From: Clostridia bacterium
GTDB lineage: Bacteria; Bacillota; Clostridia; Christensenellales; DTU072
Assembly (NCBI GenBank): GCA_017403145.1
Contig: JAFQOO010000002.1
Coordinates: 408-64,407, forward strand
Direction of reading: 5' to 3'
DNA length: 64,000 nucleotides
Position 1 is the first letter of the stretch, and each line of letters begins with the position of its first letter. Made by a program: the position numbers and the translations under genes. The notes under the pieces were generated by a model. The model saw nothing but the letters and a program-made list of their open reading frames with translations, made no database searches and was not told where the DNA came from. This document shows positions 1-64,000 of the stretch, in pieces.

Positions 1-27
1 ACCCAATCAAGAACTAATTCGAACCAA
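1..27. repeat. 27-nt direct repeat, copy 1 (acccaatcaagaactaAttcgaaccaa)
   Basis: Matches 6131..6157 at 26 of 27 positions. The window edge hides any upstream extension. Confidence 0.8.
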
Positions 28-155
28 AACTTCTTTATTTCACTATTGTAATAAATTCATGTATTATAGAACAAACAATTTCGTGATACAATAATTTTAT
101 GACTAACCTTTTGTTAAACTCATTATTATTATAAACAATTTATTGCGATATTTTT

Positions 156-206
156 GGTACATGGTAAGTGATATTATAAACTTATCAAGTCGTAAAGGAG
201 AAAAAC
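156..206 (+). promoter_or_regulatory. Conserved 51-nt leader/RBS region upstream of paralog A
   Basis: 43 of 51 nt identical to 1449..1499. Starts with GGTACAT and ends with the shared tatcaagtcgtaaaggagaaaaa RBS block. Confidence 0.6.
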
Positions 207-632
207 ATGGAAGATAATGAAAACAACAAACCAATTAGTGCTTTGGAGAGTTTAACGGATGAATGGTACGATTTAACTTTTTGGCCGGATGAAGATTTTG
301 ACTACGATAAATTCGTAAATATTTTTGATAAAACTTATCGCATATTCAAGTTTTTTTCCACAAAAAAATTTGTGGATAGGGCAATACTTGCTCTTTATGA
401 AAGTGTAATCACTTTTTTTAGATTTGGTAGAATGGGAAGTGTTGTTCAAAAGAACGCATGCAAAATCATCGCTAAATGCATGGCTAACGATACCGTTGTT
501 CCAATTGCGCCATGTGACATAGAACCGAAAGGTAGTTTTTGGAAATATGGAGGCAAAGAAATTTATCTTGACTACAATGACGTAAATGGTAGCGTGGCTA
601 GATACGTAGAGTTGATGGAGTCGTTCAAATAG
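207..632 (+). CDS. Hypothetical 141-aa protein, paralog A of a duplicated family
   Basis: Strong RBS (aaaggag), followed by a terminator. Roughly 40-50 percent identical by eye to the 1506..1931 product, with shared blocks DKTYxIFKFFST, FxDRA and YxDYND. No family recognised. Confidence 0.75.
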   Translation: MEDNENNKPISALESLTDEWYDLTFWPDEDFDYDKFVNIFDKTYRIFKFFSTKKFVDRAILALYESVITFFRFGRMGSVVQKNACKIIAKCMANDTVVPIAPCDIEPKGSFWKYGGKEIYLDYNDVNGSVARYVELMESFK

Positions 633-649
633 TAAAACTTAAACAAAAT

Positions 650-686
650 AGACCTGATTTAGGACAACTAAATCAGGTCTTTTTTA
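650..686 (+). terminator. Rho-independent terminator
   Basis: 12-bp stem agacctgattta/taaatcaggtct, 7-nt loop, then a T run. Confidence 0.85.
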
Positions 687-835
687 TTGCTTTTTTGTGG
701 CAAAATGACATATTGGGAAATTTACAATAAGAATTTGTGATGGAGATTATACTCGAGCACAGGTTTTTATTATGTACCAAATTTGACACACCGAAAATGT
801 TACACTACTCTTGAAAAAACAAAAAGGAGAAAAAT

Positions 836-1240
836 ATGGAAAATTTTGATTTGATTATTGGTTACGAAGATGTAAAGCTGGAGCTCAGAAGGGTACTTGA
901 TACGCTCAAAAATCCCGAAAAGTACAAGAATCTTGGAGTGAAACCCCCTAGGGGAATTTTGCTTCACGGCCATCCAGGTGTTGGTAAAACCGTATTGGCA
1001 AAGGCTTTTCTTGAGGCAAGTGGCAGAAAGTATTTCATTTGCAGAAAAGATAAGCCTAACGGAGAATTTGTAAATGAGATTACCGAAACCTTTGAAAAAG
1101 CCAAAGCAGGCGAACCTTGCATTATCCTTCTTGACGATATGGACAAATATGCCAACCAAGAGTTGGTTCGTGTTTTGATGGAAAAGAAAACGCTTACATC
1201 CAAGGATATTGCAAAAATCAAAAGCGTGGTAAACAACTAA
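836..1240 (+). CDS. Truncated/degenerate classical AAA+ ATPase (134 aa)
   Basis: Walker A is GHPGVGKT. The Walker B-like block is ILLDDMD (DD instead of DE). The ORF stops about 30 aa after Walker B, so sensor-1, Arg-finger and lid regions are missing. RBS aaaggag. Confidence 0.6.
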   Translation: MENFDLIIGYEDVKLELRRVLDTLKNPEKYKNLGVKPPRGILLHGHPGVGKTVLAKAFLEASGRKYFICRKDKPNGEFVNEITETFEKAKAGEPCIILLDDMDKYANQELVRVLMEKKTLTSKDIAKIKSVVNN

Positions 1241-1448
1241 TTTGAAAGTAGTATTCAATATTAGAAGTAAGTATTTCGAATCTTTGCAACTAAAATAGTG
1301 ACAAGAAAAACAGCTACAATTTTTGCATCAAATAAGTTAAAACGAAAAGAATCTCTTAGAATGTGATTGCAATATTAGAAAGTTAAACTTGGCACTCCAT
1401 TAGCATATAAACGTATAACTAATATAAATAATTCATTGAGACATTTCC

Positions 1449-1499
1449 GGTACATAACAAGTGATATCTTGAACGTATCAAGTCGTAAAGGAGAAAAAT
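1449..1499 (+). promoter_or_regulatory. Conserved 51-nt leader/RBS region upstream of paralog B
   Basis: Second copy of the 156..206 element (43 of 51 nt identical). Confidence 0.6.
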
Positions 1500-1505
1500 A
1501 GAAAT

Positions 1506-1931
1506 ATGGATAACAATAACAACGATAATCAGATTGTCACTCTTGAAAAAATAGCTTATGATTGGCAAAATTTGGCCATTAGACCAGATTATGAAGACTT
1601 TAATTACGATAAGTTCATATATCTTTTTAACAAAACTTATAATATATTCAAATTCTTTTCCACACGAAGTTTTATTGATAGAGCATTAGTTGGTCTTTAT
1701 GTTAGTGTACAAACTTTTTTTGGGGTAGATTGCAGTGGAACACTTTTGGAGTATGCTTGCAAGACCATTGCCATGACAATGGCACAAGAAACAATGCTTC
1801 CTTGTGAACCGTGTAGCGTTGCTCCGGAAGGCAATGTTATTAGACACCATGGTAAAGAGTTTTATGTTGATTACAACGACATTAAAGGTAGCATATCAAG
1901 ATATATGGAATTTGTTGAGAACCATGAATAA
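1506..1931 (+). CDS. Hypothetical 141-aa protein, paralog B
   Basis: Same length and conserved blocks as the 207..632 product. Its stop overlaps the next start (ATGAATAA). Confidence 0.75.
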   Translation: MDNNNNDNQIVTLEKIAYDWQNLAIRPDYEDFNYDKFIYLFNKTYNIFKFFSTRSFIDRALVGLYVSVQTFFGVDCSGTLLEYACKTIAMTMAQETMLPCEPCSVAPEGNVIRHHGKEFYVDYNDIKGSISRYMEFVENHE

Positions 1932-2406
1932 AGAAGAAATATTAAACGTTATATGTAAAATGATTGATTGTGGCAAAGTATCTACGGCGATGGCTCAAGC
2001 TGTATCTACGATAGGGTACGTTGATGCAAAAAGGGTACTAGAGATATGCAAAAACAACAATTTGGTTGTAGAAAGTGACGACAATGAACTAGTGCCTTGC
2101 GTTACCACTGACGAGTTATATGCTCTTATTGAAAACAATGCCATTGACTTGAGTTTGCCGGAGCAAGAGAGAATCCCCGAGTTTTGTGATATGGTAAAGC
2201 TTATTAGTGAATACGTTGACCTAGTGCAAATCGAAGGTAAGCCAAAATACTTTGCAAAATGCCCGTTTCACAAAGAGAAAATGCCGTCATTTTTAGTAAA
2301 TTCAGCTGAACAATATTTCTATTGCTTTGGTTGTGGACTTAGGGGAAACGCTAGTGATTTTATTGTCCTTGCCACCGAAAAAGGATTGAAGAAAAAGGGC
2401 GATTGA
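1924..2406 (+). CDS. Small DNA-binding protein: FtsK-gamma-like wHTH plus DnaG-type CHC2 zinc finger, no TOPRIM
   Basis: Internal ATG at 1924 overlaps the upstream stop. The N-terminus (VSTAMAQAVSTIGYVDAKRVLEICKNNNLV) resembles an FtsK gamma domain. The C-terminus (CPFHKEKMPSFLVNSAEQYFYCFGCGLRGNASDFI) matches the primase CHC2 zinc-finger motif. Confidence 0.6.
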   Translation: MNKEEILNVICKMIDCGKVSTAMAQAVSTIGYVDAKRVLEICKNNNLVVESDDNELVPCVTTDELYALIENNAIDLSLPEQERIPEFCDMVKLISEYVDLVQIEGKPKYFAKCPFHKEKMPSFLVNSAEQYFYCFGCGLRGNASDFIVLATEKGLKKKGD

Positions 2407-2417
2407 TTTCGCCCTTT
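2394..2417. terminator. Bidirectional hairpin between convergent genes
   Basis: Stem aaagggcga/tcgcccttt overlaps the TGA at 2404..2406, with A and T runs on either side. Confidence 0.6.
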
Positions 2418-2419
2418 AG

Positions 2420-3667
2420 TTAGATTTGGTTAATAAATTTTTCAATATATTGAGAGAATGTTTTATATAATTTATCCATTATATCATCCCGATTCGTTAG
2501 CTCTGAAAAATATTTTTTTTCTTTTTCATCCCATGCGTAAATTTCATCTTCATATGAATTGCTATAAACAAAGTGGAAACGACGTTCATTGATTTTAAAC
2601 CTGCAAATTAGTTCATTGTTTCCTTTTATGCTTATCATTAAATTATTATTTTTGGTTAGTTTTTTTGCACCATTGGAATTCAAAGTATAGTTTTCTTTTT
2701 TGGCACATTCTTGCAATTCTTTGGTCAAAATGGTCAAATCGGATTGGATATTAGACAAATCGATACTTCTTACCTTAAATGATGTATCATTTTTTAAAAA
2801 CTCATCTAACGCCGTATGACAATCAATTTTGTTCAAATGCAAAAGTTTATATACTTTTCCGAATATTACATATTTTCTATAGTCATTAGAAAGTCTGCTT
2901 GCAGGGTGTGGAAGCAAACATAGTTGGCACTCTATTTTTTTTAAATTAGGAATCAAATATTTTATCGCTAAATTATAAACTTGTTTGCTAAATGCAAATA
3001 TAATGAGCTTTTTGGAAGAATCGTTTCCGATAAGTATATTGACTTCTTTTGTTAAAATATTATTAACGCAAGTTTTGATGCAATCATTATGATAATAAGA
3101 AGTGCCTAAACTTTTTTTGCCATCTTCAGTATTCATACTGCATTTGATAACGTTAGTCATATATGCATTGCCAAGTTTAAAGGTTTTTATTAAGCTTGCT
3201 ATTAAACCACCATAGTTTAGTTGCTTATAACACTTAGGATATACGCAATCATCCTTGTTATAGCCATATTTATTTATCCAATACCATTGTAGAGCAGGAT
3301 ATTTTTTATTTTCGATTGGTTGCTTTTGGTATAACTCCGCATATTGGATACTTGGATTTTCAAACAAAAATAACACGGGAATATCGTTCCAGTCGTTTTC
3401 TGGCTTAATTCCCATGCTTGCACAAAAATCTAAAGAGTGTGCACCATGTGAAACGTAGCGAAGATTATACTTTTTATTATCTTTTTCAACAGATGATACG
3501 TTGTTTCCCATGTTCTCACACATAAAACAACAAGTTTCATTGGCGAGAGAAATGTCTTTTTCCCAGCCTTGTGGCACAGATTTTTTTACTATTACTTTGG
3601 TGAAACTAAATTCATTCAATTCGTCACGTATGCTTTGAACTTTTTTAATATCCATTTTCATATCCAT
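2420..3667 (-). CDS. Uracil-DNA glycosylase superfamily-like protein with an unknown ~130-aa C-terminal domain
   Basis: Three motifs appear in the order expected for family 4/5 UDGs. LFLFENPS corresponds to GEAPG/GMNPG motif A. AYMTNVIKC corresponds to the family-4 TN-V-KC block. LPHPASRL corresponds to HPS motif B. RBS aggag; start lies 8 nt after the WYL gene stop. Confidence 0.5.
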   Translation of the reverse strand: MDMKMDIKKVQSIRDELNEFSFTKVIVKKSVPQGWEKDISLANETCCFMCENMGNNVSSVEKDNKKYNLRYVSHGAHSLDFCASMGIKPENDWNDIPVLFLFENPSIQYAELYQKQPIENKKYPALQWYWINKYGYNKDDCVYPKCYKQLNYGGLIASLIKTFKLGNAYMTNVIKCSMNTEDGKKSLGTSYYHNDCIKTCVNNILTKEVNILIGNDSSKKLIIFAFSKQVYNLAIKYLIPNLKKIECQLCLLPHPASRLSNDYRKYVIFGKVYKLLHLNKIDCHTALDEFLKNDTSFKVRSIDLSNIQSDLTILTKELQECAKKENYTLNSNGAKKLTKNNNLMISIKGNNELICRFKINERRFHFVYSNSYEDEIYAWDEKEKKYFSELTNRDDIMDKLYKTFSQYIEKFINQI

Positions 3668-3675
3668 AAAAACTC

Positions 3676-4722
3676 CTAGTCATTATAGTTTTCTATCGCT
3701 TTTAGCAAGTCGGTCTTTATGTCTTCTACTAAACTTTGTGGGCTAATTACTTTTACGTGTGTTGCGTATTGCAACGCCCAAAACTTCATCGATTTTAGGT
3801 TTACGTTTGTTTCGCAAAGTACTTCGTCGTTTTCTTCTTTGATGAATCGAATATCATTGCCAAACCAATCCATCAAGTCGTTATATAAATAGGCTTTTGC
3901 TTTGAAAGTTACTTTGCTACTTTCGCCACTAAACATATAGATATGTTCTGCCATATGTTTTCCAAGCGTCAGTCCATATTTTGTTTCAGGAATTTCACTT
4001 TGGGCTTTGCGAATGCTACCATCTATTGGAGTAATATTTTTAAGTCTATCAATCCTAAAGTGAGCAATGTTATTATATTTATCAATGTTGCCTATTAGGT
4101 AGTATTTGCCGTTTGCAACTACCAATTGATAGGGGTTTACAACGTATTTCTTTAGTTCACCATTATCCCAGATTCTTTCGTGTAGTTTTTTGTCTTTTTG
4201 ATAGGAGCAAACGCTAAAAGAGACCTTTTGATTATGCTTTATGGCTTCTTCCAATATTTCAACGTTTAATAGTACGTCTTTGCTTTTGTGTGAATTATTA
4301 GGCAAGTAAATGACGTGTTTAACTTTTTCACGGAAATAAATATTAGATTGATTTTTAAGCTTATCAATAATGTCCTTAGTTAGTTCGCTTGAAAGTAAGT
4401 CGGAAAAGAGTAGACTATCGATAAGTAGCCTTAATTCACTATCATCAAACTCATGTTCAAGATACCAATCTGTTTGAATTATTTCTTCTTCACCGAATTT
4501 GCCGATACGTGTTTTTTCACTGTATTCTACGTTGTATCCCATCATTATTAGGTTATCAAGGTTTCTACGAATCGCCTTTCTATCAATGGTAACGTTATAG
4601 TTTTTTTCAAGCAATCCCTTGATTTCCATTACGGTTAAACGATGGTTTTCACTCGTATACTTTTTAAGAATTTCTAGAATTTGAAGAACTAACATGTTTT
4701 TTGGAATACTGCTTTCGTTCAT
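3676..4722 (-). CDS. WYL-domain transcriptional regulator (wHTH-WYL-WCX architecture, BrxR/CapW-like)
   Basis: N-terminal wHTH (LTVMEIKGLLEKNYNVTIDRKAIRRNLDNL). WYL core is NPYQLVVANGKYYLIGNIDKYNNIAHFRIDRL. RBS aaggaga. Confidence 0.8.
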   Translation of the reverse strand: MNESSIPKNMLVLQILEILKKYTSENHRLTVMEIKGLLEKNYNVTIDRKAIRRNLDNLIMMGYNVEYSEKTRIGKFGEEEIIQTDWYLEHEFDDSELRLLIDSLLFSDLLSSELTKDIIDKLKNQSNIYFREKVKHVIYLPNNSHKSKDVLLNVEILEEAIKHNQKVSFSVCSYQKDKKLHERIWDNGELKKYVVNPYQLVVANGKYYLIGNIDKYNNIAHFRIDRLKNITPIDGSIRKAQSEIPETKYGLTLGKHMAEHIYMFSGESSKVTFKAKAYLYNDLMDWFGNDIRFIKEENDEVLCETNVNLKSMKFWALQYATHVKVISPQSLVEDIKTDLLKAIENYND

Positions 4723-4841
4723 GGTCGTCTCCTTGTTTAACTATATATTATCATTTTCATAGTAATTTTACAATAGGGTATGGGATAAAAATGGTACATA
4801 TCTGCAAATATACTATATGTATCAAACATAAGGAGCGAGTA

Positions 4842-6092
4842 ATGAAAAGAGAGTTGATAGGTGACTTAAAGCGTTTTAAAGTAAATGGTAATAGCGTTGA
4901 AAAAAGGCAAATATACGGAGAAGTTTATATTCCAAGTGGTGTGAGAGAAATCAGCGATTACTGTTTTTATCGTGATGGAATGTGGCAAGCCATTTGTTTG
5001 CCCGATACTCTTGAGAAAATAGGAGAGTTAGCCTTTGCCGGGGGCTTTTATGGGGAAAGCATAAATTTACCTAAAACTTTAAAAGAAATAGGTCGTGGTG
5101 CATTTAATGAATGTCCTAATTTGAAATACATTGTAGTGCCTGGAAATCTCAAAAAGATAAGTCAAATGTGTTTTAATTTTTGTTATAATTTAGTTAACGT
5201 AACAATTGACGAAGGCGTGCAAGAAATAGGTGATTTTGCTTTTTCTTTTTGTAGAAAGTTATCGCATATTCAATTGCCATCCACTATTAAAAAAATTGGG
5301 AAAAATGCATTTTCCGGGATAAAAGTAGATTATCATATTTATTATGCCGGAACGAAAAAAGATTTTGAAAATATAGATTGGATAGAGCGAAATAAGTACG
5401 TTGATAAAGTAATTTTTGAAAAGAAAATGGATGAGAACGAGTTTGTAAAGACAGGCTTAGATTGTGTAGACTTCGGATACGACGAAATGGACGCTAAAGA
5501 AATGATTGCCGGTAGGAATATTATAAGCCGTCGCAATGGAGTAGTGATAGCTTACGGACGCGATGATTTAATTATAAAAGATGACGTAATTATGCGTCGT
5601 AATGAACCTAAACATATAATTATTACTAGAGATATAGTATCGATAGAAGATTTTTGTTTTGATAAGGAAAACTTAGTAGCAGTTGAATTGCCCGATACAT
5701 TAAAAGAAATAAAGTTTCATTCTTTTTCGGGCTTTGCCGGCGAAAGTATAACTTTACCAAAAGGATTAAAGAAGATAGGGCATTCTGCATTCATAAACAG
5801 TGCCATTAAAAAAATAGAAGTGCCCGGAAGTATTAAAGCGATAGAAGGTATGGCGTTTGGTGATTGTGTTGATTTAGAAGAAGTCATATTAAATGAAGGT
5901 ACCGAGAAGATTGAGTCTTTTGCTTTTTGCGGATGCAAAAAATTAAAATCTATTAGACTTCCTAAGAGCATTGTAGAAGTGCAGGCAGAAGCGTTTAGAA
6001 AATGTGGGCTAAAAGAAATCATAGTGGAAGATGATTCAAACGAATTCTTAAAAAATAAAATGAAAATGGTGTTAGAAAAATTAAAATTATGA
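4842..6092 (+). CDS. BspA-type leucine-rich repeat (LRR_5) protein, no signal peptide
   Basis: Two blocks of ~23-aa repeats (IPxxVxxIGxxAFxxCxxL) separated by a linker. The ATG at 4842 has RBS aaggag. The upstream ORF extension has no RBS and lies in the divergent promoter region. Confidence 0.8.
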   Translation: MKRELIGDLKRFKVNGNSVEKRQIYGEVYIPSGVREISDYCFYRDGMWQAICLPDTLEKIGELAFAGGFYGESINLPKTLKEIGRGAFNECPNLKYIVVPGNLKKISQMCFNFCYNLVNVTIDEGVQEIGDFAFSFCRKLSHIQLPSTIKKIGKNAFSGIKVDYHIYYAGTKKDFENIDWIERNKYVDKVIFEKKMDENEFVKTGLDCVDFGYDEMDAKEMIAGRNIISRRNGVVIAYGRDDLIIKDDVIMRRNEPKHIIITRDIVSIEDFCFDKENLVAVELPDTLKEIKFHSFSGFAGESITLPKGLKKIGHSAFINSAIKKIEVPGSIKAIEGMAFGDCVDLEEVILNEGTEKIESFAFCGCKKLKSIRLPKSIVEVQAEAFRKCGLKEIIVEDDSNEFLKNKMKMVLEKLKL

Positions 6093-6130
6093 TGTATGCA
6101 CTAACCTTTTGCATAATTGCCTTTTATCCC

Positions 6131-6157
6131 ACCCAATCAAGAACTATTTCGAACCAA
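6131..6157. repeat. 27-nt direct repeat, copy 2
   Basis: acccaatcaagaactaTttcgaaccaa. Also part of a 9-bp-stem hairpin, caagaacta-N15-tagttcttg (6138..6170). Confidence 0.8.
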
Positions 6158-6270
6158 GAATTAGTTCTTGAGTATGTTAAACTCGGAAGATTATGATTAC
6201 ACATAGATAAAAAGTATCGTATATAATAGGGGTATTGAAAAAATATAGATAATAGTTTATAATAGACTCG

Positions 6271-6465
6271 ATTAAGCAAAGATTGCGTGCAAAACTTGCT
6301 CAACATTCTTACGTCAAAAAGAAGCTGTTGGAAACAGCCGATTATCTTATTTGTGAAGATAGCCCTAAAGATAGTTTTTGGGGAATCGGAAAAGATAGAA
6401 AAGGACAAAATCACCTCGGTAAATTATGGATGAAATTGCGCAGTGAGATTAGAAACTATAAATAA
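6271..6465 (+). pseudogene. 5'-truncated NADAR (YbiA/DUF1768) family gene remnant
   Basis: The translation IKQRLRAKLAQH...EDSPKDSFWGIGKDRKGQNHLGKLWMKLR aligns with only the last ~60 aa of E. coli YbiA (ALRAKFEQH...DAYWGDGGHGKGKNRLGYLLMELR). An in-frame stop sits at 6253, with no ATG or RBS. Confidence 0.7.
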
Positions 6466-6479
6466 AAAAGGAGATAAAA

Positions 6480-6908
6480 ATGTTTTATTCACCATTGGTT
6501 AAAAAAGCGAGTCTAATTACATTTGACGCACATAAAGAAGATTGTGATAAAAATGGATATCCTTACGTTATGCATCCTTTCTACTTGGCATTTCAAATGG
6601 AAGATGAAAATTCCGTTTGTGTGGCACTATTACATGATGTGATTGAAGACCATGGAGACAAGTATTCTTTCGATTATTTGAGGCAACAAGGCTTTAATGA
6701 AGATATAATATCTACCTTGAAACTTTTAACGCACGATACATTGATTCCATATATGGATTATATAAAGAAAATCGGAGAAAACGAATTGGCAAAAAGAGTT
6801 AAAATTGCTGACCTAAAACATAATTTAGATTCCTCTCGATTGGATGGGAAAGAATTTAACAAAAGTGTTCAGTATAGACAAGCGTTATCTTATTTGACTA
6901 GTCTATAA
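6480..6908 (+). CDS. Stand-alone RelA/SpoT-type HD domain protein (small alarmone hydrolase-like)
   Basis: Contains HPF, LLHDVIEDH and the ADLKHNL motifs typical of (p)ppGpp hydrolase HD_4 domains. RBS aaaggag. Confidence 0.75.
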   Translation: MFYSPLVKKASLITFDAHKEDCDKNGYPYVMHPFYLAFQMEDENSVCVALLHDVIEDHGDKYSFDYLRQQGFNEDIISTLKLLTHDTLIPYMDYIKKIGENELAKRVKIADLKHNLDSSRLDGKEFNKSVQYRQALSYLTSL

Positions 6909-6998
6909 TGGGGTGTTGTATCGATTTTTCCCTGTTGCAAGTATCATTAAATTATAAAAGATAAAGAAATCAAGTTATTTGATTTAAGGAGAGAGGTT

Positions 6999-8309
6999 AT
7001 GAAAATTACCTTTATTGGTGCAGGTAGTACGGTGTTTTGTAAAAACGTGTTAGGTGATTGCTTACTTGCGGAGAATTTGCCTGAATTTGAAATTGCGCTT
7101 TTAGATATTGATAACGTTAGACTAGAGGAATCGTATGCTTTGATTTGTGCTCTTCGTGATAAATACAAGCCCGTAGTTAGGGTGAATAAATATCTTGCTA
7201 CCGATAGTGCACAAACGGAGGAAGCCTTTAGAAATGCTAATTACGTTATAAATGCTATCCAAGTAGGTGGATATAAGCCTTGCACGGTTACTGATTTTAA
7301 AATTCCTAAAAAATATGGTCTTCAACAAACAATTGGCGATACTATTGGAATAGGCGGTATATTCAGAGCGTTACGCACCATACCCGTAATGAAGGCTTAT
7401 GCCGACGTTATGGAAAGAGTTTGTCCCGATGCATTACTTCTTAATTACACTAATCCTATGAGTATATTATCGGGATATATGCAACGATATACCAAAGTTA
7501 AAACCGTTGGTTTATGCCACTCCTGTCAAGTAGTTGTTTCTTGGATAAATGGTAAACTTAAAGAGGAAAAACTTAACGATGCCGAGTATACTTTAGGCGG
7601 TATAAATCATATGTGTTGGTTGCTAACGTTGACCGATAAAGAGGGCAACGATTTATATCCATTATTTAAAAAGAAATTTAACGAGGTAAGACCATTTAAT
7701 GACCGCGTTAGATTGGAAATCATGAACCGTTTTGGATACTATAATACGGAGAGTAGCGAGCATACAGCGGAGTATCATCCTTACTTTATAAAATCAAAGT
7801 ATCCCCATCTAATTTTAAAATATTTAATCCCGATTGACGAGTATCCAAGACGTTGCAGACGTCAAATTAGACGTTGGAAAAAGCTTCGTAACGAGATTAT
7901 GGCGGATGGTAACGTTACTCACGAGCGTAGTAACGAGTATGGTTCGCGCATAATAGAAGCTTGCGAAACGGGGCAACCCTTCAAGATATATGGCAACGTG
8001 CAAAACGAGGGATGGATTACTAATCTGCCAAATACCGCTTGCGTTGAGGTGCCGATAATAGTTGATTCTAACGGACTAAATCCACAAGTGGTAGGCGAAC
8101 TTCCTCTGCAACTTGCAGCACTCAATATGACGCATATAGCGGTGCACGATATGGTACTAAAAGCTATAGAGACGGGCGAGAAGAAATATATTTATATGGC
8201 GGCATATCTTGACCCTCATACACGCGACCAACTCTCGCTTGATAAGATAAAATCGCTTTGCGACGACCTAATAAAAGCACACGGAGAATGGTTGCCAAAA
8301 TTTAAATAA
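6999..8309 (+). CDS. Glycoside hydrolase family 4 (alpha-galactosidase/alpha-glucosidase type)
   Basis: N-terminal NAD fold MKITFIGAGSTVF, the GLCHS block, and a length around 430 aa. Confidence 0.85.
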   Translation: MKITFIGAGSTVFCKNVLGDCLLAENLPEFEIALLDIDNVRLEESYALICALRDKYKPVVRVNKYLATDSAQTEEAFRNANYVINAIQVGGYKPCTVTDFKIPKKYGLQQTIGDTIGIGGIFRALRTIPVMKAYADVMERVCPDALLLNYTNPMSILSGYMQRYTKVKTVGLCHSCQVVVSWINGKLKEEKLNDAEYTLGGINHMCWLLTLTDKEGNDLYPLFKKKFNEVRPFNDRVRLEIMNRFGYYNTESSEHTAEYHPYFIKSKYPHLILKYLIPIDEYPRRCRRQIRRWKKLRNEIMADGNVTHERSNEYGSRIIEACETGQPFKIYGNVQNEGWITNLPNTACVEVPIIVDSNGLNPQVVGELPLQLAALNMTHIAVHDMVLKAIETGEKKYIYMAAYLDPHTRDQLSLDKIKSLCDDLIKAHGEWLPKFK

Positions 8310-8388
8310 AGGGAAAAGGGAATTATGAGAATAAATGCAAAGGAAATGACTTGCGCACGATGGACAACAACCCGATGAGGAATAGGAA

Positions 8389-9144
8389 ATGTTAGATATA
8401 ATAGAACAAAAGCTAAAAGAGATAGAAGAAACCGAAAATGTCAAAATACTCTATTGTGTGGAGTCCGGCAGCCGTGCTTGGGGCTTTGCATCGCACGATA
8501 GTGATTACGACGTAAGGTTTATTTACGTTAGAAGGGCAGAAGACTATCTAAGGCTAGACAAAAGAAGGGACGTTATAGAGTGGCAACTTGACGAAGTTTT
8601 GGATATCAATGGTTGGGACGTTAGTAAGGCTTTGCAACTACTTAACAAGTCCAATCCCACCTTGTTCGAGTGGAACTCTTCTCCCATAATTTATAAAAAA
8701 ACGGATGAGTGGGAGAAGGTATCACTTCTCATAAACGAGTATTTCGTGGCAAAAAACGGGCTATATCATTATCTAAATATGGCAAGAGGAAACTACCACG
8801 AATATTTGCAAGGTGAAAAGGTGCGCTTAAAGAAATACTTTTACGTGTTGCGACCATTGCTCGCTTGCGAGTGGATACTCAAAAAAGGTACCCCTCCGCC
8901 AATGTTATTTAGCGAGCTTGTTGATGAATGTTTGAGCGAAGAAATAAGGGGTGAGGTTGAAGCTCTTCTAAACAACAAAATGAATTCTCCAGAGCTTGGA
9001 GAGGGCGATAAAATAGTGGTATTAAACGAATATATCGTTAAAAAACTAGATAGTATAGCTGAAGAAATAGAAAAACTACCCACAGAACGTAGTAAGGGCT
9101 GGGATAAAATAAACGAAACATTTATTTCACTTATAAAGGAGTAA
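8389..9144 (+). CDS. YcgL-type Pol-beta superfamily nucleotidyltransferase (PF10127-like)
   Basis: ESGSRAWGFASHDSDYDVRFIY and DINGWDVSKALQLLNKSNPTLFEW closely match my recollection of the B. subtilis YcgL family. Confidence 0.8.
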   Translation: MLDIIEQKLKEIEETENVKILYCVESGSRAWGFASHDSDYDVRFIYVRRAEDYLRLDKRRDVIEWQLDEVLDINGWDVSKALQLLNKSNPTLFEWNSSPIIYKKTDEWEKVSLLINEYFVAKNGLYHYLNMARGNYHEYLQGEKVRLKKYFYVLRPLLACEWILKKGTPPPMLFSELVDECLSEEIRGEVEALLNNKMNSPELGEGDKIVVLNEYIVKKLDSIAEEIEKLPTERSKGWDKINETFISLIKE

Positions 9145-9149
9145 CAAAG

Positions 9150-9755
9150 ATGAAAAGAATAGTAAGATACGGGGTTTTTGAAACCAATAGTTCAAGTTCA
9201 CACTCTATTACCATTAAAAAGAAAGATGCCAATACCTCTTGGAGAAAGAAAGAGGATATTCCCGGCGATGAAAAGGAAATTCGCTCACCTGTAGAGAAGA
9301 TGTTTATGGTTTGGGGATTGGTTGTCGAAGAATTCTTTACCCTTTTAGTACGCGAAAAAAATGAAGCTATGGAAATAGAAGATGAAGAAGAAAGAAGTGG
9401 CATTCTTGAACAAATCGATAAAAGATACCAAAAGCTGGTAGCGGATAGAGAAGCCTTCATAAGCGAATGCAAAAAGGTGCAAGAAATCAAAGAGGATGCG
9501 GTTAGGGAATTTATGGAAAGAGCCGAAGAAGAGCCTTTCAATCACGATTTATGTTGTAGATTCTTCAACGAAGACTGCTTAGATGAGTGCACTTGTGGCT
9601 ACGACCTATATAGAGTATATAAAGAACTTGGTCTTGATTATTATAAAGACGATATAGCTACCCTTGCCAAAGCGTTATTTGACGAAAACGTATATTTTGT
9701 AACCTGCGAAGAATGGTTCGGTGGCTGTTGGGATATCGATAAATATATCTTCTAA
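9150..9755 (+). CDS. Hypothetical protein with FETNSSSSHS N-terminal motif and an acidic coiled middle
   Basis: Starts 6 nt after the upstream stop. Has a Cys cluster, CCRFFNEDCLDECTCG. No family name recalled. Confidence 0.65.
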   Translation: MKRIVRYGVFETNSSSSHSITIKKKDANTSWRKKEDIPGDEKEIRSPVEKMFMVWGLVVEEFFTLLVREKNEAMEIEDEEERSGILEQIDKRYQKLVADREAFISECKKVQEIKEDAVREFMERAEEEPFNHDLCCRFFNEDCLDECTCGYDLYRVYKELGLDYYKDDIATLAKALFDENVYFVTCEEWFGGCWDIDKYIF

Positions 9756-10627
9756 TGAATCTTTTAGCCGAGTATAAAAATGGGAATTACGTCGTTAGAT
9801 TATTTGACGACGGTACTAAAGAGCTTGTAACCGAGGACGATAAATTTATCGCCTGCTTTCCCGATAGCATTGATTTGAAGATAACCGATTATTGCGAGCT
9901 CAATTGTCCTATGTGCCACGAAAAGTCGTCGGTACTAGGTAAGCACGCCCAGTTGGATGCGGAATTTATAGACAAATTGCAGGCGGGAACTGAACTAGCA
10001 ATCGGCGGCGGAAATCCCTTTTCGCACCCCGAATTAGTTCCATTTTTAACTAAGTTAAAAGAAATAGGCGTCGTTCCCAATATAACTATAAACGAAAGGC
10101 ATTTGTCCCGTTATAAAGAGGTAATAGAGGAACTCATTGCCAAAAAGCTGATTTATGGACTAGGGATATCGCTTGCTAGCTATGAAGAAAGTACCTTTGA
10201 TTTTGCTAAGAGTTATCCACACGCGGTCCTACACGTTATTTGCGGTATTGTCGACGTCGATAAACTTATAGATATGGGTAGCGAGGAGCATAAGTTACTA
10301 ATATTAGGCTACAAAAAGAGGGGACGTGGAGAGAGTTTTTATTCAAACGAGGTTCGTGATAAAATAGAGGAGTGTTACAAAGCTCTCCCTAGAATATCTT
10401 CAAAATACGGGATAGTTAGTTTCGATAATCTTGCTCTAAAACAGCTTGACGTAAAAGAGCGTATCAAAGAAGACCTTTGGGAAGAGCGTTTTATGGGCGA
10501 TGATGGACAAAATACTATGTATATAGATTTAGTAAAGGGGGAATTTGCGGTAAGCTCTACCGCGGAAACAAGATATCCCATACTTGATAACGTGGAAGAT
10601 ATGTTCGAGGTAATCCGCATTAAATAA
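9755..10627 (+). CDS. Radical SAM protein (no SPASM/twitch extension evident)
   Basis: CX3CX2C motif DYCELNCPMCHE, and GGGNP (a GGE-like SAM motif). The start overlaps the upstream stop (TAATG). Confidence 0.85.
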   Translation: MNLLAEYKNGNYVVRLFDDGTKELVTEDDKFIACFPDSIDLKITDYCELNCPMCHEKSSVLGKHAQLDAEFIDKLQAGTELAIGGGNPFSHPELVPFLTKLKEIGVVPNITINERHLSRYKEVIEELIAKKLIYGLGISLASYEESTFDFAKSYPHAVLHVICGIVDVDKLIDMGSEEHKLLILGYKKRGRGESFYSNEVRDKIEECYKALPRISSKYGIVSFDNLALKQLDVKERIKEDLWEERFMGDDGQNTMYIDLVKGEFAVSSTAETRYPILDNVEDMFEVIRIK

Positions 10628-10667
10628 TTTCCTAAAAAGGGAGCATACTACTCTTAAAGGAGAGAGT

Positions 10668-10766
10668 ATGAAAAAGAATAAAGGCAGTAAAAGCGATACG
10701 CTTGGCTCATATACGGGAGTACCTACCGATGGCGGTAAACCAACCCAAGATGCCGATGACCTATGA
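10668..10766 (+). CDS. Unannotated 32-aa ORF MKKNKGSKSDTLGSYTGVPTDGGKPTQDADDL
   Basis: Strong RBS aaaggagagagt 5 nt upstream of the ATG. A terminator follows immediately. Too short to appear in the ORF track. Confidence 0.5.
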   Translation: MKKNKGSKSDTLGSYTGVPTDGGKPTQDADDL

Positions 10767-10771
10767 AGAAA

Positions 10772-10795
10772 ATCCGAGTTAATCTCGGATTTTTT
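10772..10795 (+). terminator. Rho-independent terminator
   Basis: Stem atccgag/ctcggat, loop ttaat, then TTTTT. Confidence 0.8.
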
Positions 10796-10886
10796 AATAT
10801 ACACAATAATAACACAATTTACTCATTATACTATCATTGATTATATGTGCTTTTGGTGTTACAATAAAGAAAAAGGTGGTAATAAT

Positions 10887-12395
10887 ATGAAAAAAAGTTT
10901 TATTATTGTACCGATTATTTTAATTAGTATTTGTTTGATTTTTTCTTTAACAGCCTGTTCGGTAAAAGACGATTCGAACTTCCTTTATGATAATTACGGT
11001 GTCAAGTATGCTGGCGTTTACGGTGATTACGAAAGTAGTGAGAACTATACGGAAATAATAGAGAACGATTTTATATCTACCGAGACGAATAACGTGAGTT
11101 ATTTTTCTATTGATGCAAACACCGCCTCTTATCCTAATTTACGCAAACGCATAATGGAGAACTATAACATACCTAAAGATGCTGTTAGAGTAGAGGAAAT
11201 GTTAAATTATTTTAGTTATGATTACGTTAAACCCACCGATGGCTCTATAATGTCGCTTACGTCTTCGGTTTTTGACAATCCTTATAATCCCCAAACAAAG
11301 CTTATGACCATAGGTCTTGCTTCTAAAGAGGTAGCATTTAGCAACGTTAAGAATAATTTGGTATTCCTAATAGACGTTAGTGGTTCTATGTATAGCGCCG
11401 ACAAACTTCCCTTGGTGCAAGAATCTTTCAAATTGCTGGTAGAAAATCTCAATGCGGAAGATAGAATATCTATAGTAACCTATGCAGGAAACGATAACGT
11501 TGCGTTAAAAGGGGCTTATGGTAACGAAAAACAAAAGATAATGGCGGTTATAGAAGATTTGGTAGCCGGCGGTTCTACTGCAGGTAGCGAGGGTATAAAG
11601 ACTGCATATAACATTGCAAGGGAGTGCTTTATAGAGGGCGGTAACAACCGAGTAATTCTTGCAACCGATGGCGATTTTAACGTAGGAATATCTAACACCA
11701 CAGCGCTTGGTAGATTTATTGGAGAAAAACGAGAGAGTGGAATATATTTTTCCGTTTATGGTTTTGGAACAGGCAACATCCAATCTGACCTAATGGAAAC
11801 GTTGGCTCTTGAAGGTAATGGAGTATATAGTTATATAGATTCCATTATGGAAGCAAGGCGCGCACTCGTAACAGATATAGGCGGTTCGCTTGTAACCGTT
11901 GCAAAAGACGTTAAAGCGGGAGTAACCTTCAATAAAGATTACGTTGATAGCTATCGCTTGATAGGATACGAAAATAAACTACTTACCGAAGATGAATTTA
12001 ATGATGATAAAACCGATGCGGGTGAGCTCGGAAGCGGACATACGGTAACTATCGTATACGAAATAAAGCTAAAAGAAAGGGAACTTGTTGAAAACGAAAA
12101 GTTTGCTGAAGTTATATTGAAATATAAACCGACGGAAAATTCCGGCGACGATACTTTAGAGCAAAGCATTACTCTAGGTATATCAACGAATGATTATCGC
12201 ACTATGAACGCCCAAGACGCATTTATCTCGTCGGTAATAGAGTTTGCTTTGATATTGCGCGAGTCTAATTATAAAGCCAATGCCGACCTTAACGCACTTA
12301 TTACTCGTCTTGATAATTTGGATTTATCTAGCGACCAATTCAAAGCGGAATTCCGCGACGTAGTAAAAAAGTATCGTGAAAATATAAATGGTTAA
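10887..12395 (+). CDS. von Willebrand factor type A domain lipoprotein (YfbK-like)
   Basis: Lipobox LTAC. N-terminal block is VRVEEMLNYFSYDY. The MIDAS-type motif is DVSGSM. The internal ATG at 10887 has RBS aaaggtgg. Confidence 0.8.
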   Translation: MKKSFIIVPIILISICLIFSLTACSVKDDSNFLYDNYGVKYAGVYGDYESSENYTEIIENDFISTETNNVSYFSIDANTASYPNLRKRIMENYNIPKDAVRVEEMLNYFSYDYVKPTDGSIMSLTSSVFDNPYNPQTKLMTIGLASKEVAFSNVKNNLVFLIDVSGSMYSADKLPLVQESFKLLVENLNAEDRISIVTYAGNDNVALKGAYGNEKQKIMAVIEDLVAGGSTAGSEGIKTAYNIARECFIEGGNNRVILATDGDFNVGISNTTALGRFIGEKRESGIYFSVYGFGTGNIQSDLMETLALEGNGVYSYIDSIMEARRALVTDIGGSLVTVAKDVKAGVTFNKDYVDSYRLIGYENKLLTEDEFNDDKTDAGELGSGHTVTIVYEIKLKERELVENEKFAEVILKYKPTENSGDDTLEQSITLGISTNDYRTMNAQDAFISSVIEFALILRESNYKANADLNALITRLDNLDLSSDQFKAEFRDVVKKYRENING

Positions 12396-12397
12396 AT

Positions 12398-12427
12398 AAA
12401 GAGCCGATTAAGTCGGCTCTTTATTTT
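12398..12427. terminator. Bidirectional terminator
   Basis: Stem aaagagccga/tcggctcttt flanked by A and T runs, between convergent genes. Confidence 0.85.
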
Positions 12428-12432
12428 GTAGG

Positions 12433-13296
12433 TTACTCGATAATTCTTTTTGCGGTTATAAAGTAGTCCCAGCGCGTTTGAGAAATGGGTTCTATTACCG
12501 CGTAATCACTAGCGGTATGTAGTATATAGTTGTCGCCAAGATACATTCCCACGTGCCTAACGCGATTTATGCCGGTTGAATTATATCCGTTTGCATTGGT
12601 AAAGAACATCAAATCACCTCGCCTTAACTCGTCAACCTTGTTGCCTTGATAATACTGTTTTTTGCTGGTTACTTCAAGTAAATCTCCGTTACCAAAGTAA
12701 AACATATATTGCATTAGCGCCGAGCAATCGTATTTACCGGGTACAAAGTTATAGTTCAACTTTCCGTTTCCCCAATGATATCGTTCCGAACCATATACGT
12801 AAGGATGCCCAAGTAACTTTAAACCTATGGCTATAACTTTTTCTATTCTATCGTCGCCTTTTGCTATTTTTACAAGTGTAACGTAGTCTTTATGTACGTA
12901 GGCTGTTTTTTCCTTATAAACGGTACGATACCAATTACCGCTTTCGCCTTCAAGAGAGAGCATATCCCCCTTATTTATACTACCGAGTTTACTAGAAGCG
13001 GTACTTGTCCCACTCCGTACGCTCAAAGAGTTTACATTTGAGGATAAGTAGTATGCGTAACTAATAGTAGGGGTAGGTGGAGTTTCTTCTTCGCTAGGTT
13101 TTTCGGGTTCACTTGGAGGCGTAGGCTCGTTTGGAGTATCGGGCTCTGTGGGTAAGCTTTCATCACTACCTTCCGTGTCTGGCAACGCACCTTCAATAGA
13201 GGGTGTATAATCTTCACTTTCTTTGCAAGCGGATAGGGTGAAAAGCATACTAAAGGTTACTAAAAGTATAAAAGTATTGAGTAAATATTTTTTCAT
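12433..13296 (-). CDS. NlpC/P60 cell-wall hydrolase lipoprotein with SH3 domain
   Basis: Lipobox LSAC and a Pro/Glu/Thr-rich linker. The SH3-like segment is followed by catalytic YDCSALMQYMF and HVGMYLG. Confidence 0.85.
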   Translation of the reverse strand: MKKYLLNTFILLVTFSMLFTLSACKESEDYTPSIEGALPDTEGSDESLPTEPDTPNEPTPPSEPEKPSEEETPPTPTISYAYYLSSNVNSLSVRSGTSTASSKLGSINKGDMLSLEGESGNWYRTVYKEKTAYVHKDYVTLVKIAKGDDRIEKVIAIGLKLLGHPYVYGSERYHWGNGKLNYNFVPGKYDCSALMQYMFYFGNGDLLEVTSKKQYYQGNKVDELRRGDLMFFTNANGYNSTGINRVRHVGMYLGDNYILHTASDYAVIEPISQTRWDYFITAKRIIE

Positions 13297-13421
13297 AGCA
13301 TCATTTTAAAAGTAAATAAACTATAAGTCAACGCACAAATTATGGTAAATTGGGTGTTATACCTATTGAATGAGGTGGTAAATTGTGGTAAAATCAAAAT
13401 ATCAACTTTGGAGAAAGGAAT

Positions 13422-14162
13422 ATGAAAAAGTTAAAAAGGAAAATTATAGGCTTTTTAGTAGTGATAGCTCTTTTAGCCGGCATTATTTTTGGTGCCGCTA
13501 TGTTTGTTGGTTGCACCGACGTTCAACTACATACGAAAGCAAAAGATGGACAAATCAAAGTAGCTTGCGTAGGCGATAGCATAACTTATGGAATGAGTGT
13601 TATAAATTGGTTTAAAAACACCTATCCCGCACAACTAGGCGATATGTTGGGCGACGATTATCACGTATTAAACTTTGGATTTAGTGCAAAAACCGCCCAA
13701 GAAAATAACGTAGAATCATATCGTGCAACCAAACTATACGAAAAGAGCAAGAAATATCAACCTGACATTGTTATACTTATGCTTGGCTCTAACGATAGTA
13801 AGCCCTATAACTTTACCGATGGTAAAGCGGACTTTAAGCAAGCGATGAAGGAACTTATAGAGATATATCAAGGACTTGAAAGTTCACCTGAAATTATACT
13901 TGCTACCGTCAACTCCGGTTTTTACGTTCACGGAGCAAAGGAAGGCGACTATATGTACGATATCAATGGTGAGAATATAAATATAATTAACGAAGCAATC
14001 AAAGAACTTGCCGATGAATATAATCTCACGTTAGTCGATACCTATGCGATTACCAAAGACCACCCCGAATGGTACAAACTTGATGGTATCCACCCCGATA
14101 AAAACGGACAAACCGCTATGGCAGAAGCATTCTATGAAGCAGTTAAGAGCTTGGCAAAATAG
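13422..14162 (+). CDS. SGNH/GDSL hydrolase
   Basis: Block I is CVGDSITYG, block V is DGIHPD, and there is an N-terminal signal/anchor. Confidence 0.85.
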   Translation: MKKLKRKIIGFLVVIALLAGIIFGAAMFVGCTDVQLHTKAKDGQIKVACVGDSITYGMSVINWFKNTYPAQLGDMLGDDYHVLNFGFSAKTAQENNVESYRATKLYEKSKKYQPDIVILMLGSNDSKPYNFTDGKADFKQAMKELIEIYQGLESSPEIILATVNSGFYVHGAKEGDYMYDINGENINIINEAIKELADEYNLTLVDTYAITKDHPEWYKLDGIHPDKNGQTAMAEAFYEAVKSLAK

Positions 14163-14180
14163 TGATTAAAAGGGAATGGT

Positions 14181-14978
14181 ATGTTTACTATAAAATTATT
14201 ACATAGATATAGACAAATATTGAGATGGTTGGGAATTGTATGTAGGCATAGTTATGATATCATTATGATAGCATATCTTGTTTGTATGTTGGTTTTTGGC
14301 TTTGGTAATTTTGTAGTAAATGCTATACTTTTTGCACTTTTAATACCAAGTATAATAATTTCTATACCATTCAAAGAGAAAAAGGTAAAAAAGGCAATTA
14401 AAAAGAAAAAAATTGTCAATATAAGGACGTTGCGAAAAGTAAAGCACTTACTCAAAGTTGCAAAAATTTTGGTTAAAACCTATACTTTAGCACTAACGAT
14501 ATATGGTATAATTGTCGCTATAACAATTGCTTCACCTCTTGCGATAGCATCGATGATAGCATCGATAATAATGTGGATTTTTACCTTGATAACCGAAATT
14601 GCTTCAATTGTTGTAGATTCCTTTGTTAGCAGTTTTGAAAAGGATAAAGAGCATTTAATAGGACAATTAACAAAAGGCAAAGATTTTGTAATCGAAAAGT
14701 TTGAACAAGGTAAGGAATATGCTCAAGAAAAGTACACTCAAGGCAAGGAATATGCCCAAGAAAAATATGTAGAAAGCAAAGAATATGCACAAGAGAAAAT
14801 ATCTCAAGGCAAAGAATTTGCACAAGAGAAATATAATCAAGGCAAGGAATTCGTAGAGGAAAAATATGCCCAAGGTAAAGAGTATGCGCTTGCAACGGTA
14901 GAGCAAGGCAAGACCAAACTTGACGAAGCAAAAACAGCTGTACAAGGTTTCTTTAACAAGGATAAAAAAGCCGAGTAA
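14181..14978 (+). CDS. Membrane protein with a C-terminal 11-residue tandem-repeat tail
   Basis: Several N-terminal TM helices, then QGKEYAQEKY-type repeats. Confidence 0.7.
   Translation: MFTIKLLHRYRQILRWLGIVCRHSYDIIMIAYLVCMLVFGFGNFVVNAILFALLIPSIIISIPFKEKKVKKAIKKKKIVNIRTLRKVKHLLKVAKILVKTYTLALTIYGIIVAITIASPLAIASMIASIIMWIFTLITEIASIVVDSFVSSFEKDKEHLIGQLTKGKDFVIEKFEQGKEYAQEKYTQGKEYAQEKYVESKEYAQEKISQGKEFAQEKYNQGKEFVEEKYAQGKEYALATVEQGKTKLDEAKTAVQGFFNKDKKAE
14668..14898 (+). repeat. About seven tandem 33-bp (11-aa) repeats inside the CDS
   Basis: The units read TKGKDFVIEKF, EQGKEYAQEKY, TQGKEYAQEKY, VESKEYAQEKI, SQGKEFAQEKY, NQGKEFVEEKY, AQGKEYALATV. Confidence 0.85.
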
Positions 14979-14991
14979 GGCAAAGTTAATC

Positions 14992-15021
14992 AAAAAAACC
15001 AAGCAATTGCTTGGTTTTTTC
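14992..15021 (+). terminator. Rho-independent terminator
   Basis: Perfect palindrome ccaagcaattgcttgg followed by a T run. Confidence 0.85.
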
Positions 15022-15044
15022 TTTTATTTTATAGTTTTTTGTTG

Positions 15045-15073
15045 TTGACTTTCACGCTTTAGTGTGCTAAACT
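15045..15073 (+). promoter_or_regulatory. Sigma-A type promoter of the yerC-his operon, with an embedded inverted repeat
   Basis: TTGACT-N17-TAAACT. The inverted repeat TTTAGtgtgCTAAA (15058..15071) overlaps the -10, and ACTAGT follows just downstream. Confidence 0.55.
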
Positions 15074-15103
15074 AGTAAAGTATTTTATTAGGAGTAGTGT
15101 ACT

Positions 15104-15388
15104 ATGATTAAATTTGCAGATAATTTAGACCTATTGTGTAAGGCAATTTTAACGTTAAAATCGGAAGAGGAGTGCAAGGCTTTCCTTAACGATATTTGTA
15201 CTATACAAGAATTAGAAGCGCTTGTTCAAAGATTGGACGTTGCTCTAAAGCTAACCGAAGGTGTAAGTTACCAAGAAATCAACAAGAGCGTAGGGGCTTC
15301 TACCGCAACGATATCTAGGGTTAGCAAATATCTAAATTATGGCGCAGACGGTTATAAGATGGTTATAGAGAGGTTGAAAAATGTTTAG
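15104..15388 (+). CDS. yerC: YerC/YecD (TrpR-like) family DNA-binding protein, candidate histidine-operon repressor
   Basis: CTIQELEALVQRLDVA and the HTH segment SYQEINKSVGASTATISRV are typical of this family. It overlaps the hisZG start by 8 nt. Confidence 0.8.
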   Translation: MIKFADNLDLLCKAILTLKSEEECKAFLNDICTIQELEALVQRLDVALKLTEGVSYQEINKSVGASTATISRVSKYLNYGADGYKMVIERLKNV

Positions 15389-16943
15389 TTCCGATATTTT
15401 AAAGTTTGATGAAAAATTGGTTTTTGCAATGCGTGATTTGTACGTTAACGCAGGGTATAAAAAGTATAAAATGAGTAAGTTCGAGGAATATGATTTATAT
15501 TCCAAGAATAAGGACTTTTTGGTAAGCGAAGGCGTTATTACTTTTAACGATACCGATGGTAGGTTGCTTGCACTAAAGCCCGACGTTACTCTATCTATAA
15601 TAAAGAACTCGCGTGATACCAATGGTGTAGAGAAATATTATTACAACGAGAACGTATATCGTATATCGGAAAGCTCGCGCGCATACAAGGAAATTATGCA
15701 AACGGGGTTAGAGTGTATAGGTAAGATTTCCGCAAGCGAAATTTTCGAGGTAACCGTACTTGCTCTACAATCTCTTTCGCTGGTCGCAGAAAGTTTCAAG
15801 TTGAATTTGAGCGACGTTGCGCTAGTTGACGCATTACTACAAGACTATGGTGTGCCTAGTGAAAAAATAGGCAAGGTAAAGAATGCTATCGCCGATAAAA
15901 ACAGCGATATGCTTTTAGAAAATTTGCTTGAAAATCAGTACGAAGCACTTTCCGTATTGCTAAACAATTATGATAGTGTACAAGATAGCTTAAATGCAGT
16001 AAAAAATATTGTAAAATCACAAAATTCACTTAATATTTATAGTGATTTCAAGGCACTTTGTGATAAACTAATTGCTAGTGGATACGAGCGCGTTATAAAC
16101 ATAGATTTTTCCATTACGCCTAGTAACGGATATTATAGCGGAGTTGTGTTCAAAGGATACGTTAGCGGTATAGCACAAAGGGTTCTTTCCGGCGGTAGAT
16201 ACGATAAACTTATCGAGCGTATGGGAAGAAAATCGGGCGCTATCGGGTTTGCGGTATATCTAGATACTTTAGAGTGGTTAGAAAACAAGGCAAGTGCGAG
16301 CGAAGAGGATGAGTATATCAATATCGCACTCCCCAAAGGAAGGCTGGGCGAAAAGGTATACGATATGTTCGAGCGTGCAGGATACGAATGTCCCGCTATC
16401 AAGGAGCCCAATCGTAAACTTATTTTCGAAAACGCCGAAAAGAAAGTACGTTACTTTTGGGTAAAGCCTAGCGACGTTACCATCTACGTTGAACGTGGTG
16501 CGGCAGATATCGGTGTTGCGGGAAAGGATATTCTTTTAGAGTATGCGCCAGACGTATACGAGTTGCTAGATTTGAACGTTGGTAAATGTCGTATGGCGGT
16601 AGCATCTAAGAGTGATTTTAAAGACGATACCTCTAAAACGTTGCGCGTTGCGACCAAGTTTAGCAACATTGCTAAAAACTATTATGCCAACAAATGTCGC
16701 GATATAGATATAATACACCTTAACGGTTCTATCGAAATTGCTCCTATTTTAGGACTAAGCGACGTTATCGTAGATATTGTAGAAACAGGCAAGACCTTGC
16801 TAGAAAACGACCTTATGCCCTTTGAAACTATAGTACCTATTAGCGCAAGGCTTATTGCAAACAAAGCTAGCTTTGGCTTTAAGCAAAGAAAAATCGTTAG
16901 GTTACAAGAAGAATTATCCAAGCAGGTAAAGAAAGATGATTAG
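15381..16943 (+). CDS. hisZG: Fused ATP phosphoribosyltransferase: regulatory subunit HisZ plus short-form catalytic HisG
   Basis: The N-terminal ~305 aa are HisRS-like (LALKPDVTLSI). An acidic linker (ENKASASEEDE) follows. The C-terminal ~205 aa are HisG-like (INIALPKGRLGEKVYDMFERAGY, GVAGKD). Confidence 0.85.
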   Translation: MFSSDILKFDEKLVFAMRDLYVNAGYKKYKMSKFEEYDLYSKNKDFLVSEGVITFNDTDGRLLALKPDVTLSIIKNSRDTNGVEKYYYNENVYRISESSRAYKEIMQTGLECIGKISASEIFEVTVLALQSLSLVAESFKLNLSDVALVDALLQDYGVPSEKIGKVKNAIADKNSDMLLENLLENQYEALSVLLNNYDSVQDSLNAVKNIVKSQNSLNIYSDFKALCDKLIASGYERVINIDFSITPSNGYYSGVVFKGYVSGIAQRVLSGGRYDKLIERMGRKSGAIGFAVYLDTLEWLENKASASEEDEYINIALPKGRLGEKVYDMFERAGYECPAIKEPNRKLIFENAEKKVRYFWVKPSDVTIYVERGAADIGVAGKDILLEYAPDVYELLDLNVGKCRMAVASKSDFKDDTSKTLRVATKFSNIAKNYYANKCRDIDIIHLNGSIEIAPILGLSDVIVDIVETGKTLLENDLMPFETIVPISARLIANKASFGFKQRKIVRLQEELSKQVKKDD

Positions 16944-18216
16944 AATACTAGACTATACAAAGCTTACAAAAGAAGAAATATTCGATAGGGGAGAAAGTAC
17001 CCTCGACGTATCTGGAATAGTATCTGATATTATAGCAAACGTTAGGAAAAATGGCGACCAAGCCCTATTTGAGTATGCTAAAAAGTTCGATAAAGTGGAA
17101 CTAAATTCCGTCGAAGTTAGCGAAGAAGAAATAAACGAAGCATTCCAAAACGTTCCCCAAGAGTTCATAGATATTATTAAGGAGGCGGCAGAAAACGTAC
17201 GCACCTTCCACTCCAAGCAAGTTCGTTCGGGCTTTGAAATAAAGGGCGACGACGGTATCGTTATAGGTCAAAAGGTTACGCCCATAGAGAAGGTGGGTTT
17301 ATACGTTCCCGGTGGTACCGCTGCATATCCTTCAACCGTTTTGATGGACTCTATCCCTGCAAAAATTGCCGGCTGTAAGGAAATTTGTATTACCACTCCC
17401 CCTTCAAAAGATGGTAAAGTAAATCCCGTTATACTAGCAACTGCGAAAATAGCGGGTGTAGACCGCATTTTTAAAGTGGGTGGCGCACAAGCTATAGGAG
17501 CTCTTGCTTATGGTACCGAAACCATTCCACAAGTGGATAAGATAGTTGGACCCGGTAACGCATTCGTAGCAGAGGCAAAAAGACAGGTTTTTGGTAGAGT
17601 TTCCATCGATATGATAGCAGGGCCAAGCGAAATTTTGGTTATTGCGGATGGTAAATCTAATCCTCGTTATATTGCTGCAGACCTTCTTTCCCAAGCCGAG
17701 CACGATAAAATGGCAAGCGCGGTTCTAGTTACCGATTCATTTGAGCTTGCAAAGGCTGTTCAAGAGGAAATTGAACGTCAACTAAAAGAATTACCGCGTG
17801 AAGAAATCGCAAGAACTTCAATAGAGAATAACGGAAAAATCATCGTTGCCGAAAATATAGATGACGTTATAGACATTTCTAACGAAATAGCTCCAGAGCA
17901 CTTGGAACTTTCCGTAGACAATCCTTTCGATTATCTAGACAAGATAAAGAACGCGGGTTCTATCTTTATGGGTAGATATTGCCCCGAAGCTCTTGGCGAT
18001 TATTTTGCAGGTCCCAATCACACTTTACCTACTTCGGGTACCGCAAGATTTTCATCCCCGCTTTCGGTAGATGATTTCGTTAAAAAATCACAATATACCT
18101 ATTACACCGCACCCGCTCTAAAAAAGGTTGCGGACAAAGTATCATATTTTGCAAAGAAGGAAGGACTTGACGCACACGCAAGAAGCGCAACTATAAGGTT
18201 TGAAGAAGATGAGTAA
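16936..18216 (+). CDS. hisD: Histidinol dehydrogenase
   Basis: Contains the IAGPSE, QAEHD and GDYxAGPNHTLPT motifs. Confidence 0.95.
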   Translation: MIRILDYTKLTKEEIFDRGESTLDVSGIVSDIIANVRKNGDQALFEYAKKFDKVELNSVEVSEEEINEAFQNVPQEFIDIIKEAAENVRTFHSKQVRSGFEIKGDDGIVIGQKVTPIEKVGLYVPGGTAAYPSTVLMDSIPAKIAGCKEICITTPPSKDGKVNPVILATAKIAGVDRIFKVGGAQAIGALAYGTETIPQVDKIVGPGNAFVAEAKRQVFGRVSIDMIAGPSEILVIADGKSNPRYIAADLLSQAEHDKMASAVLVTDSFELAKAVQEEIERQLKELPREEIARTSIENNGKIIVAENIDDVIDISNEIAPEHLELSVDNPFDYLDKIKNAGSIFMGRYCPEALGDYFAGPNHTLPTSGTARFSSPLSVDDFVKKSQYTYYTAPALKKVADKVSYFAKKEGLDAHARSATIRFEEDE

Positions 18217-19264
18217 ATTTGTGAGTGAAAGGCTTGCTCGCATCGAAGCATACACGCCCGGCGAACAACCTCAAGACAAAAAATACGTTAAGTTAAATAC
18301 CAACGAAAGCCCTTATCCGCCCTCAAAAGGGGTTATCGATGCTATAAACGCAAATGCGGTAGAACGCTTACGTTTATACTGCGACCCGGAGTGTAAAAAG
18401 TTAAAGGGAGCAATAGCCAATTTATATAACGTTCAAGAAAGCAACGTTTTCCTTTCCAATGGTTCTGACGATATCCTTAACTTTTGCTTTATGGCATACG
18501 GAGAGGGTGGAGTTGCCTATGCCGATATAACCTATGGATTTTATCCCGTATTTTCCGAGTTATATGGTATACCGCCTACCATCATACCGCTTAACGATGA
18601 TTTTAGCCTTAACGTTAAAGCATTTAAAGGTCAAAATAAGCTTGTGGTTATTGCAAACCCCAATGCACCTACGGGAATGGAAATATCTTTAGAGGATATA
18701 GAGGAAATAGTTGTATCCAATCCCAACTCGGTAGTGGTAATAGACGAGGCATACGTTGATTTTGGTGGTACGAGCGCCATACCTTTAACCAAGAAATACG
18801 ATAATCTTATCGTATCCGCGACCTATTCCAAGTCGCGTAGTATGGCAGGTGCAAGACTAGGATATGCCATTGCAAACGAGAGTTTGATTGCCGACCTAAA
18901 CAAAATAAAGTATTCCACAAATCCCTATAACGTTAATACTCTAACCCAAATTGCAGGCTTAAAAGCCATAGAAGATAACGAGTATTATTTGGATAACGCA
19001 AAGAAAATTATCGCTACGCGCGATTATACCGTCAAAGAGCTACAAAAACTTGGATTCAAGGTTCTTCCCTCTAGTGCAAACTTTATCTTTGCTACAAGCC
19101 CTAAAATAAGTGGTTTGAATTTATATCTAAAGCTAAAAGAGGAAGGCGTACTTATTCGCCACTTTGAAAAGCCTCGCATAAAGGACTATAACCGCATAAC
19201 GATAGGTAGCAGAGAAGAAATGGAAATATTTATATCCAAAGTAACAAAAATATTAGGAGAGTAA
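18209..19264 (+). CDS. hisC: Histidinol-phosphate aminotransferase
   Basis: Contains LNTNESPYPP, NPNAPTG and YSKSRSMAGARLGY. The ATG at 18209 overlaps the hisD stop and is preferred over the TTG at 18200. Confidence 0.9.
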   Translation: MSKFVSERLARIEAYTPGEQPQDKKYVKLNTNESPYPPSKGVIDAINANAVERLRLYCDPECKKLKGAIANLYNVQESNVFLSNGSDDILNFCFMAYGEGGVAYADITYGFYPVFSELYGIPPTIIPLNDDFSLNVKAFKGQNKLVVIANPNAPTGMEISLEDIEEIVVSNPNSVVVIDEAYVDFGGTSAIPLTKKYDNLIVSATYSKSRSMAGARLGYAIANESLIADLNKIKYSTNPYNVNTLTQIAGLKAIEDNEYYLDNAKKIIATRDYTVKELQKLGFKVLPSSANFIFATSPKISGLNLYLKLKEEGVLIRHFEKPRIKDYNRITIGSREEMEIFISKVTKILGE

Positions 19265-19265
19265 T

Positions 19266-19853
19266 ATGAGAAAAGCAACTATAACGAGAAAAACAAACGA
19301 AACCGATATCACTATGAGTATAAACCTTGATGGTAAGGGTGTAAGTAACGTAAGTACAGGTTGTGGCTTTTTAGACCATATGTTAACTCTCTTTTCGCGC
19401 CATTCCAGAATAGACCTAGACGTAACTTGTAATGGAGACGTTTACGTTGATTATCATCATACCGTAGAAGACGTTGGTATCGTGCTAGGCGATTGCATCA
19501 AAGAAGCGCTTGGTGATATGAAGGGCATAGTTAGATATGGTAGCTTTATTCTTCCTATGGACGAAACCCTAATTATGACCGCTATCGATTTGAGTGGTAG
19601 GGCATATTTGAACTATGGACTTCGCATCGGTGCACAAAAGGTAGGCGACTTCGATACCGAGCTAACAAAGGAATTTTTCCTTGCCTTTATTCGCCACGCA
19701 GAGTTCACTTTACATCTAAAACAATTTGCAGGCACGAACTCTCACCACATTATCGAGGGTACGTTTAAGAGCTTTGGTAGAGCGCTTAAGCAAGCTATTG
19801 CAATCGACGACGATTACAAGGACGAAATTCCTTCAACCAAAGGAGTGCTCTAA
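19266..19853 (+). CDS. hisB: Imidazoleglycerol-phosphate dehydratase
   Basis: Contains RKTNETDI, the DYHHTVEDVGI motif and HHIIEG. Confidence 0.95.
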   Translation: MRKATITRKTNETDITMSINLDGKGVSNVSTGCGFLDHMLTLFSRHSRIDLDVTCNGDVYVDYHHTVEDVGIVLGDCIKEALGDMKGIVRYGSFILPMDETLIMTAIDLSGRAYLNYGLRIGAQKVGDFDTELTKEFFLAFIRHAEFTLHLKQFAGTNSHHIIEGTFKSFGRALKQAIAIDDDYKDEIPSTKGVL

Positions 19854-20473
19854 TGATAGCGATTATCGATTATGGTGTAGGGAACTTATTTTCCCTTTCA
19901 TCCTCCCTTAAAGCGATAGGAGTGGAAAGTGTTATAACTTCCGAGCCCGATATAATAAAGAAAGCCGATAAACTAATTCTTCCCGGAGTTGGCGCTTTTG
20001 GTGATGCTAGGCAAAAGCTAGCGGAAAGTGGGCTAGATAACTTGATTATCGAAGAAGTAAAGAGTGGCAAGCCTCTTATGGGTATATGTCTTGGTATGCA
20101 AATGCTTTTTGAAAAGAGCTACGAGTATGGTAAGCACGATGGACTTTCTCTTATAAAAGGCAAGGTAGTGCCGATGGAAGGCATTATTAAAAAGGAGTAT
20201 AAGATACCTCATATAGGCTGGAATGCGCTAAAGTTCCATAAGGATAGTGAGATATTGAAGTATATAAAGGAAGATGACTGCGTATATTTTGTGCATTCAT
20301 ATTATGCAATAGAGTGCGAAGATAGTTTGGTTGCGAGCGCCGAGTATGATAAACAAATTACTGCTTGCGTACAAAATGGTAACGTATATGGTTGCCAATT
20401 TCATCCGGAAAAGAGTGGTAAAGTAGGATTAAACATACTAAAGGCTTTTAGTGAAATAGGGGGCAACGTATGA
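19853..20473 (+). CDS. hisH: Imidazole glycerol phosphate synthase, glutaminase subunit
   Basis: Contains IIDYGVGNL, the nucleophile block GICLGMQ, and FHPEKS. Confidence 0.95.
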   Translation: MIAIIDYGVGNLFSLSSSLKAIGVESVITSEPDIIKKADKLILPGVGAFGDARQKLAESGLDNLIIEEVKSGKPLMGICLGMQMLFEKSYEYGKHDGLSLIKGKVVPMEGIIKKEYKIPHIGWNALKFHKDSEILKYIKEDDCVYFVHSYYAIECEDSLVASAEYDKQITACVQNGNVYGCQFHPEKSGKVGLNILKAFSEIGGNV

Positions 20474-21183
20474 AGATATTCCCTGCAATAGATTTACTTG
20501 GCGGAAAAGCTGTAAGGTTATATAAAGGAGATTATAACCAAGTAACCGTATATAGCGACAATCCCGTTGATATTGCTAAAGATTTCGAGAAAAAAGGTGC
20601 TATTTGCATTCATTTGGTTGACCTTGAGGGGGCAAGGGATGGTAATACCCCAAACCTAGAAACCGTCAAACGTATAGTAAACGAAACCAGCTTGTTTTCG
20701 GAAATCGGTGGCGGAATAAGAAATATGCAAACCGTAAGGGCATATTTGGAAAACGGAGTAGATAGGGTAATACTTGGTACCGCTGCAGTCAACGACGAAG
20801 AGTTTTTGAAGAGCGCTCTAAAAGAGTATGGCGAGCGTATAGCAGTTGGAGTGGATATCAAAGACGGAAAGGTCGCTATTAAAGGTTGGCTAGAAAAATC
20901 GGAGTATGATTGTTACGATTTTTGTGCCAAAATGCAAGCGCTTGGTGTAAAAACCTTGATTTGTACCGATATATCCAAAGACGGAGCTATGCAAGGAACC
21001 AATAGAGAGTTGTATAAAGAGATTTCTTCTAGATTTTCTCTTGATATAACCGCATCCGGCGGAGTATCCTCTTTAGACGATATAATAGCATTGCGTAAGC
21101 TGGATTTATACGGAGCAATCATCGGTAAGGCATACTATATCGGTGCAATAGATTTAGAAAAGGCGGTGGAAATAGCAAAATGA
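20470..21183 (+). CDS. hisA: ProFAR isomerase
   Basis: Contains IFPAIDLLGGKAVRL and the GGGIR motif. Confidence 0.95.
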   Translation: MKIFPAIDLLGGKAVRLYKGDYNQVTVYSDNPVDIAKDFEKKGAICIHLVDLEGARDGNTPNLETVKRIVNETSLFSEIGGGIRNMQTVRAYLENGVDRVILGTAAVNDEEFLKSALKEYGERIAVGVDIKDGKVAIKGWLEKSEYDCYDFCAKMQALGVKTLICTDISKDGAMQGTNRELYKEISSRFSLDITASGGVSSLDDIIALRKLDLYGAIIGKAYYIGAIDLEKAVEIAK

Positions 21184-21935
21184 TTACAAAAAGAATAATT
21201 CCTTGCCTTGACGTAAGAAACGGTAGAGTTGTAAAAGGCATCAACTTTGAAAATTTGAGCGACGTTTCAAGCCCCGTAGCACTTGGTAAATATTATAGTG
21301 ATGCAGGTGCCGACGAGCTTGTGTTTTATGATATCACAGCTTCTTCGGACGGTCGTAAGCTTTTTACGGATATATTGCGTGAAGTAGCTCAAAATATATT
21401 TATTCCTTTGACCGTAGGCGGCGGGATAAATACGATAGAAGATTTTGATAGAGTGCTAAAGTGCGGTGCAGATAAAGTATCGGTAAACTCCGGTGCAATC
21501 AAAAATCCCTCTTTAATAAAGGAAGGCGCTCTAAAATACGGAGACCAATGCGTGGTGCTTAGCGCCGATATAAAGCGCGTAGGGGGAGAATTTAGGGTAT
21601 TTGCAAAAGGTGGAAGAGAAGATACCGGTATGGAGGCGATAGGTTGGATAAAGAAATGTGTATCTAACGGAGCCGGCGAAGTAGTGGTAAATTCTATTGA
21701 TACCGATGGAGTAAAGGGTGGCTTTGATATCGAAATGTTAAAAGCGGTTGTAGAAGCAGTAAACGTTCCCGTGATAGCATCGGGCGGAGCAGGCAAAGCG
21801 GAAGATTTTGTAACGCTATTTAAAGAAATCCCCACCATAGATGCCGGGCTTGCCGCATCGATATTCCATTTCGGCGAAGTAAAAATAGGCGATTTGAAAG
21901 ACTTGTTGCGTAGAAACGATATAATAGTAAGATAG
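21180..21935 (+). CDS. hisF: Imidazole glycerol phosphate synthase, cyclase subunit
   Basis: Contains KRIIPCLDV, TVGGGI and ASGGAG. Confidence 0.95.
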   Translation: MITKRIIPCLDVRNGRVVKGINFENLSDVSSPVALGKYYSDAGADELVFYDITASSDGRKLFTDILREVAQNIFIPLTVGGGINTIEDFDRVLKCGADKVSVNSGAIKNPSLIKEGALKYGDQCVVLSADIKRVGGEFRVFAKGGREDTGMEAIGWIKKCVSNGAGEVVVNSIDTDGVKGGFDIEMLKAVVEAVNVPVIASGGAGKAEDFVTLFKEIPTIDAGLAASIFHFGEVKIGDLKDLLRRNDIIVR

Positions 21936-21944
21936 GAGAGTAAT

Positions 21945-22592
21945 ATGATAAACGTAAACGAATTGAAATTTGATGATAAAGGTCTTATTCCTGCAATAGT
22001 AGTAGATGCTTTGAGCCAAAAGGTACTCACTTTAGCATATATGAATAAAGAAAGCTTAACTATTAGTATGGAAAAAGAGCTAACTTGCTTTTTCTCTCGT
22101 TCTAGAAGCGAACTTTGGTTAAAGGGAGAAACTAGTGGAAACTATCAACATATAGTTTCCATTACCGCCGATTGCGACCGTGATGCTCTCGTTGTCAAGG
22201 TTGAAAAAGATGGCCCAGCTTGCCATTTGGGTACCGATAGTTGCTTTAACGATATACTATACGTGAGCGAAGAAAGAAACGAGTTTTCTATGGACGGACT
22301 CTACGAGTTGCTTCTATCCCGCAAACGCGACCTTCCCGAAAAGAGCTATACCACCTATCTTTTCCAAAAGGGAATAGATAAAATTTTAAAGAAGGTAGGC
22401 GAAGAGTCAACCGAAGTAATCATAGAAGCCAAAGCCAACGATAAGAAAGCAACCGTTTACGAAATAGCCGACCTTGCCTATCACCTAATGGTGCTTATGG
22501 TAGAAATGGGAATTTCAACCGATGACGTGCGCAAGGAGCTAGCATCTCGCCACGTGATAGACAAAAAGGTAAAGCAAGAAAAAATGCAGTAA
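21945..22592 (+). CDS. hisI: Bifunctional phosphoribosyl-AMP cyclohydrolase / phosphoribosyl-ATP pyrophosphatase
   Basis: HisI N-terminal half (SRSRSELWLKGETSGN, CD-DAL) plus a HisE-like C-terminal half (YTTYLFQKG, EESTEV). Confidence 0.9.
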   Translation: MINVNELKFDDKGLIPAIVVDALSQKVLTLAYMNKESLTISMEKELTCFFSRSRSELWLKGETSGNYQHIVSITADCDRDALVVKVEKDGPACHLGTDSCFNDILYVSEERNEFSMDGLYELLLSRKRDLPEKSYTTYLFQKGIDKILKKVGEESTEVIIEAKANDKKATVYEIADLAYHLMVLMVEMGISTDDVRKELASRHVIDKKVKQEKMQ

Positions 22593-22622
22593 CAGCTATT
22601 GCGGTTATGCGTATATAAAAGA

Positions 22623-22679
22623 AAAACCCTACTCGGTCATTTACGTTTAGTAAACTCCCATAGTAGGGTTTTATTTTTA
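22623..22679 (+). terminator. his operon terminator (long-loop hairpin)
   Basis: Stem aaaaccctact/agtagggtttt with a 28-nt loop, followed by a T-rich tract. Confidence 0.6.
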
Positions 22680-22753
22680 TCATCAATAATTTGTATATTG
22701 AAAACGTTTTAATCGTATGGTAAAATAAGTATAACAATTTTTTAGGAGTAACT

Positions 22754-23863
22754 ATGTTTCCCGAAATAAAGAAGAATTTTGGCTTTGGTTGTATGAGATT
22801 GCCTACCAATAAGTTCAAAATGATAGATTATAAAGAACTTGATAAAATGGTAGATGCTTTTATCGGCGCCGGATTTAATTATTTTGATACCGCGCACGGA
22901 TATATGTTGATGCGCTCGGAAAGGGCAGTTAAGAAATGCTTGACCTCTCGCTATAAGAGAGAGGAGTACGTGCTTACCAACAAGCTTTCTTGGGGATTTT
23001 TTAAAAAGCAAGAGGACATAAGACCTTTCTTCAATAGGCAATTGCGTGCTTGTGGGGTAGATTATTTCGACTTTTATTTGATGCACGCACAAGACCGTAA
23101 GCTTTTTGAAAAGTTCAAAGCTTGCAAAGCCTATGAAACGGCATTTGAACTAAAAGCGGAAGGTAAAATCAAACACGTTGGACTATCATTCCACGATAAG
23201 GCGGAAATACTTGAACAAATACTCATAGAGTATCCTCAAATAGAGGTTGTTCAAATACAACTAAATTACGTTGATTACGACGACCCTTCGGTAGAGGGAA
23301 AAAAGTGTTATGACGTTTGCAGAAAATATAATAAGCCCGTTATAGTTATGGAGCCTGTAAAAGGTGGTTCTCTTGTTAAACTACCGGAAGAGGCAAAGAA
23401 AGTCTTCGATTCATTGGGTGGCGGTTCCTATGCTAGCTATGCTATTAGATATGCCAGCTCCTTCGAAGGCGTAATTATGGTTCTTTCCGGTATGGGTAAT
23501 ATGGATATGATGAACGATAATATAAGTTATATGAAAGACTTTAAGCCCATTACCCAAGAGGAACAAAATGCAATAAATAGAGTTAAACTTATATACCGCA
23601 AGCAAAATGCAATTCAATGTACGGGATGCCGATATTGCATAGATGGTTGCCCAAAGAAGATTTCCATACCCGATTTATTCGCTTGCCTAAACGATAAAAA
23701 AGCAAACGATACCTTCAATTCTTCGTATTACTATAGTATTCACGTTAAGCACGGAGGTAAGGCAAGCGATTGTATCAAGTGCGGTAAATGCGAAGATATT
23801 TGTCCCCAACATTTACCAATTCGAAAGCTACTCGAAGAAACTGCAAAGGAGTTTGGTAAATAG
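22754..23863 (+). CDS. Aldo/keto reductase fused to a 2x[4Fe-4S] ferredoxin-like C-terminus
   Basis: AKR N-terminus (GCMRLP, FDTAHGY). C-terminal motifs are CTGCRYCIDGCP and CIKCGKCEDICP. Confidence 0.8.
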   Translation: MFPEIKKNFGFGCMRLPTNKFKMIDYKELDKMVDAFIGAGFNYFDTAHGYMLMRSERAVKKCLTSRYKREEYVLTNKLSWGFFKKQEDIRPFFNRQLRACGVDYFDFYLMHAQDRKLFEKFKACKAYETAFELKAEGKIKHVGLSFHDKAEILEQILIEYPQIEVVQIQLNYVDYDDPSVEGKKCYDVCRKYNKPVIVMEPVKGGSLVKLPEEAKKVFDSLGGGSYASYAIRYASSFEGVIMVLSGMGNMDMMNDNISYMKDFKPITQEEQNAINRVKLIYRKQNAIQCTGCRYCIDGCPKKISIPDLFACLNDKKANDTFNSSYYYSIHVKHGGKASDCIKCGKCEDICPQHLPIRKLLEETAKEFGK

Positions 23864-23865
23864 TG

Positions 23866-24570
23866 ATGAATAGACCATACGTTATATTACATATGCTTAT
23901 TTCTATTGATGGTAAGATAACGGGTAAGTATATGGACGAGCCGACGACAATAGCTCTTACAGAGGAATATTACCGCATAAATAGGGAATATAAGGCAGAT
24001 GCGTATTGTTGCGGAAGAGTAACTATGGAAGGTAGCTTTACAGGTGGCGCAAAGCCTGATTTAACTCCTTTTAAAAATATAGTTATAGAACGCAAAGATA
24101 AGATACAAAAGAAATGGGGGTATTATGCAATATCAATCGACCCTCACGGAAGGCTTGGTTGGTATGGCTCGGAAATAAAGGATTACGATATAGGTTACGA
24201 CAACGCGCATATAATCGAGATACTAACCGATAACGTTAGTGATGAGCATATAGCATTTTTGGAGTCAAAAGGCATATCGTATCTATTTTGCGGTAATGAA
24301 AAGGTGGACGTCAACTTGATGCTCAAAAAACTTTACGAAGGGTTTGGTATAAAAACCATTATGCTAGAAGGCGGTGGCTTAACCGACACCTTATTTTTAA
24401 ATGCAGGGGTAATAGACGAACTTAGTTTAGTAGTGGTTCCCACTATTGATGGGGATTGTGAAGGCAAAGATTTGTTTAGCGGTAAAACCTTGAATATTTT
24501 GGAACAATATAAAATCAAAGATGTAAAGCTGTTGCCAAACAATGGATTATGGCTAAATTACGTAAAATAA
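23866..24570 (+). CDS. RibD C-terminal domain / dihydrofolate-reductase-like family protein
   Basis: Contains PYVILHMLISIDGKITG and LEGGG. The ATG at 23866 lies just after the upstream TAG. Confidence 0.65.
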   Translation: MNRPYVILHMLISIDGKITGKYMDEPTTIALTEEYYRINREYKADAYCCGRVTMEGSFTGGAKPDLTPFKNIVIERKDKIQKKWGYYAISIDPHGRLGWYGSEIKDYDIGYDNAHIIEILTDNVSDEHIAFLESKGISYLFCGNEKVDVNLMLKKLYEGFGIKTIMLEGGGLTDTLFLNAGVIDELSLVVVPTIDGDCEGKDLFSGKTLNILEQYKIKDVKLLPNNGLWLNYVK

Positions 24571-24590
24571 AAAGGAGCTAAGCTCCTTTT

Positions 24591-25535
24591 TTATAATTTT
24601 CCGTATAACCAACCTTTAATATAAGCGGCAATAGGGGCAATATCATAAAGGGGTGTTATACCAAGTTCTCTATATTTTAGAGTGCCTTCGTAGGATATTG
24701 CGTTTTTCAATCCTGTTAAATAGAGTTTTATACCATTTTGTTTGCAGTAGTCATAAAATTCCAAAGCCGCATCGGAAGCTGTGTCAATCGTTCCGCTGTG
24801 GAAAGAGTCCAATAGAACGTATTTAACCGTTTTGGGAAAACGTGGATATACCATACCTACGTATGGATATATGCGGTAAATAAAATCACATTGTGGACCA
24901 ATGTTTAGTCTACCTATCGGTTCAAAATCTCCTTCGAAATCAACGAAATTGGAATTTAAAACAAAGTTTTCGTCGTTGTCAAAATAGCCATAGGGCATAT
25001 CGAAGATGGAATCTATTCTATCGGTATAAACGTATCCTGCACGCAATCGGTTTGCCCTATGAATTTTAGGATAGATATCATCGTTGTTTTTATAAACTAC
25101 AAAAGCGCCTTTACCGCCTTTTTGCTCAATAAATCGAATGGCTCCGCGCAAGTTTTCAATCCCATTTGCTTCGGGGTGTTCTATAGGATAGTTGGACGAA
25201 ACAACGCATACTGGAATGGTTTTGTTTCCCAGCGCATAGGTTAGAACGGTGGATGTGTATTGCAAGGTATCGGTTCCGTGGGTGACTATAATACCATCGT
25301 ATCCATTATCAATATTGTCAAAAATGCAATTGACCAAGTCTACGTAGTTTTTACCCGTATTGTTTTCCGAAAGTACCATATACGGGGTACGAGTTTCGTA
25401 TTCAAAGTTTAAACCATACTTTTTACGATAGGTTTCCATTAAAATAGAGGGCTTTCCGCTATCTATCGATATGCAGTTTCCTTTTATTGTACTGCCAATC
25501 GTTCCCCCTGCAAAAATTATAAGAATTTTCATCAT
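24591..25535 (-). CDS. Type I L-asparaginase family protein
   Basis: Contains IFAGGTIGS and HGTDTL. The start is set at the ATG pair preceded by aggaga; the longer ORF-track start lacks an RBS. Confidence 0.8.
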   Translation of the reverse strand: MMKILIIFAGGTIGSTIKGNCISIDSGKPSILMETYRKKYGLNFEYETRTPYMVLSENNTGKNYVDLVNCIFDNIDNGYDGIIVTHGTDTLQYTSTVLTYALGNKTIPVCVVSSNYPIEHPEANGIENLRGAIRFIEQKGGKGAFVVYKNNDDIYPKIHRANRLRAGYVYTDRIDSIFDMPYGYFDNDENFVLNSNFVDFEGDFEPIGRLNIGPQCDFIYRIYPYVGMVYPRFPKTVKYVLLDSFHSGTIDTASDAALEFYDYCKQNGIKLYLTGLKNAISYEGTLKYRELGITPLYDIAPIAAYIKGWLYGKL

Positions 25536-25633
25536 TATTCTCCTATTTAGTGCGCTCAAATTATAACACCGGTGATATTTAAAGTCAATAATGAAAAAAG
25601 TAATAATATTGTCCTATTGCGTATACTAATACT

Positions 25634-26170
25634 ATGCAAAAAATGACGATTGAAAAGTTGTGGAAATGGAATTCTTTTTTTGGCGTAATAGTAGCTTTGT
25701 TGCTTTCCGCCCTGCAACACTTTTTATATGAACTTATTCCTTTAGGTATAGTTAAAATATTTGCTCCTTGCAGTGAAAGCCTTGCCGAGCACGTTAAAAT
25801 TGTTTTTTACCCTATGCTGATTTGGTGGGTTTTTACCTATATAATCTTTCGTAAAGCAAAAGGAATAAACGTCTATAAATGGTTTACTGCAACTTTTGTT
25901 GCAACTTTTTCGGCTATCAGCTTGTTAGTTATGCAATTTAGCGTGATTTTTTATGGCTTTGCACTAACTATGGATAGTACTTTTGTGCATATACTAATAG
26001 AGATTGTCTCTTTCGTGTTATCGTTTAGACTTGGATTTCACGTTTATAAACACGCAAAAGAAAACAAGATTTTTTTTATAATTGGAGCTTGTGTTATAGG
26101 GATAATGGCAATCTTAATGGGTGTGTTTGCCTATTATCCACCCCAAGTCCCCATTTTTATTGCACCTTGA
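25634..26170 (+). CDS. Integral membrane protein (DUF6512-like)
   Basis: Contains HFLYE and SESLAEHVKI blocks and about 5 TM helices. There is no SD; TATACT-N6-ATG suggests a leaderless start. Confidence 0.5.
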   Translation: MQKMTIEKLWKWNSFFGVIVALLLSALQHFLYELIPLGIVKIFAPCSESLAEHVKIVFYPMLIWWVFTYIIFRKAKGINVYKWFTATFVATFSAISLLVMQFSVIFYGFALTMDSTFVHILIEIVSFVLSFRLGFHVYKHAKENKIFFIIGACVIGIMAILMGVFAYYPPQVPIFIAP

Positions 26171-26277
26171 GTAATATTTAAGTAACTTAATAGAGAACTT
26201 TTCCTTTTTCGTATTTACAAATCTTTATAGCTATGCTAAACTTTATATATTAAAAATATATACGTGGAGGAAACGTA

Positions 26278-27837
26278 ATGTCGAAAGTTGCTCAAAACGT
26301 TGCAGGCAGTCAAGAAAGACTTACCTCGCACAACTTGTGGTCATTTAGCCTTGGCGGTGTAGGTCGAGACTTGATGTACCAGCTTTTCAACACCTATATG
26401 CTTACTTGTATTTTGCTTACAAAAGGCGTTAACACCGCAGAGTTTGCAATCGTAGGTGTAGTTATAATGTGCTGTCGTATCTTCGATGCATTAAACGACC
26501 CGATTATGGGTTCGATTATAGAAATCACTCGTACCAAATGGGGTAAGTTTAAACCCTGGATTATGATAGGTGCAATTTCTAACTCTATAGTCGTATTCCT
26601 AATGTTCTGGGTACCGTTAAAGGGTATGAGCTTCGTAATTTTCTTTGCGATTATGTATATCGTATGGTCCATTACGTTTACTATGAACGATATTAGCTAT
26701 TGGTCGATGTTACCTTCCCTTACCTCTCATCACGAAGATAGAGATAAGCTTTCCTCTATTGCAAATATTTGTGCAGGTATAGGTGCAGGTCTTGCAACCA
26801 TTATCGTTCCTACCTTAACCACTGGTTCTATGACCATTGGCGGAAGCGCAACTACCGCATTCCCCGTTCTTGCAATCGTTATCGGCATCATCTTTATAGG
26901 TTGCCAATTGATGACTTGTATTTGTGTTAAGGAAAAACCTCTACCTCCTCTCGACCCCAATCGTCCTAAAGTAAATCCTTTAAAACAAATTTTCAAGGTT
27001 CTAAAGGGTAACGACCAACTACGTTGGACTGCAATAATAATGTTTATACACAACTTGGGTAGCTCCATCTTGGGCGGTCTTTCTACTTGGTACGTATATT
27101 TCCGTTTTGGTTATGAAGGCGCAATGGTGTCACTATTCGGTATCTTGACCGGTATCGCTGGTGCTATACTTGTTATTTATCCTTTGCTTGCTAAGAAATT
27201 CAATCGTAGACAAATCAGTAAGATTTGCTTGATTCTCATCTATATCGGCTACGGCGCAATGTTAGCAATTGGCCTAGCAACCCAAAACGTTGAATCAGAT
27301 TGGGTATTCTATCCCATCGCTCTTTCCGGCGCATTCTGGGCTATCGGTCAAGCTGTATTCTATCAAGTACAAACTATCACCATTGCAAACTCCGTTGAAT
27401 ATAACGAATGGAAGACCGGCAACCGTGAAGAAGGTATTATATTCTCTATTCGTCCTCTAGCAGCTAAGATGGGTTCTGCTGCGCAAATGGGCGTTGTAAC
27501 GGTTATACTTTCTATTCTTGGTATCGCTGATATTACCGATAAGATTTCCGAACAAGAAAACTTGGTAAATATGGGACAAATAACCGCAGAAGCTAAGCTC
27601 GCTAATATCGAAGCAATCATTGCTCAAGTACCACAAAGTACTGTAAATTGGTTGCTCGTTTGTATGACTGTTCTTCCTATGATTATTATGACCATCACGG
27701 TTGTACTATACCTAAAGAAGAGTATTCTTGACGAAGAAATGTACGAACGTATGCGTTCTGATATCGAGGCTCGTAAAGGCGCTCAAGAAGAGGAATCTAC
27801 TCAAAAAATCGTTAAGCTTACAAAGGTAAAATTCTAA
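26278..27837 (+). CDS. Glycoside-pentoside-hexuronide (GPH) family sugar:cation symporter
   Basis: The signature DALNDPIMGSIIEITRTKWGKFKPWI and about 12 TM helices. RBS ggagg. Confidence 0.85.
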   Translation: MSKVAQNVAGSQERLTSHNLWSFSLGGVGRDLMYQLFNTYMLTCILLTKGVNTAEFAIVGVVIMCCRIFDALNDPIMGSIIEITRTKWGKFKPWIMIGAISNSIVVFLMFWVPLKGMSFVIFFAIMYIVWSITFTMNDISYWSMLPSLTSHHEDRDKLSSIANICAGIGAGLATIIVPTLTTGSMTIGGSATTAFPVLAIVIGIIFIGCQLMTCICVKEKPLPPLDPNRPKVNPLKQIFKVLKGNDQLRWTAIIMFIHNLGSSILGGLSTWYVYFRFGYEGAMVSLFGILTGIAGAILVIYPLLAKKFNRRQISKICLILIYIGYGAMLAIGLATQNVESDWVFYPIALSGAFWAIGQAVFYQVQTITIANSVEYNEWKTGNREEGIIFSIRPLAAKMGSAAQMGVVTVILSILGIADITDKISEQENLVNMGQITAEAKLANIEAIIAQVPQSTVNWLLVCMTVLPMIIMTITVVLYLKKSILDEEMYERMRSDIEARKGAQEEESTQKIVKLTKVKF

Positions 27838-27903
27838 AAGAAAAACAATTGAAAACTAAACCGACAGGCTTTGGCTTGTCGGTTTAGTATGTATAGGAGA
27901 AGG

Positions 27904-28962
27904 ATGAAATATCTATTTTTTGATATAGAATGTAGTGACGGAAAACATATTTGCAGTTTCGGTTACGTGTTGACCGACTGCAATTTTGTCGTGCTAGAAA
28001 AGAAAGATATTCTCATCAACCCCGAAGCAATTTTCCATACCGGAGCTTGGTCGAAGGCAAAACGCGAAAAGAGTGAAAAGGATAGGGGCATCACGCTTGC
28101 GTATCCCAAAGAAACATTCACGTCGTCTCCCAAGTTTACCGAATTCTACAATGAGATAAAAGACCTTTTAACAGATGCCGATACAAAGGTAATAGGTTTT
28201 GCTTGTGATAACGATGCTCGCTTTATAATGTGGGCTACGGAGCGCTATAAACTTGAATTTATAACCTATACCCTATACGATATTCAACGCGCTTATCGTG
28301 AATATAAAGAGCTTACGTGTCAGCCGGCGCTAGAAAAGGCACTAGAAGACTTTAACGTTGACGTTAGCGAACACGTTGCCCATCGTAGTGATGAGGATGC
28401 TGAAGTTACAATGCTGGTCGCTAAAGGGCTTACAGAAAGGCTGGGTATTACGCTTGACGAACTTTTTGAAAAATATCCTTCCTGTCAAGGCAGGGTAGAG
28501 GATGGTAAGATAGAGTTCACGCGTGTAGAAGGTTCAGTATGCGATGGTGGAAGATACACCGGTACAAATCTAACAAGAAGAAACTATAAAATTTTCCAAA
28601 GCCATATAAGGAAAACGAAGCCGGCATTAGGGAAAAACTTGCCTTTAAAAGGTGAAAAAATTTGCTTTAGTACGTTGTTTGAGGACAAGCACTTTTCCGA
28701 AATGATAGTGCTTATAGAACTAATATCAAAGAACGGCGGTAAATGTGTAACAAGAGCAGCTGAAGCAACTATATACGTGGAAATAGAATCTACTAAGGTT
28801 TGTAGAAGGCTTAGGGTAATAGATGATAGAATATCGCGTGGAAAGGCTGTTAGAAAGATGAATATTGACGAATTTCTAGCTATATTCAATATAACCTATG
28901 CCGACGTTCTAGCTATGGGAGAAAAGTTTAGACTTTCCCATATCGGCAAAATTCTCAAGTAA
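27904..28962 (+). CDS. DEDDh 3'-5' exonuclease domain protein with a C-terminal BRCT-like region
   Basis: Contains FFDIECSDG, ACDNDARF and HRSDEDAEV. The ATG at 27904 has RBS ggaga. The ORF-track start at 27871 lies inside an upstream hairpin. Confidence 0.7.
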   Translation: MKYLFFDIECSDGKHICSFGYVLTDCNFVVLEKKDILINPEAIFHTGAWSKAKREKSEKDRGITLAYPKETFTSSPKFTEFYNEIKDLLTDADTKVIGFACDNDARFIMWATERYKLEFITYTLYDIQRAYREYKELTCQPALEKALEDFNVDVSEHVAHRSDEDAEVTMLVAKGLTERLGITLDELFEKYPSCQGRVEDGKIEFTRVEGSVCDGGRYTGTNLTRRNYKIFQSHIRKTKPALGKNLPLKGEKICFSTLFEDKHFSEMIVLIELISKNGGKCVTRAAEATIYVEIESTKVCRRLRVIDDRISRGKAVRKMNIDEFLAIFNITYADVLAMGEKFRLSHIGKILK

Positions 28963-28997
28963 CATAAATACTAAAAATTGGTAGCTCAAGATACAAT

Positions 28998-29030
28998 AAA
29001 TCCGCCATTAGGCGGATTTATTGCTTTTTT
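28998..29030. terminator. Terminator between convergent genes
   Basis: Stem aaatccgcc/ggcggattt, loop atta, then a T run. Confidence 0.85.
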
Positions 29031-29055
29031 AAGGGAGAGGACAAAAATGGAAAAA

Positions 29056-29463
29056 CTATTCAATGTCTATTCCTAGCTTTTCGTTCTTTTTGGATTGTGC
29101 TTTGGGGATTGTTACGGTCAATATACCATTTTCGTATTTGGCTTTAAGAGCGGTTTCGTCAATATCGCCAACGTAGTAGTTACGCGCGCAACTAACGCTT
29201 CTTTCTTTGCGAATTACCTTTTCGTTTTCTGCATTTATAACTTGTCTTTCCGCTTTGATATTTAGATATTTGTCTTGATATTCAACAGTGATATCTTTTT
29301 TATCGAAGCCGGGTAATTCTACTTCGAGCAAAAATGCTTCATCCCTTTCTGTGATATCGGTTTTCATAAAATCAAACTTTTCGTAGTAAGGGGTAAAGAA
29401 ACTTTCAAAGGTGTCGTTAAAGAAGTTTAACGGATTCCAAGTTCTTGTTGATAACGTTCTCAT
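29056..29463 (-). CDS. Hsp20/alpha-crystallin small heat-shock protein
   Basis: Alpha-crystallin core (FLLEVELPGFDKKDITV, NGILTVTIPK). The ATG at 29463 has RBS aaaggag. The longer ORF would run into the CIRCE operator. Confidence 0.9.
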   Translation of the reverse strand: MRTLSTRTWNPLNFFNDTFESFFTPYYEKFDFMKTDITERDEAFLLEVELPGFDKKDITVEYQDKYLNIKAERQVINAENEKVIRKERSVSCARNYYVGDIDETALKAKYENGILTVTIPKAQSKKNEKLGIDIE

Positions 29464-29495
29464 AATTTTCTCCTTTATCATAATTATTGTTGCAG

Positions 29496-29545
29496 TTAGC
29501 ACTCTGTTGTTTGGAGTGTTAGCACTCTCAACTCTTGACTGCTAA
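29496..29545. promoter_or_regulatory. Two overlapping CIRCE (HrcA operator) elements
   Basis: The first is TTAGCACTC-N9-GAGTGTTAG (29496..29522). The second is TTAGCACTC-N9-GACTGCTAA (29519..29545). The consensus is TTAGCACTC-N9-GAGTGCTAA. Confidence 0.85.
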
Positions 29546-29636
29546 ATTATATCGCGGATTTAATCCTTTGTCAATAGTTTGTGCAAAAATTTTTTTGTTA
29601 AAATAGTATTAAAAAATTTTTTTGATATTCAATCGA

Positions 29637-29666
29637 TTGAAACACTATTACATAGTGTTGTATAAT
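29637..29666 (+). promoter_or_regulatory. Promoter with an 8-bp inverted repeat in the spacer
   Basis: TTGAAA-N18-TATAAT. The spacer contains AACACTATtacATAGTGTT. The ATG lies 6 nt after the -10. Confidence 0.6.
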
Positions 29667-29672
29667 CTTGAT

Positions 29673-30332
29673 ATGATTAAATTAACGGATAAAAAATATA
29701 TTTTATTTGATTTAGATGGTACTCTAACAGATTCATATCCTGCGATTACCACCTCTTTTTTATATGCGGTACAAGGCTACGATAGGACTTCATTTACCGC
29801 AGATGAGCTTTCTAGCATTATTGGGCCTCCTCTTAAAGATAGCTTTATGCGATTGCTTGGCGTGGATGGTTTTGAAGCTTGGGAACTTGTTAAAAAGTAT
29901 AGGGAATATTATAATGCCGGCGGAATGTATAACTGCAAGGTCTATGAAGGTATAGAGGCATTGCTAAAATATTTATCTAATAGGGGTTATAAAGTTGTTG
30001 TAGCAACTTCTAAACCAGAAGTACAAGCTATAAAGGTACTATCACATTTTGGTCTAGATAAATATTTTACTTTGATAGCAGGCGACGACGAAAATTGCTC
30101 TAGAGCAAACAAAAAGGACGTGATTACCTACTGTTTGAATAGACTAGGCTCTCCATCTGTTCAAGAGGTAGTTATGGTAGGGGATAGAAAATACGATATG
30201 CTAGGAGCAAAGGAGCTGGGCATTACTGCAATTGGAGTAACTTATGGATATGGTAGCCATAGTGAATTGAGTAGTAGCGGAGCAGACTTTATAGTTAATA
30301 ATGCAAATGAACTAAAGGAGTTATTTTTATAA
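29673..30332 (+). CDS. HAD-superfamily hydrolase (phosphoglycolate phosphatase/PpaX-like)
   Basis: Motif I is FDLDGTLTDS, motif II is ATSK, and motif IV is GDRKYD. Confidence 0.8.
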   Translation: MIKLTDKKYILFDLDGTLTDSYPAITTSFLYAVQGYDRTSFTADELSSIIGPPLKDSFMRLLGVDGFEAWELVKKYREYYNAGGMYNCKVYEGIEALLKYLSNRGYKVVVATSKPEVQAIKVLSHFGLDKYFTLIAGDDENCSRANKKDVITYCLNRLGSPSVQEVVMVGDRKYDMLGAKELGITAIGVTYGYGSHSELSSSGADFIVNNANELKELFL

Positions 30333-31045
30333 TGAAAAAATATAAAGTAGAAGGACATTTGCACGTTAAAGGCAACAGCTGGTGTGGTAAGACCGAGCCT
30401 AATGAAATAATAAGAATTTATAAGGATAAGGGTTACGATGCTATTATCGTAACTAACCACTTTAACACGAAATTATACAGTGATTACTTTAAAGGAAGCG
30501 ACGAAGAAAAGCTTGAGCAATTCTTTAAGTCATACTATGAGTTGAAAAATAATCAAGAGGGCATCAAGGTGTATTTTGGCGTTGAGTTTGCTCTTGGTGA
30601 TGACCACTATAATTTACCTTTGGATAAAAAGTGTGCCGAACTACTAGTGTATGGCATTACTCCGGATGAATTCAACGAATATGGTATAAAGATTATTTTA
30701 ATGAGTTATAAAGAGCTAAAAGAGCTTGCCGAAAAGATGGGTTGGCTTATATTCCAAGCACATCCTTTTAGAGAAAGAACCAAGAGGATTACTCTTGATT
30801 GTATTGATGGGGTAGAAACCTATAATGGTAATCCAAGACACATCAACCGCAACCTTCTAGCAAAGTCATATAGAGCAAAGCACAACCTTCTCGAAGTTGT
30901 TGGTTCCGATTTTCATATGACACACGACGTTAGCTCTGCAATGATGTTTTACGAATTACCAGAAAACGAAAAAGAGCTAGTTACGGTACTCAAAGAACAC
31001 AAATTTGATGCCCTAAAAGGCAAAAATGCGTTAAAGAAAAAATAA
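30332..31045 (+). CDS. PHP-domain metal-dependent phosphoesterase
   Basis: Contains EGHLHV (an HxH motif), TNHFN, QAHPFR and VVGSDFH. Confidence 0.65.
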   Translation: MKKYKVEGHLHVKGNSWCGKTEPNEIIRIYKDKGYDAIIVTNHFNTKLYSDYFKGSDEEKLEQFFKSYYELKNNQEGIKVYFGVEFALGDDHYNLPLDKKCAELLVYGITPDEFNEYGIKIILMSYKELKELAEKMGWLIFQAHPFRERTKRITLDCIDGVETYNGNPRHINRNLLAKSYRAKHNLLEVVGSDFHMTHDVSSAMMFYELPENEKELVTVLKEHKFDALKGKNALKKK

Positions 31046-31047
31046 AT

Positions 31048-32544
31048 ATGAATTCAATAAAGATAGCGAATTATAGGCCGATTGTGTTATGTGCAATATG
31101 TTTATCTATAGGGATATTCGTTGGTGCACTTACTGCAAACGTTGCCATCGCTTTCTTTGTTTTATTGGGTTTATTTATAATTTTAGCAATAAGCTCCTTC
31201 TTTCTTAAATTTTCTTCATTAAAGATAGGTGCTATATTTTTACTAATTGGATTTGTTTTAATTAGTATCACTTGTTTCACCGCTTATACCGACGACGTTC
31301 ATTTTGATAGCGTATATTTTGAAGGTAGAGTTAAAGAGGTATCCAAACAAAACGAAGATTACAATAGGTACGTATTGGAAGAAGTTACGTTGCTTGGAGA
31401 AGAAATACGAGGCAACGTACTTGTCGACGTTAAAACTAAATTTGAAATTGGTGATAGAGTAGGAATTCTAGGTAACTTTGATAATATAAAATTCAATCCA
31501 TTCAATAGTTATTCTGTTGCTAAGCATAGAAAACAAGTTTATTATTCTTCAAAATCAATAGAGAGTTTCAAAATCGGAGAAACAAAAAAGAGCTTTATAG
31601 AAAAAATCCAAATAAAAATCAAAGATTTGTACGTTGAACAACTTGGTGAGAAGGAAGGTGCTATAGCGTTAGGCTTTGTGCTAGGTGATACCTCGCTAAT
31701 CGATTATGATACATCTTTAGATATGCAAGCGAGCGGTCTATCCCACTTATTCTCCGTATCGGGATTACACGTAGGATTTATGTCTACGATAATATTTTAT
31801 CTATTCCGCATATTCAAGGTAGATAAAAAGAAATCATTCTTTTGGGTGTTGGGTATATTGCTGGCATACGGACTACTAACTGGCTTCCCCGTTGGAGTAG
31901 TAAGAGCTTCGATAATGAGCTTAATGATGCTTTTTGCGGAAATTCGCACTAAGAGATACGACCAATTGAATGGATTAGCACTAGCGGTAATAATACTATT
32001 ACTAATAAATCCGCTTGAACTTTTCTCGGTTAGTTTCTTGCTGAGTGTAGGTGCAATGTTTGGTATAGCTTGTTTCTACAAGCGATTAACAAGTTTATAT
32101 AGGGGCGATAATCTTATAGTCAAAAGGTTGCTGGGTAGCGTAGCAGTATCAATTTCCGCAAACGTATTCGTGTTGCCCATATCAGCTTATTATTTTGGTA
32201 CGGTATCACTATTGTTTGTTCTTGCGAATTTAGTAGTCGTTCCGCTTGCATCACTATCCTATTTCTTCTTGGTACCTCTAAGTTTTGTCGTGCTAATAAT
32301 AAAGCCGTTAGGTATCCTAATAAGACCTATTGGACTACCTATACTCGCAACAAGTTTAATAGCAAGTGGGATTGGAAGTATACCTTTTTCTACTATAAGC
32401 TTTAGTATTCCAGCTATTGCCGGGCTGTTGTATTCGTTTGCTTTTGTTATAATTTCCAGATACTATATGGGCAGTAAATACTCCAAAATTGTTCTATCCA
32501 CCCTTTCTTTTATTACGTGCGCGCTTATAATTTTATTATTTTAG
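31048..32544 (+). CDS. comEC: ComEC/Rec2 family competence membrane protein (no metallo-beta-lactamase domain)
   Basis: Polytopic membrane protein with the competence-domain block SGLSHLFSVSGLHVG, in the classical position upstream of holA. Confidence 0.8.
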   Translation: MNSIKIANYRPIVLCAICLSIGIFVGALTANVAIAFFVLLGLFIILAISSFFLKFSSLKIGAIFLLIGFVLISITCFTAYTDDVHFDSVYFEGRVKEVSKQNEDYNRYVLEEVTLLGEEIRGNVLVDVKTKFEIGDRVGILGNFDNIKFNPFNSYSVAKHRKQVYYSSKSIESFKIGETKKSFIEKIQIKIKDLYVEQLGEKEGAIALGFVLGDTSLIDYDTSLDMQASGLSHLFSVSGLHVGFMSTIIFYLFRIFKVDKKKSFFWVLGILLAYGLLTGFPVGVVRASIMSLMMLFAEIRTKRYDQLNGLALAVIILLLINPLELFSVSFLLSVGAMFGIACFYKRLTSLYRGDNLIVKRLLGSVAVSISANVFVLPISAYYFGTVSLLFVLANLVVVPLASLSYFFLVPLSFVVLIIKPLGILIRPIGLPILATSLIASGIGSIPFSTISFSIPAIAGLLYSFAFVIISRYYMGSKYSKIVLSTLSFITCALIILLF

Positions 32545-32573
32545 TTGTAAAATATATTTAAGTGTAGTATAAT
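32545..32573 (+). promoter_or_regulatory. Promoter of holA (leaderless configuration)
   Basis: TTGTAA-N17-TATAAT, then 6 nt to the ATG at 32580. No SD sequence. Confidence 0.6.
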
Positions 32574-32579
32574 CACACT

Positions 32580-33572
32580 ATGGCAGTATCCCAAACAGCT
32601 ATTAAAGCCATCAATTTTAACGTGAAGAATAAAGGGGGCAATGCCTTTTTGCTTACCGGAGACGACCTATATTGGCGCGACTACGTGGTAAACTCTATTC
32701 TTTCACTTGTACCCGAAGCAGAGCGAGAGTTCAACTATCGCTCCTTTAGTGATATAAAATCGATAGAAGAAACGGAATCGGCTTTTACTTCCACGGGCTT
32801 CTTTGGCGGAATTAACGTAGTATCTATCTCGGGGTACGGAGCAAAAAAGAGTACGAAAGGCGAAACTAAAATAGCCGATAAGGAAAAAAAGCTATTTGAA
32901 AGTTTGGTAACGGGACTTGATGAGAATACCATACTAATCCTTTCAAATTCTAATATTCCTTTAAGTTTATCAAGGTACTTTATAGAGATAGACTGCTCAA
33001 AGCTGGATTTTTCACTTTTGCGTGATTACGTTCCAAAACTTATTGCGCCAAAGAAAATAGATGGAAACGCGCTATATACGCTAGTGGAATATTGCAATCG
33101 TGATATGTTAAAAATATCCAATGAGTTAAAAAAACTCATTGCTTATATGGGTAATAGACAGGTGATATCACACGATATGGTAGAACTACTTGTTGCCAAT
33201 ACCGTTGAAAACGAAATTTATGAACTAGCAAATGCTCTGGCAGATAAAAATAAAACCAAGGCAATGGGGTTGTTTGATAAATTCGTAGCAAAGGGTATCG
33301 ATTACTCGGTAATACTTTCCACATTGGTTGGTCAGTATAGAAGATTGTTGCATTGTGCTTTGTCTAATAGGAGCGATAAAGAGCTTGCCGAAGACCTCAA
33401 GATTAAAGAATGGGCGGTTAAGAGAACTCGTGAAACAGCATCCAGGTATGGTAAAGCTACCCTTAAAGCTTGTTTGGACGATTTGATAGATGCCGAATAT
33501 AACTTCAAGAGCGGTCTTATGGTGGACGAAACTGCGGTAAGAACGGTTATGGCGAAGCTTGTTGCAAAATAA
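32580..33572 (+). CDS. holA: DNA polymerase III delta subunit
   Basis: About 330 aa, comEC-holA synteny, and a C-terminal helical domain pattern (NEIYELANAL...KA...F). Confidence 0.75.
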   Translation: MAVSQTAIKAINFNVKNKGGNAFLLTGDDLYWRDYVVNSILSLVPEAEREFNYRSFSDIKSIEETESAFTSTGFFGGINVVSISGYGAKKSTKGETKIADKEKKLFESLVTGLDENTILILSNSNIPLSLSRYFIEIDCSKLDFSLLRDYVPKLIAPKKIDGNALYTLVEYCNRDMLKISNELKKLIAYMGNRQVISHDMVELLVANTVENEIYELANALADKNKTKAMGLFDKFVAKGIDYSVILSTLVGQYRRLLHCALSNRSDKELAEDLKIKEWAVKRTRETASRYGKATLKACLDDLIDAEYNFKSGLMVDETAVRTVMAKLVAK

Positions 33573-33581
33573 GGAGAAAAT

Positions 33582-34355
33582 ATGATAGAAAAGATTTTTG
33601 AAAAATTGAATAAATTACCTAATTGGTTAGGATTCGTTGCAGTTATAGTAGGATGTCTAGTATCTGCTATACCAAGCGTTCTTAATACCGAGCCTTTGCT
33701 CGCGGAATTTAACTCTATTTTACAAAGTGCCGGCGATTTCCAATATCAAGCTACCGCTACCCCCGGGTTTAAGTATTTAGTGGGTGGCCTTGTATTTGTA
33801 GGCGAATGGCTAATAATGGAGCTTGTTGGACAATTTGTATTTAGTTGGGCGGTATCCTCAAGATATACCAATCGTGGTAAAAAATATTTCCTCAATTCAC
33901 TCAGATATAGCTATGGTGCAATAAGGTTAATCTACGGCTTATATTCATTACTTTCAGTATGGGCACCGAACGTATTCTACTATAGCGCCGATGCGGTTTT
34001 GTTTGTTGTTAGGACTTTGGTGATAACGCTACTTTATTGGGGCATAAGAAAGGAATGTTTAAACGATAAATTCGTATTTAACTGCTACAACAGACTATAC
34101 TTTATATACTTTGTATATAATGGAGCAACTTGGTTGTTGGAGCTATTTACCAATATATTAAGCGGACAAATAGACGTTGGTTATGCAATATATTCAGCAG
34201 TTATGGTTGTAATAGTAGCACTTTGTGCGTTGGCTATATACTTTACCATTTATAAAAAGTTGAAGAAAGAGCAAGAAGATGCAAGAAAGATAATAATACT
34301 TCCTCCCACTTCGGGCGGTGGAGATAGCGAAATTTTTAGGGGTTACGGATTGTAA
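33582..34355 (+). CDS. Integral membrane protein, unknown function
   Basis: About 6 hydrophobic helices. RBS aaggag. Confidence 0.6.
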   Translation: MIEKIFEKLNKLPNWLGFVAVIVGCLVSAIPSVLNTEPLLAEFNSILQSAGDFQYQATATPGFKYLVGGLVFVGEWLIMELVGQFVFSWAVSSRYTNRGKKYFLNSLRYSYGAIRLIYGLYSLLSVWAPNVFYYSADAVLFVVRTLVITLLYWGIRKECLNDKFVFNCYNRLYFIYFVYNGATWLLELFTNILSGQIDVGYAIYSAVMVVIVALCALAIYFTIYKKLKKEQEDARKIIILPPTSGGGDSEIFRGYGL

Positions 34356-34373
34356 TTCCAAAGAGAGGAGAAT

Positions 34374-35180
34374 ATGATACTTGCTTACAGTTTTACATTG
34401 AAAAGTATCGTTGATTTGATGGCGGTAGTAATATTACTAGCTATCATTTTTGCTTTCTTTATGACGAAGAAAAGCATAAAGTTAACCGTGGTTTACTCGG
34501 TAATAGCACTATTCTATTGTGCGATGGTACTTCTAGACGAGCTGTTCTATATTCCTATTGCGAGAGCAGTTGCCGGTATAATCGCTATTATATCGATAGT
34601 TGCGCTTGCTGTAGTATATCAATCGGATTTGAAAGTAGCTTTCTTTAACCTCACCAAGAATTATGATAAGAATGCGCTTGTTGATAACGACCTATCCGAC
34701 GAGGAATTGAGAAAGGCTGTAGACGAAATTATACGTGCTTGTCAATCTATGTCCAAAACCAGAACGGGTGCGTTAATCGTAATAGCGCCTACCTCTATTG
34801 CAACTCACGTTTTGGAAACGGGTGTTCCGCTTGAAGCCTTGGTTTCTAGCACTCTACTAGAAGCGATATTCAATACTCAAACCCAATTCCACGATGGCGC
34901 GGTTATCGTTAAGGGTAACAAGGTGCTTGCAGCAGGTTGCTTCCTACCTCTTTCGCAAAGCCAAACCGTTGCCAAGAATTTGGGAACTCGCCATAGAGCA
35001 GGTATAGGAATTACCGAAGAAACTGATATGCTTACTATTATCGTTTCGGAAGAAACAGGTATTATATCAATTGCAAAGCACGGTGAACTACGTCGCTTTG
35101 TAACTCCCGATAGACTACGCGATATCCTACACGAAACCCTAAAAATCAGCCCTCAAACTCGTTCAAGAAGTATCAAATAG
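34374..35180 (+). CDS. cdaA: Diadenylate cyclase CdaA (DisA_N/DAC domain)
   Basis: Three N-terminal TM helices, then TGALIVI, DGAVIV and GTRHRAGIGITEETD. Confidence 0.9.
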   Translation: MILAYSFTLKSIVDLMAVVILLAIIFAFFMTKKSIKLTVVYSVIALFYCAMVLLDELFYIPIARAVAGIIAIISIVALAVVYQSDLKVAFFNLTKNYDKNALVDNDLSDEELRKAVDEIIRACQSMSKTRTGALIVIAPTSIATHVLETGVPLEALVSSTLLEAIFNTQTQFHDGAVIVKGNKVLAAGCFLPLSQSQTVAKNLGTRHRAGIGITEETDMLTIIVSEETGIISIAKHGELRRFVTPDRLRDILHETLKISPQTRSRSIK

Positions 35181-35188
35181 GAGTACTA

Positions 35189-36412
35189 ATGAGTAACGTT
35201 AAGGTACCTAAAATATTGATTCCAAACAAAAACGTTGATTTTCAAAAGTGGTCGACCATTGCTTGCGACCAATTTTGTGCACGTCCTAAGTATTGGGAAG
35301 AACTAGAAGCGTTGGTAGGCGATGCACCCTCTACGTTAAAGCTTACTTGTCCAGAAATCTATCTTAACAAAGGCGACCTTGATAAAAGGATACTAGGAGT
35401 ACAAAAGGAAATGACCTCTTATATAGAGCAAGGTCTATTTGATGAATACGAAAACTTTGTTTTGGTAGAAAGAGAGGTGGAAAACCATCGTAAGCGTGTA
35501 GGCATTATGATTGCTATTGACCTTGATAAATATAATTGGGAGCGCGTAAGAGTGCCGATAAGAGCAACGGAAGGAACGTTGGTTGAAAGGCTTCCCGTAA
35601 GAATAAAAATCAGAAAGGGCGCACCAATCGAGCTACCTCACGCTATCATACTAATAGACAACCCCGAAAAAGATATAATTGAACCCATATACGCCAATAG
35701 GGAAAAGCTACAAAAACTGTATGATTTTGAACTTAATATGGGTGGCGGAAGAATAGCAGGCTACAAGATTGAAAACTCTAACGAGATACTTGATAAGTTG
35801 GACTCTCTTTTAGACAAAAAGGTTCAAATTGCAAAGTATGGTGTTGATGCTGGTATCCAATTTGCAGTAGGCGATGGTAATCACTCTATAGCAACCGCAA
35901 AAGTTATGTGGGAAGAGCTAAAGAAAACTCTTGGTGAAGATGAAAGGGAAAACCATCCTGCAAGATTTATGCTTGTAGAAATGGTTAACCTTTATGGCGA
36001 AGGTATGGACTTTAAGCCCATTCATCGTTTGGTATATAATCCCACCCCCGATTTTATAGAAGGTTTAAAGCTCGCGTTAAAAGGTGAAAGCAAGTTAAAA
36101 GTTATCGTGGGCGAAAAGGAAGAATATATTTCTTGTCCCGATAAAGCAAGCCTTACCATCAGCGCAGTACAAAATTATATAGAAAGTTATCTTAAAGATA
36201 ATCCACAAGTAGAGGTTGAATACGTACATAACGAAGAACACCTTATGGATGCACTAAAAGAGTGCAACGGACTTGGCATAGTAATGCCGGAGTTCCCAAA
36301 TGCAGAGCTTGTAAATTTCGTGGTTAACGTAGGCAATCTACCCAAAAAAGCATTCTCCATAGGAGAACCCGAACACAAAAGATATTACCTTGAGTGTAAA
36401 TCCATAATCTAG
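35189..36412 (+). CDS. DUF1015 family protein
   Basis: Length about 407 aa, with ACDQF and VGDGNHS blocks typical of DUF1015. Confidence 0.65.
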   Translation: MSNVKVPKILIPNKNVDFQKWSTIACDQFCARPKYWEELEALVGDAPSTLKLTCPEIYLNKGDLDKRILGVQKEMTSYIEQGLFDEYENFVLVEREVENHRKRVGIMIAIDLDKYNWERVRVPIRATEGTLVERLPVRIKIRKGAPIELPHAIILIDNPEKDIIEPIYANREKLQKLYDFELNMGGGRIAGYKIENSNEILDKLDSLLDKKVQIAKYGVDAGIQFAVGDGNHSIATAKVMWEELKKTLGEDERENHPARFMLVEMVNLYGEGMDFKPIHRLVYNPTPDFIEGLKLALKGESKLKVIVGEKEEYISCPDKASLTISAVQNYIESYLKDNPQVEVEYVHNEEHLMDALKECNGLGIVMPEFPNAELVNFVVNVGNLPKKAFSIGEPEHKRYYLECKSII

Positions 36413-36423
36413 CGAGGTGTAAA

Positions 36424-37740
36424 ATGAAAGTATGTAAATTTGGTGGCACTTCAATGGCAACCGCACAATCAATCCTAAACGTAAAATCGATAATCGAAAG
36501 CGATTCAGAAAGAAAATACGTTATAGTATCCGCACCCGGTAAACGTTTTTCTAGTGATATAAAAATTACCGATATGCTATATAGCGCATATCAAGAAAAG
36601 TTCGAGACCGGTTCTTGCGCAAACAATATTGCTCTTATTCGTACTAGGTTCGTTGAACTAGCAAAAGAGTTGGGACTTGATATCGATATGAATAAGTACG
36701 TAGACGAGGTAGAAGCAGGAATACTAAAATCTACTTCTCCCGATTATGCTGCAAGTCGCGGTGAATATTTAAGTGCAGTTATTATGAGCGCCGTTCTTGG
36801 CTTCGATATGCTCGACGCAGGCGACGTTATCAAGTTTAAGCACGATGGAACTTTTGATAGTGAACTTACCAACGATTTGGTAAAGAAACACGCTCTCAAC
36901 GCAAAGAATGGTTTGGTAATTCCCGGTTTCTATGGTAGAATGCCCGATAAAACTATCAAAACCTTTTCTAGAGGCGGTTCCGACTTTACAGGAGCAATAA
37001 TTGCTCGTGGCGTAGGTGCTAAGGTATACGAAAACTGGACTGACGTTAACGGATTTTTAGTAACCGACCCTCGTTTGGTAGATAAACCCAAAAATATTGA
37101 AGTTTTGAGCTATGAAGAATTGCGCGAGTTATCGTATATGGGCGCAGGCGTATTGCATCCCGATTCTATATTCCCCGTTCAAATTGATAAAATTCCTATC
37201 AATATTCGCAACACTTTCGAGCCTAATCACAAAGGAACTATGATTATGGCATCCACCAAGGGCTATGATATTCCCAAAGTTACGGGCATTGCAGGTAGAA
37301 AGGGTAACACCACTATTTCTATGAAAAAGGCAATGATGAACGCAGAAATCGGTTTTTGTCGTAAGGTTTTGAGCGTGCTAGAAAGAAATGGTCTTTCCAT
37401 TGAACACGTTCCTACCGGTATAGATACAATGAGTATCGTTCTATCTGATGCAGGTCTAAAAGGTGTAGACGAAAACAAGCTTATCGACGACATTAGAGGA
37501 GCTGTTAATCCTGACCATATCGAAATAACCCATTCATTGGCTCTAATAGCAGTCGTAGGACACGGTATGGCAAATAGTCGTGGTGTTGCGGCAACGTTGT
37601 TTAACGCCCTTTACAAGGCCGGTGTTAACGTAAGAATGATAGACCAAGGTTCAAGCGAGCTTAACATAATCGTTGGCGTAGAAGAAAAAGATTATAACGC
37701 ATCTATCAAATCTATCTATAACGCATTCTTTGGTTGCTAA
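36424..37740 (+). CDS. lysC: Aspartate kinase
   Basis: Contains KFGGTSMA, the SRGGSDFTGA-type block, and a C-terminal ACT region. Confidence 0.9.
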   Translation: MKVCKFGGTSMATAQSILNVKSIIESDSERKYVIVSAPGKRFSSDIKITDMLYSAYQEKFETGSCANNIALIRTRFVELAKELGLDIDMNKYVDEVEAGILKSTSPDYAASRGEYLSAVIMSAVLGFDMLDAGDVIKFKHDGTFDSELTNDLVKKHALNAKNGLVIPGFYGRMPDKTIKTFSRGGSDFTGAIIARGVGAKVYENWTDVNGFLVTDPRLVDKPKNIEVLSYEELRELSYMGAGVLHPDSIFPVQIDKIPINIRNTFEPNHKGTMIMASTKGYDIPKVTGIAGRKGNTTISMKKAMMNAEIGFCRKVLSVLERNGLSIEHVPTGIDTMSIVLSDAGLKGVDENKLIDDIRGAVNPDHIEITHSLALIAVVGHGMANSRGVAATLFNALYKAGVNVRMIDQGSSELNIIVGVEEKDYNASIKSIYNAFFGC

Positions 37741-37772
37741 TAATTACATATTAAAAGTAAAAGTTAAAAGTA

Positions 37773-37806
37773 AAAGCCCGATGGATTTCCATCGGGCTTA
37801 TTTTTT
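37773..37806. terminator. Bidirectional terminator
   Basis: Stem aaagcccgatgg/ccatcgggctt followed by a T run. Confidence 0.9.
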
Positions 37807-38332
37807 AGTTTTCGATTAGTACGTCGTGTAATAGTTTATAAAGTTCGGGAGCTTTGTTGTTCCAATTATTTTTGACGGATATAGCAAGAGTACGACTTTC
37901 AACTATCATTTTTAGGTCAACTATTGTTTTCGTCATATCTTGTATTTTTAGAGAAACAGTAAAAGTTCCGTCTTCGTTATGGAAATAATCAGAGGTAAAT
38001 TCTTGACGTTTTCTATAAGATAGACGATTTTCTTTTAGGAAATCTTTGATTTCGTTTTGGAGGGATAGGGGAATATCCTTGTAAAAATAGGCGAGACAGT
38101 TTCTACCATCGGTGGTTATAGAAAGTAAGGGGCTATTTAAACCGGAAACGTTAGTTTTGTTTATAAAAGCACTAGTGGTTAGTTCGTTGATAACTTGCTT
38201 GCAGTAAAGATAGGGCATCCAAGCATTATCTACACAACAAAGCGAGAGAAATAGTTCCTCTGCAATAGGCATTTCGAATTTCTCTAATATGAACAAAACT
38301 AATAGTTTATTGTTAGTGCTTTCGTCGTTCAT
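37805..38332 (-). CDS. DUF4364-like (PadR-like wHTH) protein
   Basis: N-terminal LLVLFILEKFEMPI pattern. The ATG at 38332 has RBS ggaaggaag. Confidence 0.5.
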   Translation of the reverse strand: MNDESTNNKLLVLFILEKFEMPIAEELFLSLCCVDNAWMPYLYCKQVINELTTSAFINKTNVSGLNSPLLSITTDGRNCLAYFYKDIPLSLQNEIKDFLKENRLSYRKRQEFTSDYFHNEDGTFTVSLKIQDMTKTIVDLKMIVESRTLAISVKNNWNNKAPELYKLLHDVLIEN

Positions 38333-38492
38333 TTTTCTTCCTTCCAAAGTGTGCGGACTAAATTATAACACATTAAAAATTTTTTGTGGCAAATAAAAAT
38401 AAAATGCCCCTCGAATTTTTTTTCGAAGGACATTTTTTAAACTACATATTGTGGTGTGGATAACTAAAAATCACAAGCCCATTAACGTTAAA

Positions 38493-39944
38493 CTAAAAGC
38501 AAGTATTTTCGTATAGACGTAGGAAAAATCTTGTGCCGAGTTCTAAGCTTTCTATGCTTTGACGTTCGTTAATCCCGTGTATTCTGGCACCATCTTCGAT
38601 GGTCTTTTCGAAGGGGGTAAAACGATATACGCAGTTTGTTAAATTATAATAATGTTTAGCATCGGAGGCGGCTATAAAGGGATAGGGCGCAGCAATATAA
38701 CCGTTAAATACCTCGCCGATGGTTTGTTGCAAATCCTTGAATGCTTGGGTATCGATATCACTTACGGGGCTGGGGTCTATAGAGCCCTCAAGCATAGAAA
38801 TTTTAACGTTTTTACCAGCGATTTTTTGGATATAGGCTTTTACTTGCTCAACCGTTTCTCCGGTGTTTATACGACTGTTTACGGTGCCGGTTGCAACGGG
38901 AGCCAAAGTATTTGGCGTATGTGCGCCTTTAGTTTGGGTAGGAGCAAGGGTAGTGCGCATCAATCCATTCGTAAAGGGACTAACTAACGTTAAAACGAGC
39001 TTAAGCACCGGGGATAGTATATCGCGGTTTACCAGTGCAAGCTTAAAGCCAAAATTCATATATGGAGCAATACTCTTGAACATATCTTTAGTAGGTTTAG
39101 TCCAATAAGCACGTCTTTTATGTTTCTCTATTTTATATAGTGCTTCACTCAGTATACCAACAGAAGTGCGTCTATCGGGAGCAGAGCTGTGTCCACCATC
39201 CTTTTCAACTTCCAATACGTAATCGGCATAACCCTTTTCGCAGGTGCCTATAAGAGCAATCTTGTTATTTATGCCAAGCATTTTTCCATCTAAAATCGTA
39301 CCACCTTCGTCTAGTACGTATTCTAGTTTTATACCTTGACTTTCAAGGTGTTTGCTTATTTCTAGTGCTCCGAATGTTCCGCGCAATTCTTCGTCGTGGC
39401 CAAAGCAGAACATAATGGTACGCTTGGGATATAGACCGTCTTCAAGCAGTATTTCTAGACCTTCAAGAGCAACAATCATTTGGGATTTCATATCCTGCGA
39501 GCCTCTACCATAAACGTAACCATCTTTAATAGCACCGCTAAATGGGGGAACCTCCCAGCCTTCTTCGGGAGCCGGAACAACGTCTTGGTGTGCAAGTATC
39601 GCACAAGGTAATAAACTTTCATCACTACCTTTTACGGTATAAATCACAGCATATTTATTAACGTTGGTCTTTTTAGCAACTGCCATAATTTTGGGATAGC
39701 ATTTTTCTAGATATTCTTGATATTTATAGAAAATGCTACCATCGCAATCGTTGTCCTTTAGTGTAACGGTGGGAATTTGTACCGCACCAACTAGGTGAGA
39801 GGTAACTCGTTCCAAATCGATTTCGTGTGGAGTGTAATTGCGGTCTTCAAGTTTGGGCTTTTTGGTAAGAAGTGTTCTTATTACCATAAAAAGAATGAGT
39901 GCAACGAATAATGCTAAAACGCTATAACCTATAATTTCGGGCAT
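38493..39944 (-). CDS. M20/M25/M40 family metallopeptidase with an N-terminal membrane anchor
   Basis: Contains LAHQDVVP, GRGSQDMK, and HDEE(L) metal ligands. Confidence 0.8.
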   Translation of the reverse strand: MPEIIGYSVLALFVALILFMVIRTLLTKKPKLEDRNYTPHEIDLERVTSHLVGAVQIPTVTLKDNDCDGSIFYKYQEYLEKCYPKIMAVAKKTNVNKYAVIYTVKGSDESLLPCAILAHQDVVPAPEEGWEVPPFSGAIKDGYVYGRGSQDMKSQMIVALEGLEILLEDGLYPKRTIMFCFGHDEELRGTFGALEISKHLESQGIKLEYVLDEGGTILDGKMLGINNKIALIGTCEKGYADYVLEVEKDGGHSSAPDRRTSVGILSEALYKIEKHKRRAYWTKPTKDMFKSIAPYMNFGFKLALVNRDILSPVLKLVLTLVSPFTNGLMRTTLAPTQTKGAHTPNTLAPVATGTVNSRINTGETVEQVKAYIQKIAGKNVKISMLEGSIDPSPVSDIDTQAFKDLQQTIGEVFNGYIAAPYPFIAASDAKHYYNLTNCVYRFTPFEKTIEDGARIHGINERQSIESLELGTRFFLRLYENTCF

Positions 39945-40185
39945 AATATTTCTCCTTTGGGTTTATTGCATTATACAACCATTTGAATAAAAAATCAATA
40001 GGGAAGGCTATATGATGCATAAAAAAAGTAACCTATTTTTTGATAGACAGACCACCCCAAAAAAGTTATAAAAACCGACAAAAAACAGCTTTAAAAATTT
40101 ATTATTCATCAAATAATCGACAAATTGGGGACAAATCATACAAATTTAAACAAATCAAGGCATCATTTTGGGGATAAAGGGGTAG

Positions 40186-40236
40186 TTATCCACAATATTT
40201 TAAAGAGTTATCCACAATCAGGGGCGTTTATCCACA
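40186..40236 (+). promoter_or_regulatory. Cluster of three perfect, co-oriented DnaA boxes (TTATCCACA)
   Basis: Boxes lie at 40186..40194, 40208..40216 and 40228..40236, in a 670-bp AT-rich intergenic region. Confidence 0.8.
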
Positions 40237-40539
40237 AATAATTGTAAAGAAAAAGGGGTGATTTTCATATTCAGCGTATTTTGATACCCTAAAAGCATAC
40301 TTTTCAATGCATTTGGGACACCTTTTTAAGTATAAAAAAATAGTGTTAGTTTTTCTATCGAAAACTCACTTTTTTTGCAATAATTTTTTAGTGGTGTAGA
40401 AAAGCCAAGTTTTGGTGAGAAAACAAAGGTTTTTTAATATCGGCTGCTTGATAAACATTTCCCCTGCATAAAGCGACTAAATATTTCTATTGGTTGTAAA
40501 AAATTAGTATAATAAATACATATAATATTTAAATCAAGT

Positions 40540-40569
40540 TTGACAACGCGCGTGCGTGTATAGTAAAAT
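40540..40569 (+). promoter_or_regulatory. Promoter of the esterase gene, with an alternating Pu-Py spacer
   Basis: TTGACA-N18-TAAAAT. The spacer is acgcgcgtgcgtgta. Confidence 0.55.
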
Positions 40570-40617
40570 ACTAATGACGTTAGACGAGTAGTCAAAATTT
40601 GTCGTAAGGAGCATAAT

Positions 40618-41544
40618 ATGCATATTTCCAGAGCTTTTTTTAAGATGAGCGACCTTTTTAACCATCCGTTACGCAACTATAAGCGTTATCCAGGGGTTGT
40701 TGTAGAAAGAAATTTGCGTTATTCTATGGCGCATAAGATGGATAATAAGTTCGACGTATATTATTCACCTAAAAAGAAGAATGGTCCTTACCCGGTGCTT
40801 TTTAACATTCACGGTGGTGGATTTGTTCGTGGTGGAAAACAATATCGTTCTGGCTTCGCTAAGCGCTTCGCAGATAGAGGTTGGTTCGTAGTTAATATCG
40901 ACTATCGTTTGGCTCCTTATGGTATGTTCCCCGCTGCAACGGAAGATAGTATCTTTGCATTAAATTACGTTAATGCGTTAAAAGATATTTATGATTTGGA
41001 TTTAAATAAAATTGTTATTACCGGTGATTCGGCTGGTGGGTATTATGCTGCTCATTTGGTATCTGCAATTTATTCGAAAAGACTTAGGGATTCTTTAGGT
41101 TTACCCGAATACAAAGGTGTTAAGCCAAGAGGACTGTTAACTTTTTGCGCGCCCTTTGACGTAATCAAGTGCTTCACTGCCCCCACACCATTTGATATAA
41201 GTGTCGATATAACAAATTGCGTATTTGGAACACATTATCGTGATAACCATATTCCTAGCGAGTTCCCTTTCAAAGACGAGGACGTTAATATACTAAAGAA
41301 CGTTAATAACGAGTGGTGCGAAAGTATGATAGTAGCCGCTCAAAACGATAGTTTTTGCGGTGGTCAAATAGAGGATATGCTCGTCGCACTTGAAAACGCA
41401 GGTGTAAAATACGATTACTTTATTGCTAGAGCAAGAGGCGACGGACACTGCTCACATCTATTACCCTTTATGAAAGGCACTCCTGCAATAATGGCAAAGG
41501 TAGATGAGTTCTTGGAAAAAATCAAGGGAGAAAGCAACAATTAA
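40618..41544 (+). CDS. Alpha/beta hydrolase (HSL/arylacetamide deacetylase-like esterase)
   Basis: Oxyanion motif HGGGF and nucleophile elbow GDSAGG. Confidence 0.85.
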   Translation: MHISRAFFKMSDLFNHPLRNYKRYPGVVVERNLRYSMAHKMDNKFDVYYSPKKKNGPYPVLFNIHGGGFVRGGKQYRSGFAKRFADRGWFVVNIDYRLAPYGMFPAATEDSIFALNYVNALKDIYDLDLNKIVITGDSAGGYYAAHLVSAIYSKRLRDSLGLPEYKGVKPRGLLTFCAPFDVIKCFTAPTPFDISVDITNCVFGTHYRDNHIPSEFPFKDEDVNILKNVNNEWCESMIVAAQNDSFCGGQIEDMLVALENAGVKYDYFIARARGDGHCSHLLPFMKGTPAIMAKVDEFLEKIKGESNN

Positions 41545-41600
41545 TTTTGTTTTAATACTACAATGTTAAAACAAAGCGAATATAAATAAAGAGGCTAATA

Positions 41601-43412
41601 ATGGCAAAAGACAGAGTTAAAAAAATAGATGGAGATGAAGAGCCTTTTAAAATAGATATAAAGAATATATCTTTTAAGGAATTCTTTTCTTGTATAAAGG
41701 GGTACGGGGTAGAAACTATTCTTGCACCCTTCTTTATCGTATTGGAAGTTATACTAGAAGTATTTATTCCATTTATTATGGCAAGCCTTATTGATAAAGG
41801 TATCGGTAATGGTCAAATTCCGCCCAACCTAAACGAAGTTTGGAAATATGGTGGAATTATGCTTGCACTAGCTTTTGGCGCTCTAGTTACGGGCGTGCTT
41901 TCTGCAAGATTTGCCGCTGTTGCTTCGCAAGGGTTTGGCAAGAATTTGCGTAAAAAGCTTTTTGATGCGGTACAAAGCTTTAGCTTTAGAAACGTTGACA
42001 AATTTTCACACGGTAGTTTGATTACTCGTTTGACGACCGACGTTACTTTTATCCAAAACACCTTTATGATGCTTATTCGTATTGCATTTAGAGCACCGGT
42101 TATGTTTGCATTTAGTATTGCAATGGCTATGAGTATAAACGTTAAGCTAAGCTTAATATTCGTTGCCATTGCACCGCTAATGATACTAGGAATAGTTATA
42201 GTGGGTATTGTAGTTTTCCCGTTATTTGGCAAGATGTTCAAAAAGTTCGATAGAATGAACAGTAGGCTACAAGAAAACCTACGCGCAATAAGAGTTGTAA
42301 AAGCATTCGTAAGAGAGGACCACGAAACCGAAAACTTCCGCAAGACTGCTGCTGATATTCAAAGGGCACAAGTAAGGGCGGAAAGAGTAATGGTATACGC
42401 GCAACCTATGGTACAATTTTGTATGTATGCGTGTATGGTATGCGTAATATGGTTTGGCGGAAATATGGTTCTTAACGAAACGGGTATGTCGCTTGGTGAA
42501 CTCAATTCCTTTATTTCATATATAAGTCAAATTTTGATGTCCTTGCTAACGCTGGCAATGATATTCGTCAATATCTTTATGACTATGCAATCGGCTGCTC
42601 GTACGTCGGAAGTGCTTTCCGAACGTCCCGATATTAACGACGAGCAAGCAGACGCTAGCTTGGAAGTGGCAGATAGTTCCATATCATTTGAAAACGTAAA
42701 TTTCGGCTATTCCAAAGGCGAAGATAAGTTGGTACTAAAGAATATCAATCTCCAAATTGGCGCGGGCGAGACGGTTGGTATCATAGGTGGAACGGGTTCT
42801 AGTAAATCAACGCTTGTTCAGCTTATACCCAGATTATACGACGTAAGCAGTGGTTGCGTTAAAGTAGGGGGAAGGGATATAAGAGATTATACTATCCATA
42901 CTTTACGCGATAGCGTTGCAATGGTGCTACAAAAGAACGTATTGTTTAGCGGTACAATTAGGGAGAACCTCAAATGGGGTAACGAGAACGCTACGGAAGA
43001 AGAAATCATTTCTGCTTGTAAAGTTGCTCAAGCCCACGACTTTGTAACCAGTTTTCCTGATGGCTACGAAACCGATTTGGGTCAAGGTGGTGTAAATGTT
43101 TCAGGCGGACAAAAGCAACGTTTATGTATCGCAAGAGCGCTAATTAAGAAGCCCAAAATAATGATTTTGGATGATTCTACTAGTGCAGTAGATACCGCTA
43201 CCGACGCACGTATCAGGCGCGCGTTTAGAGAGGAGCTAAAGGATACTACGGTTATTATAATAGCCCAACGTATTACTTCTATAAGCGACTGCGACAAGAT
43301 AATCGTTATGGATAACGGTGAGATAACCGATATAGGTACTCACGAAGAACTTTACGAAAAATCGGAAATTTATCGTGAAGTATGTATATCACAACAAAAG
43401 GGGGTTAAGTAA
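41601..43412 (+). CDS. ABC exporter, fused permease/ATPase (heterodimer partner 1)
   Basis: Six-TM domain, Walker A GGTGSSKST, signature VSGGQKQR, Walker B IMILDD. Confidence 0.9.
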   Translation: MAKDRVKKIDGDEEPFKIDIKNISFKEFFSCIKGYGVETILAPFFIVLEVILEVFIPFIMASLIDKGIGNGQIPPNLNEVWKYGGIMLALAFGALVTGVLSARFAAVASQGFGKNLRKKLFDAVQSFSFRNVDKFSHGSLITRLTTDVTFIQNTFMMLIRIAFRAPVMFAFSIAMAMSINVKLSLIFVAIAPLMILGIVIVGIVVFPLFGKMFKKFDRMNSRLQENLRAIRVVKAFVREDHETENFRKTAADIQRAQVRAERVMVYAQPMVQFCMYACMVCVIWFGGNMVLNETGMSLGELNSFISYISQILMSLLTLAMIFVNIFMTMQSAARTSEVLSERPDINDEQADASLEVADSSISFENVNFGYSKGEDKLVLKNINLQIGAGETVGIIGGTGSSKSTLVQLIPRLYDVSSGCVKVGGRDIRDYTIHTLRDSVAMVLQKNVLFSGTIRENLKWGNENATEEEIISACKVAQAHDFVTSFPDGYETDLGQGGVNVSGGQKQRLCIARALIKKPKIMILDDSTSAVDTATDARIRRAFREELKDTTVIIIAQRITSISDCDKIIVMDNGEITDIGTHEELYEKSEIYREVCISQQKGVK

Positions 43413-43413
43413 T

Positions 43414-45309
43414 ATGCCGGGACCTCAACCTAAAAAAATAGAAAAACCAAAAAATCCTATAAAGACCTTCAAAAAGATTTTTAGTTTTGTTGGTAAATAT
43501 AAATTGCAACTTATAATAGTTGTGTTAGCAACTATTGGCTCGGTTGGCGCAAACCTTGCCGGAACCTATATGCTACAAGGTGCGCTTTCTATTATAGAAA
43601 CGCATAATCCCGCTACTACCAATTTGGATGAAACTCTTCTTAAACTTGGTACGCAAGTAGGAATTATAATCGCTGTATATCTAGCGGGTATACTATGCGC
43701 GGTCGTTAGCAGTAGACTAGTCCTAAATATCCAAACGGGAACTTTACGTGCTTTCCGTGAAGCAATGTTCGAAAAGATGGAAAGATTACCCATCAAGTAT
43801 TTCGATACTCGTACCAATGGCGAAATTATGGCGCGTTATACTACCGATACCGATGCTATACGCGAAATGATATCAAATGGCATACCTTCTATTATTAACT
43901 CTAGCTTGACGATAGTAGGCGCGTTTACCGTTATGTTGATATTTAGTCCTTTGCTCACGTTGTTCGTTATAGGAATGCTTATAGTAATGCTTATTTCCGT
44001 TACAATCGTAGGTGGCAAAGGTTCAAAGTATTTTATCAAGCAACAATCTTCTCTTGCAAACGTTAACGGATATATCGAAGAGTATATTAGCGGACAAAAG
44101 GTAGTACAAGTTTTCTGTCGTGAAGAAAAGGTAAAAGAGGGCTTTAACGAGATAAACGAGGACCTATGTAAAACTGCTACAAGCGCACAATCCTTTGCGC
44201 ATATTCTTATGCCTATAATGGGTAATTTGAGTTATATCAATTACGTTGTAACGGCAATTGTTGGTGCAATACTAGTAGCAAATGGAAAGATGAACGGTGT
44301 AGCAACCCTTATTCCTTTCTTAAATCTATCTAGACAATTTAGTATGCCTTTAACCCAAATATCACAACAATTTAACGGTATACTTAGCGCTCTAGCAGGT
44401 GCGGAAAGAATATTTGCTCTAATGGAAGAAACTCCCGAAATCGACGAAGGATACGTTACTTTGGTAAATGCCCATATCGACGAAAATGGCGTTATAACCG
44501 AGTGTGAAGAGAGAACGGGTAAATGGGCTTGGAAGCACTTCCATAAAGCCGATGGCACAACTACCTACGTAGAACTAAGAGGTGCGGTAGAATTCGAAAA
44601 CGTAACCTTTGGATACGAAGAAAATAAGACCGTTCTTAAGAACGTATCATTGTATGCAAAGCCCGGTCAAAAGATAGCACTTGTAGGTTCAACGGGCGCT
44701 GGTAAAACTACCATTACCAATCTTATAAATCGTTTCTACGACGTACCGGATGGCAAGATTAGATACGATGGCATCAACATCAATAAAATCAAGAAAGACG
44801 ACCTTCGTCGCTCGCTTGCAATGGTACTACAAGATACCCACCTATTTACCGGAACGGTACGCGAAAATATTCGTTATGGTAACCTAAACGCTACAGATGA
44901 ACAAATAGAATCCGCGGCAAAGCTAGCCAATGCACATCACTTTATCACGCTAATGCCGGAGGGATACGATACCATCATAAACGCCGATGGTTCTAACCTT
45001 TCACAAGGTCAACGTCAGTTACTTGCAATAGCTCGTGCAGCGGTTGCCGACCCGCCCGTGCTTATTCTTGACGAAGCGACGAGTTCAATTGATACTAGAA
45101 CCGAAGCGCTCATAGAACAAGGTATGGATAAACTAATGGAGGGCAGAACGGTATTTGTAATTGCACATAGATTGTCTACCGTTAGAAATGCCAATGCTAT
45201 TATGGTTATAGAGCAAGGTGAAATTATCGAGCGCGGAAATCACGACCAACTAATCGAAAAGAAAGGCAGATATTATCAACTATATAACGGTACCTTTGAA
45301 CTAACCTAA
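43414..45309 (+). CDS. ABC exporter, fused permease/ATPase (heterodimer partner 2)
   Basis: The ATG at 43414 has RBS aaaggggg. Contains GSTGAGKTT, LSQGQRQL and LILDEATS. Confidence 0.9.
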   Translation: MPGPQPKKIEKPKNPIKTFKKIFSFVGKYKLQLIIVVLATIGSVGANLAGTYMLQGALSIIETHNPATTNLDETLLKLGTQVGIIIAVYLAGILCAVVSSRLVLNIQTGTLRAFREAMFEKMERLPIKYFDTRTNGEIMARYTTDTDAIREMISNGIPSIINSSLTIVGAFTVMLIFSPLLTLFVIGMLIVMLISVTIVGGKGSKYFIKQQSSLANVNGYIEEYISGQKVVQVFCREEKVKEGFNEINEDLCKTATSAQSFAHILMPIMGNLSYINYVVTAIVGAILVANGKMNGVATLIPFLNLSRQFSMPLTQISQQFNGILSALAGAERIFALMEETPEIDEGYVTLVNAHIDENGVITECEERTGKWAWKHFHKADGTTTYVELRGAVEFENVTFGYEENKTVLKNVSLYAKPGQKIALVGSTGAGKTTITNLINRFYDVPDGKIRYDGININKIKKDDLRRSLAMVLQDTHLFTGTVRENIRYGNLNATDEQIESAAKLANAHHFITLMPEGYDTIINADGSNLSQGQRQLLAIARAAVADPPVLILDEATSSIDTRTEALIEQGMDKLMEGRTVFVIAHRLSTVRNANAIMVIEQGEIIERGNHDQLIEKKGRYYQLYNGTFELT

Positions 45310-45333
45310 TACGAAAAATGAAGAATAAAAGTT

Positions 45334-45360
45334 AAACGCACTCAATGAGTGCGTTTTTTA
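45334..45360 (+). terminator. Rho-independent terminator
   Basis: Stem aaacgcactc/gagtgcgttt, then a T run. Confidence 0.9.
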
Positions 45361-45370
45361 TTGTCTAGTA

Positions 45371-45399
45371 TTGACGGTTTAGCATATATATGCTAAAAT
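45371..45399 (+). promoter_or_regulatory. Promoter carrying a perfect 20-bp palindrome
   Basis: TTGACG-N17-TAAAAT. The palindrome TTTAGCATATATATGCTAAA (45378..45397) spans the spacer and the -10. Confidence 0.6.
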
Positions 45400-45430
45400 T
45401 ATATTTAAGAGTTTTAAAGGAGAAACTAGG

Positions 45431-48082
45431 ATGAAAAAGAAATCAATTTTTATAGTATTTGCTATATGCACTCTCATAGCTGTGCTACTTACAGGGTGCA
45501 ATTTATTTGGCTCTAGCGATGATGGTGGAGAACAAGAATATAAGCTTATATTCGTTGGCACCTCTCTTCCTTCTATGACAATAAAGGAAGGAGTTATAAC
45601 TTTACCTACTCCTACTAGTGAGGGTTATGATTTTGGCGGTTGGTTCGTTGATAGTGCTTGCACTAAGCCATTTAATAATCAATATATTAACGAGCATCCA
45701 ATAACAGAAGATTTAAGATTGTATCCCAAATGGATAGCAAAAGGCAGTAACGACGTAACGATAAGTCTAGACGTAAATGGTGGTAACGAGCTAGTTGATG
45801 ATGAAATCGTAATCGTTAAAGGTATGAACGTTGCTCAACAATTACCCATTCCGACAAAGGGCGGATGCGCTTTCGTAGGCTGGTATGATGCGCTTGAAGA
45901 GGGTAATCAAATGACCGATGCAAGCGGTCAAATCGTTAACTATACGGGGGAAGACACTACTTTTTATGCAAGATGGGAAATTACTACGTATGATATTAAC
46001 GTTAGTTCTTTCGACGATAATATTGGAACGGTAAGTGGTGGCAAGCAAAATGCAGAGTATTTAGAAGAAATAACCGTAGTTGCAACTACCATTGACGACA
46101 ATTATGATTTCCTCGGTTGGTACGTTGATGGCGAGCTTGTTGCGGATACTTTAGAGTATGAATTTCTCGCAGAAGAAGATTTGGATTTGGTAGCCAAATG
46201 GATAGGTGAAGAAAGAGTTGTCAAGTTCTATCGTAACTATATGTTAGGGGACGATAGCTACGTTGAGTACGTTTTCAATTATGGAAGTTCAGTTACCTAT
46301 ACTCCATCTAGAAGAGCGGGTTACTCGTTTATCGGTTGGTACGATAATCCGGAGTGTGTTGGAGACCCCGTTTGCATCAATGGTAATTTTGATAAAATGA
46401 CCTATGCAAATAACACCATTCTATATGCAGGTTGGAGTGAAGGGCACGACCAACTAACTTTTGCTCAAATCGGTCATACCGATGCTGTTAAGGTTGTAGG
46501 TATAAAAGAGGGAGCGGGCGCTATTATTCATATTCCCACCGTTTGGAGTGGCTTCAACGTAACTACCATAGGTGCAGGCGTATTTGAAAATAGTAACAAA
46601 AACGCAATTGTTATTTCATCAAGCATAACTACTATAGAAGAAAATGCATTCAATGGTGCAACCGCAAATATGTATTTTGATAAAGGCGCTGACCTATCAT
46701 TATTGAACAACACCAACTTTACAAGCGCACAAAACATTTATACTCACTTGACGCTTGATGCCGATAACGCACTTGCCGATGGCGAGTACGTGGAAGCAAA
46801 TGGCATACTAGCCGATACCGTTATCAATAGTGTAGAGGAAGCTCGTTCTTTCTATTCTTACTGCTGGTTGTATACTTATACCGAACGCTTTACTCTCAAA
46901 ATTACCTCGGACGTTTATAGCGGTAATAACGAAGGCTTCGAAAATGCAATGTTAGGCGAGGGCGGAGTATTCAAGAACGTAAATCTAGAATTATCCCTAA
47001 AGAGCGAAACAGCATCCTCATACAGCTATTCTATTAACGAAATTGATAGAGAAATATCCTTTACTTTTAGTAAAAAGACGGGCAACGCCATTGCTTCCGA
47101 GCAAACCGAAGGTGGTAAAAAGCAAGTACAAAGTAAGGGGCTTATTGATATCAAAAACGTTGGAAACGCCCACGAATTTATTATCGATAGTATGCCCGAA
47201 TTCGTTGTATATAACTCCGAGCAATTGGTATACGCTGTAGAGCATGGTTATCAACCTATATTCGGTGTGAGCGGAACTACCGCTGAGGATTGTTATAATA
47301 AAGCACGCACTGCGCTAACCAATATTATTAACGACGAAATGACCGAAATCGAAAAGATAAAGGCAATTCACGACTATATTGCACTAACCGTAACCTACGA
47401 TAGTGAACTACTTTTGATAAGCACGCAAGAAGGAGTAGACCCGTCCGATATTAGCCATTATCGTGGTTTCTATATTGAGGGCGTATTTGAAGACGGAAAG
47501 GCAGTTTGTGATGGTATCACCAAAGCATTTATGCTAATGTGTCGTATAGAAGGTATCGAAGCAATTCGTGTTTCGGGTAAGAGTAGGTCTTGGAATACCG
47601 AACTTGAACAATACGTTGAAGTTGGGCACGCTTGGAACAAGGTACACGTGGACGGAAAATGGTATACCATCGATACAACTAACGACGATAGTATATTGAG
47701 TATTGGAGGCATCGATACCGATTACGAAGTTCTCAATCACCAATTTTTCATGGTAAGTGATGCAAGTATAGCAAGCTCTCACGTGGAAGATACCTATAAA
47801 GACATACCTGTTTCCGAGTATACGTATGATTATTACTCGAATACCACCTATGATGGTGAAAGGGATTTGGTTATTACTTCACAAGTCGAACTAGATACGA
47901 TAGTACTAACGTTAAAGGCACTTATAAATAGTAATGATAGTTTCTATACCATCGACGTCAAGGTACAGGGCGTAAATCCTGAATCATTGGATTTTGGAAA
48001 GGAATTGGGTGGATATTCTCTAATTCCTAGATATCAAATAAACAACGGAATATATTTAGTAAACTTTATAACGAAAGACTAA
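45431..48082 (+). CDS. Large surface lipoprotein: Listeria-Bacteroides (Flg_new) repeats, LRR_5 segment, transglutaminase-like core
   Basis: Lipobox LTGC. About four GWY/GWF repeats (e.g. GYDFGGWFVDSACTKPF). An LRR_5-like stretch follows, then the C-terminal core CDGITKAF...GHAWNKV...DTTND. Confidence 0.8.
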   Translation: MKKKSIFIVFAICTLIAVLLTGCNLFGSSDDGGEQEYKLIFVGTSLPSMTIKEGVITLPTPTSEGYDFGGWFVDSACTKPFNNQYINEHPITEDLRLYPKWIAKGSNDVTISLDVNGGNELVDDEIVIVKGMNVAQQLPIPTKGGCAFVGWYDALEEGNQMTDASGQIVNYTGEDTTFYARWEITTYDINVSSFDDNIGTVSGGKQNAEYLEEITVVATTIDDNYDFLGWYVDGELVADTLEYEFLAEEDLDLVAKWIGEERVVKFYRNYMLGDDSYVEYVFNYGSSVTYTPSRRAGYSFIGWYDNPECVGDPVCINGNFDKMTYANNTILYAGWSEGHDQLTFAQIGHTDAVKVVGIKEGAGAIIHIPTVWSGFNVTTIGAGVFENSNKNAIVISSSITTIEENAFNGATANMYFDKGADLSLLNNTNFTSAQNIYTHLTLDADNALADGEYVEANGILADTVINSVEEARSFYSYCWLYTYTERFTLKITSDVYSGNNEGFENAMLGEGGVFKNVNLELSLKSETASSYSYSINEIDREISFTFSKKTGNAIASEQTEGGKKQVQSKGLIDIKNVGNAHEFIIDSMPEFVVYNSEQLVYAVEHGYQPIFGVSGTTAEDCYNKARTALTNIINDEMTEIEKIKAIHDYIALTVTYDSELLLISTQEGVDPSDISHYRGFYIEGVFEDGKAVCDGITKAFMLMCRIEGIEAIRVSGKSRSWNTELEQYVEVGHAWNKVHVDGKWYTIDTTNDDSILSIGGIDTDYEVLNHQFFMVSDASIASSHVEDTYKDIPVSEYTYDYYSNTTYDGERDLVITSQVELDTIVLTLKALINSNDSFYTIDVKVQGVNPESLDFGKELGGYSLIPRYQINNGIYLVNFITKD

Positions 48083-48084
48083 CG

Positions 48085-49494
48085 ATGCAACCTAATCAAA
48101 CGATTGAACTTAATATTATAGATTTAGGAATGGAAGGAGAAGGTATAGGTAAATACGAAGGCTATACCTTCTTCGTTCCGTATGCGCTACCCGGCGAGGT
48201 GGTTAAAGCAAAGATAACCCACCTTAAAAAGGGTAAAAACGTTGGATACGCTACTTTAAAAGAAATAGTTGCTCCTTCAAATAATAGGGTTCAAACGCCT
48301 TGCAATCGCTTCGGTAGGTGTGGTGGATGCACTCTTATGCATTTAGACTATTCTAAACAACTAGAATATAAAAAGAAAAATCTACAGACCATATTGCGTA
48401 AGAATGCTGGTTACGTTGGCGAGATAAACGACGTCGTTCCATCGACGCCATTCGCTTATCGTAACAAAGCACAGCTACCTTTCGGTATGGTAAATGGTAA
48501 GGTTGCGGTAGGTTTTTATGGAAGCGGAACGCACAAAATAGTATCGTCTACAAAGTGCTTTTTGCACGGAGAATGGCTAGAACGTCTAATAAAAATCACA
48601 CTTGATTTTGCAAACGACGAAGGACTAACAGCCTATGACGAGAACACTAGGAAAGGACTGCTAAGACATATGGTGGCAAGATATCTTGGTGGTAAAATGG
48701 TGGTAACGTTAGTAATAAACGGTACTACGATTAAAGGGATAAATAGGTACGTGTCGGCGCTAGAGCAAGAATTTGAAGGTTGCGCTTTATACCTAAGCCC
48801 AAATACCAAAGATACCAACGTTATTATGGGTAATACTTTAATTCCTATTAAACCCACCCCGCAATCTGTGGAAATAATGGGAGTAAATATTGGAGTCAAC
48901 CCATTTTCATTTTTTCAAATCAACGACGAAATTAGGGAAAAATTATATAACTACGTAATAGATAAAGTTGCTCCCAGCAAGGACGTTATAGTAGTAGATG
49001 CTTATGCCGGAGTGGGCTTGCTTGGCGCTATAATGGCAAAACGCGGTGCAAACGTTTTCAATATAGAAATCGTTAAAGAAGCAGTTGTCGATGCTAATAA
49101 TCTGTACGAAAAGAACGGAATACAAGATAAAGCAATAAACGTTTGCGGTGATGCAAGTATTGAACTAAAAAAGCTAGTTGAGGATACTCAAAGTGGTAAA
49201 ACAAGTGCTCAAAATGTAAAATTTGCCGAACTGATTGCGAGCGGTAAAAAGGTAAAAATCGTTCTTGACCCGCCACGTAAAGGAATATCCAAAGAGGTAG
49301 CGGATACTCTTAACGAACTATCAAATAAGCTCGACTTTGAACTCATATACGTTTCTTGTAATCCCGCAACTTTGTCAAGAGATATTGCCAACCTATCGTC
49401 TTTTAGCGTGAGCGAAATTACACCCTTTGATATGTTCCCACATACCCCTCACGTAGAGACGGTTGTTTCTTTTGAAATAAAGGAGAGGTTATAA
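48085..49494 (+). CDS. rlmD: 23S rRNA (uracil-C5)-methyltransferase, RlmD/RumA family
   Basis: TRAM-like N-terminus, Fe-S Cys motif CNRFGRCGGCTLMH, and C-terminal DPPRKG and SCNPATL. Confidence 0.8.
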   Translation: MQPNQTIELNIIDLGMEGEGIGKYEGYTFFVPYALPGEVVKAKITHLKKGKNVGYATLKEIVAPSNNRVQTPCNRFGRCGGCTLMHLDYSKQLEYKKKNLQTILRKNAGYVGEINDVVPSTPFAYRNKAQLPFGMVNGKVAVGFYGSGTHKIVSSTKCFLHGEWLERLIKITLDFANDEGLTAYDENTRKGLLRHMVARYLGGKMVVTLVINGTTIKGINRYVSALEQEFEGCALYLSPNTKDTNVIMGNTLIPIKPTPQSVEIMGVNIGVNPFSFFQINDEIREKLYNYVIDKVAPSKDVIVVDAYAGVGLLGAIMAKRGANVFNIEIVKEAVVDANNLYEKNGIQDKAINVCGDASIELKKLVEDTQSGKTSAQNVKFAELIASGKKVKIVLDPPRKGISKEVADTLNELSNKLDFELIYVSCNPATLSRDIANLSSFSVSEITPFDMFPHTPHVETVVSFEIKERL

Positions 49495-49820
49495 TGTCAA
49501 TTACAATAAATATTTATTATACAGGTGAAAAGGGGCAAGCGCTTGCATTTGCTCGCGAAATGACTTCACTTGGAATAGTCGATGAAATACGGAAGGAAAA
49601 GGGCAATCTAAGGTATGAATATTTTATTCCTATGAATGATGAAAACACCGTATTGCTTATTGATAGCTGGGAAAGCCAAGAGGCAATAGACCTACACCAC
49701 GCATCCCCAATGATGGGGCAAATTATTATGCTACGCGAAAAATACGATTTACAGATGAAAGTTGAGCGTTTTATTGCGGATGAGCTTCCGCCTGCTGATA
49801 AAAAGTTTATTAAAGAATAG
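49494..49820 (+). CDS. Antibiotic biosynthesis monooxygenase (ABM) fold protein
   Basis: About 100 aa with the pattern YEYF..(N)..V.LIDSWESQEAIDLHH. Confidence 0.55.
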   Translation: MSITINIYYTGEKGQALAFAREMTSLGIVDEIRKEKGNLRYEYFIPMNDENTVLLIDSWESQEAIDLHHASPMMGQIIMLREKYDLQMKVERFIADELPPADKKFIKE

Positions 49821-49852
49821 CCGACGGACGTTTTAATTTAATAGGTGGCAGT

Positions 49853-50353
49853 ATGGAAATTTGGGATGGATATAATAAGGATGGCACTCTTGCCGGTGTA
49901 GATATAATAAGAGGGGAGCCTATACCCAAAGGATTGTGGCATTTAGTTTGTGAAGTTTTGGTTAGGCACGTTGATGGTGATTATCTACTTATGCAACGTG
50001 ATTTTAGCAAACCTAATTTCGGCGGTTTTTACGAAGCAACCGCAGGTGGCTCAGCGCTAAAGGGTGAAGATGCGTTGACTTGTGCTAAAAGGGAACTCCT
50101 AGAAGAAACGGGGATACAGGCTCTTTCACTGGTCGAAATAGGAAGATTTGTTTCGGCTAGAACAATTTATTATCATTTTTTATGCACGACCGATTGTGAT
50201 AAATCTTCAGTTCGACTTCAAGAGGGCGAAACAATATCGTATAAATGGGTGAGTGAAAGTGAGCTTATCGAATTTGTTAACTCGGTTAGCTTTATACCAT
50301 CGCAAAAGTCAAGATATGCCGACTATTTTACAAAAATCAAAGGGATAAAATAG
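49853..50353 (+). CDS. NUDIX hydrolase
   Basis: The Nudix box GGSALKGEDALTCAKRELLEETGI. Confidence 0.85.
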   Translation: MEIWDGYNKDGTLAGVDIIRGEPIPKGLWHLVCEVLVRHVDGDYLLMQRDFSKPNFGGFYEATAGGSALKGEDALTCAKRELLEETGIQALSLVEIGRFVSARTIYYHFLCTTDCDKSSVRLQEGETISYKWVSESELIEFVNSVSFIPSQKSRYADYFTKIKGIK

Positions 50354-50358
50354 CTATA

Positions 50359-51144
50359 ATGAAAAAGATACTTTTAGATAAAATACCAATAGACTTACCT
50401 AAAGAATTGGAACCATTCGTATTAGGAGCCAGCGTTTTTGATAGTTCTTGTCATTCACAAGCAAAGGTTTACTATATAGATAAGGATAATGGATACTATC
50501 TAAAAATTTCACCGAAGGGAACATTGGAAACAGAAAAGATGATGACGGAGTACTTTTATAAAAAGGGAATCGGCGCAGAAGTTCTCCACTATAGTTCTAA
50601 TGAAAAAGATTATATTCTAACTGCTAAAGTTGTAGGCGATGATTGTACAAGCGAAAAATATTTGGCGGAACCTAAAAAGTTAACCGATATTCTAGCTAGT
50701 GAGTTGCGTAGACTCCACGAGCTTGACTTTAGCGATTGCCCAATAAAAGATAAAATGCAAAAATATTTTGATACTGCCGAAGGTAATTTTCATTCGGGCA
50801 ATTACGATAAGTCGCATTTTCCGGACAGCTATGGTTATCGTTCAGCAAGGGAAGCTTATGCGGTTTTCCAAGAGGGTAAAAAGTATTTAAATAACGACGT
50901 ACTATTGCACGGTGATTATTGTCTACCTAACGTAATGTTAAACGATTGGAAATTGTCGGGCTTTATTGACGTCGGCAGTGGTGGGGTAGGAGACCGGCAC
51001 GTCGACGTATTTTGGGCATTATGGTCCTTGGGGTTTAACTTAAAAACGGATAGGTATCGTCAACGCTTTATAGATGTATACGGAAGGGATTTGATAGACG
51101 AGCAATTGTTAAAGATAGTTTCTGCTATAGAAGTATTTGGATAA
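50359..51144 (+). CDS. Aminoglycoside 3'-phosphotransferase (APH(3')) family kinase
   Basis: LLHGDYCLPNVMLNDWKLSGFIDVGSGGVGDRHVD parallels the HGDLGDSN...GFIDLGRSGRADKWYD block of APH(3')-III. Length is 261 aa. Confidence 0.75.
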   Translation: MKKILLDKIPIDLPKELEPFVLGASVFDSSCHSQAKVYYIDKDNGYYLKISPKGTLETEKMMTEYFYKKGIGAEVLHYSSNEKDYILTAKVVGDDCTSEKYLAEPKKLTDILASELRRLHELDFSDCPIKDKMQKYFDTAEGNFHSGNYDKSHFPDSYGYRSAREAYAVFQEGKKYLNNDVLLHGDYCLPNVMLNDWKLSGFIDVGSGGVGDRHVDVFWALWSLGFNLKTDRYRQRFIDVYGRDLIDEQLLKIVSAIEVFG

Positions 51145-51201
51145 CTATAAAAATTTAAGCACTAGAGATAGGGAATAATTGTAACCAAGAAAGAGGATAA
51201 T

Positions 51202-51678
51202 ATGAGTAAAAAACAAGATAAAACCAACGTAATGCGAATACTAGAGCAAAAAAAGGTAGAGTATAATTCTTACTTTTATGAAACCGACGTTGCTGTAAGT
51301 GGAACTGTGGTTGCTAGTATGATAAATAAAGATGCAAGCTGTGTTTTTAAAACGTTGGTAACGCAAGGCGCTTCAAGGCAGTACTACGTTTTCGTAGTTC
51401 CAGTCGAAATGGAGCTGGACCTCAAAAAGGGAGCTAAAGCTGTCGGCGAAAAAAGTATTGCAATGATAAAAGCGAAGGAACTTTTACCTCTGACGGGTTA
51501 CGTACACGGTGGTTGTTCGCCTATTGGAATGAAGAAGTTTTTTACTACCACGATAGATGAATCAGCTAAAAATTGCGATAAAATAATTTTTAGTGCAGGT
51601 AAAATAGGTTATCAAGTAGAAATGGCACTTTCGGAGCTGGAAAAAGTAATCAAGTTTACGCTTAAAGATATCGTATAA
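51202..51678 (+). CDS. ybaK: Cys-tRNA(Pro)/Cys-tRNA(Cys) deacylase
   Basis: Full-length similarity to the E. coli YbaK pattern (FKTLV, DLKK.AKA.G.K, GGCSPIG). Confidence 0.85.
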   Translation: MSKKQDKTNVMRILEQKKVEYNSYFYETDVAVSGTVVASMINKDASCVFKTLVTQGASRQYYVFVVPVEMELDLKKGAKAVGEKSIAMIKAKELLPLTGYVHGGCSPIGMKKFFTTTIDESAKNCDKIIFSAGKIGYQVEMALSELEKVIKFTLKDIV

Positions 51679-51779
51679 AAAAATTTTCAACAAAGAAAAG
51701 AATACTCACCCAAATTCTTAACTATTTTTTAATTATAATATTCTATATTGTAAATAATAAAAAGATATGGAGTGAGGCA

Positions 51780-52454
51780 ATGTTTTTAGAAGCTAAGAAT
51801 ATTAAGAATCAAAAAGTAAAAGAACTTGTTTTAATTATATATTCTTTTATAATTGTGCCAATAGTAAGCATTATAGTTATTTCTAGCGGTAAAGAGTCGG
51901 CTTTATACAATTCACTTTCGCGAATTGCTTGGCCAGAAAACCTACTATGGTTAGTTTTATTATGGGGCGCAATAGAATTTGGTTGTTTCTATTTCGCTCT
52001 TAATATGACGTTAGAGAGAGCTCAATACGTTAAAAAATGGCAATATGTTTTCTATATAATGACAACAATAAGTTGTGTTCTTTTGATTGTGGGAATAAGT
52101 ATTCCCGCCTATAACGAACCCGATTTATACGTGCAAACGCTAAGGTCCATTCACACCGGTTTTGCGACGGTTGGGATTGCAGGCTTTTTGTTTGTTTTGA
52201 TAACAATAACAATAACGTTGTTTAAAAGAAACTTGCGTCAATTTTATATATCCTTGGGCATGGTATGCTTTATAATTATTTCGGGAGTATTTGCTTTGGT
52301 TGAGGTGAGCGACCCCTCCAGCTATTGCCACGTGTCGGCACCGGCGCAAATTTATATTTTCTCAATGTATAATATAGCTATGACGTTAAATTATTTTACT
52401 ATGAGCATTCCTGATATTCATAGGGAAAAAGCTTCAAACCAGAAAACGTGCTAG
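51780..52454 (+). CDS. Integral membrane protein, unknown function
   Basis: About 6 TM helices. RBS ggagtgagg. Confidence 0.6.
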   Translation: MFLEAKNIKNQKVKELVLIIYSFIIVPIVSIIVISSGKESALYNSLSRIAWPENLLWLVLLWGAIEFGCFYFALNMTLERAQYVKKWQYVFYIMTTISCVLLIVGISIPAYNEPDLYVQTLRSIHTGFATVGIAGFLFVLITITITLFKRNLRQFYISLGMVCFIIISGVFALVEVSDPSSYCHVSAPAQIYIFSMYNIAMTLNYFTMSIPDIHREKASNQKTC

Positions 52455-52537
52455 GATGGTAATAGGCGCTGTTGTCACGTGCAAATAAGATAATATGAGA
52501 ATATAAACATATAAGAATAGTTATGGGAGTAATCCGT

Positions 52538-52566
52538 TTGATTATAATATTTTAATATGTTATAAT
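52538..52566 (+). promoter_or_regulatory. Promoter in leaderless configuration
   Basis: TTGATT-N17-TATAAT, then 6 nt to the ATG at 52573. No SD. Confidence 0.6.
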
Positions 52567-52572
52567 CGCAAT

Positions 52573-53310
52573 ATGGCTAAAGAATTTAAAAAACTTAATA
52601 GAGGGGGAGAACTGTGTTGGGTACTTGGCATATTGTTTATTTCCCTCGGAGTAGCGATTTGTAAAAAGGCAGACTTGGGCGTTAGTATGATAGCAGCACC
52701 TGCCTTTATTATTTACGATGCAATTAACGAGTTAGTACCATTTTTCAGCGTTGGTGTGGTCGAGTACATAGTTCAAGCTTTTTTTGTTATAGTTTTATGT
52801 ATCGTTGTTGGCAAGGTTAAGGTAAGCTACCTGCTTGCAATAGTCGTAGGCGTAATTTACGGATACGTTCTAGATATGTGGCTACTAGTTTTGGGCTCCG
52901 AACCATTCCAAACAGTATGGCTTCGCTACGTTATGTTGGTGGTAGGGGATGTATGTACCGCTATAGGCGTTGCTTGTTTCTTTAGAACCTATCTACCTAT
53001 ACAATCTTACGACATTTTCGTTAAAGACGTTGCTATTCGCTATAAGACTAACATCAATATTGTTAAGCTTATATACGATTTTAGCTTGCTTTCGATTTCT
53101 TTGATTTTGGCATTCACATTGTTTGGGGACGTCAAGACTTTTAATTGGTCGGGAATTTATAAAACGAGTTTCCATAGTTTAGGTTTAGGAACCCTAATAA
53201 CCACTTTTATAAACTCACCTTTAATAGCCATATCTGGTAAAATAGTTGATAAATTGTTTGGTGGTGAACCTCTAATTCCCAAGTTAAAGGATTTTTTAGA
53301 TAAGCATTAG
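52573..53310 (+). CDS. YczE/YyaS-like (DUF6198) membrane protein
   Basis: Polytopic, with an N-terminal pattern LGILFISLGVAICKKADLGVS. Confidence 0.5.
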   Translation: MAKEFKKLNRGGELCWVLGILFISLGVAICKKADLGVSMIAAPAFIIYDAINELVPFFSVGVVEYIVQAFFVIVLCIVVGKVKVSYLLAIVVGVIYGYVLDMWLLVLGSEPFQTVWLRYVMLVVGDVCTAIGVACFFRTYLPIQSYDIFVKDVAIRYKTNINIVKLIYDFSLLSISLILAFTLFGDVKTFNWSGIYKTSFHSLGLGTLITTFINSPLIAISGKIVDKLFGGEPLIPKLKDFLDKH

Positions 53311-53415
53311 CAGACTAGACAAAACTAGCTAAGTTAAACGAATAATTTGGTACTTGAAAATATATTTATCATATGATAAAATAGGAATACGTAATACGTA
53401 GGAAGGAGAGAGATT

Positions 53416-54666
53416 ATGTTTTCTAAGTTAATAGAAAATAAGCAACAAAGTGCAAAATATATGGTTGACGAAATCACCCATATTTGCAAAGATATGCCCA
53501 AGCGCGCACCCGGTTCGGAAGGCGAAAAAATTGCTTGCGAGTATATAGCCGACGTTCTCAAAAACGAATGTGGCTGTGAAAGGGTTACCGTAGAAAGTTT
53601 TAAAGAAAATCCCAACGCGTTTTTCGGTTGGATATACGTTACCATTACTTGTATCTTGCTAGCATATATCGCATACTTTTTCGTACCTCTAGCAAGCGTT
53701 ATTTTAACTGTTTTCGGCTTTGCTATAATGTTTATCCAATTTGGTTTTTACAAAAAGCTAGTTGACTTTTTGTTCCCATCTGCGATTGGTACTAACGTAA
53801 CCGCTATAAAGAAGCCAAAGGGCGAAACCAAAGCACGTATCTTTTTTGACGGACACCCCGATGCAGTTTGGAATTTGCCTTTTAACAATAAACTAGGCGG
53901 ATGGGCATACGAAGGACATATTATTGTTGGTGTAGGCGGAGCATTGGTCAGTCTAGTATTCTTTATTCTTGCGACTATTAAAGTTGGTGCTACTGCACAA
54001 GTTGCTACCCCCGAACTTTACGGATGGTTGTATTATGCCGGTTTTGCAATTCTTATTTTTGCACCATTCCTATTTGGTCTATACTTTATGTGGGATGAAA
54101 AAACCATCGTAGACGGAGCAAACGATAACCTTTCCGGTTGCTATATGGGCGTTGCAATACTCAAGGCTATGAAAGAGCACGGTATCGAACTCGAGCACGT
54201 AGAAGTAGGGGCATTGCTATGCGGTTCCGAAGAAGCAGGACTTCGCGGAGCAAAGGCTTGGGCGGAAGCTCACAAGGAAGAGTTCCAAGACGGCATACCC
54301 ACTTGGATTATTGGTTATGATACAATTCGTGAGCAAGAGCATCTTAACGTTAACTATCGCGACCTTAACGGAATGGTTAAAATGGACGAGGAAGTTTGCG
54401 ATGCGTTTATGAATGCAGCCAAAGAATTGGACCTACAATGTTCAAGAAATATTGTTCCTCCTTTCGGTGGAGCAACCAACCCTGCAGCATTCCAACAAGC
54501 AGGTTTTAGAGCAGCAAGTATCACCGGTATGAACCACGTTATACAACCTTATTATCACACAATGCGAGACACTTATGATAATATGGACGAAAACGCACTT
54601 GCAGATTGCTATGCAATTAGCGTAAAGGTACTAGAAAATTTTGCAAAGAAATACGAAAATGAATAA
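53416..54666 (+). CDS. M28 family membrane-associated aminopeptidase
   Basis: Contains DGHPD, ANDNLSG and GSEEAGLRGAKAW, with internal TM helices. RBS ggaaggagag. Confidence 0.75.
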   Translation: MFSKLIENKQQSAKYMVDEITHICKDMPKRAPGSEGEKIACEYIADVLKNECGCERVTVESFKENPNAFFGWIYVTITCILLAYIAYFFVPLASVILTVFGFAIMFIQFGFYKKLVDFLFPSAIGTNVTAIKKPKGETKARIFFDGHPDAVWNLPFNNKLGGWAYEGHIIVGVGGALVSLVFFILATIKVGATAQVATPELYGWLYYAGFAILIFAPFLFGLYFMWDEKTIVDGANDNLSGCYMGVAILKAMKEHGIELEHVEVGALLCGSEEAGLRGAKAWAEAHKEEFQDGIPTWIIGYDTIREQEHLNVNYRDLNGMVKMDEEVCDAFMNAAKELDLQCSRNIVPPFGGATNPAAFQQAGFRAASITGMNHVIQPYYHTMRDTYDNMDENALADCYAISVKVLENFAKKYENE

Positions 54667-54690
54667 TTTATAACAATCAAGTTGCCTTTT

Positions 54691-54719
54691 ACCCCGTAGT
54701 AATTACGGGGTATTTTTTT
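54691..54719 (+). terminator. Rho-independent terminator
   Basis: Stem accccgta/tacggggt, then a T run. Confidence 0.9.
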
Positions 54720-54826
54720 ACTCAAAGCTTAAAAATTGCATATTGACTTTATATATAAGTGGTTATATACTATGTATATAAAGACGTATAATACAAACGT
54801 TAAAACATTTTGGAGGCAGATTGCTT

Positions 54827-56896
54827 ATGGAAAATTTGGATGCAAAATACCAAGCCCTGTTTACACCCTGGAAAATAGGTAACGTAGAAATCAAAAACCG
54901 AATCGTTCTATGCCCTATGGGTGGAACTTCATTGTTCGGTTGGATGGAGCATACAGGCAACCATTTCGATAAAGAAGCAGCAAAGTTTTTTATCGAAAAG
55001 GCTAAGAACAACGTAGGACTTATTATTCCCGGAATAGCTCCCATAAAGAGTACTTTTATGGGACAGTGGTTATACGAAAATAAGAAGATGTTCAAAGAGC
55101 TCAAAGAGTTTATGAAAGAAATTCACTCTTATGGTGCTAAATTATTCGTGCAAATAACTGCTGGTATGGGACGTTCTTGGGCGATACCTACTCCTCTTGT
55201 TATGCTACATAATATGCCTGTAGTTCGCGACCTTATAAAACCCATTATCGACATTCCTTATCAATCGGCATCACCTAGCGTACTACCTTCTAGATGGTCT
55301 GATAAAGTTACCTGTCGTGCAATGACAGTTAAGGAAATCAACGAGATAATAGATGCTTTTGCAAAGACTGCAGTTCTTCTTAAAGAAGCAGACGTTGACG
55401 GTGTTGAAGTACACGCTGTACACGAAGGATATCTACTTGACCAATTCTCTCTAAAATACACCAACCAACGTACCGACGAGTATGGTGGCTCGTTTGAAAA
55501 CAGATATCGTTTTGCAGTCGATATCGTAAAAGCTATCAAGAGTGCTTGCGGACAAGATTATCCCGTATCCTTACGTTACTCGGTAGAATCCAAAGTTAAA
55601 GACTTTTGCGTAGGCGCTATCCCCGGTGAAGACTACGTAGAAATTGGTAGAGATATGGCAGAAAGCGAGAAAGCGGCAAAGTATCTACAAGATGCAGGCT
55701 ACGATATGCTTAACGCCGATAACGGAACGTACGACTCTTGGTATTGGGCGCATCCCCCAATGTATATGCCCCAAAACTGCAACCTAGAAGACGTTGCACA
55801 CGTTAAAAAGTTTGTTGATATTCCCGTAGTATGTGCTGGTAGAATGGAGCCTGAGGTAGGCGCAAAAGCTATTGAAGAGGGAAAAATTGATGCTCTTGGC
55901 GTAGCAAGACAATTCCTCGCTGATGCAGAATGGGTTACTAAGCTAATAGAAAATAGACTTGAAGATATTCGTCCTTGCATATGCTGTCATAACGCTTGCT
56001 TTAATATGGCTCATTATAAGGGCGTTGCTAACGCACAATCTATCCACGATGCTAGCCACATAGCACGTTGTGCTTTGAATCCTACCGTAATGCAATCGGA
56101 TAAATATTCATTGAAGCCTGCTAAAAAGGTTAAAAAGGTTGCTGTTATCGGTGGCGGAATAGGCGGAATGGAAGCTGCTATCGTTTGCGCTAAACGTGGT
56201 CATACCGTTACCCTATACGAAAAGAGTGATAAGCTCGGTGGTGTATTTATTGCGGCGGCGGCCCCCTCGTTTAAAGAAAAGGATAAGGCACTTATTGCTT
56301 GGTATTGTAGAGAAATCACCAAGTATCCTATCGACGTTAAGCTTAACACGGAAGTTAGCGACGTAACTACGCTTGATGCAGATGAGGTTATCGTTGCTAC
56401 CGGTGCAAAGGCTAGAAAGATAGCTATAAAGGGCATTGAAAACTCTGTTGAAGCAGTAGAATATCTACTCGGAGAAAAGAAAGTAGGGGATAAAGTAGTT
56501 GTCATCGGTGGCGGATTGACCGGCTGTGAAATTGCTTACGACTTGTTCCTACAAGGCAAGCAACCCGTTATAGTAGAAGCTCAACACGACTTGATGGTTT
56601 CTGCAAAAGTTCCCTTCCCGAATTCAAGTTATCTACGCGATTTCTTTAGCACCAAACAAGTTCCCGTATATCTTGAAAGTTTCGTAAAGGAAATAAAAGA
56701 AGGAAGCGTTATAGTAACGAATAAAGCGGGTGAAAGCGAAGAAATAAAGGCAGATTCTGTAATCGTATCCGTTGGATATATTCCCGCTCCTATCGCTAAG
56801 AAGAAAAAGAACGTACACGTAATCGGCGATGCTAACGCAGTAGGAAGTCTCCGTACCGTAATTTGGGGTGCTTGGGACGTAGCAATGAAAATTTAA
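54827..56896 (+). CDS. Old-yellow-enzyme domain fused to an FAD/NAD(P) oxidoreductase (2,4-dienoyl-CoA reductase / enoate reductase family)
   Basis: OYE N-terminus (IKNRIVLCPMGG), Fe-S motif RPCICCHNAC, and dinucleotide folds VIGGGIGG and VIGGGLTG. The ATG at 54827 follows ggagg. Confidence 0.8.
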   Translation: MENLDAKYQALFTPWKIGNVEIKNRIVLCPMGGTSLFGWMEHTGNHFDKEAAKFFIEKAKNNVGLIIPGIAPIKSTFMGQWLYENKKMFKELKEFMKEIHSYGAKLFVQITAGMGRSWAIPTPLVMLHNMPVVRDLIKPIIDIPYQSASPSVLPSRWSDKVTCRAMTVKEINEIIDAFAKTAVLLKEADVDGVEVHAVHEGYLLDQFSLKYTNQRTDEYGGSFENRYRFAVDIVKAIKSACGQDYPVSLRYSVESKVKDFCVGAIPGEDYVEIGRDMAESEKAAKYLQDAGYDMLNADNGTYDSWYWAHPPMYMPQNCNLEDVAHVKKFVDIPVVCAGRMEPEVGAKAIEEGKIDALGVARQFLADAEWVTKLIENRLEDIRPCICCHNACFNMAHYKGVANAQSIHDASHIARCALNPTVMQSDKYSLKPAKKVKKVAVIGGGIGGMEAAIVCAKRGHTVTLYEKSDKLGGVFIAAAAPSFKEKDKALIAWYCREITKYPIDVKLNTEVSDVTTLDADEVIVATGAKARKIAIKGIENSVEAVEYLLGEKKVGDKVVVIGGGLTGCEIAYDLFLQGKQPVIVEAQHDLMVSAKVPFPNSSYLRDFFSTKQVPVYLESFVKEIKEGSVIVTNKAGESEEIKADSVIVSVGYIPAPIAKKKKNVHVIGDANAVGSLRTVIWGAWDVAMKI

Positions 56897-56913
56897 CTAG
56901 AAGGAAGTAGATT

Positions 56914-58191
56914 ATGCGATTAAACGAACAACAACAAGCCATATTGAATGGCGCGCAAGGTGAAACCCTTGCAAAGGTAATGTTAACACTCGTAAAATAC
57001 GGTGAAGCTTTTAATGCAGATAAAATGGTTGCGGTTACTTCGGAGTATAACCACTTGGTAACCTCATTTGGTCTAAAGGCACTCACCCCTGTATACGAAC
57101 TTATGGACAAGATTTTGGAAGCTGGCGCTTGTTCATCGCAAAAGTTCTCTGCAGACCCCCGTCCCGTAGATAAAAACGTACCCGCTAACTTCTTGGAAAA
57201 ATTTATTTTTAATAAGTTTATGTATTCAAAGCAAGATTTTTACGAAGGACAACTAGAAAAGCTAGGACTACTAAATAAAGATGCTTTTACCTGTACTTGT
57301 TATATGAACGAGGTGGGTAATAAACCCAAACAAGGTGATATTTTGAGTTGGTCGGAGTCTAGTGCGGTAGTATATGCAAACTCTGTGCTAGGTGCAAGAT
57401 GTAATCGTAATTCCGGCATAATGGATTTGATGGGCTCAATAGTTGGTTACGTACCTCACTTTGGACTACTAACCGACGAAGGCAGAAAGGCAACTTGGGT
57501 TATAAAAATAGAAACCACAAAGAAACCCGAAGCCCAGTTATTAGGCTCTGCAATCGGTATGAAGGTTATGGAAGACGTTCCCTACGTAGTAGGACTTGAT
57601 AAATGGCTAGGAACCGAGCTTGACGATGCTGCTTGCACCTATCTAAAAGATTTTGGTGCGGCTACTGCATCTAACGGAGCAGTAGGTCTATACCATATAG
57701 CAAACCTTACCCCCGAAGCAAAGCAACTAGGGGAAGCTCTAATAGCGGAAGGTGCTAAAGAATACGTTATAGACGATGCTGAACTACAAAGAGTTTACGA
57801 TTCCTATCCTGTAATATGGAAAAATGCAGATGCGACTCCCAAACTATGCTTTATGGGATGCCCACATATGTCTTTAGAGCAACTAAAGAGCTGGACTGAT
57901 AAGGTAGAAAGTGCTCTTAAAGAGTATGGTAATAGTAAGGTTGTTATACCTACCGTATTTACTGCTGCTCCCGCAGTTTTGGCTGAGTTTGAAAAGACCG
58001 ACTATGCAAAACGCCTAAAAGCAACCGGTGTAATTACTTCCTATATTTGTCCGCTAATGTATATGAATAATCCGCTATGTGGTAAGAAGCCCGTTATAAC
58101 TTCTTCCAACAAGCTACGTACCTATACTACCGCAAGATACTATACCGACGACGAAATTCTAGTTCAAATAACCAAAGGGGGTAAAGCATAA
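56914..58191 (+). CDS. Aconitase X catalytic subunit (DUF521)
   Basis: N-terminal pattern EQQQAILNGAQGETLAKVMLTLVKYGEAFNA..MV.VTS. About 425 aa, and paired with DUF126. Confidence 0.7.
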   Translation: MRLNEQQQAILNGAQGETLAKVMLTLVKYGEAFNADKMVAVTSEYNHLVTSFGLKALTPVYELMDKILEAGACSSQKFSADPRPVDKNVPANFLEKFIFNKFMYSKQDFYEGQLEKLGLLNKDAFTCTCYMNEVGNKPKQGDILSWSESSAVVYANSVLGARCNRNSGIMDLMGSIVGYVPHFGLLTDEGRKATWVIKIETTKKPEAQLLGSAIGMKVMEDVPYVVGLDKWLGTELDDAACTYLKDFGAATASNGAVGLYHIANLTPEAKQLGEALIAEGAKEYVIDDAELQRVYDSYPVIWKNADATPKLCFMGCPHMSLEQLKSWTDKVESALKEYGNSKVVIPTVFTAAPAVLAEFEKTDYAKRLKATGVITSYICPLMYMNNPLCGKKPVITSSNKLRTYTTARYYTDDEILVQITKGGKA

Positions 58192-58634
58192 TGAAAACAT
58201 TTAAAGGACGTGTTATAACTCCGGGAACCGTTACTGCAACTGCACTCGTATCACACGGTGGACTAAATACCCTTGCATCCTTCCAAAAGGCATTGCAATT
58301 TGGTGATAAGATGGCAACTTGTGGGGACCAAAACAACCCCGATTTATATGGTAAGCAAATGTGTGGCAAAGCACTATGCCTACCTCAAACCATTGGTTCT
58401 ACAACCGGTGGATTGGTACTATATTGTGCTTGCGCTATGAAGCGTCAACCCGCTTGCCTACTTTTCTCTAATCCCATTGATAGCTTGGCTTTAGCAGGCG
58501 CAGTGCTAGCAGACGTATGGCTCGATGACGTAAGTATGCCTGTAGTAGATAGCTTGGGAGAAGAATTCCTTAACTACGTTCAAGATGGTATGCAAATTAC
58601 CATTAAAGAAGATGGTGAGGTTATCGTAGAATAA
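58191..58634 (+). CDS. Aconitase X swivel-domain subunit (DUF126)
   Basis: GRVITPGTVTATALV at the N-terminus. Its start overlaps the upstream stop (ATAATG). Confidence 0.7.
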   Translation: MKTFKGRVITPGTVTATALVSHGGLNTLASFQKALQFGDKMATCGDQNNPDLYGKQMCGKALCLPQTIGSTTGGLVLYCACAMKRQPACLLFSNPIDSLALAGAVLADVWLDDVSMPVVDSLGEEFLNYVQDGMQITIKEDGEVIVE

Positions 58635-58650
58635 TAAAAGCTTATAAGTA

Positions 58651-58679
58651 AAACGGCACGAATTTCGTGCCGTTTTTTT
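58651..58679 (+). terminator. Rho-independent terminator
   Basis: Stem aaacggcacgaa/ttcgtgccgttt, then a T run. Confidence 0.9.
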
Positions 58680-58721
58680 ATTGATAAATTAGTATTCGAG
58701 TAAAATATTCAAATTAGCAAC

Positions 58722-58750
58722 AAAAAAGCACTCGTTTCGAGTGCATTTTT
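58722..58750 (-). terminator. Rho-independent terminator of the minus-strand methyltransferase gene
   Basis: Stem gcactcg/cgagtgc, with a T run when read on the minus strand. Confidence 0.8.
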
Positions 58751-58753
58751 TAG

Positions 58754-59920
58754 TTAGTCGACTTGGAGTACGAAAAATTTTAGATAACTTGTTTCTTCGG
58801 CACAAAGCAAATAGGGGTGGTCGGGAGCTTGCGACTTAATCTCTATACATTTTACCCTACGTTTTGCAATTCTTGCACTATCTATTAGCATTTTTTCGAA
58901 TGCTTGTTGGCTAACGTAGTGAGAGCAAGAAGAGGAAATCAAATATCCGCCCTTTTCAACGAGCTTTAGACCAAGGACGTTTATATCGGTATATCCGCGT
59001 ATGGCATCTTTTATTTCCGATACACTTTTTGTAAAAGCAGGCGGGTCTAATATAACCGTACCAAACGTTTTACCTTGCTCACGATACTCGCGTAGTATAT
59101 CGAAAACGTTAGCGCAAACTGCGTTTAGGTTGGTAAATCCGTTAAGTTCCTTGTTTTCAATTACGGAAGCAATAGCAGTAGGGGAAATATCAACCGCGGT
59201 TACCTCTTTAGCAACGGTTGCAACGTTTAGACTAAAACCACCGGTGTTGGAAAAACAATCTAGTACGGTAGCATCTTTACAATATTTTCTAGCACAAAGT
59301 CTGTTTTCTTTTTGGTCCAAGAAATATCCTGTTTTTTGCCCGCCTTTTACGTCAACTGCAATTTTAATTCCGTTTTCGTTGATAATAACTCTATCTGGGA
59401 CTTCTCCGTAAAGAACTCCTTTGACTTCTTGTAAACCTTCCTTTAATCTAACCGCTACGTCGCTTCGTTCGTATATGCCTTTAGGATGGAATAATTCTAC
59501 TAGGCATTCGGTTATCATATCCTTTCTTTTATCCATACCTAGAGAGAGGAATTGTACCGAAAGAACGTCGTCGTATTTGTCGATTATAAGTGCGGGTAAA
59601 TCGTCTGCTTCACCAAAACAAACTCTGTAAGCATTGTTATAGCCGAGTCGCACTCTGCTATCGTTTGCTTTCTTTAGGCGTTCCATAAACAACTCTTTGG
59701 TATCCTCAACATCGTCTCTTATAAAAATTCTAACGATAATTTTGGATAGATGATTTATGTATCCTTTGCCTAAAAACTTGCCATCAAAAGTACAAACCGT
59801 AGCGAGCGAACCGTTGCGGTCTTTACCTTCTATTTTTTGGACTTCGTTTGCGTATACCCAACTATGTCCTGCTTGAATGCGCTTTTCTTCGCCTTTTTTC
59901 AAATATAAAGTGTATGCCAT
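58754..59920 (-). CDS. rlmI: RlmI/YwbD-like class I SAM-dependent rRNA (cytosine-C5) methyltransferase with PUA domain
   Basis: N-terminal PUA-like region (LKKGEEKRIQAGHSWVYANEV), followed by VLDCFSNTGGFS and ILDPPAF. Confidence 0.75.
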   Translation of the reverse strand: MAYTLYLKKGEEKRIQAGHSWVYANEVQKIEGKDRNGSLATVCTFDGKFLGKGYINHLSKIIVRIFIRDDVEDTKELFMERLKKANDSRVRLGYNNAYRVCFGEADDLPALIIDKYDDVLSVQFLSLGMDKRKDMITECLVELFHPKGIYERSDVAVRLKEGLQEVKGVLYGEVPDRVIINENGIKIAVDVKGGQKTGYFLDQKENRLCARKYCKDATVLDCFSNTGGFSLNVATVAKEVTAVDISPTAIASVIENKELNGFTNLNAVCANVFDILREYREQGKTFGTVILDPPAFTKSVSEIKDAIRGYTDINVLGLKLVEKGGYLISSSCSHYVSQQAFEKMLIDSARIAKRRVKCIEIKSQAPDHPYLLCAEETSYLKFFVLQVD

Positions 59921-59986
59921 AATGGTAATATTATATATTGATATCAGTTCAAGTGCAATATTTTTTATTCATTTTATTTACCTATA

Positions 59987-60015
59987 TTGACTTTACGCGC
60001 GCGTGAGTGTATTAT
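59987..60015 (+). promoter_or_regulatory. Promoter with an alternating Pu-Py spacer
   Basis: TTGACT-N17-TATTAT. The spacer is ttacgcgcgcgtgagtg. Confidence 0.55.
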
Positions 60016-60047
60016 ATATATAATATCTGTTAGGGAGATAAATTCTT

Positions 60048-61712
60048 ATGAAAGCAAAAATTTTTATTGTTGTTATTTCTCTTGTACTTACCCTTTCTAT
60101 CGGCGGTGTAGCGCTAATAGATACTCTTGATTTGGTAGGTGAGAAAGAACCCGAAATAGTATTTTCCGTTTGGGGAGACTCTATTGCAGAAGCAGTTTTA
60201 GGTGCTTCTCCCATAGGTGAAAGAGATGGCTTTGGCTACTATGGCTTGGTAGGTAGAATTGCTAATTTCGAGTTTCACAATCGTTCGGTATCCGGACATT
60301 TAACCGGACAATTCTACGAGTATATTTCTAAACCCGACGATGGCGCTCGTATGAATAATACTTTACTAAAGACTTCGGATATCATTGCAGTATCCATTCT
60401 TGGTAACGACCTTCTACAAAACGACGTTAGCCAAATGGTAGTTGATTATTCAAATGGTATCACCACCGATTTGGACGAGAACGTTGCAATAGCTCGTGCG
60501 GATTTCAAACTTGCACTAGACTATATCAAAGAAGTTAATCCCACCGCAAAGGTACTAGTTCAAACCGTTTATAATCCTATGTTCGTAGGTTCTCATATTC
60601 TTATGGATTCCGCTCGCGACGCACTATATGCTAAGGGCTGTAACGATGCTGAAATTCGTGAAATGGGCGGATATATGCTAGATGCTTTGAATGGTATCGT
60701 TTTCGATTATCTCGAAGAAAATCCCGGTTCTATAACTGTTATCGACGTTAGAAAAGAGTTCGATAACATCTATAATGAAGATAATCATCGTGGTGCAGAA
60801 TTGTTCTATAACGATGGTGTTCACCCCTCTAACGAAGGCCACGCAGTTATTGCAGGACTATATCTAGAAAAGATGGTAGAATGGGGATACGTTAGCGATG
60901 CTAAGATGCTCAAGAAATATAAGGATATTCGTATTGACCAACTAAATCGTTTGTATGCTAACGAAGATAGTACTGATGCTATTAAAGAGGTTCGTGATGC
61001 GGAAAAATACGATGACGTAACCGATGCGTTCTTCCGTTTTGCAGAAGATAAGACCGCAGTTCTTGATAAGAAAGCAACCGAGAAAAACCCCTACGTAGCA
61101 TTTGAAGAAACCAAGCGCTTCTACGTTGACGAGAGTACCAGCGCACTAAATATTCCTATTGGATATTTGCTCAAGGCTAAAGAAAGCTATATTGAGTTCT
61201 ATGATGACGGAACTATGAAATTCCAAATCGTTCTTGGCGATGGTTCTGCTGGTTTAGTTGACCAATTTATAGGAGGTACCGACCTTTCTACCGTAGACAT
61301 TTCTCCCATAATAGACAAATATGCAGTTGAACTATTCCCCGGATTTACCACCGATAAGGTTATGTACTCTTTGGGACTTCTCGAAGACAACCTTGGATTA
61401 TCTTTCGTTGGCTTCGATACCGAGCACGAAGGCGTTAAGGCACTAATCAATTCTCTTGAAAAAGATGGCAAGCTTCCCACGACCTTAAGTATTCCCGAAG
61501 GACTAGGCGTTCAATACGAAGGTAGATACACCATTAGAGAGGTTGTAAATCCTTTAACCGGTGAGAAAATGACTCAAATTCATATGGGCGCACCCTATAA
61601 GAATGGCGACGGATACGTAATTATGACCTATCACGAAAACGAAGCAGGTAAAGAAGAAGTATACTTCAATATCGACTTTATCCAAATTTACGTAAAGGCT
61701 ATAGCAAAATAA
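60048..61712 (+). CDS. Secreted/anchored SGNH hydrolase with a ~280-aa C-terminal domain of unknown function
   Basis: Signal/anchor helix, block I VWGDSIAEA, and block V DGVHPSNEGH. Confidence 0.75.
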   Translation: MKAKIFIVVISLVLTLSIGGVALIDTLDLVGEKEPEIVFSVWGDSIAEAVLGASPIGERDGFGYYGLVGRIANFEFHNRSVSGHLTGQFYEYISKPDDGARMNNTLLKTSDIIAVSILGNDLLQNDVSQMVVDYSNGITTDLDENVAIARADFKLALDYIKEVNPTAKVLVQTVYNPMFVGSHILMDSARDALYAKGCNDAEIREMGGYMLDALNGIVFDYLEENPGSITVIDVRKEFDNIYNEDNHRGAELFYNDGVHPSNEGHAVIAGLYLEKMVEWGYVSDAKMLKKYKDIRIDQLNRLYANEDSTDAIKEVRDAEKYDDVTDAFFRFAEDKTAVLDKKATEKNPYVAFEETKRFYVDESTSALNIPIGYLLKAKESYIEFYDDGTMKFQIVLGDGSAGLVDQFIGGTDLSTVDISPIIDKYAVELFPGFTTDKVMYSLGLLEDNLGLSFVGFDTEHEGVKALINSLEKDGKLPTTLSIPEGLGVQYEGRYTIREVVNPLTGEKMTQIHMGAPYKNGDGYVIMTYHENEAGKEEVYFNIDFIQIYVKAIAK

Positions 61713-62527
61713 TGCGTTCATACGATAATCTAATTTGTCCTAGATGCGGATGCAGACTATCCCAAAACGGGGGTAGTCTGTTCTGTTTTTTTAAGCATTG
61801 TTACGATATTGCTTCAAGCGGTTACGTCAACTTGGTGCTTTCCGGCGCAAAGTCCCAAGCTTTTAGCGGGGACAACAAGGAAATGATGCAAGCTCGTCAT
61901 CGCACGATGGATAGGGGCTACTATAAATCACTTGCCGACAAGGTAGTGGAGATAATTGCTACCTATCCGCACGATGATATATTGGATATCGGTTGTGGCG
62001 AAGGGTACGTTACCGGTAGAATTGCACAAGCGTTTGAATCAAGCAACGTTCGTGGTGCGGACCTTTCTAAAAACGCAATTTTACTTGCCGACAAGCGATA
62101 TAAAAATGCAAGTTTCATCGTTGCAAATTCGGCATCTCTTCCCATCTTGGAAGGTAGTGTAGACGTCGGTATTGCTGTGTTTACACCTACCTATTTTGGA
62201 GAGCTGGAAAGGGTTATTAAAAAGGGCGGTATATTTATAAAGATAAACCCTTCGGCGGAGCACTTGTTAGACCTAAAAGAATTATTATACGATAATACCT
62301 ATTTGAACGAAGAGGAGCAAGTTGTTGCCACAGGCTTTGAGCTCATAGATAGCCTAACGATTTATGACGAATATAAAGCAGTAGGTAACGAGATAATGGA
62401 TTTGTTACAAATGACACCATATTATTATCATACTCCGAAAGAAGCAATCGAGCGTGTAGCTAAAATGGAAAAAGTAACTACAAGGTTAGGTTACGATATC
62501 AAGGTTTATAAGAGAAATGCAAATTGA
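61712..62527 (+). CDS. rlmA: RlmA(I)-like 23S rRNA (guanine-N1)-methyltransferase
   Basis: N-terminal Zn-ribbon (CPRCGCRL...C..HC) and SAM motif ILDIGCGEGY. Confidence 0.65.
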   Translation: MRSYDNLICPRCGCRLSQNGGSLFCFFKHCYDIASSGYVNLVLSGAKSQAFSGDNKEMMQARHRTMDRGYYKSLADKVVEIIATYPHDDILDIGCGEGYVTGRIAQAFESSNVRGADLSKNAILLADKRYKNASFIVANSASLPILEGSVDVGIAVFTPTYFGELERVIKKGGIFIKINPSAEHLLDLKELLYDNTYLNEEEQVVATGFELIDSLTIYDEYKAVGNEIMDLLQMTPYYYHTPKEAIERVAKMEKVTTRLGYDIKVYKRNAN

Positions 62528-63188
62528 GCTTGCTGGGAAAATAATACAAGTTCAACCGAGCAAACGTAACAAAAGATTGCGTATGCGCGTGGTTCCGCCA
62601 AATGGAGAGATAAAGCTAAGTTGTCCCGATAAAACCACTCGTAACGAAATAGAACGCTTTGTTTTATCAAATCTGGATTGGTTAGAAAGGGCAACAAAAA
62701 AAGTAAAGGTGCCAGAGGGAAACAAGAGCTACGTTCAAGGCGGTAATAAATTTATTTTGTTCGGTAAACCATACGATATAGTAGAAGTTGAAAGCAAAGG
62801 ATATTCATTTGTAATAGGCAACGAAACTTGTATTTTAGGGGCACCAAAAGGTGCAACTCGTGAGAAAAAGAAAGAGTATGTTAAAAAGGTGATGAAGGAT
62901 ATCGCTAAAAAAGAATTCCCTCCTCGAGTAGAAAAATTCGAAGCAATTTTGGGGGTTAAATGTAGCGGTATAAGTTATAAGTTTACTACTTCTAGATGGG
63001 GCTCTTGTAACTACAATACGCGTAAAATAAATTTTAGCGTATATGCAATACAAAAACCTTTAGAATATCTAGACTATTTGGTTTGCCACGAGTTAACACA
63101 TATTATATATCCCAACCACGGAGCTATGTTTAAAGCCAAACTTCGTAGTGTTATTCCCGATGCAGATAGAATTGCAAAATTAAAGTGA
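62517..63188 (+). CDS. YgjP-like (DUF45) M48-type metal-dependent hydrolase
   Basis: Contains RWGSC and HELTHIIYPNHG. Confidence 0.8.
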   Translation: MQIELAGKIIQVQPSKRNKRLRMRVVPPNGEIKLSCPDKTTRNEIERFVLSNLDWLERATKKVKVPEGNKSYVQGGNKFILFGKPYDIVEVESKGYSFVIGNETCILGAPKGATREKKKEYVKKVMKDIAKKEFPPRVEKFEAILGVKCSGISYKFTTSRWGSCNYNTRKINFSVYAIQKPLEYLDYLVCHELTHIIYPNHGAMFKAKLRSVIPDADRIAKLK

Positions 63189-63195
63189 GGAAGTT

Positions 63196-63993
63196 ATGGT
63201 AATTGATTTTCATACACACGTATTCCCCGACAAGCTTGCTGAAAGAGCGTTGTCTGTACTCTCTATAAATGCCAAAGCGGCAGGGTACGAACCGGCTCAT
63301 AATTTGACTAAAAAGGGTTTAGTAGAAAAAATGGACGAATATGGTGTAGATGTTTCGCTTGTTTGTCCGGTAGCTACAAAGCCCACTCAAAGCGAGAAAA
63401 ATTTGGAGTGGGGACTAACGATTAACGATGATAGAATTATAACCATAGCAGGGCTATTCCCCGATGATGAAAGTTGGAAGAAGAATGTTGATAAAGCGGT
63501 TGCGATGGGATATAAGGGTATAAAACTCCATCCCGAATACCAAGACTTTATCCTAGACGAGGAAAGAATGCTACCCTTATATGATTACGCATTCAATAAA
63601 GGATTGTTTATCCTTTTCCATGCGGGTTACGACCCTATTGGCAAAGAACCATTTAAATCCAATCCGCAAATGTTTGTGCATTTAGTAGAGGAATTCAAGG
63701 GCGCAAAAATAGTGGCGGCACATTTTGGCGGACAAGCGCAATGGGATGACGTATACAAATATCTTGCCGGAAAAGATATATATCTAGATACTTCGATGGG
63801 ATTTAAATACTATTCAAAAGAGCAATTTTTATCAATATTTGAGAAACACGGTAGCGATAAAATTTTGTTCGGTTCCGATTCTCCTTGGTCTAATGCGGGA
63901 GAAGAGCTAAGTATTTTGGATAATATGCCAATTACTAAAGAACAAAAGGACAATATTCTTTACAAAAATGCAGTTAAATTATTAGGACTGTAA
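63196..63993 (+). CDS. Amidohydrolase-family TIM-barrel metal hydrolase
   Basis: Contains IDFHTHVFP, an internal HP and HFGG, and a late DSPW motif. Confidence 0.75.
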   Translation: MVIDFHTHVFPDKLAERALSVLSINAKAAGYEPAHNLTKKGLVEKMDEYGVDVSLVCPVATKPTQSEKNLEWGLTINDDRIITIAGLFPDDESWKKNVDKAVAMGYKGIKLHPEYQDFILDEERMLPLYDYAFNKGLFILFHAGYDPIGKEPFKSNPQMFVHLVEEFKGAKIVAAHFGGQAQWDDVYKYLAGKDIYLDTSMGFKYYSKEQFLSIFEKHGSDKILFGSDSPWSNAGEELSILDNMPITKEQKDNILYKNAVKLLGL

Positions 63994-64000
63994 CCATAAA

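Follow-up and report, generated by a model that had tools for sequence, protein, structure and literature searches.

The occurrence of a WYL-type regulator together with a protein bearing motifs of the UDG superfamily raises the question of whether the pair operates as a defence module against phage DNA, as was proposed in a first-pass annotation, or whether it serves DNA repair or a mobile element. The sequence addressed here (henceforth, the window) is a stretch of 64,000 nucleotides from a Clostridia bacterium, in which the two genes and the elements associated with their expression are arranged as follows.

4745..4773, minus strand: candidate sigma-70-type promoter of the WYL-UDG operon, TTGTAA (4768-4773), 17 nt, TAATAT (4745-4750), from sequence reading
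3676..4722, minus strand: gene for a wHTH-WYL-WCX regulator of 348 aa (Pfam, PADLOC and profile search)
3668..3678, minus strand: operon junction, from direct sequence reading
2420..3667, minus strand: gene for a 415-aa UDG-superfamily protein (ORF, Pfam UDG, AF2 and Foldseek)

Both open reading frames were confirmed at these coordinates, counting in the stop codon of the UDG-like gene, with the WYL gene in first position. The junction reads gacTAGGAGtttttATG, so that the gap between both genes spans 8 nt and the TAG stop of the regulator (3676-3678) overlaps the AGGAG ribosome binding site (3673-3677) of the UDG-like gene, whose ATG (3665-3667) follows after a 5-nt spacer. This bears out the original description of a two-gene minus-strand operon, and the arrangement indicates that the two genes are co-transcribed. 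Since the automatic promoter scan did not list the promoter given above, it is designated as a candidate; both of its hexamer regions are kept in the upstream region of a syntenic locus, L004. Database calls of the UDG-like protein assign it 411 aa, taking the third ATG as the start.

The proposed relationship of the 415-aa protein with the UDG superfamily was assessed through structure prediction, profile searches and conservation in 144 family members. The AF2 model of the protein (pLDDT 90.2) was compared with the PDB using Foldseek, and the top eight matches all corresponded to SMUG1 or SMUG2 (E 3.6e-5 to 4.8e-3, probability 0.99-1.00). The Pfam UDG model (PF03167) matches the protein itself below its cut-off (E 0.0058, 17.1 bits versus 24.3), and reaches E ≤ 0.01 in 26 of 32 homologues, with a best value of 3.9e-8. 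The three motifs on which the assignment had been based, LFLFENPS (aa 99-106), AYMTNVIKC (aa 168-176) and LPHPASRL (aa 252-259), appear in UDG order and cannot be attributed to chance matches, because they are conserved across the 144 members. The protein can be divided into two regions.

2819..3550, minus strand: conserved catalytic core, aa ~40-283, from conservation in 144 members and hhalign against 1UI0
2423..2812, minus strand: C-terminal domain, aa 286-415, from a separate AF2 model

Within the core, the order of conserved elements is C47-x2-C50, S-H74-G-x-H77-x-x-D80, F-E103-N104-P105-S (motif A, F/M-E-N-P-S/G across the family), N167-x-Y-x-T171-N172-x-x-K175-C176, C200 and P-H254-P-A (motif B). 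Residues E103, P105, T171, K175, C176, H254 and P255 are kept in 93-99% of members (E103 93%, P105 98%, H254 94%, P255 99%), N104 in 79% and N172 in 84%, with Asp replacing the latter in 14%. The additional motif is equally preserved (H74 96%, D80 97%), as are the four Fe-S-type cysteines (C47 and C50 96%, C176 and C200 98%). Model and conservation thus concur in identifying a UDG-superfamily fold with conserved catalytic motifs, in agreement with the initial assignment.

The position of this protein among known UDG families is less conventional. Its motifs are collinear with those of family 4 UDGa enzymes (Thermus thermophilus 1UI0, Sulfolobus tokodaii 4ZBY) in the order CxxC, V-x-G-x-G-like strand, motif A, T-N-x-V-K-C, fourth Cys and H-P-A, with conserved cysteines at what appear to be the four family 4 Fe-S ligand positions. 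An hhalign comparison with 1UI0 (E 4.9e-4, probability 32%, C-terminal half only) brings together TN-VKC, the fourth Cys and HPA, aligning C176, C200 and H254 with Fe-S ligands C84 and C100 and catalytic H155. The protein departs from family 4, however, in its motif A, which reads F-E-N-P-S rather than the defining G-E-(A/G)-P-G, in the spacing from CxxC to motif A (about 50 residues versus about 25), where the extra span carries the S-H-G-x-H-x-x-D motif, new relative to family 4, and in its doubled length, which includes the C-terminal domain. Neither family 4 structures nor NCBIfam models matched it at the HMM level, and Foldseek places SMUG enzymes first. The likeness to SMUG1/SMUG2 (family 3) comprises the best structural match (E 3.6e-5, probability 1.0, target-normalised TM about 0.47), the Asn in the catalytic position of motif A (x-N-P, compare GMNPG) and a motif B of HPS/HPA type, at 10-13% identity and with an rmsd of 6.7-10.9 Å over the eight matches (about 7 Å for the best). 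Unlike the family analyzed here, which keeps four Fe-S-type cysteines, SMUG enzymes have no Fe-S cluster, and SMUG1 is a stand-alone repair enzyme with no link to WYL regulators. Membership in family 3 was considered and rejected, given the motifs (FENPS and HPASRL versus GMNPGP and HPSPRN) and the four cysteines, leaving a likeness of fold. The protein has no PADLOC model and no relevant NCBIfam match, and neither single-sequence nor profile searches of PDB sequences returned a match, even at E 10, so that it may be regarded as undescribed, as initially contended. Judging from sequence, it represents a rare, uncharacterised UDG-superfamily clade that keeps the four family 4/5 [4Fe-4S] cysteine ligands, and both glycosylase activity and Fe-S binding can be predicted for it. 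In such an enzyme, E-N-P would mediate water activation, T-N the recognition of the Watson-Crick face of a uracil-type base, and H-P-A the stabilisation of the leaving group.

The C-terminal domain, which the first-pass annotation had been unable to assign, is predicted with confidence as a separate unit of ~130 aa (AF2, pLDDT 85.4), composed of a helix, a four- to five-stranded antiparallel sheet and a second helix, and has neither a PDB fold match (best E 0.21) nor a Pfam match. The domain is present in about half of the family, in which 68 of 144 members have at least 380 aa and another 68 have at most 330 aa. Its variability, together with the N-to-D variation at the base-recognition residue, suggests that specificity may be diversifying. 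The family as a whole encompasses 191 clusters among 1.84 billion representatives, patchily distributed over unrelated phyla, and searches of 50,697 phage records, 72,556 plasmids and IMG/VR returned no member. Distant, shorter members (Bacillus, Aneurinibacillus, Bacteroidota) are mostly single genes amid housekeeping genes; the latter include, for example, aspartate kinase, ASD and SecA.

There is precedent for anti-phage activity of the UDG fold, in that Brig1 and Brig2 protect against phages whose bases are modified (PMC11078745; bioRxiv 10.1101/2025.10.29.685425). Brig1, an anti-phage alpha-glucosyl-hmC glycosylase grouped with Brig2 and Brig3, had been invoked as a precedent for the enzyme in the window, but the comparison of the family profile with the Brig1 sequence, recovered by OCR from the supplement of the paper, yielded no detectable homology (hhalign probability 0.26%, E 0.24, 21 columns covering motif A only). 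Brig1 carries GLNPG and lacks the Fe-S cysteine pattern, and a WYL regulator is mentioned in none of the three papers on Brig enzymes. What may be shared is the logic, whereby a UDG-fold enzyme cuts out a base peculiar to the phage, so that abasic sites remain, which would apply here if the defence reading is right, and a setting in AT-rich accessory regions, where Brig-type enzymes are often located (PMC11078745; bioRxiv 10.1101/2025.10.29.685425).

The regulator was originally classed as a wHTH-WYL protein of the BrxR/CapW type. The domain architecture agrees with this class, with a clear WYL match (Pfam, 2.3e-11), a weak WCX match below the Pfam cut-off (5.5e-4) and a weak winged-helix match (FokI_D3, aa 18-69) at the N-terminus, and PADLOC WYL models recognize the protein (1.3e-23), with PDLC01457 spanning aa 14-331. 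Sequence similarity is higher to other WYL proteins: a profile of 14 WYL orthologues searched against the PDB obtained its best matches with DriD (8TP8, 7U02; about 2e-9) and PafC/PafBC (2e-9 to 5e-5 for DriD and PafBC), whereas the match to solved BrxR (7QFZ) is marginal (E 1.4). Among solved structures, those nearest in sequence to the WYL-WCX part are hence DriD and PafBC, damage regulators that sense ssDNA. With BrxR/CapW it shares the wHTH-WYL-WCX architecture, the location of its gene heading or beside variable accessory cargo, the palindrome upstream of its own operon and the association of one regulator family with many cargoes, a pattern reported for BrxR-type regulators (PMC9122601). 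It differs from them in its box sequence, which is specific to this WYL subfamily, and in a cargo of glycosylase and DNA-processing enzymes instead of BREX or CBASS. With DriD (Caulobacter) and PafBC (mycobacteria), both WYL damage-response activators, it has in common several promoters under one box and the control of DNA-processing genes. DriD and PafBC, however, govern chromosomal core regulons, whereas the boxes described here cluster in small variable accessory islands with a cargo that changes from locus to locus.

The pairing of both genes recurs in other genomes. Of 31 distinct loci, 18 have a WYL gene within 8 kb of the UDG-like gene, and in 8 of these the two genes are directly adjacent or overlap, while the fetched sequence of the other 13 contains no WYL gene, and the divergence of WYL and UDG-like proteins is correlated (Spearman 0.46). 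The regulator cannot, on the other hand, be considered dedicated to the glycosylase, since its subfamily exceeds 4,000 proteins and sampled members carry other cargo, such as AAA+HD+PD-(D/E)XK/REase-ARP or MNT-HEPN with a helicase.

The genes surrounding the operon conform to the accessory character that had been ascribed to this region. GC content is 31-34% over positions 1-7000, compared with about 36-43% over most of the rest of the window, and the low-GC block contains the following features.

1..27, plus strand: left copy of a direct repeat, ACCCAATCAAGAACTA[A/T]TTCGAACCAA, at the window edge (repeat search)
207..632, plus strand: 141-aa protein, paralogue 1 (ORF; no significant Pfam match)
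836..1240, plus strand: AAA ATPase remnant of 134 aa (Pfam AAA, 1.3e-13)
1506..1931, plus strand: 141-aa protein, paralogue 2 (ORF), followed by the zinc-ribbon gene
1960..2406, plus strand: 148-aa DnaG-type CHC2 zinc ribbon without Toprim (Pfam Zn_ribbon_DnaG, 1.1e-19)
2394..2417, no strand assigned: GC-rich hairpin, candidate bidirectional terminator (terminator-like scan; 9-pair stem, 5 GC pairs)
4842..6092, plus strand: BspA-type leucine-rich-repeat protein, 416 aa from ATG 4842 (Pfam LRR_5, 7.1e-75)
6131..6157, plus strand: right copy of the direct repeat, hairpin-capable, just after the LRR_5 stop (repeat search)

The two 141-aa paralogues are homologous to each other and to a 141-aa gene of L004 (E 1e-43 to 1e-87), where 141-aa and zinc-ribbon genes also run convergent to the UDG-like gene. 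The zinc-ribbon protein has 148 aa in public contigs as well, and the hairpin sits between its gene and the convergent UDG-like gene. The AAA remnant matches proteins of 420-440 aa in L021, L013, L001 and L034 (phmmer, E 2e-45 to 1e-15), which combine AAA and Peptidase_M41 domains and recur beside the module in other loci, and a NADAR C-terminal fragment (6283-6465) constitutes a second gene remnant. The LRR_5 gene is divergent from the WYL gene, with a common box-containing intergenic region and the same layout in L004. The 27-nt direct repeat, with two copies in 64 kb against 0 expected, brackets the low-GC block, in which no integrase, tRNA or structural gene was found.

A palindromic candidate operator upstream of its own operon, as in BrxR/CapW-type regulators, is present for this WYL gene. 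It consists of a 20-bp palindrome, ATGTACC-N6-GGTACAT, that precedes WYL operons and neighbouring DNA-processing genes. A PWM scan of 516 kb identified 27 sites, against 3.1 ± 1.4 expected in shuffles preserving mononucleotide composition only, and most of them fall 30-130 nt upstream of start codons. The window holds three sites, all inside the low-GC island.

4780..4799, minus strand: WYL box 1, palindrome-like ATGTACCATTTTTATCCCAT, PWM 19.5-26.9 bits, conserved with L004
143..162, no strand assigned: WYL box 2, TTGCGATATTTTTGGTACAT, PWM 13.5-14.9 bits, 45 nt upstream of the first 141-aa gene
772..791, no strand assigned: WYL box 3, ATGTACCAAATTTGACACAC, PWM 17.7 bits, 45 nt upstream of the AAA remnant

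Box 1 is located 58 nt upstream of the WYL start, 6 nt upstream of the -35-like TTGTAA and 43 nt from the divergent LRR_5 start. Box 2 sits within a 91-nt repeat common to both 141-aa paralogues, and its L004 equivalent lies 51 nt upstream of the 141-aa gene. For the full-length AAA-M41 homologues, the box is found 43 nt upstream of a 279-aa/AAA-M41 unit in L001 and, less directly, in L021. Across UDG-linked loci, the box precedes WYL starts by 36-83 nt in at least 8, and it is also found upstream of WYL operons in L012, L019, L021, L034, L036 and L038. Five WYL loci on which the model had not been trained (L046-L050) present one correctly placed box each (5/5). In sampled loci devoid of the UDG-like gene, the operon that includes the WYL gene has a box 41-55 nt ahead of its first gene, which is the WYL gene itself only in L049. 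Elsewhere, box-linked genes encode a DEDDh exonuclease, a Cas4-like DUF2779 nuclease, an SNF2-type helicase, a Pol III alpha-like protein and a DnaB_C-type ATPase. The regulator is therefore proposed to recognise the box upstream of its own promoter and of neighbouring transcription units, and the earlier notion of a two-gene module gives way to that of a pair forming the core of a multi-operon set, in which neighbouring DNA-processing genes share the 20-bp box.

Several UDG-like loci do reside beside bona fide defence genes, including Cas13d (L034), pAgo and an SLFN helicase (L004), a retron-type RT (L040), PDC-S26 (L036) and EcoRII (L027), and other neighbours comprise a type II restriction-modification system (MTase and REase), LmuB, transposases and an integrase. 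In a plain tally of 118 neighbours in named genomes, defence matches are only occasional, and much of the cargo found across loci is uncharacterised. This genomic context makes a defence role plausible, and the reading we favour, with a probability of roughly 45%, is that the WYL-regulated UDG-like enzyme performs inducible anti-phage base excision. Of the original interpretation, it retains the UDG fold, the pairing and the undescribed family, while the two-gene module is dropped, the regulator is shared with other cargo and nearer in sequence to DriD and PafBC than to BrxR, and the enzyme has no detectable relationship with Brig1. The anti-phage role, the ssDNA signal, the direction of regulation and the substrate are all inferred. 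Under this mechanism, ssDNA arising from phage replication or DNA damage would bind the WYL domain, as in DriD and PafBC, and the regulator would switch the box-controlled promoters, which in the window would include those of the 141-aa/zinc-ribbon genes and of the decayed AAA-M41 protease gene. The glycosylase thus produced would flip out and excise a non-canonical pyrimidine missing from host DNA, presumably uracil, with or without a 5-substituent, in the TN majority and possibly a cytosine derivative in natural TD variants. The resulting abasic sites would block replication of the invading DNA, and could also provide entry points for host AP endonucleases or co-regulated nucleases. Several features speak against a defence role: the box-linked partners resemble replication- and repair-type enzymes, not typical abortive-infection effectors, the regulator has its nearest relatives among damage-response activators and not in BrxR, 13 of 31 loci have no WYL gene in the fetched sequence, the distant, shorter members mostly sit amid housekeeping genes, and defence matches among neighbours are occasional. 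The genes under common control (exonuclease, Cas4-like nuclease, helicase, Pol III alpha-like protein and primase zinc ribbon) fit damage-inducible repair or a mobile element almost as well.

Damage-inducible repair is a serious rival, if a somewhat unlikely one in our estimation. The WYL protein would then act as master regulator of a LexA-independent regulon, like PafBC in Actinobacteria or DriD in Caulobacter, and the UDG-like enzyme as a base-excision repair glycosylase specialised in pyrimidines that have been oxidised or deaminated, SMUG-like in its spectrum and induced with exonuclease, nuclease, helicase and polymerase-like partners. The affinity of the WYL-WCX region with DriD and PafBC agrees with this proposal, as do the nearest folds, which belong to repair enzymes, the presence of UvrD near the pair in L001, the very large WYL subfamily, as expected for a lineage-wide regulator, and the multi-operon DNA-processing set defined by the box (DEDDh exonuclease, DUF2779/Cas4-like nuclease, SNF2 helicase, Pol III alpha-like protein, DnaB_C ATPase and primase zinc ribbon). 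The glycosylase, however, is much rarer and patchier than a core repair function would allow, and the genes lie in low-GC blocks with remnants, transposases or integrases, at chromosomal positions that differ among related genomes. Moreover, the cargo beside close WYL homologues varies and includes restriction-like and toxin-antitoxin genes, which is not expected of a conserved repair regulon.

The island could alternatively be a decayed integrative element or phage satellite, with the WYL protein as repressor or inducer, the box genes in replication and maintenance, and the UDG-like enzyme sanitising uracil during element replication, in the manner of family 4 UDGs in phage and plasmid replication modules. 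This scenario appears improbable. It would account for the direct repeats and remnants of the window island, for the tyrosine integrase at the end of L040 and its DnaD_N/HTH_36, DnaB_C and RT genes, for the rve transposase with which L041 begins, for the Phage_P4_cII domain in helicases of these neighbourhoods, and for the Toprim/DnaG_N primase, DnaB_C ATPase and two DEDD exonucleases around the pair in L001; family 4 UDG domains are also fused to, or named after, phage DNA polymerases (titles of PDB 9QHS and 6AIL). Yet the family is absent from the phage, plasmid and IMG/VR collections searched, the window island lacks an integrase, a tRNA and structural genes, loci differ strongly in which genes they contain and in what order, with no complete replicon, and distant members stand as single genes among housekeeping genes. 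Least probable by far is a non-catalytic role, in which the protein would bind a base or lesion, or crosslink to it like UdgX, and serve as sensor or roadblock instead of excising bases with turnover. As UdgX illustrates, covalent attachment to DNA can evolve in folds of the family 4 type (PMC4787834), and the S-H-G-x-H-x-x-D motif and C-terminal domain have no counterpart in characterised UDGs. The family alignment, however, contains no UdgX-type KRRIH loop, and the residues for water activation and for the leaving group are kept as they are in active enzymes.

The WYL/UDG-like gene pair lies within a low-GC island, where GC content is 31-34% (positions 1-7000) compared with about 36-43% in most of the rest of the window, and the features identified there by ORF calling, comparison with homologues and a repeat scan are as follows.

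Features of the low-GC island (window coordinates)
3676-4722, minus strand: ORF of the 348-aa wHTH-WYL-WCX regulator (WYL)
2420-3667, minus strand: ORF of the 415-aa UDG-like protein
836-1240: 134-aa AAA ORF, remnant of a soluble AAA + Peptidase_M41 protein with homologues in other loci
6283-6465: 60-aa ORF covering positions 98-163 of the 163-position Pfam NADAR profile (E 1e-15), the C-terminal third of the domain
1-27 and 6131-6157: 27-nt direct repeat, ACCCAATCAAGAACTA[A/T]TTCGAACCAA (repeat scan)
115-205 and 1408-1498: 91-nt repeat, 80% identity, upstream of two 141-aa paralogues (repeat scan)

The junction of the two genes reads gacTAGGAGtttttATG; hence, the gap between them is 8 nt and the TAG stop codon of the WYL gene falls within the AGGAG ribosome-binding site of the UDG-like gene. 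ORFs and junction thus agree with the two-gene minus-strand operon described in the first-pass annotation, and the three motifs quoted there for the 415-aa protein, as well as the AT-rich setting with gene remnants and repeats, were all recovered. The NADAR ORF, at the right border of the island, is one such remnant. The 27-nt direct repeat is present in exactly two copies in 64 kb, where none is expected, and can be extended to 39 nt at 85% identity. Its copies flank the entire low-GC block, the left one at the very edge of the window and the right one able to form a 14-bp hairpin, and no copy was found outside the contigs of the same genome; the repeat may mark the island ends or be of the terminator type. 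No tRNA was detected anywhere in the window, and positions 1-9000 gave no match to Rfam. Just outside the island (8389-10627) is a tandem of three genes, which encode an RlaP-type nucleotidyltransferase of 251 aa, a 201-aa protein that matches no family and a 290-aa protein with a weak radical-SAM assignment, as annotated in the identical public contig L042; no link between these genes and the WYL/UDG-like pair was seen.

On its own, the 415-aa protein matched the Pfam UDG model below threshold (E 0.0058) and had no match in PADLOC or NCBIfam. Single-sequence and profile searches of PDB sequences were empty even at an E-value of 10, and a fold search was therefore needed. A word-indexed search identified 32 homologues, all metagenomic, 26 of which match Pfam UDG (best E-value 3.9e-8), and the family must be considered rare, since an exhaustive HMMER scan recovered only 191 clusters among 1.84 billion representatives. 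An AlphaFold2 model computed on the family alignment (pLDDT 90.2, pTM 0.76) was compared with known structures using Foldseek. The best eight PDB matches were all SMUG1 or SMUG2 (E 3.6e-5 to 4.8e-3, probability 0.99-1.0), at a target-normalised TM-score of about 0.47, and the BFVD viral structure library gave no significant match. The 415-aa protein thus has the UDG fold proposed at first pass. The C-terminal domain (130 residues), which is absent from about half of the family, was modelled separately (pLDDT 85) and presented no fold match in the PDB and no Pfam match. A Clostridium sp. MAG (L029:10160-10873) carries the UDG-like gene as two separate ORFs, 83 and 121 aa long, which apparently represent a pseudogene and fit the turnover of an accessory gene.

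The alignment of 144 family members revealed strong conservation of motif A (E103-N104-P105, kept in 93%, 79% and 98%, respectively), of T171-N172 (99% and 84%) and K175-C176 (97-98%), and of motif B (H254-P255, 94% and 99%). A conservation of 96-98% is reached by exactly four cysteines, namely C47, C50, C176 and C200, and C196 reaches only 58%. A profile alignment to the T. thermophilus family 4 UDG (PDB 1UI0; E 4.9e-4, probability 32%) pairs TN-VKC with C84, C200 with C100 and HPA with H155. In the UDG-like protein, as in the Fe-S-containing family 4 UDGs, CxxC is followed by motif A, TN-VKC, a further Cys and HPA. Its motif A (F-E-N-P-S) is a hybrid that combines the family 4 Glu with the family 2/3 Asn, and the stretch from CxxC to motif A, twice the family 4 length, carries a family-specific S-H74-G-x-H-x-x-D80 motif (96-99% conserved). 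Based on these properties, the protein is best filed as a new, putatively Fe-S-type clade of the UDG superfamily with intact catalytic motifs, and assigned to neither family 3 nor family 4. Asn172 corresponds to the uracil-recognising N80 of family 4. In 20 of the 144 members (14%; e.g. P0024, P0033-P0037) this base-recognition position is occupied by Asp, giving T-D instead of T-N, with the remaining motifs intact. In human UNG, which belongs to family 1, the same Asn-to-Asp change (N204D) reportedly yields a cytosine glycosylase. The natural T-N/T-D variation may be a specificity switch. No kinship to the defence glycosylase Brig1, named at first pass, was detected. Brig1 (sequence from the supplement of PMC11078745) lacks the cysteine pattern of the UDG-like protein, and its comparison with the family profile detected no similarity outside the motif A strand (probability 0.26%). 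As the PDB set searched holds no Brig1 structure, Brig1 was not among the folds that Foldseek could return.

UDG-like genes were compared across 31 distinct loci gathered from metagenome contigs and GTDB genomes, the latter mostly Clostridia MAGs together with Bacillus, Aneurinibacillus, Bacteroidota and Ignavibacteriota. In 18 of them, the UDG-like gene has a WYL gene of the same subfamily no more than 8 kb away. The two are adjacent or overlapping in 8 loci (gaps of -7 to +18 nt) and separated by one or two genes in the others, and their pairwise divergences are correlated (Spearman 0.46). Pairing with WYL is thus conserved. Among the 13 loci without a WYL gene are some very short contigs as well as the family members that are shortest and most distant; the latter reside mostly among housekeeping genes, with one adjoining EcoRII. 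The locus of a cultured carrier, Aneurinibacillus sp. Ricciae_BoGa-3 (L018), has no WYL gene next to the UDG-like gene. Recurrent neighbours of the UDG-like gene are a DUF2779/Cas4-like nuclease (9 loci), a DEDDh (RNase_T) exonuclease (about 8), a soluble AAA + Peptidase_M41 protein (at least 5) and a SNF2-type helicase of 1,000-1,200 aa with P4_cII or DUF8437 domains (4-5). Rarer partners comprise a metallophosphatase, primase pieces, a DnaB_C/AAA_25 ATPase and a Pol III alpha-like protein of 450-530 aa. In L038 (9001-11144) and L040 (8787-10465), the gene 3' of the UDG-like gene encodes a Metallophos phosphoesterase, translationally coupled through a 4-nt overlap in the former and set off by a 27-nt gap in the latter. 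In L007 and L036, the Pol III alpha-like protein adjoins the UDG-like gene instead; these neighbours could be AP-site or DNA-end processing partners. Among defence genes, L004 (10579-15988), a locus syntenic with the window, has a SLFN-g3 helicase/Piwi (pAgo)/DpnII-MboI operon at a distance of 1.6 kb from the module, and a retron-type RT (L040), PDC-S26 (L036) and EcoRII (L027) were found elsewhere, as were occasional type II restriction-modification genes and LmuB and IetA-like matches in named genomes. Transposases and one integrase also occur among the neighbours. The possibility of a phage- or plasmid-borne gene was dropped, since no relatives were found in GenBank phages, PLSDB plasmids or IMG/VR viral contigs.

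Comparison of the regions upstream of WYL genes identified a 20-bp palindrome, ATGTACC-N6(A/T-rich)-GGTACAT (the WYL box), which superseded a candidate operator (TGATAC-N20-GTACCA) derived from the window and L004 pair once more loci were compared. A symmetrised weight matrix located 27 sites of at least 13 bits in 516,549 nt (31 loci), against 3.1 +/- 1.4 in 30 mononucleotide shuffles, with most sites 30-130 nt upstream of start codons. Three sites were found in the 64-kb window, all of them within the island.

WYL boxes of the window (weight matrix)
143-162: upstream of a 141-aa gene; same in L004
772-791: upstream of the AAA remnant
4780-4799: upstream of the WYL(-UDG) operon

The first of these is contained in the first copy of the 91-nt repeat, and the box is degenerate and sub-threshold in the second copy. 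The UDG-like gene is co-transcribed with WYL, and the box marks both WYL(-UDG) operons (also in L004, L012, L019, L021, L034, L036 and L038) and other neighbouring genes, DNA-processing genes among them: a Pol III alpha-like gene and a 300-aa gene of unknown function (L007, L036), the SNF2 helicase (L036, L040), a DnaB_C operon (L040), a unit ending in AAA-M41 (L001) and, about 840 nt downstream with small ORFs between, AAA-M41 in L021. In L013 and L026, with no WYL gene nearby, boxes precede operons containing the UDG-like gene. A variant palindrome in L004 (GTGTAACAAAATCGTTACAC, 15.8 bits) lies 89 nt upstream of the SLFN-helicase/pAgo operon, raising the possibility that this pAgo system is under the same WYL control. 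Each of the WYL-homologue loci on which the matrix was not trained (L046-L050) presents exactly one box, 41-55 nt upstream of the WYL-containing operon, which constitutes an independent validation. In two high-GC Clostridia MAGs, the over-long WYL ORF calls contain a perfect variant palindrome, TTGTCCCG-TTTT-CGGGACAA (L016:1447-1468; L020:8046-8067). It probably precedes the actual start codons, which would point to co-variation of box and regulator. The box of the WYL operon in the window ends 6 nt before a promoter-like TTGTAA-17 nt-TAATAT pair, conserved in L004, and the box at the 141-aa gene overlaps the expected -35 position; the regulator may therefore act as an activator or as a repressor.

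The WYL regulator is not specific to the glycosylase, since a search with the WYL protein recovered 4,181 proteins at E <= 1e-20, hundreds of them at about 50% identity, and three of the latter, encoded on long contigs, lack a UDG-like neighbour and sit with different cargo: unknown genes beside MNT-HEPN and a UvrD/SLFN-type helicase, an AAA-M41 protein, and an AAA + HD + PD-(D/E)XK/REase-ARP operon. A comparable pattern, with a single regulator family at the head of many accessory cargoes, has been reported for BrxR (PMC9122601), and the WYL gene was labelled BrxR/CapW-type at first pass. By sequence, however, the UDG-linked WYL profile is closest to the ssDNA-binding damage regulators DriD (about 2e-9; 8TP8, 7U02) and PafC/PafBC (6.6e-7 to 4.8e-5), with BrxR (7QFZ) scoring only E 1.4.

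The WYL/UDG-like module and the boxed genes sit on small, variable, low-GC accessory islands. Together with the rarity and patchiness of the family, nearby defence genes, a regulator that behaves like BrxR and the Brig1/Brig2 precedent, this context favours an inducible anti-invader base-excision role, to which we assign a probability of roughly 45%. The WYL domain would sense ssDNA, box-controlled promoters would respond to infection or damage, and the UDG-like enzyme would excise a non-canonical pyrimidine. The similarity of WYL to DriD and PafBC and the repair-type partner genes would fit a damage-inducible repair function, a doubtful but reasonable candidate that would amount to a PafBC/DriD-like, LexA-independent response in Clostridia carried on mobile islands. 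The flanking repeats, the integrase in L040 and the replication-like genes are what a decayed mobile-element replication module might leave behind, an origin we regard as improbable, and a non-catalytic binding role for the UDG-like protein appears very improbable. These readings overlap.

A more specific but unlikely version of the anti-invader reading takes the WYL box as the defining element of an inducible, multi-enzyme system for base-excision restriction. The Fe-S UDG-fold glycosylase would mark invading DNA carrying a non-canonical pyrimidine, the marked DNA would be destroyed by the co-regulated DEDDh exonuclease, Cas4-like DUF2779 nuclease, PHP or metallophosphatase enzymes and SNF2 helicase, the ssDNA-sensing WYL regulator would switch on all components, and the Asn/Asp switch would redirect the glycosylase from phage bases of the uracil type to those of the cytosine type and vice versa. 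The locus stems from gut or rumen-type Bacillota, whose known phages include some with U-, 5hmU- or hypermodified-T DNA. Defence glycosylases and WYL-gated islands are both already-known kinds, and base-excision defence (Brig1-3, Dag) and WYL-gated defence (BrxR, CapW) are both recent, with few examples; no description of the UDG-like family, its WYL pairing or the box was found in the literature searched, PADLOC or NCBIfam. The locus would add an Fe-S-containing UDG family to base-excision defence, as a new class to test against phage DNA modifications, and the 20-bp operator would tie this type of defence to the WYL-gated type. Should the multi-enzyme version hold, immunity would, judging by the sequence comparisons made, gain its first Fe-S glycosylase, and the WYL family, with its more than 4,000 members, would gain a defined operator. 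Whether the response is to invaders, to damage or to both, the box provides a handle on the signal of this large WYL subfamily and could be used to map its regulon. The UDG-like protein is also a candidate tool enzyme, as it may recognise a base outside the range of existing glycosylases.

In L034 (4599-10209), a Cas13d gene (999 aa, PADLOC E 1.8e-165), with no CRISPR array in 19 kb, is located directly upstream of the WYL-UDG pair, and the 390-nt spacer between them contains WYL boxes. HTH-WYL proteins near Cas13d have been reported as putative accessories (WYL-b1-5; PMC5935466). The L034 WYL heads its own operon and belongs to the box subfamily; hence, at least some of these Cas13d 'accessory' proteins may be neighbouring regulators.
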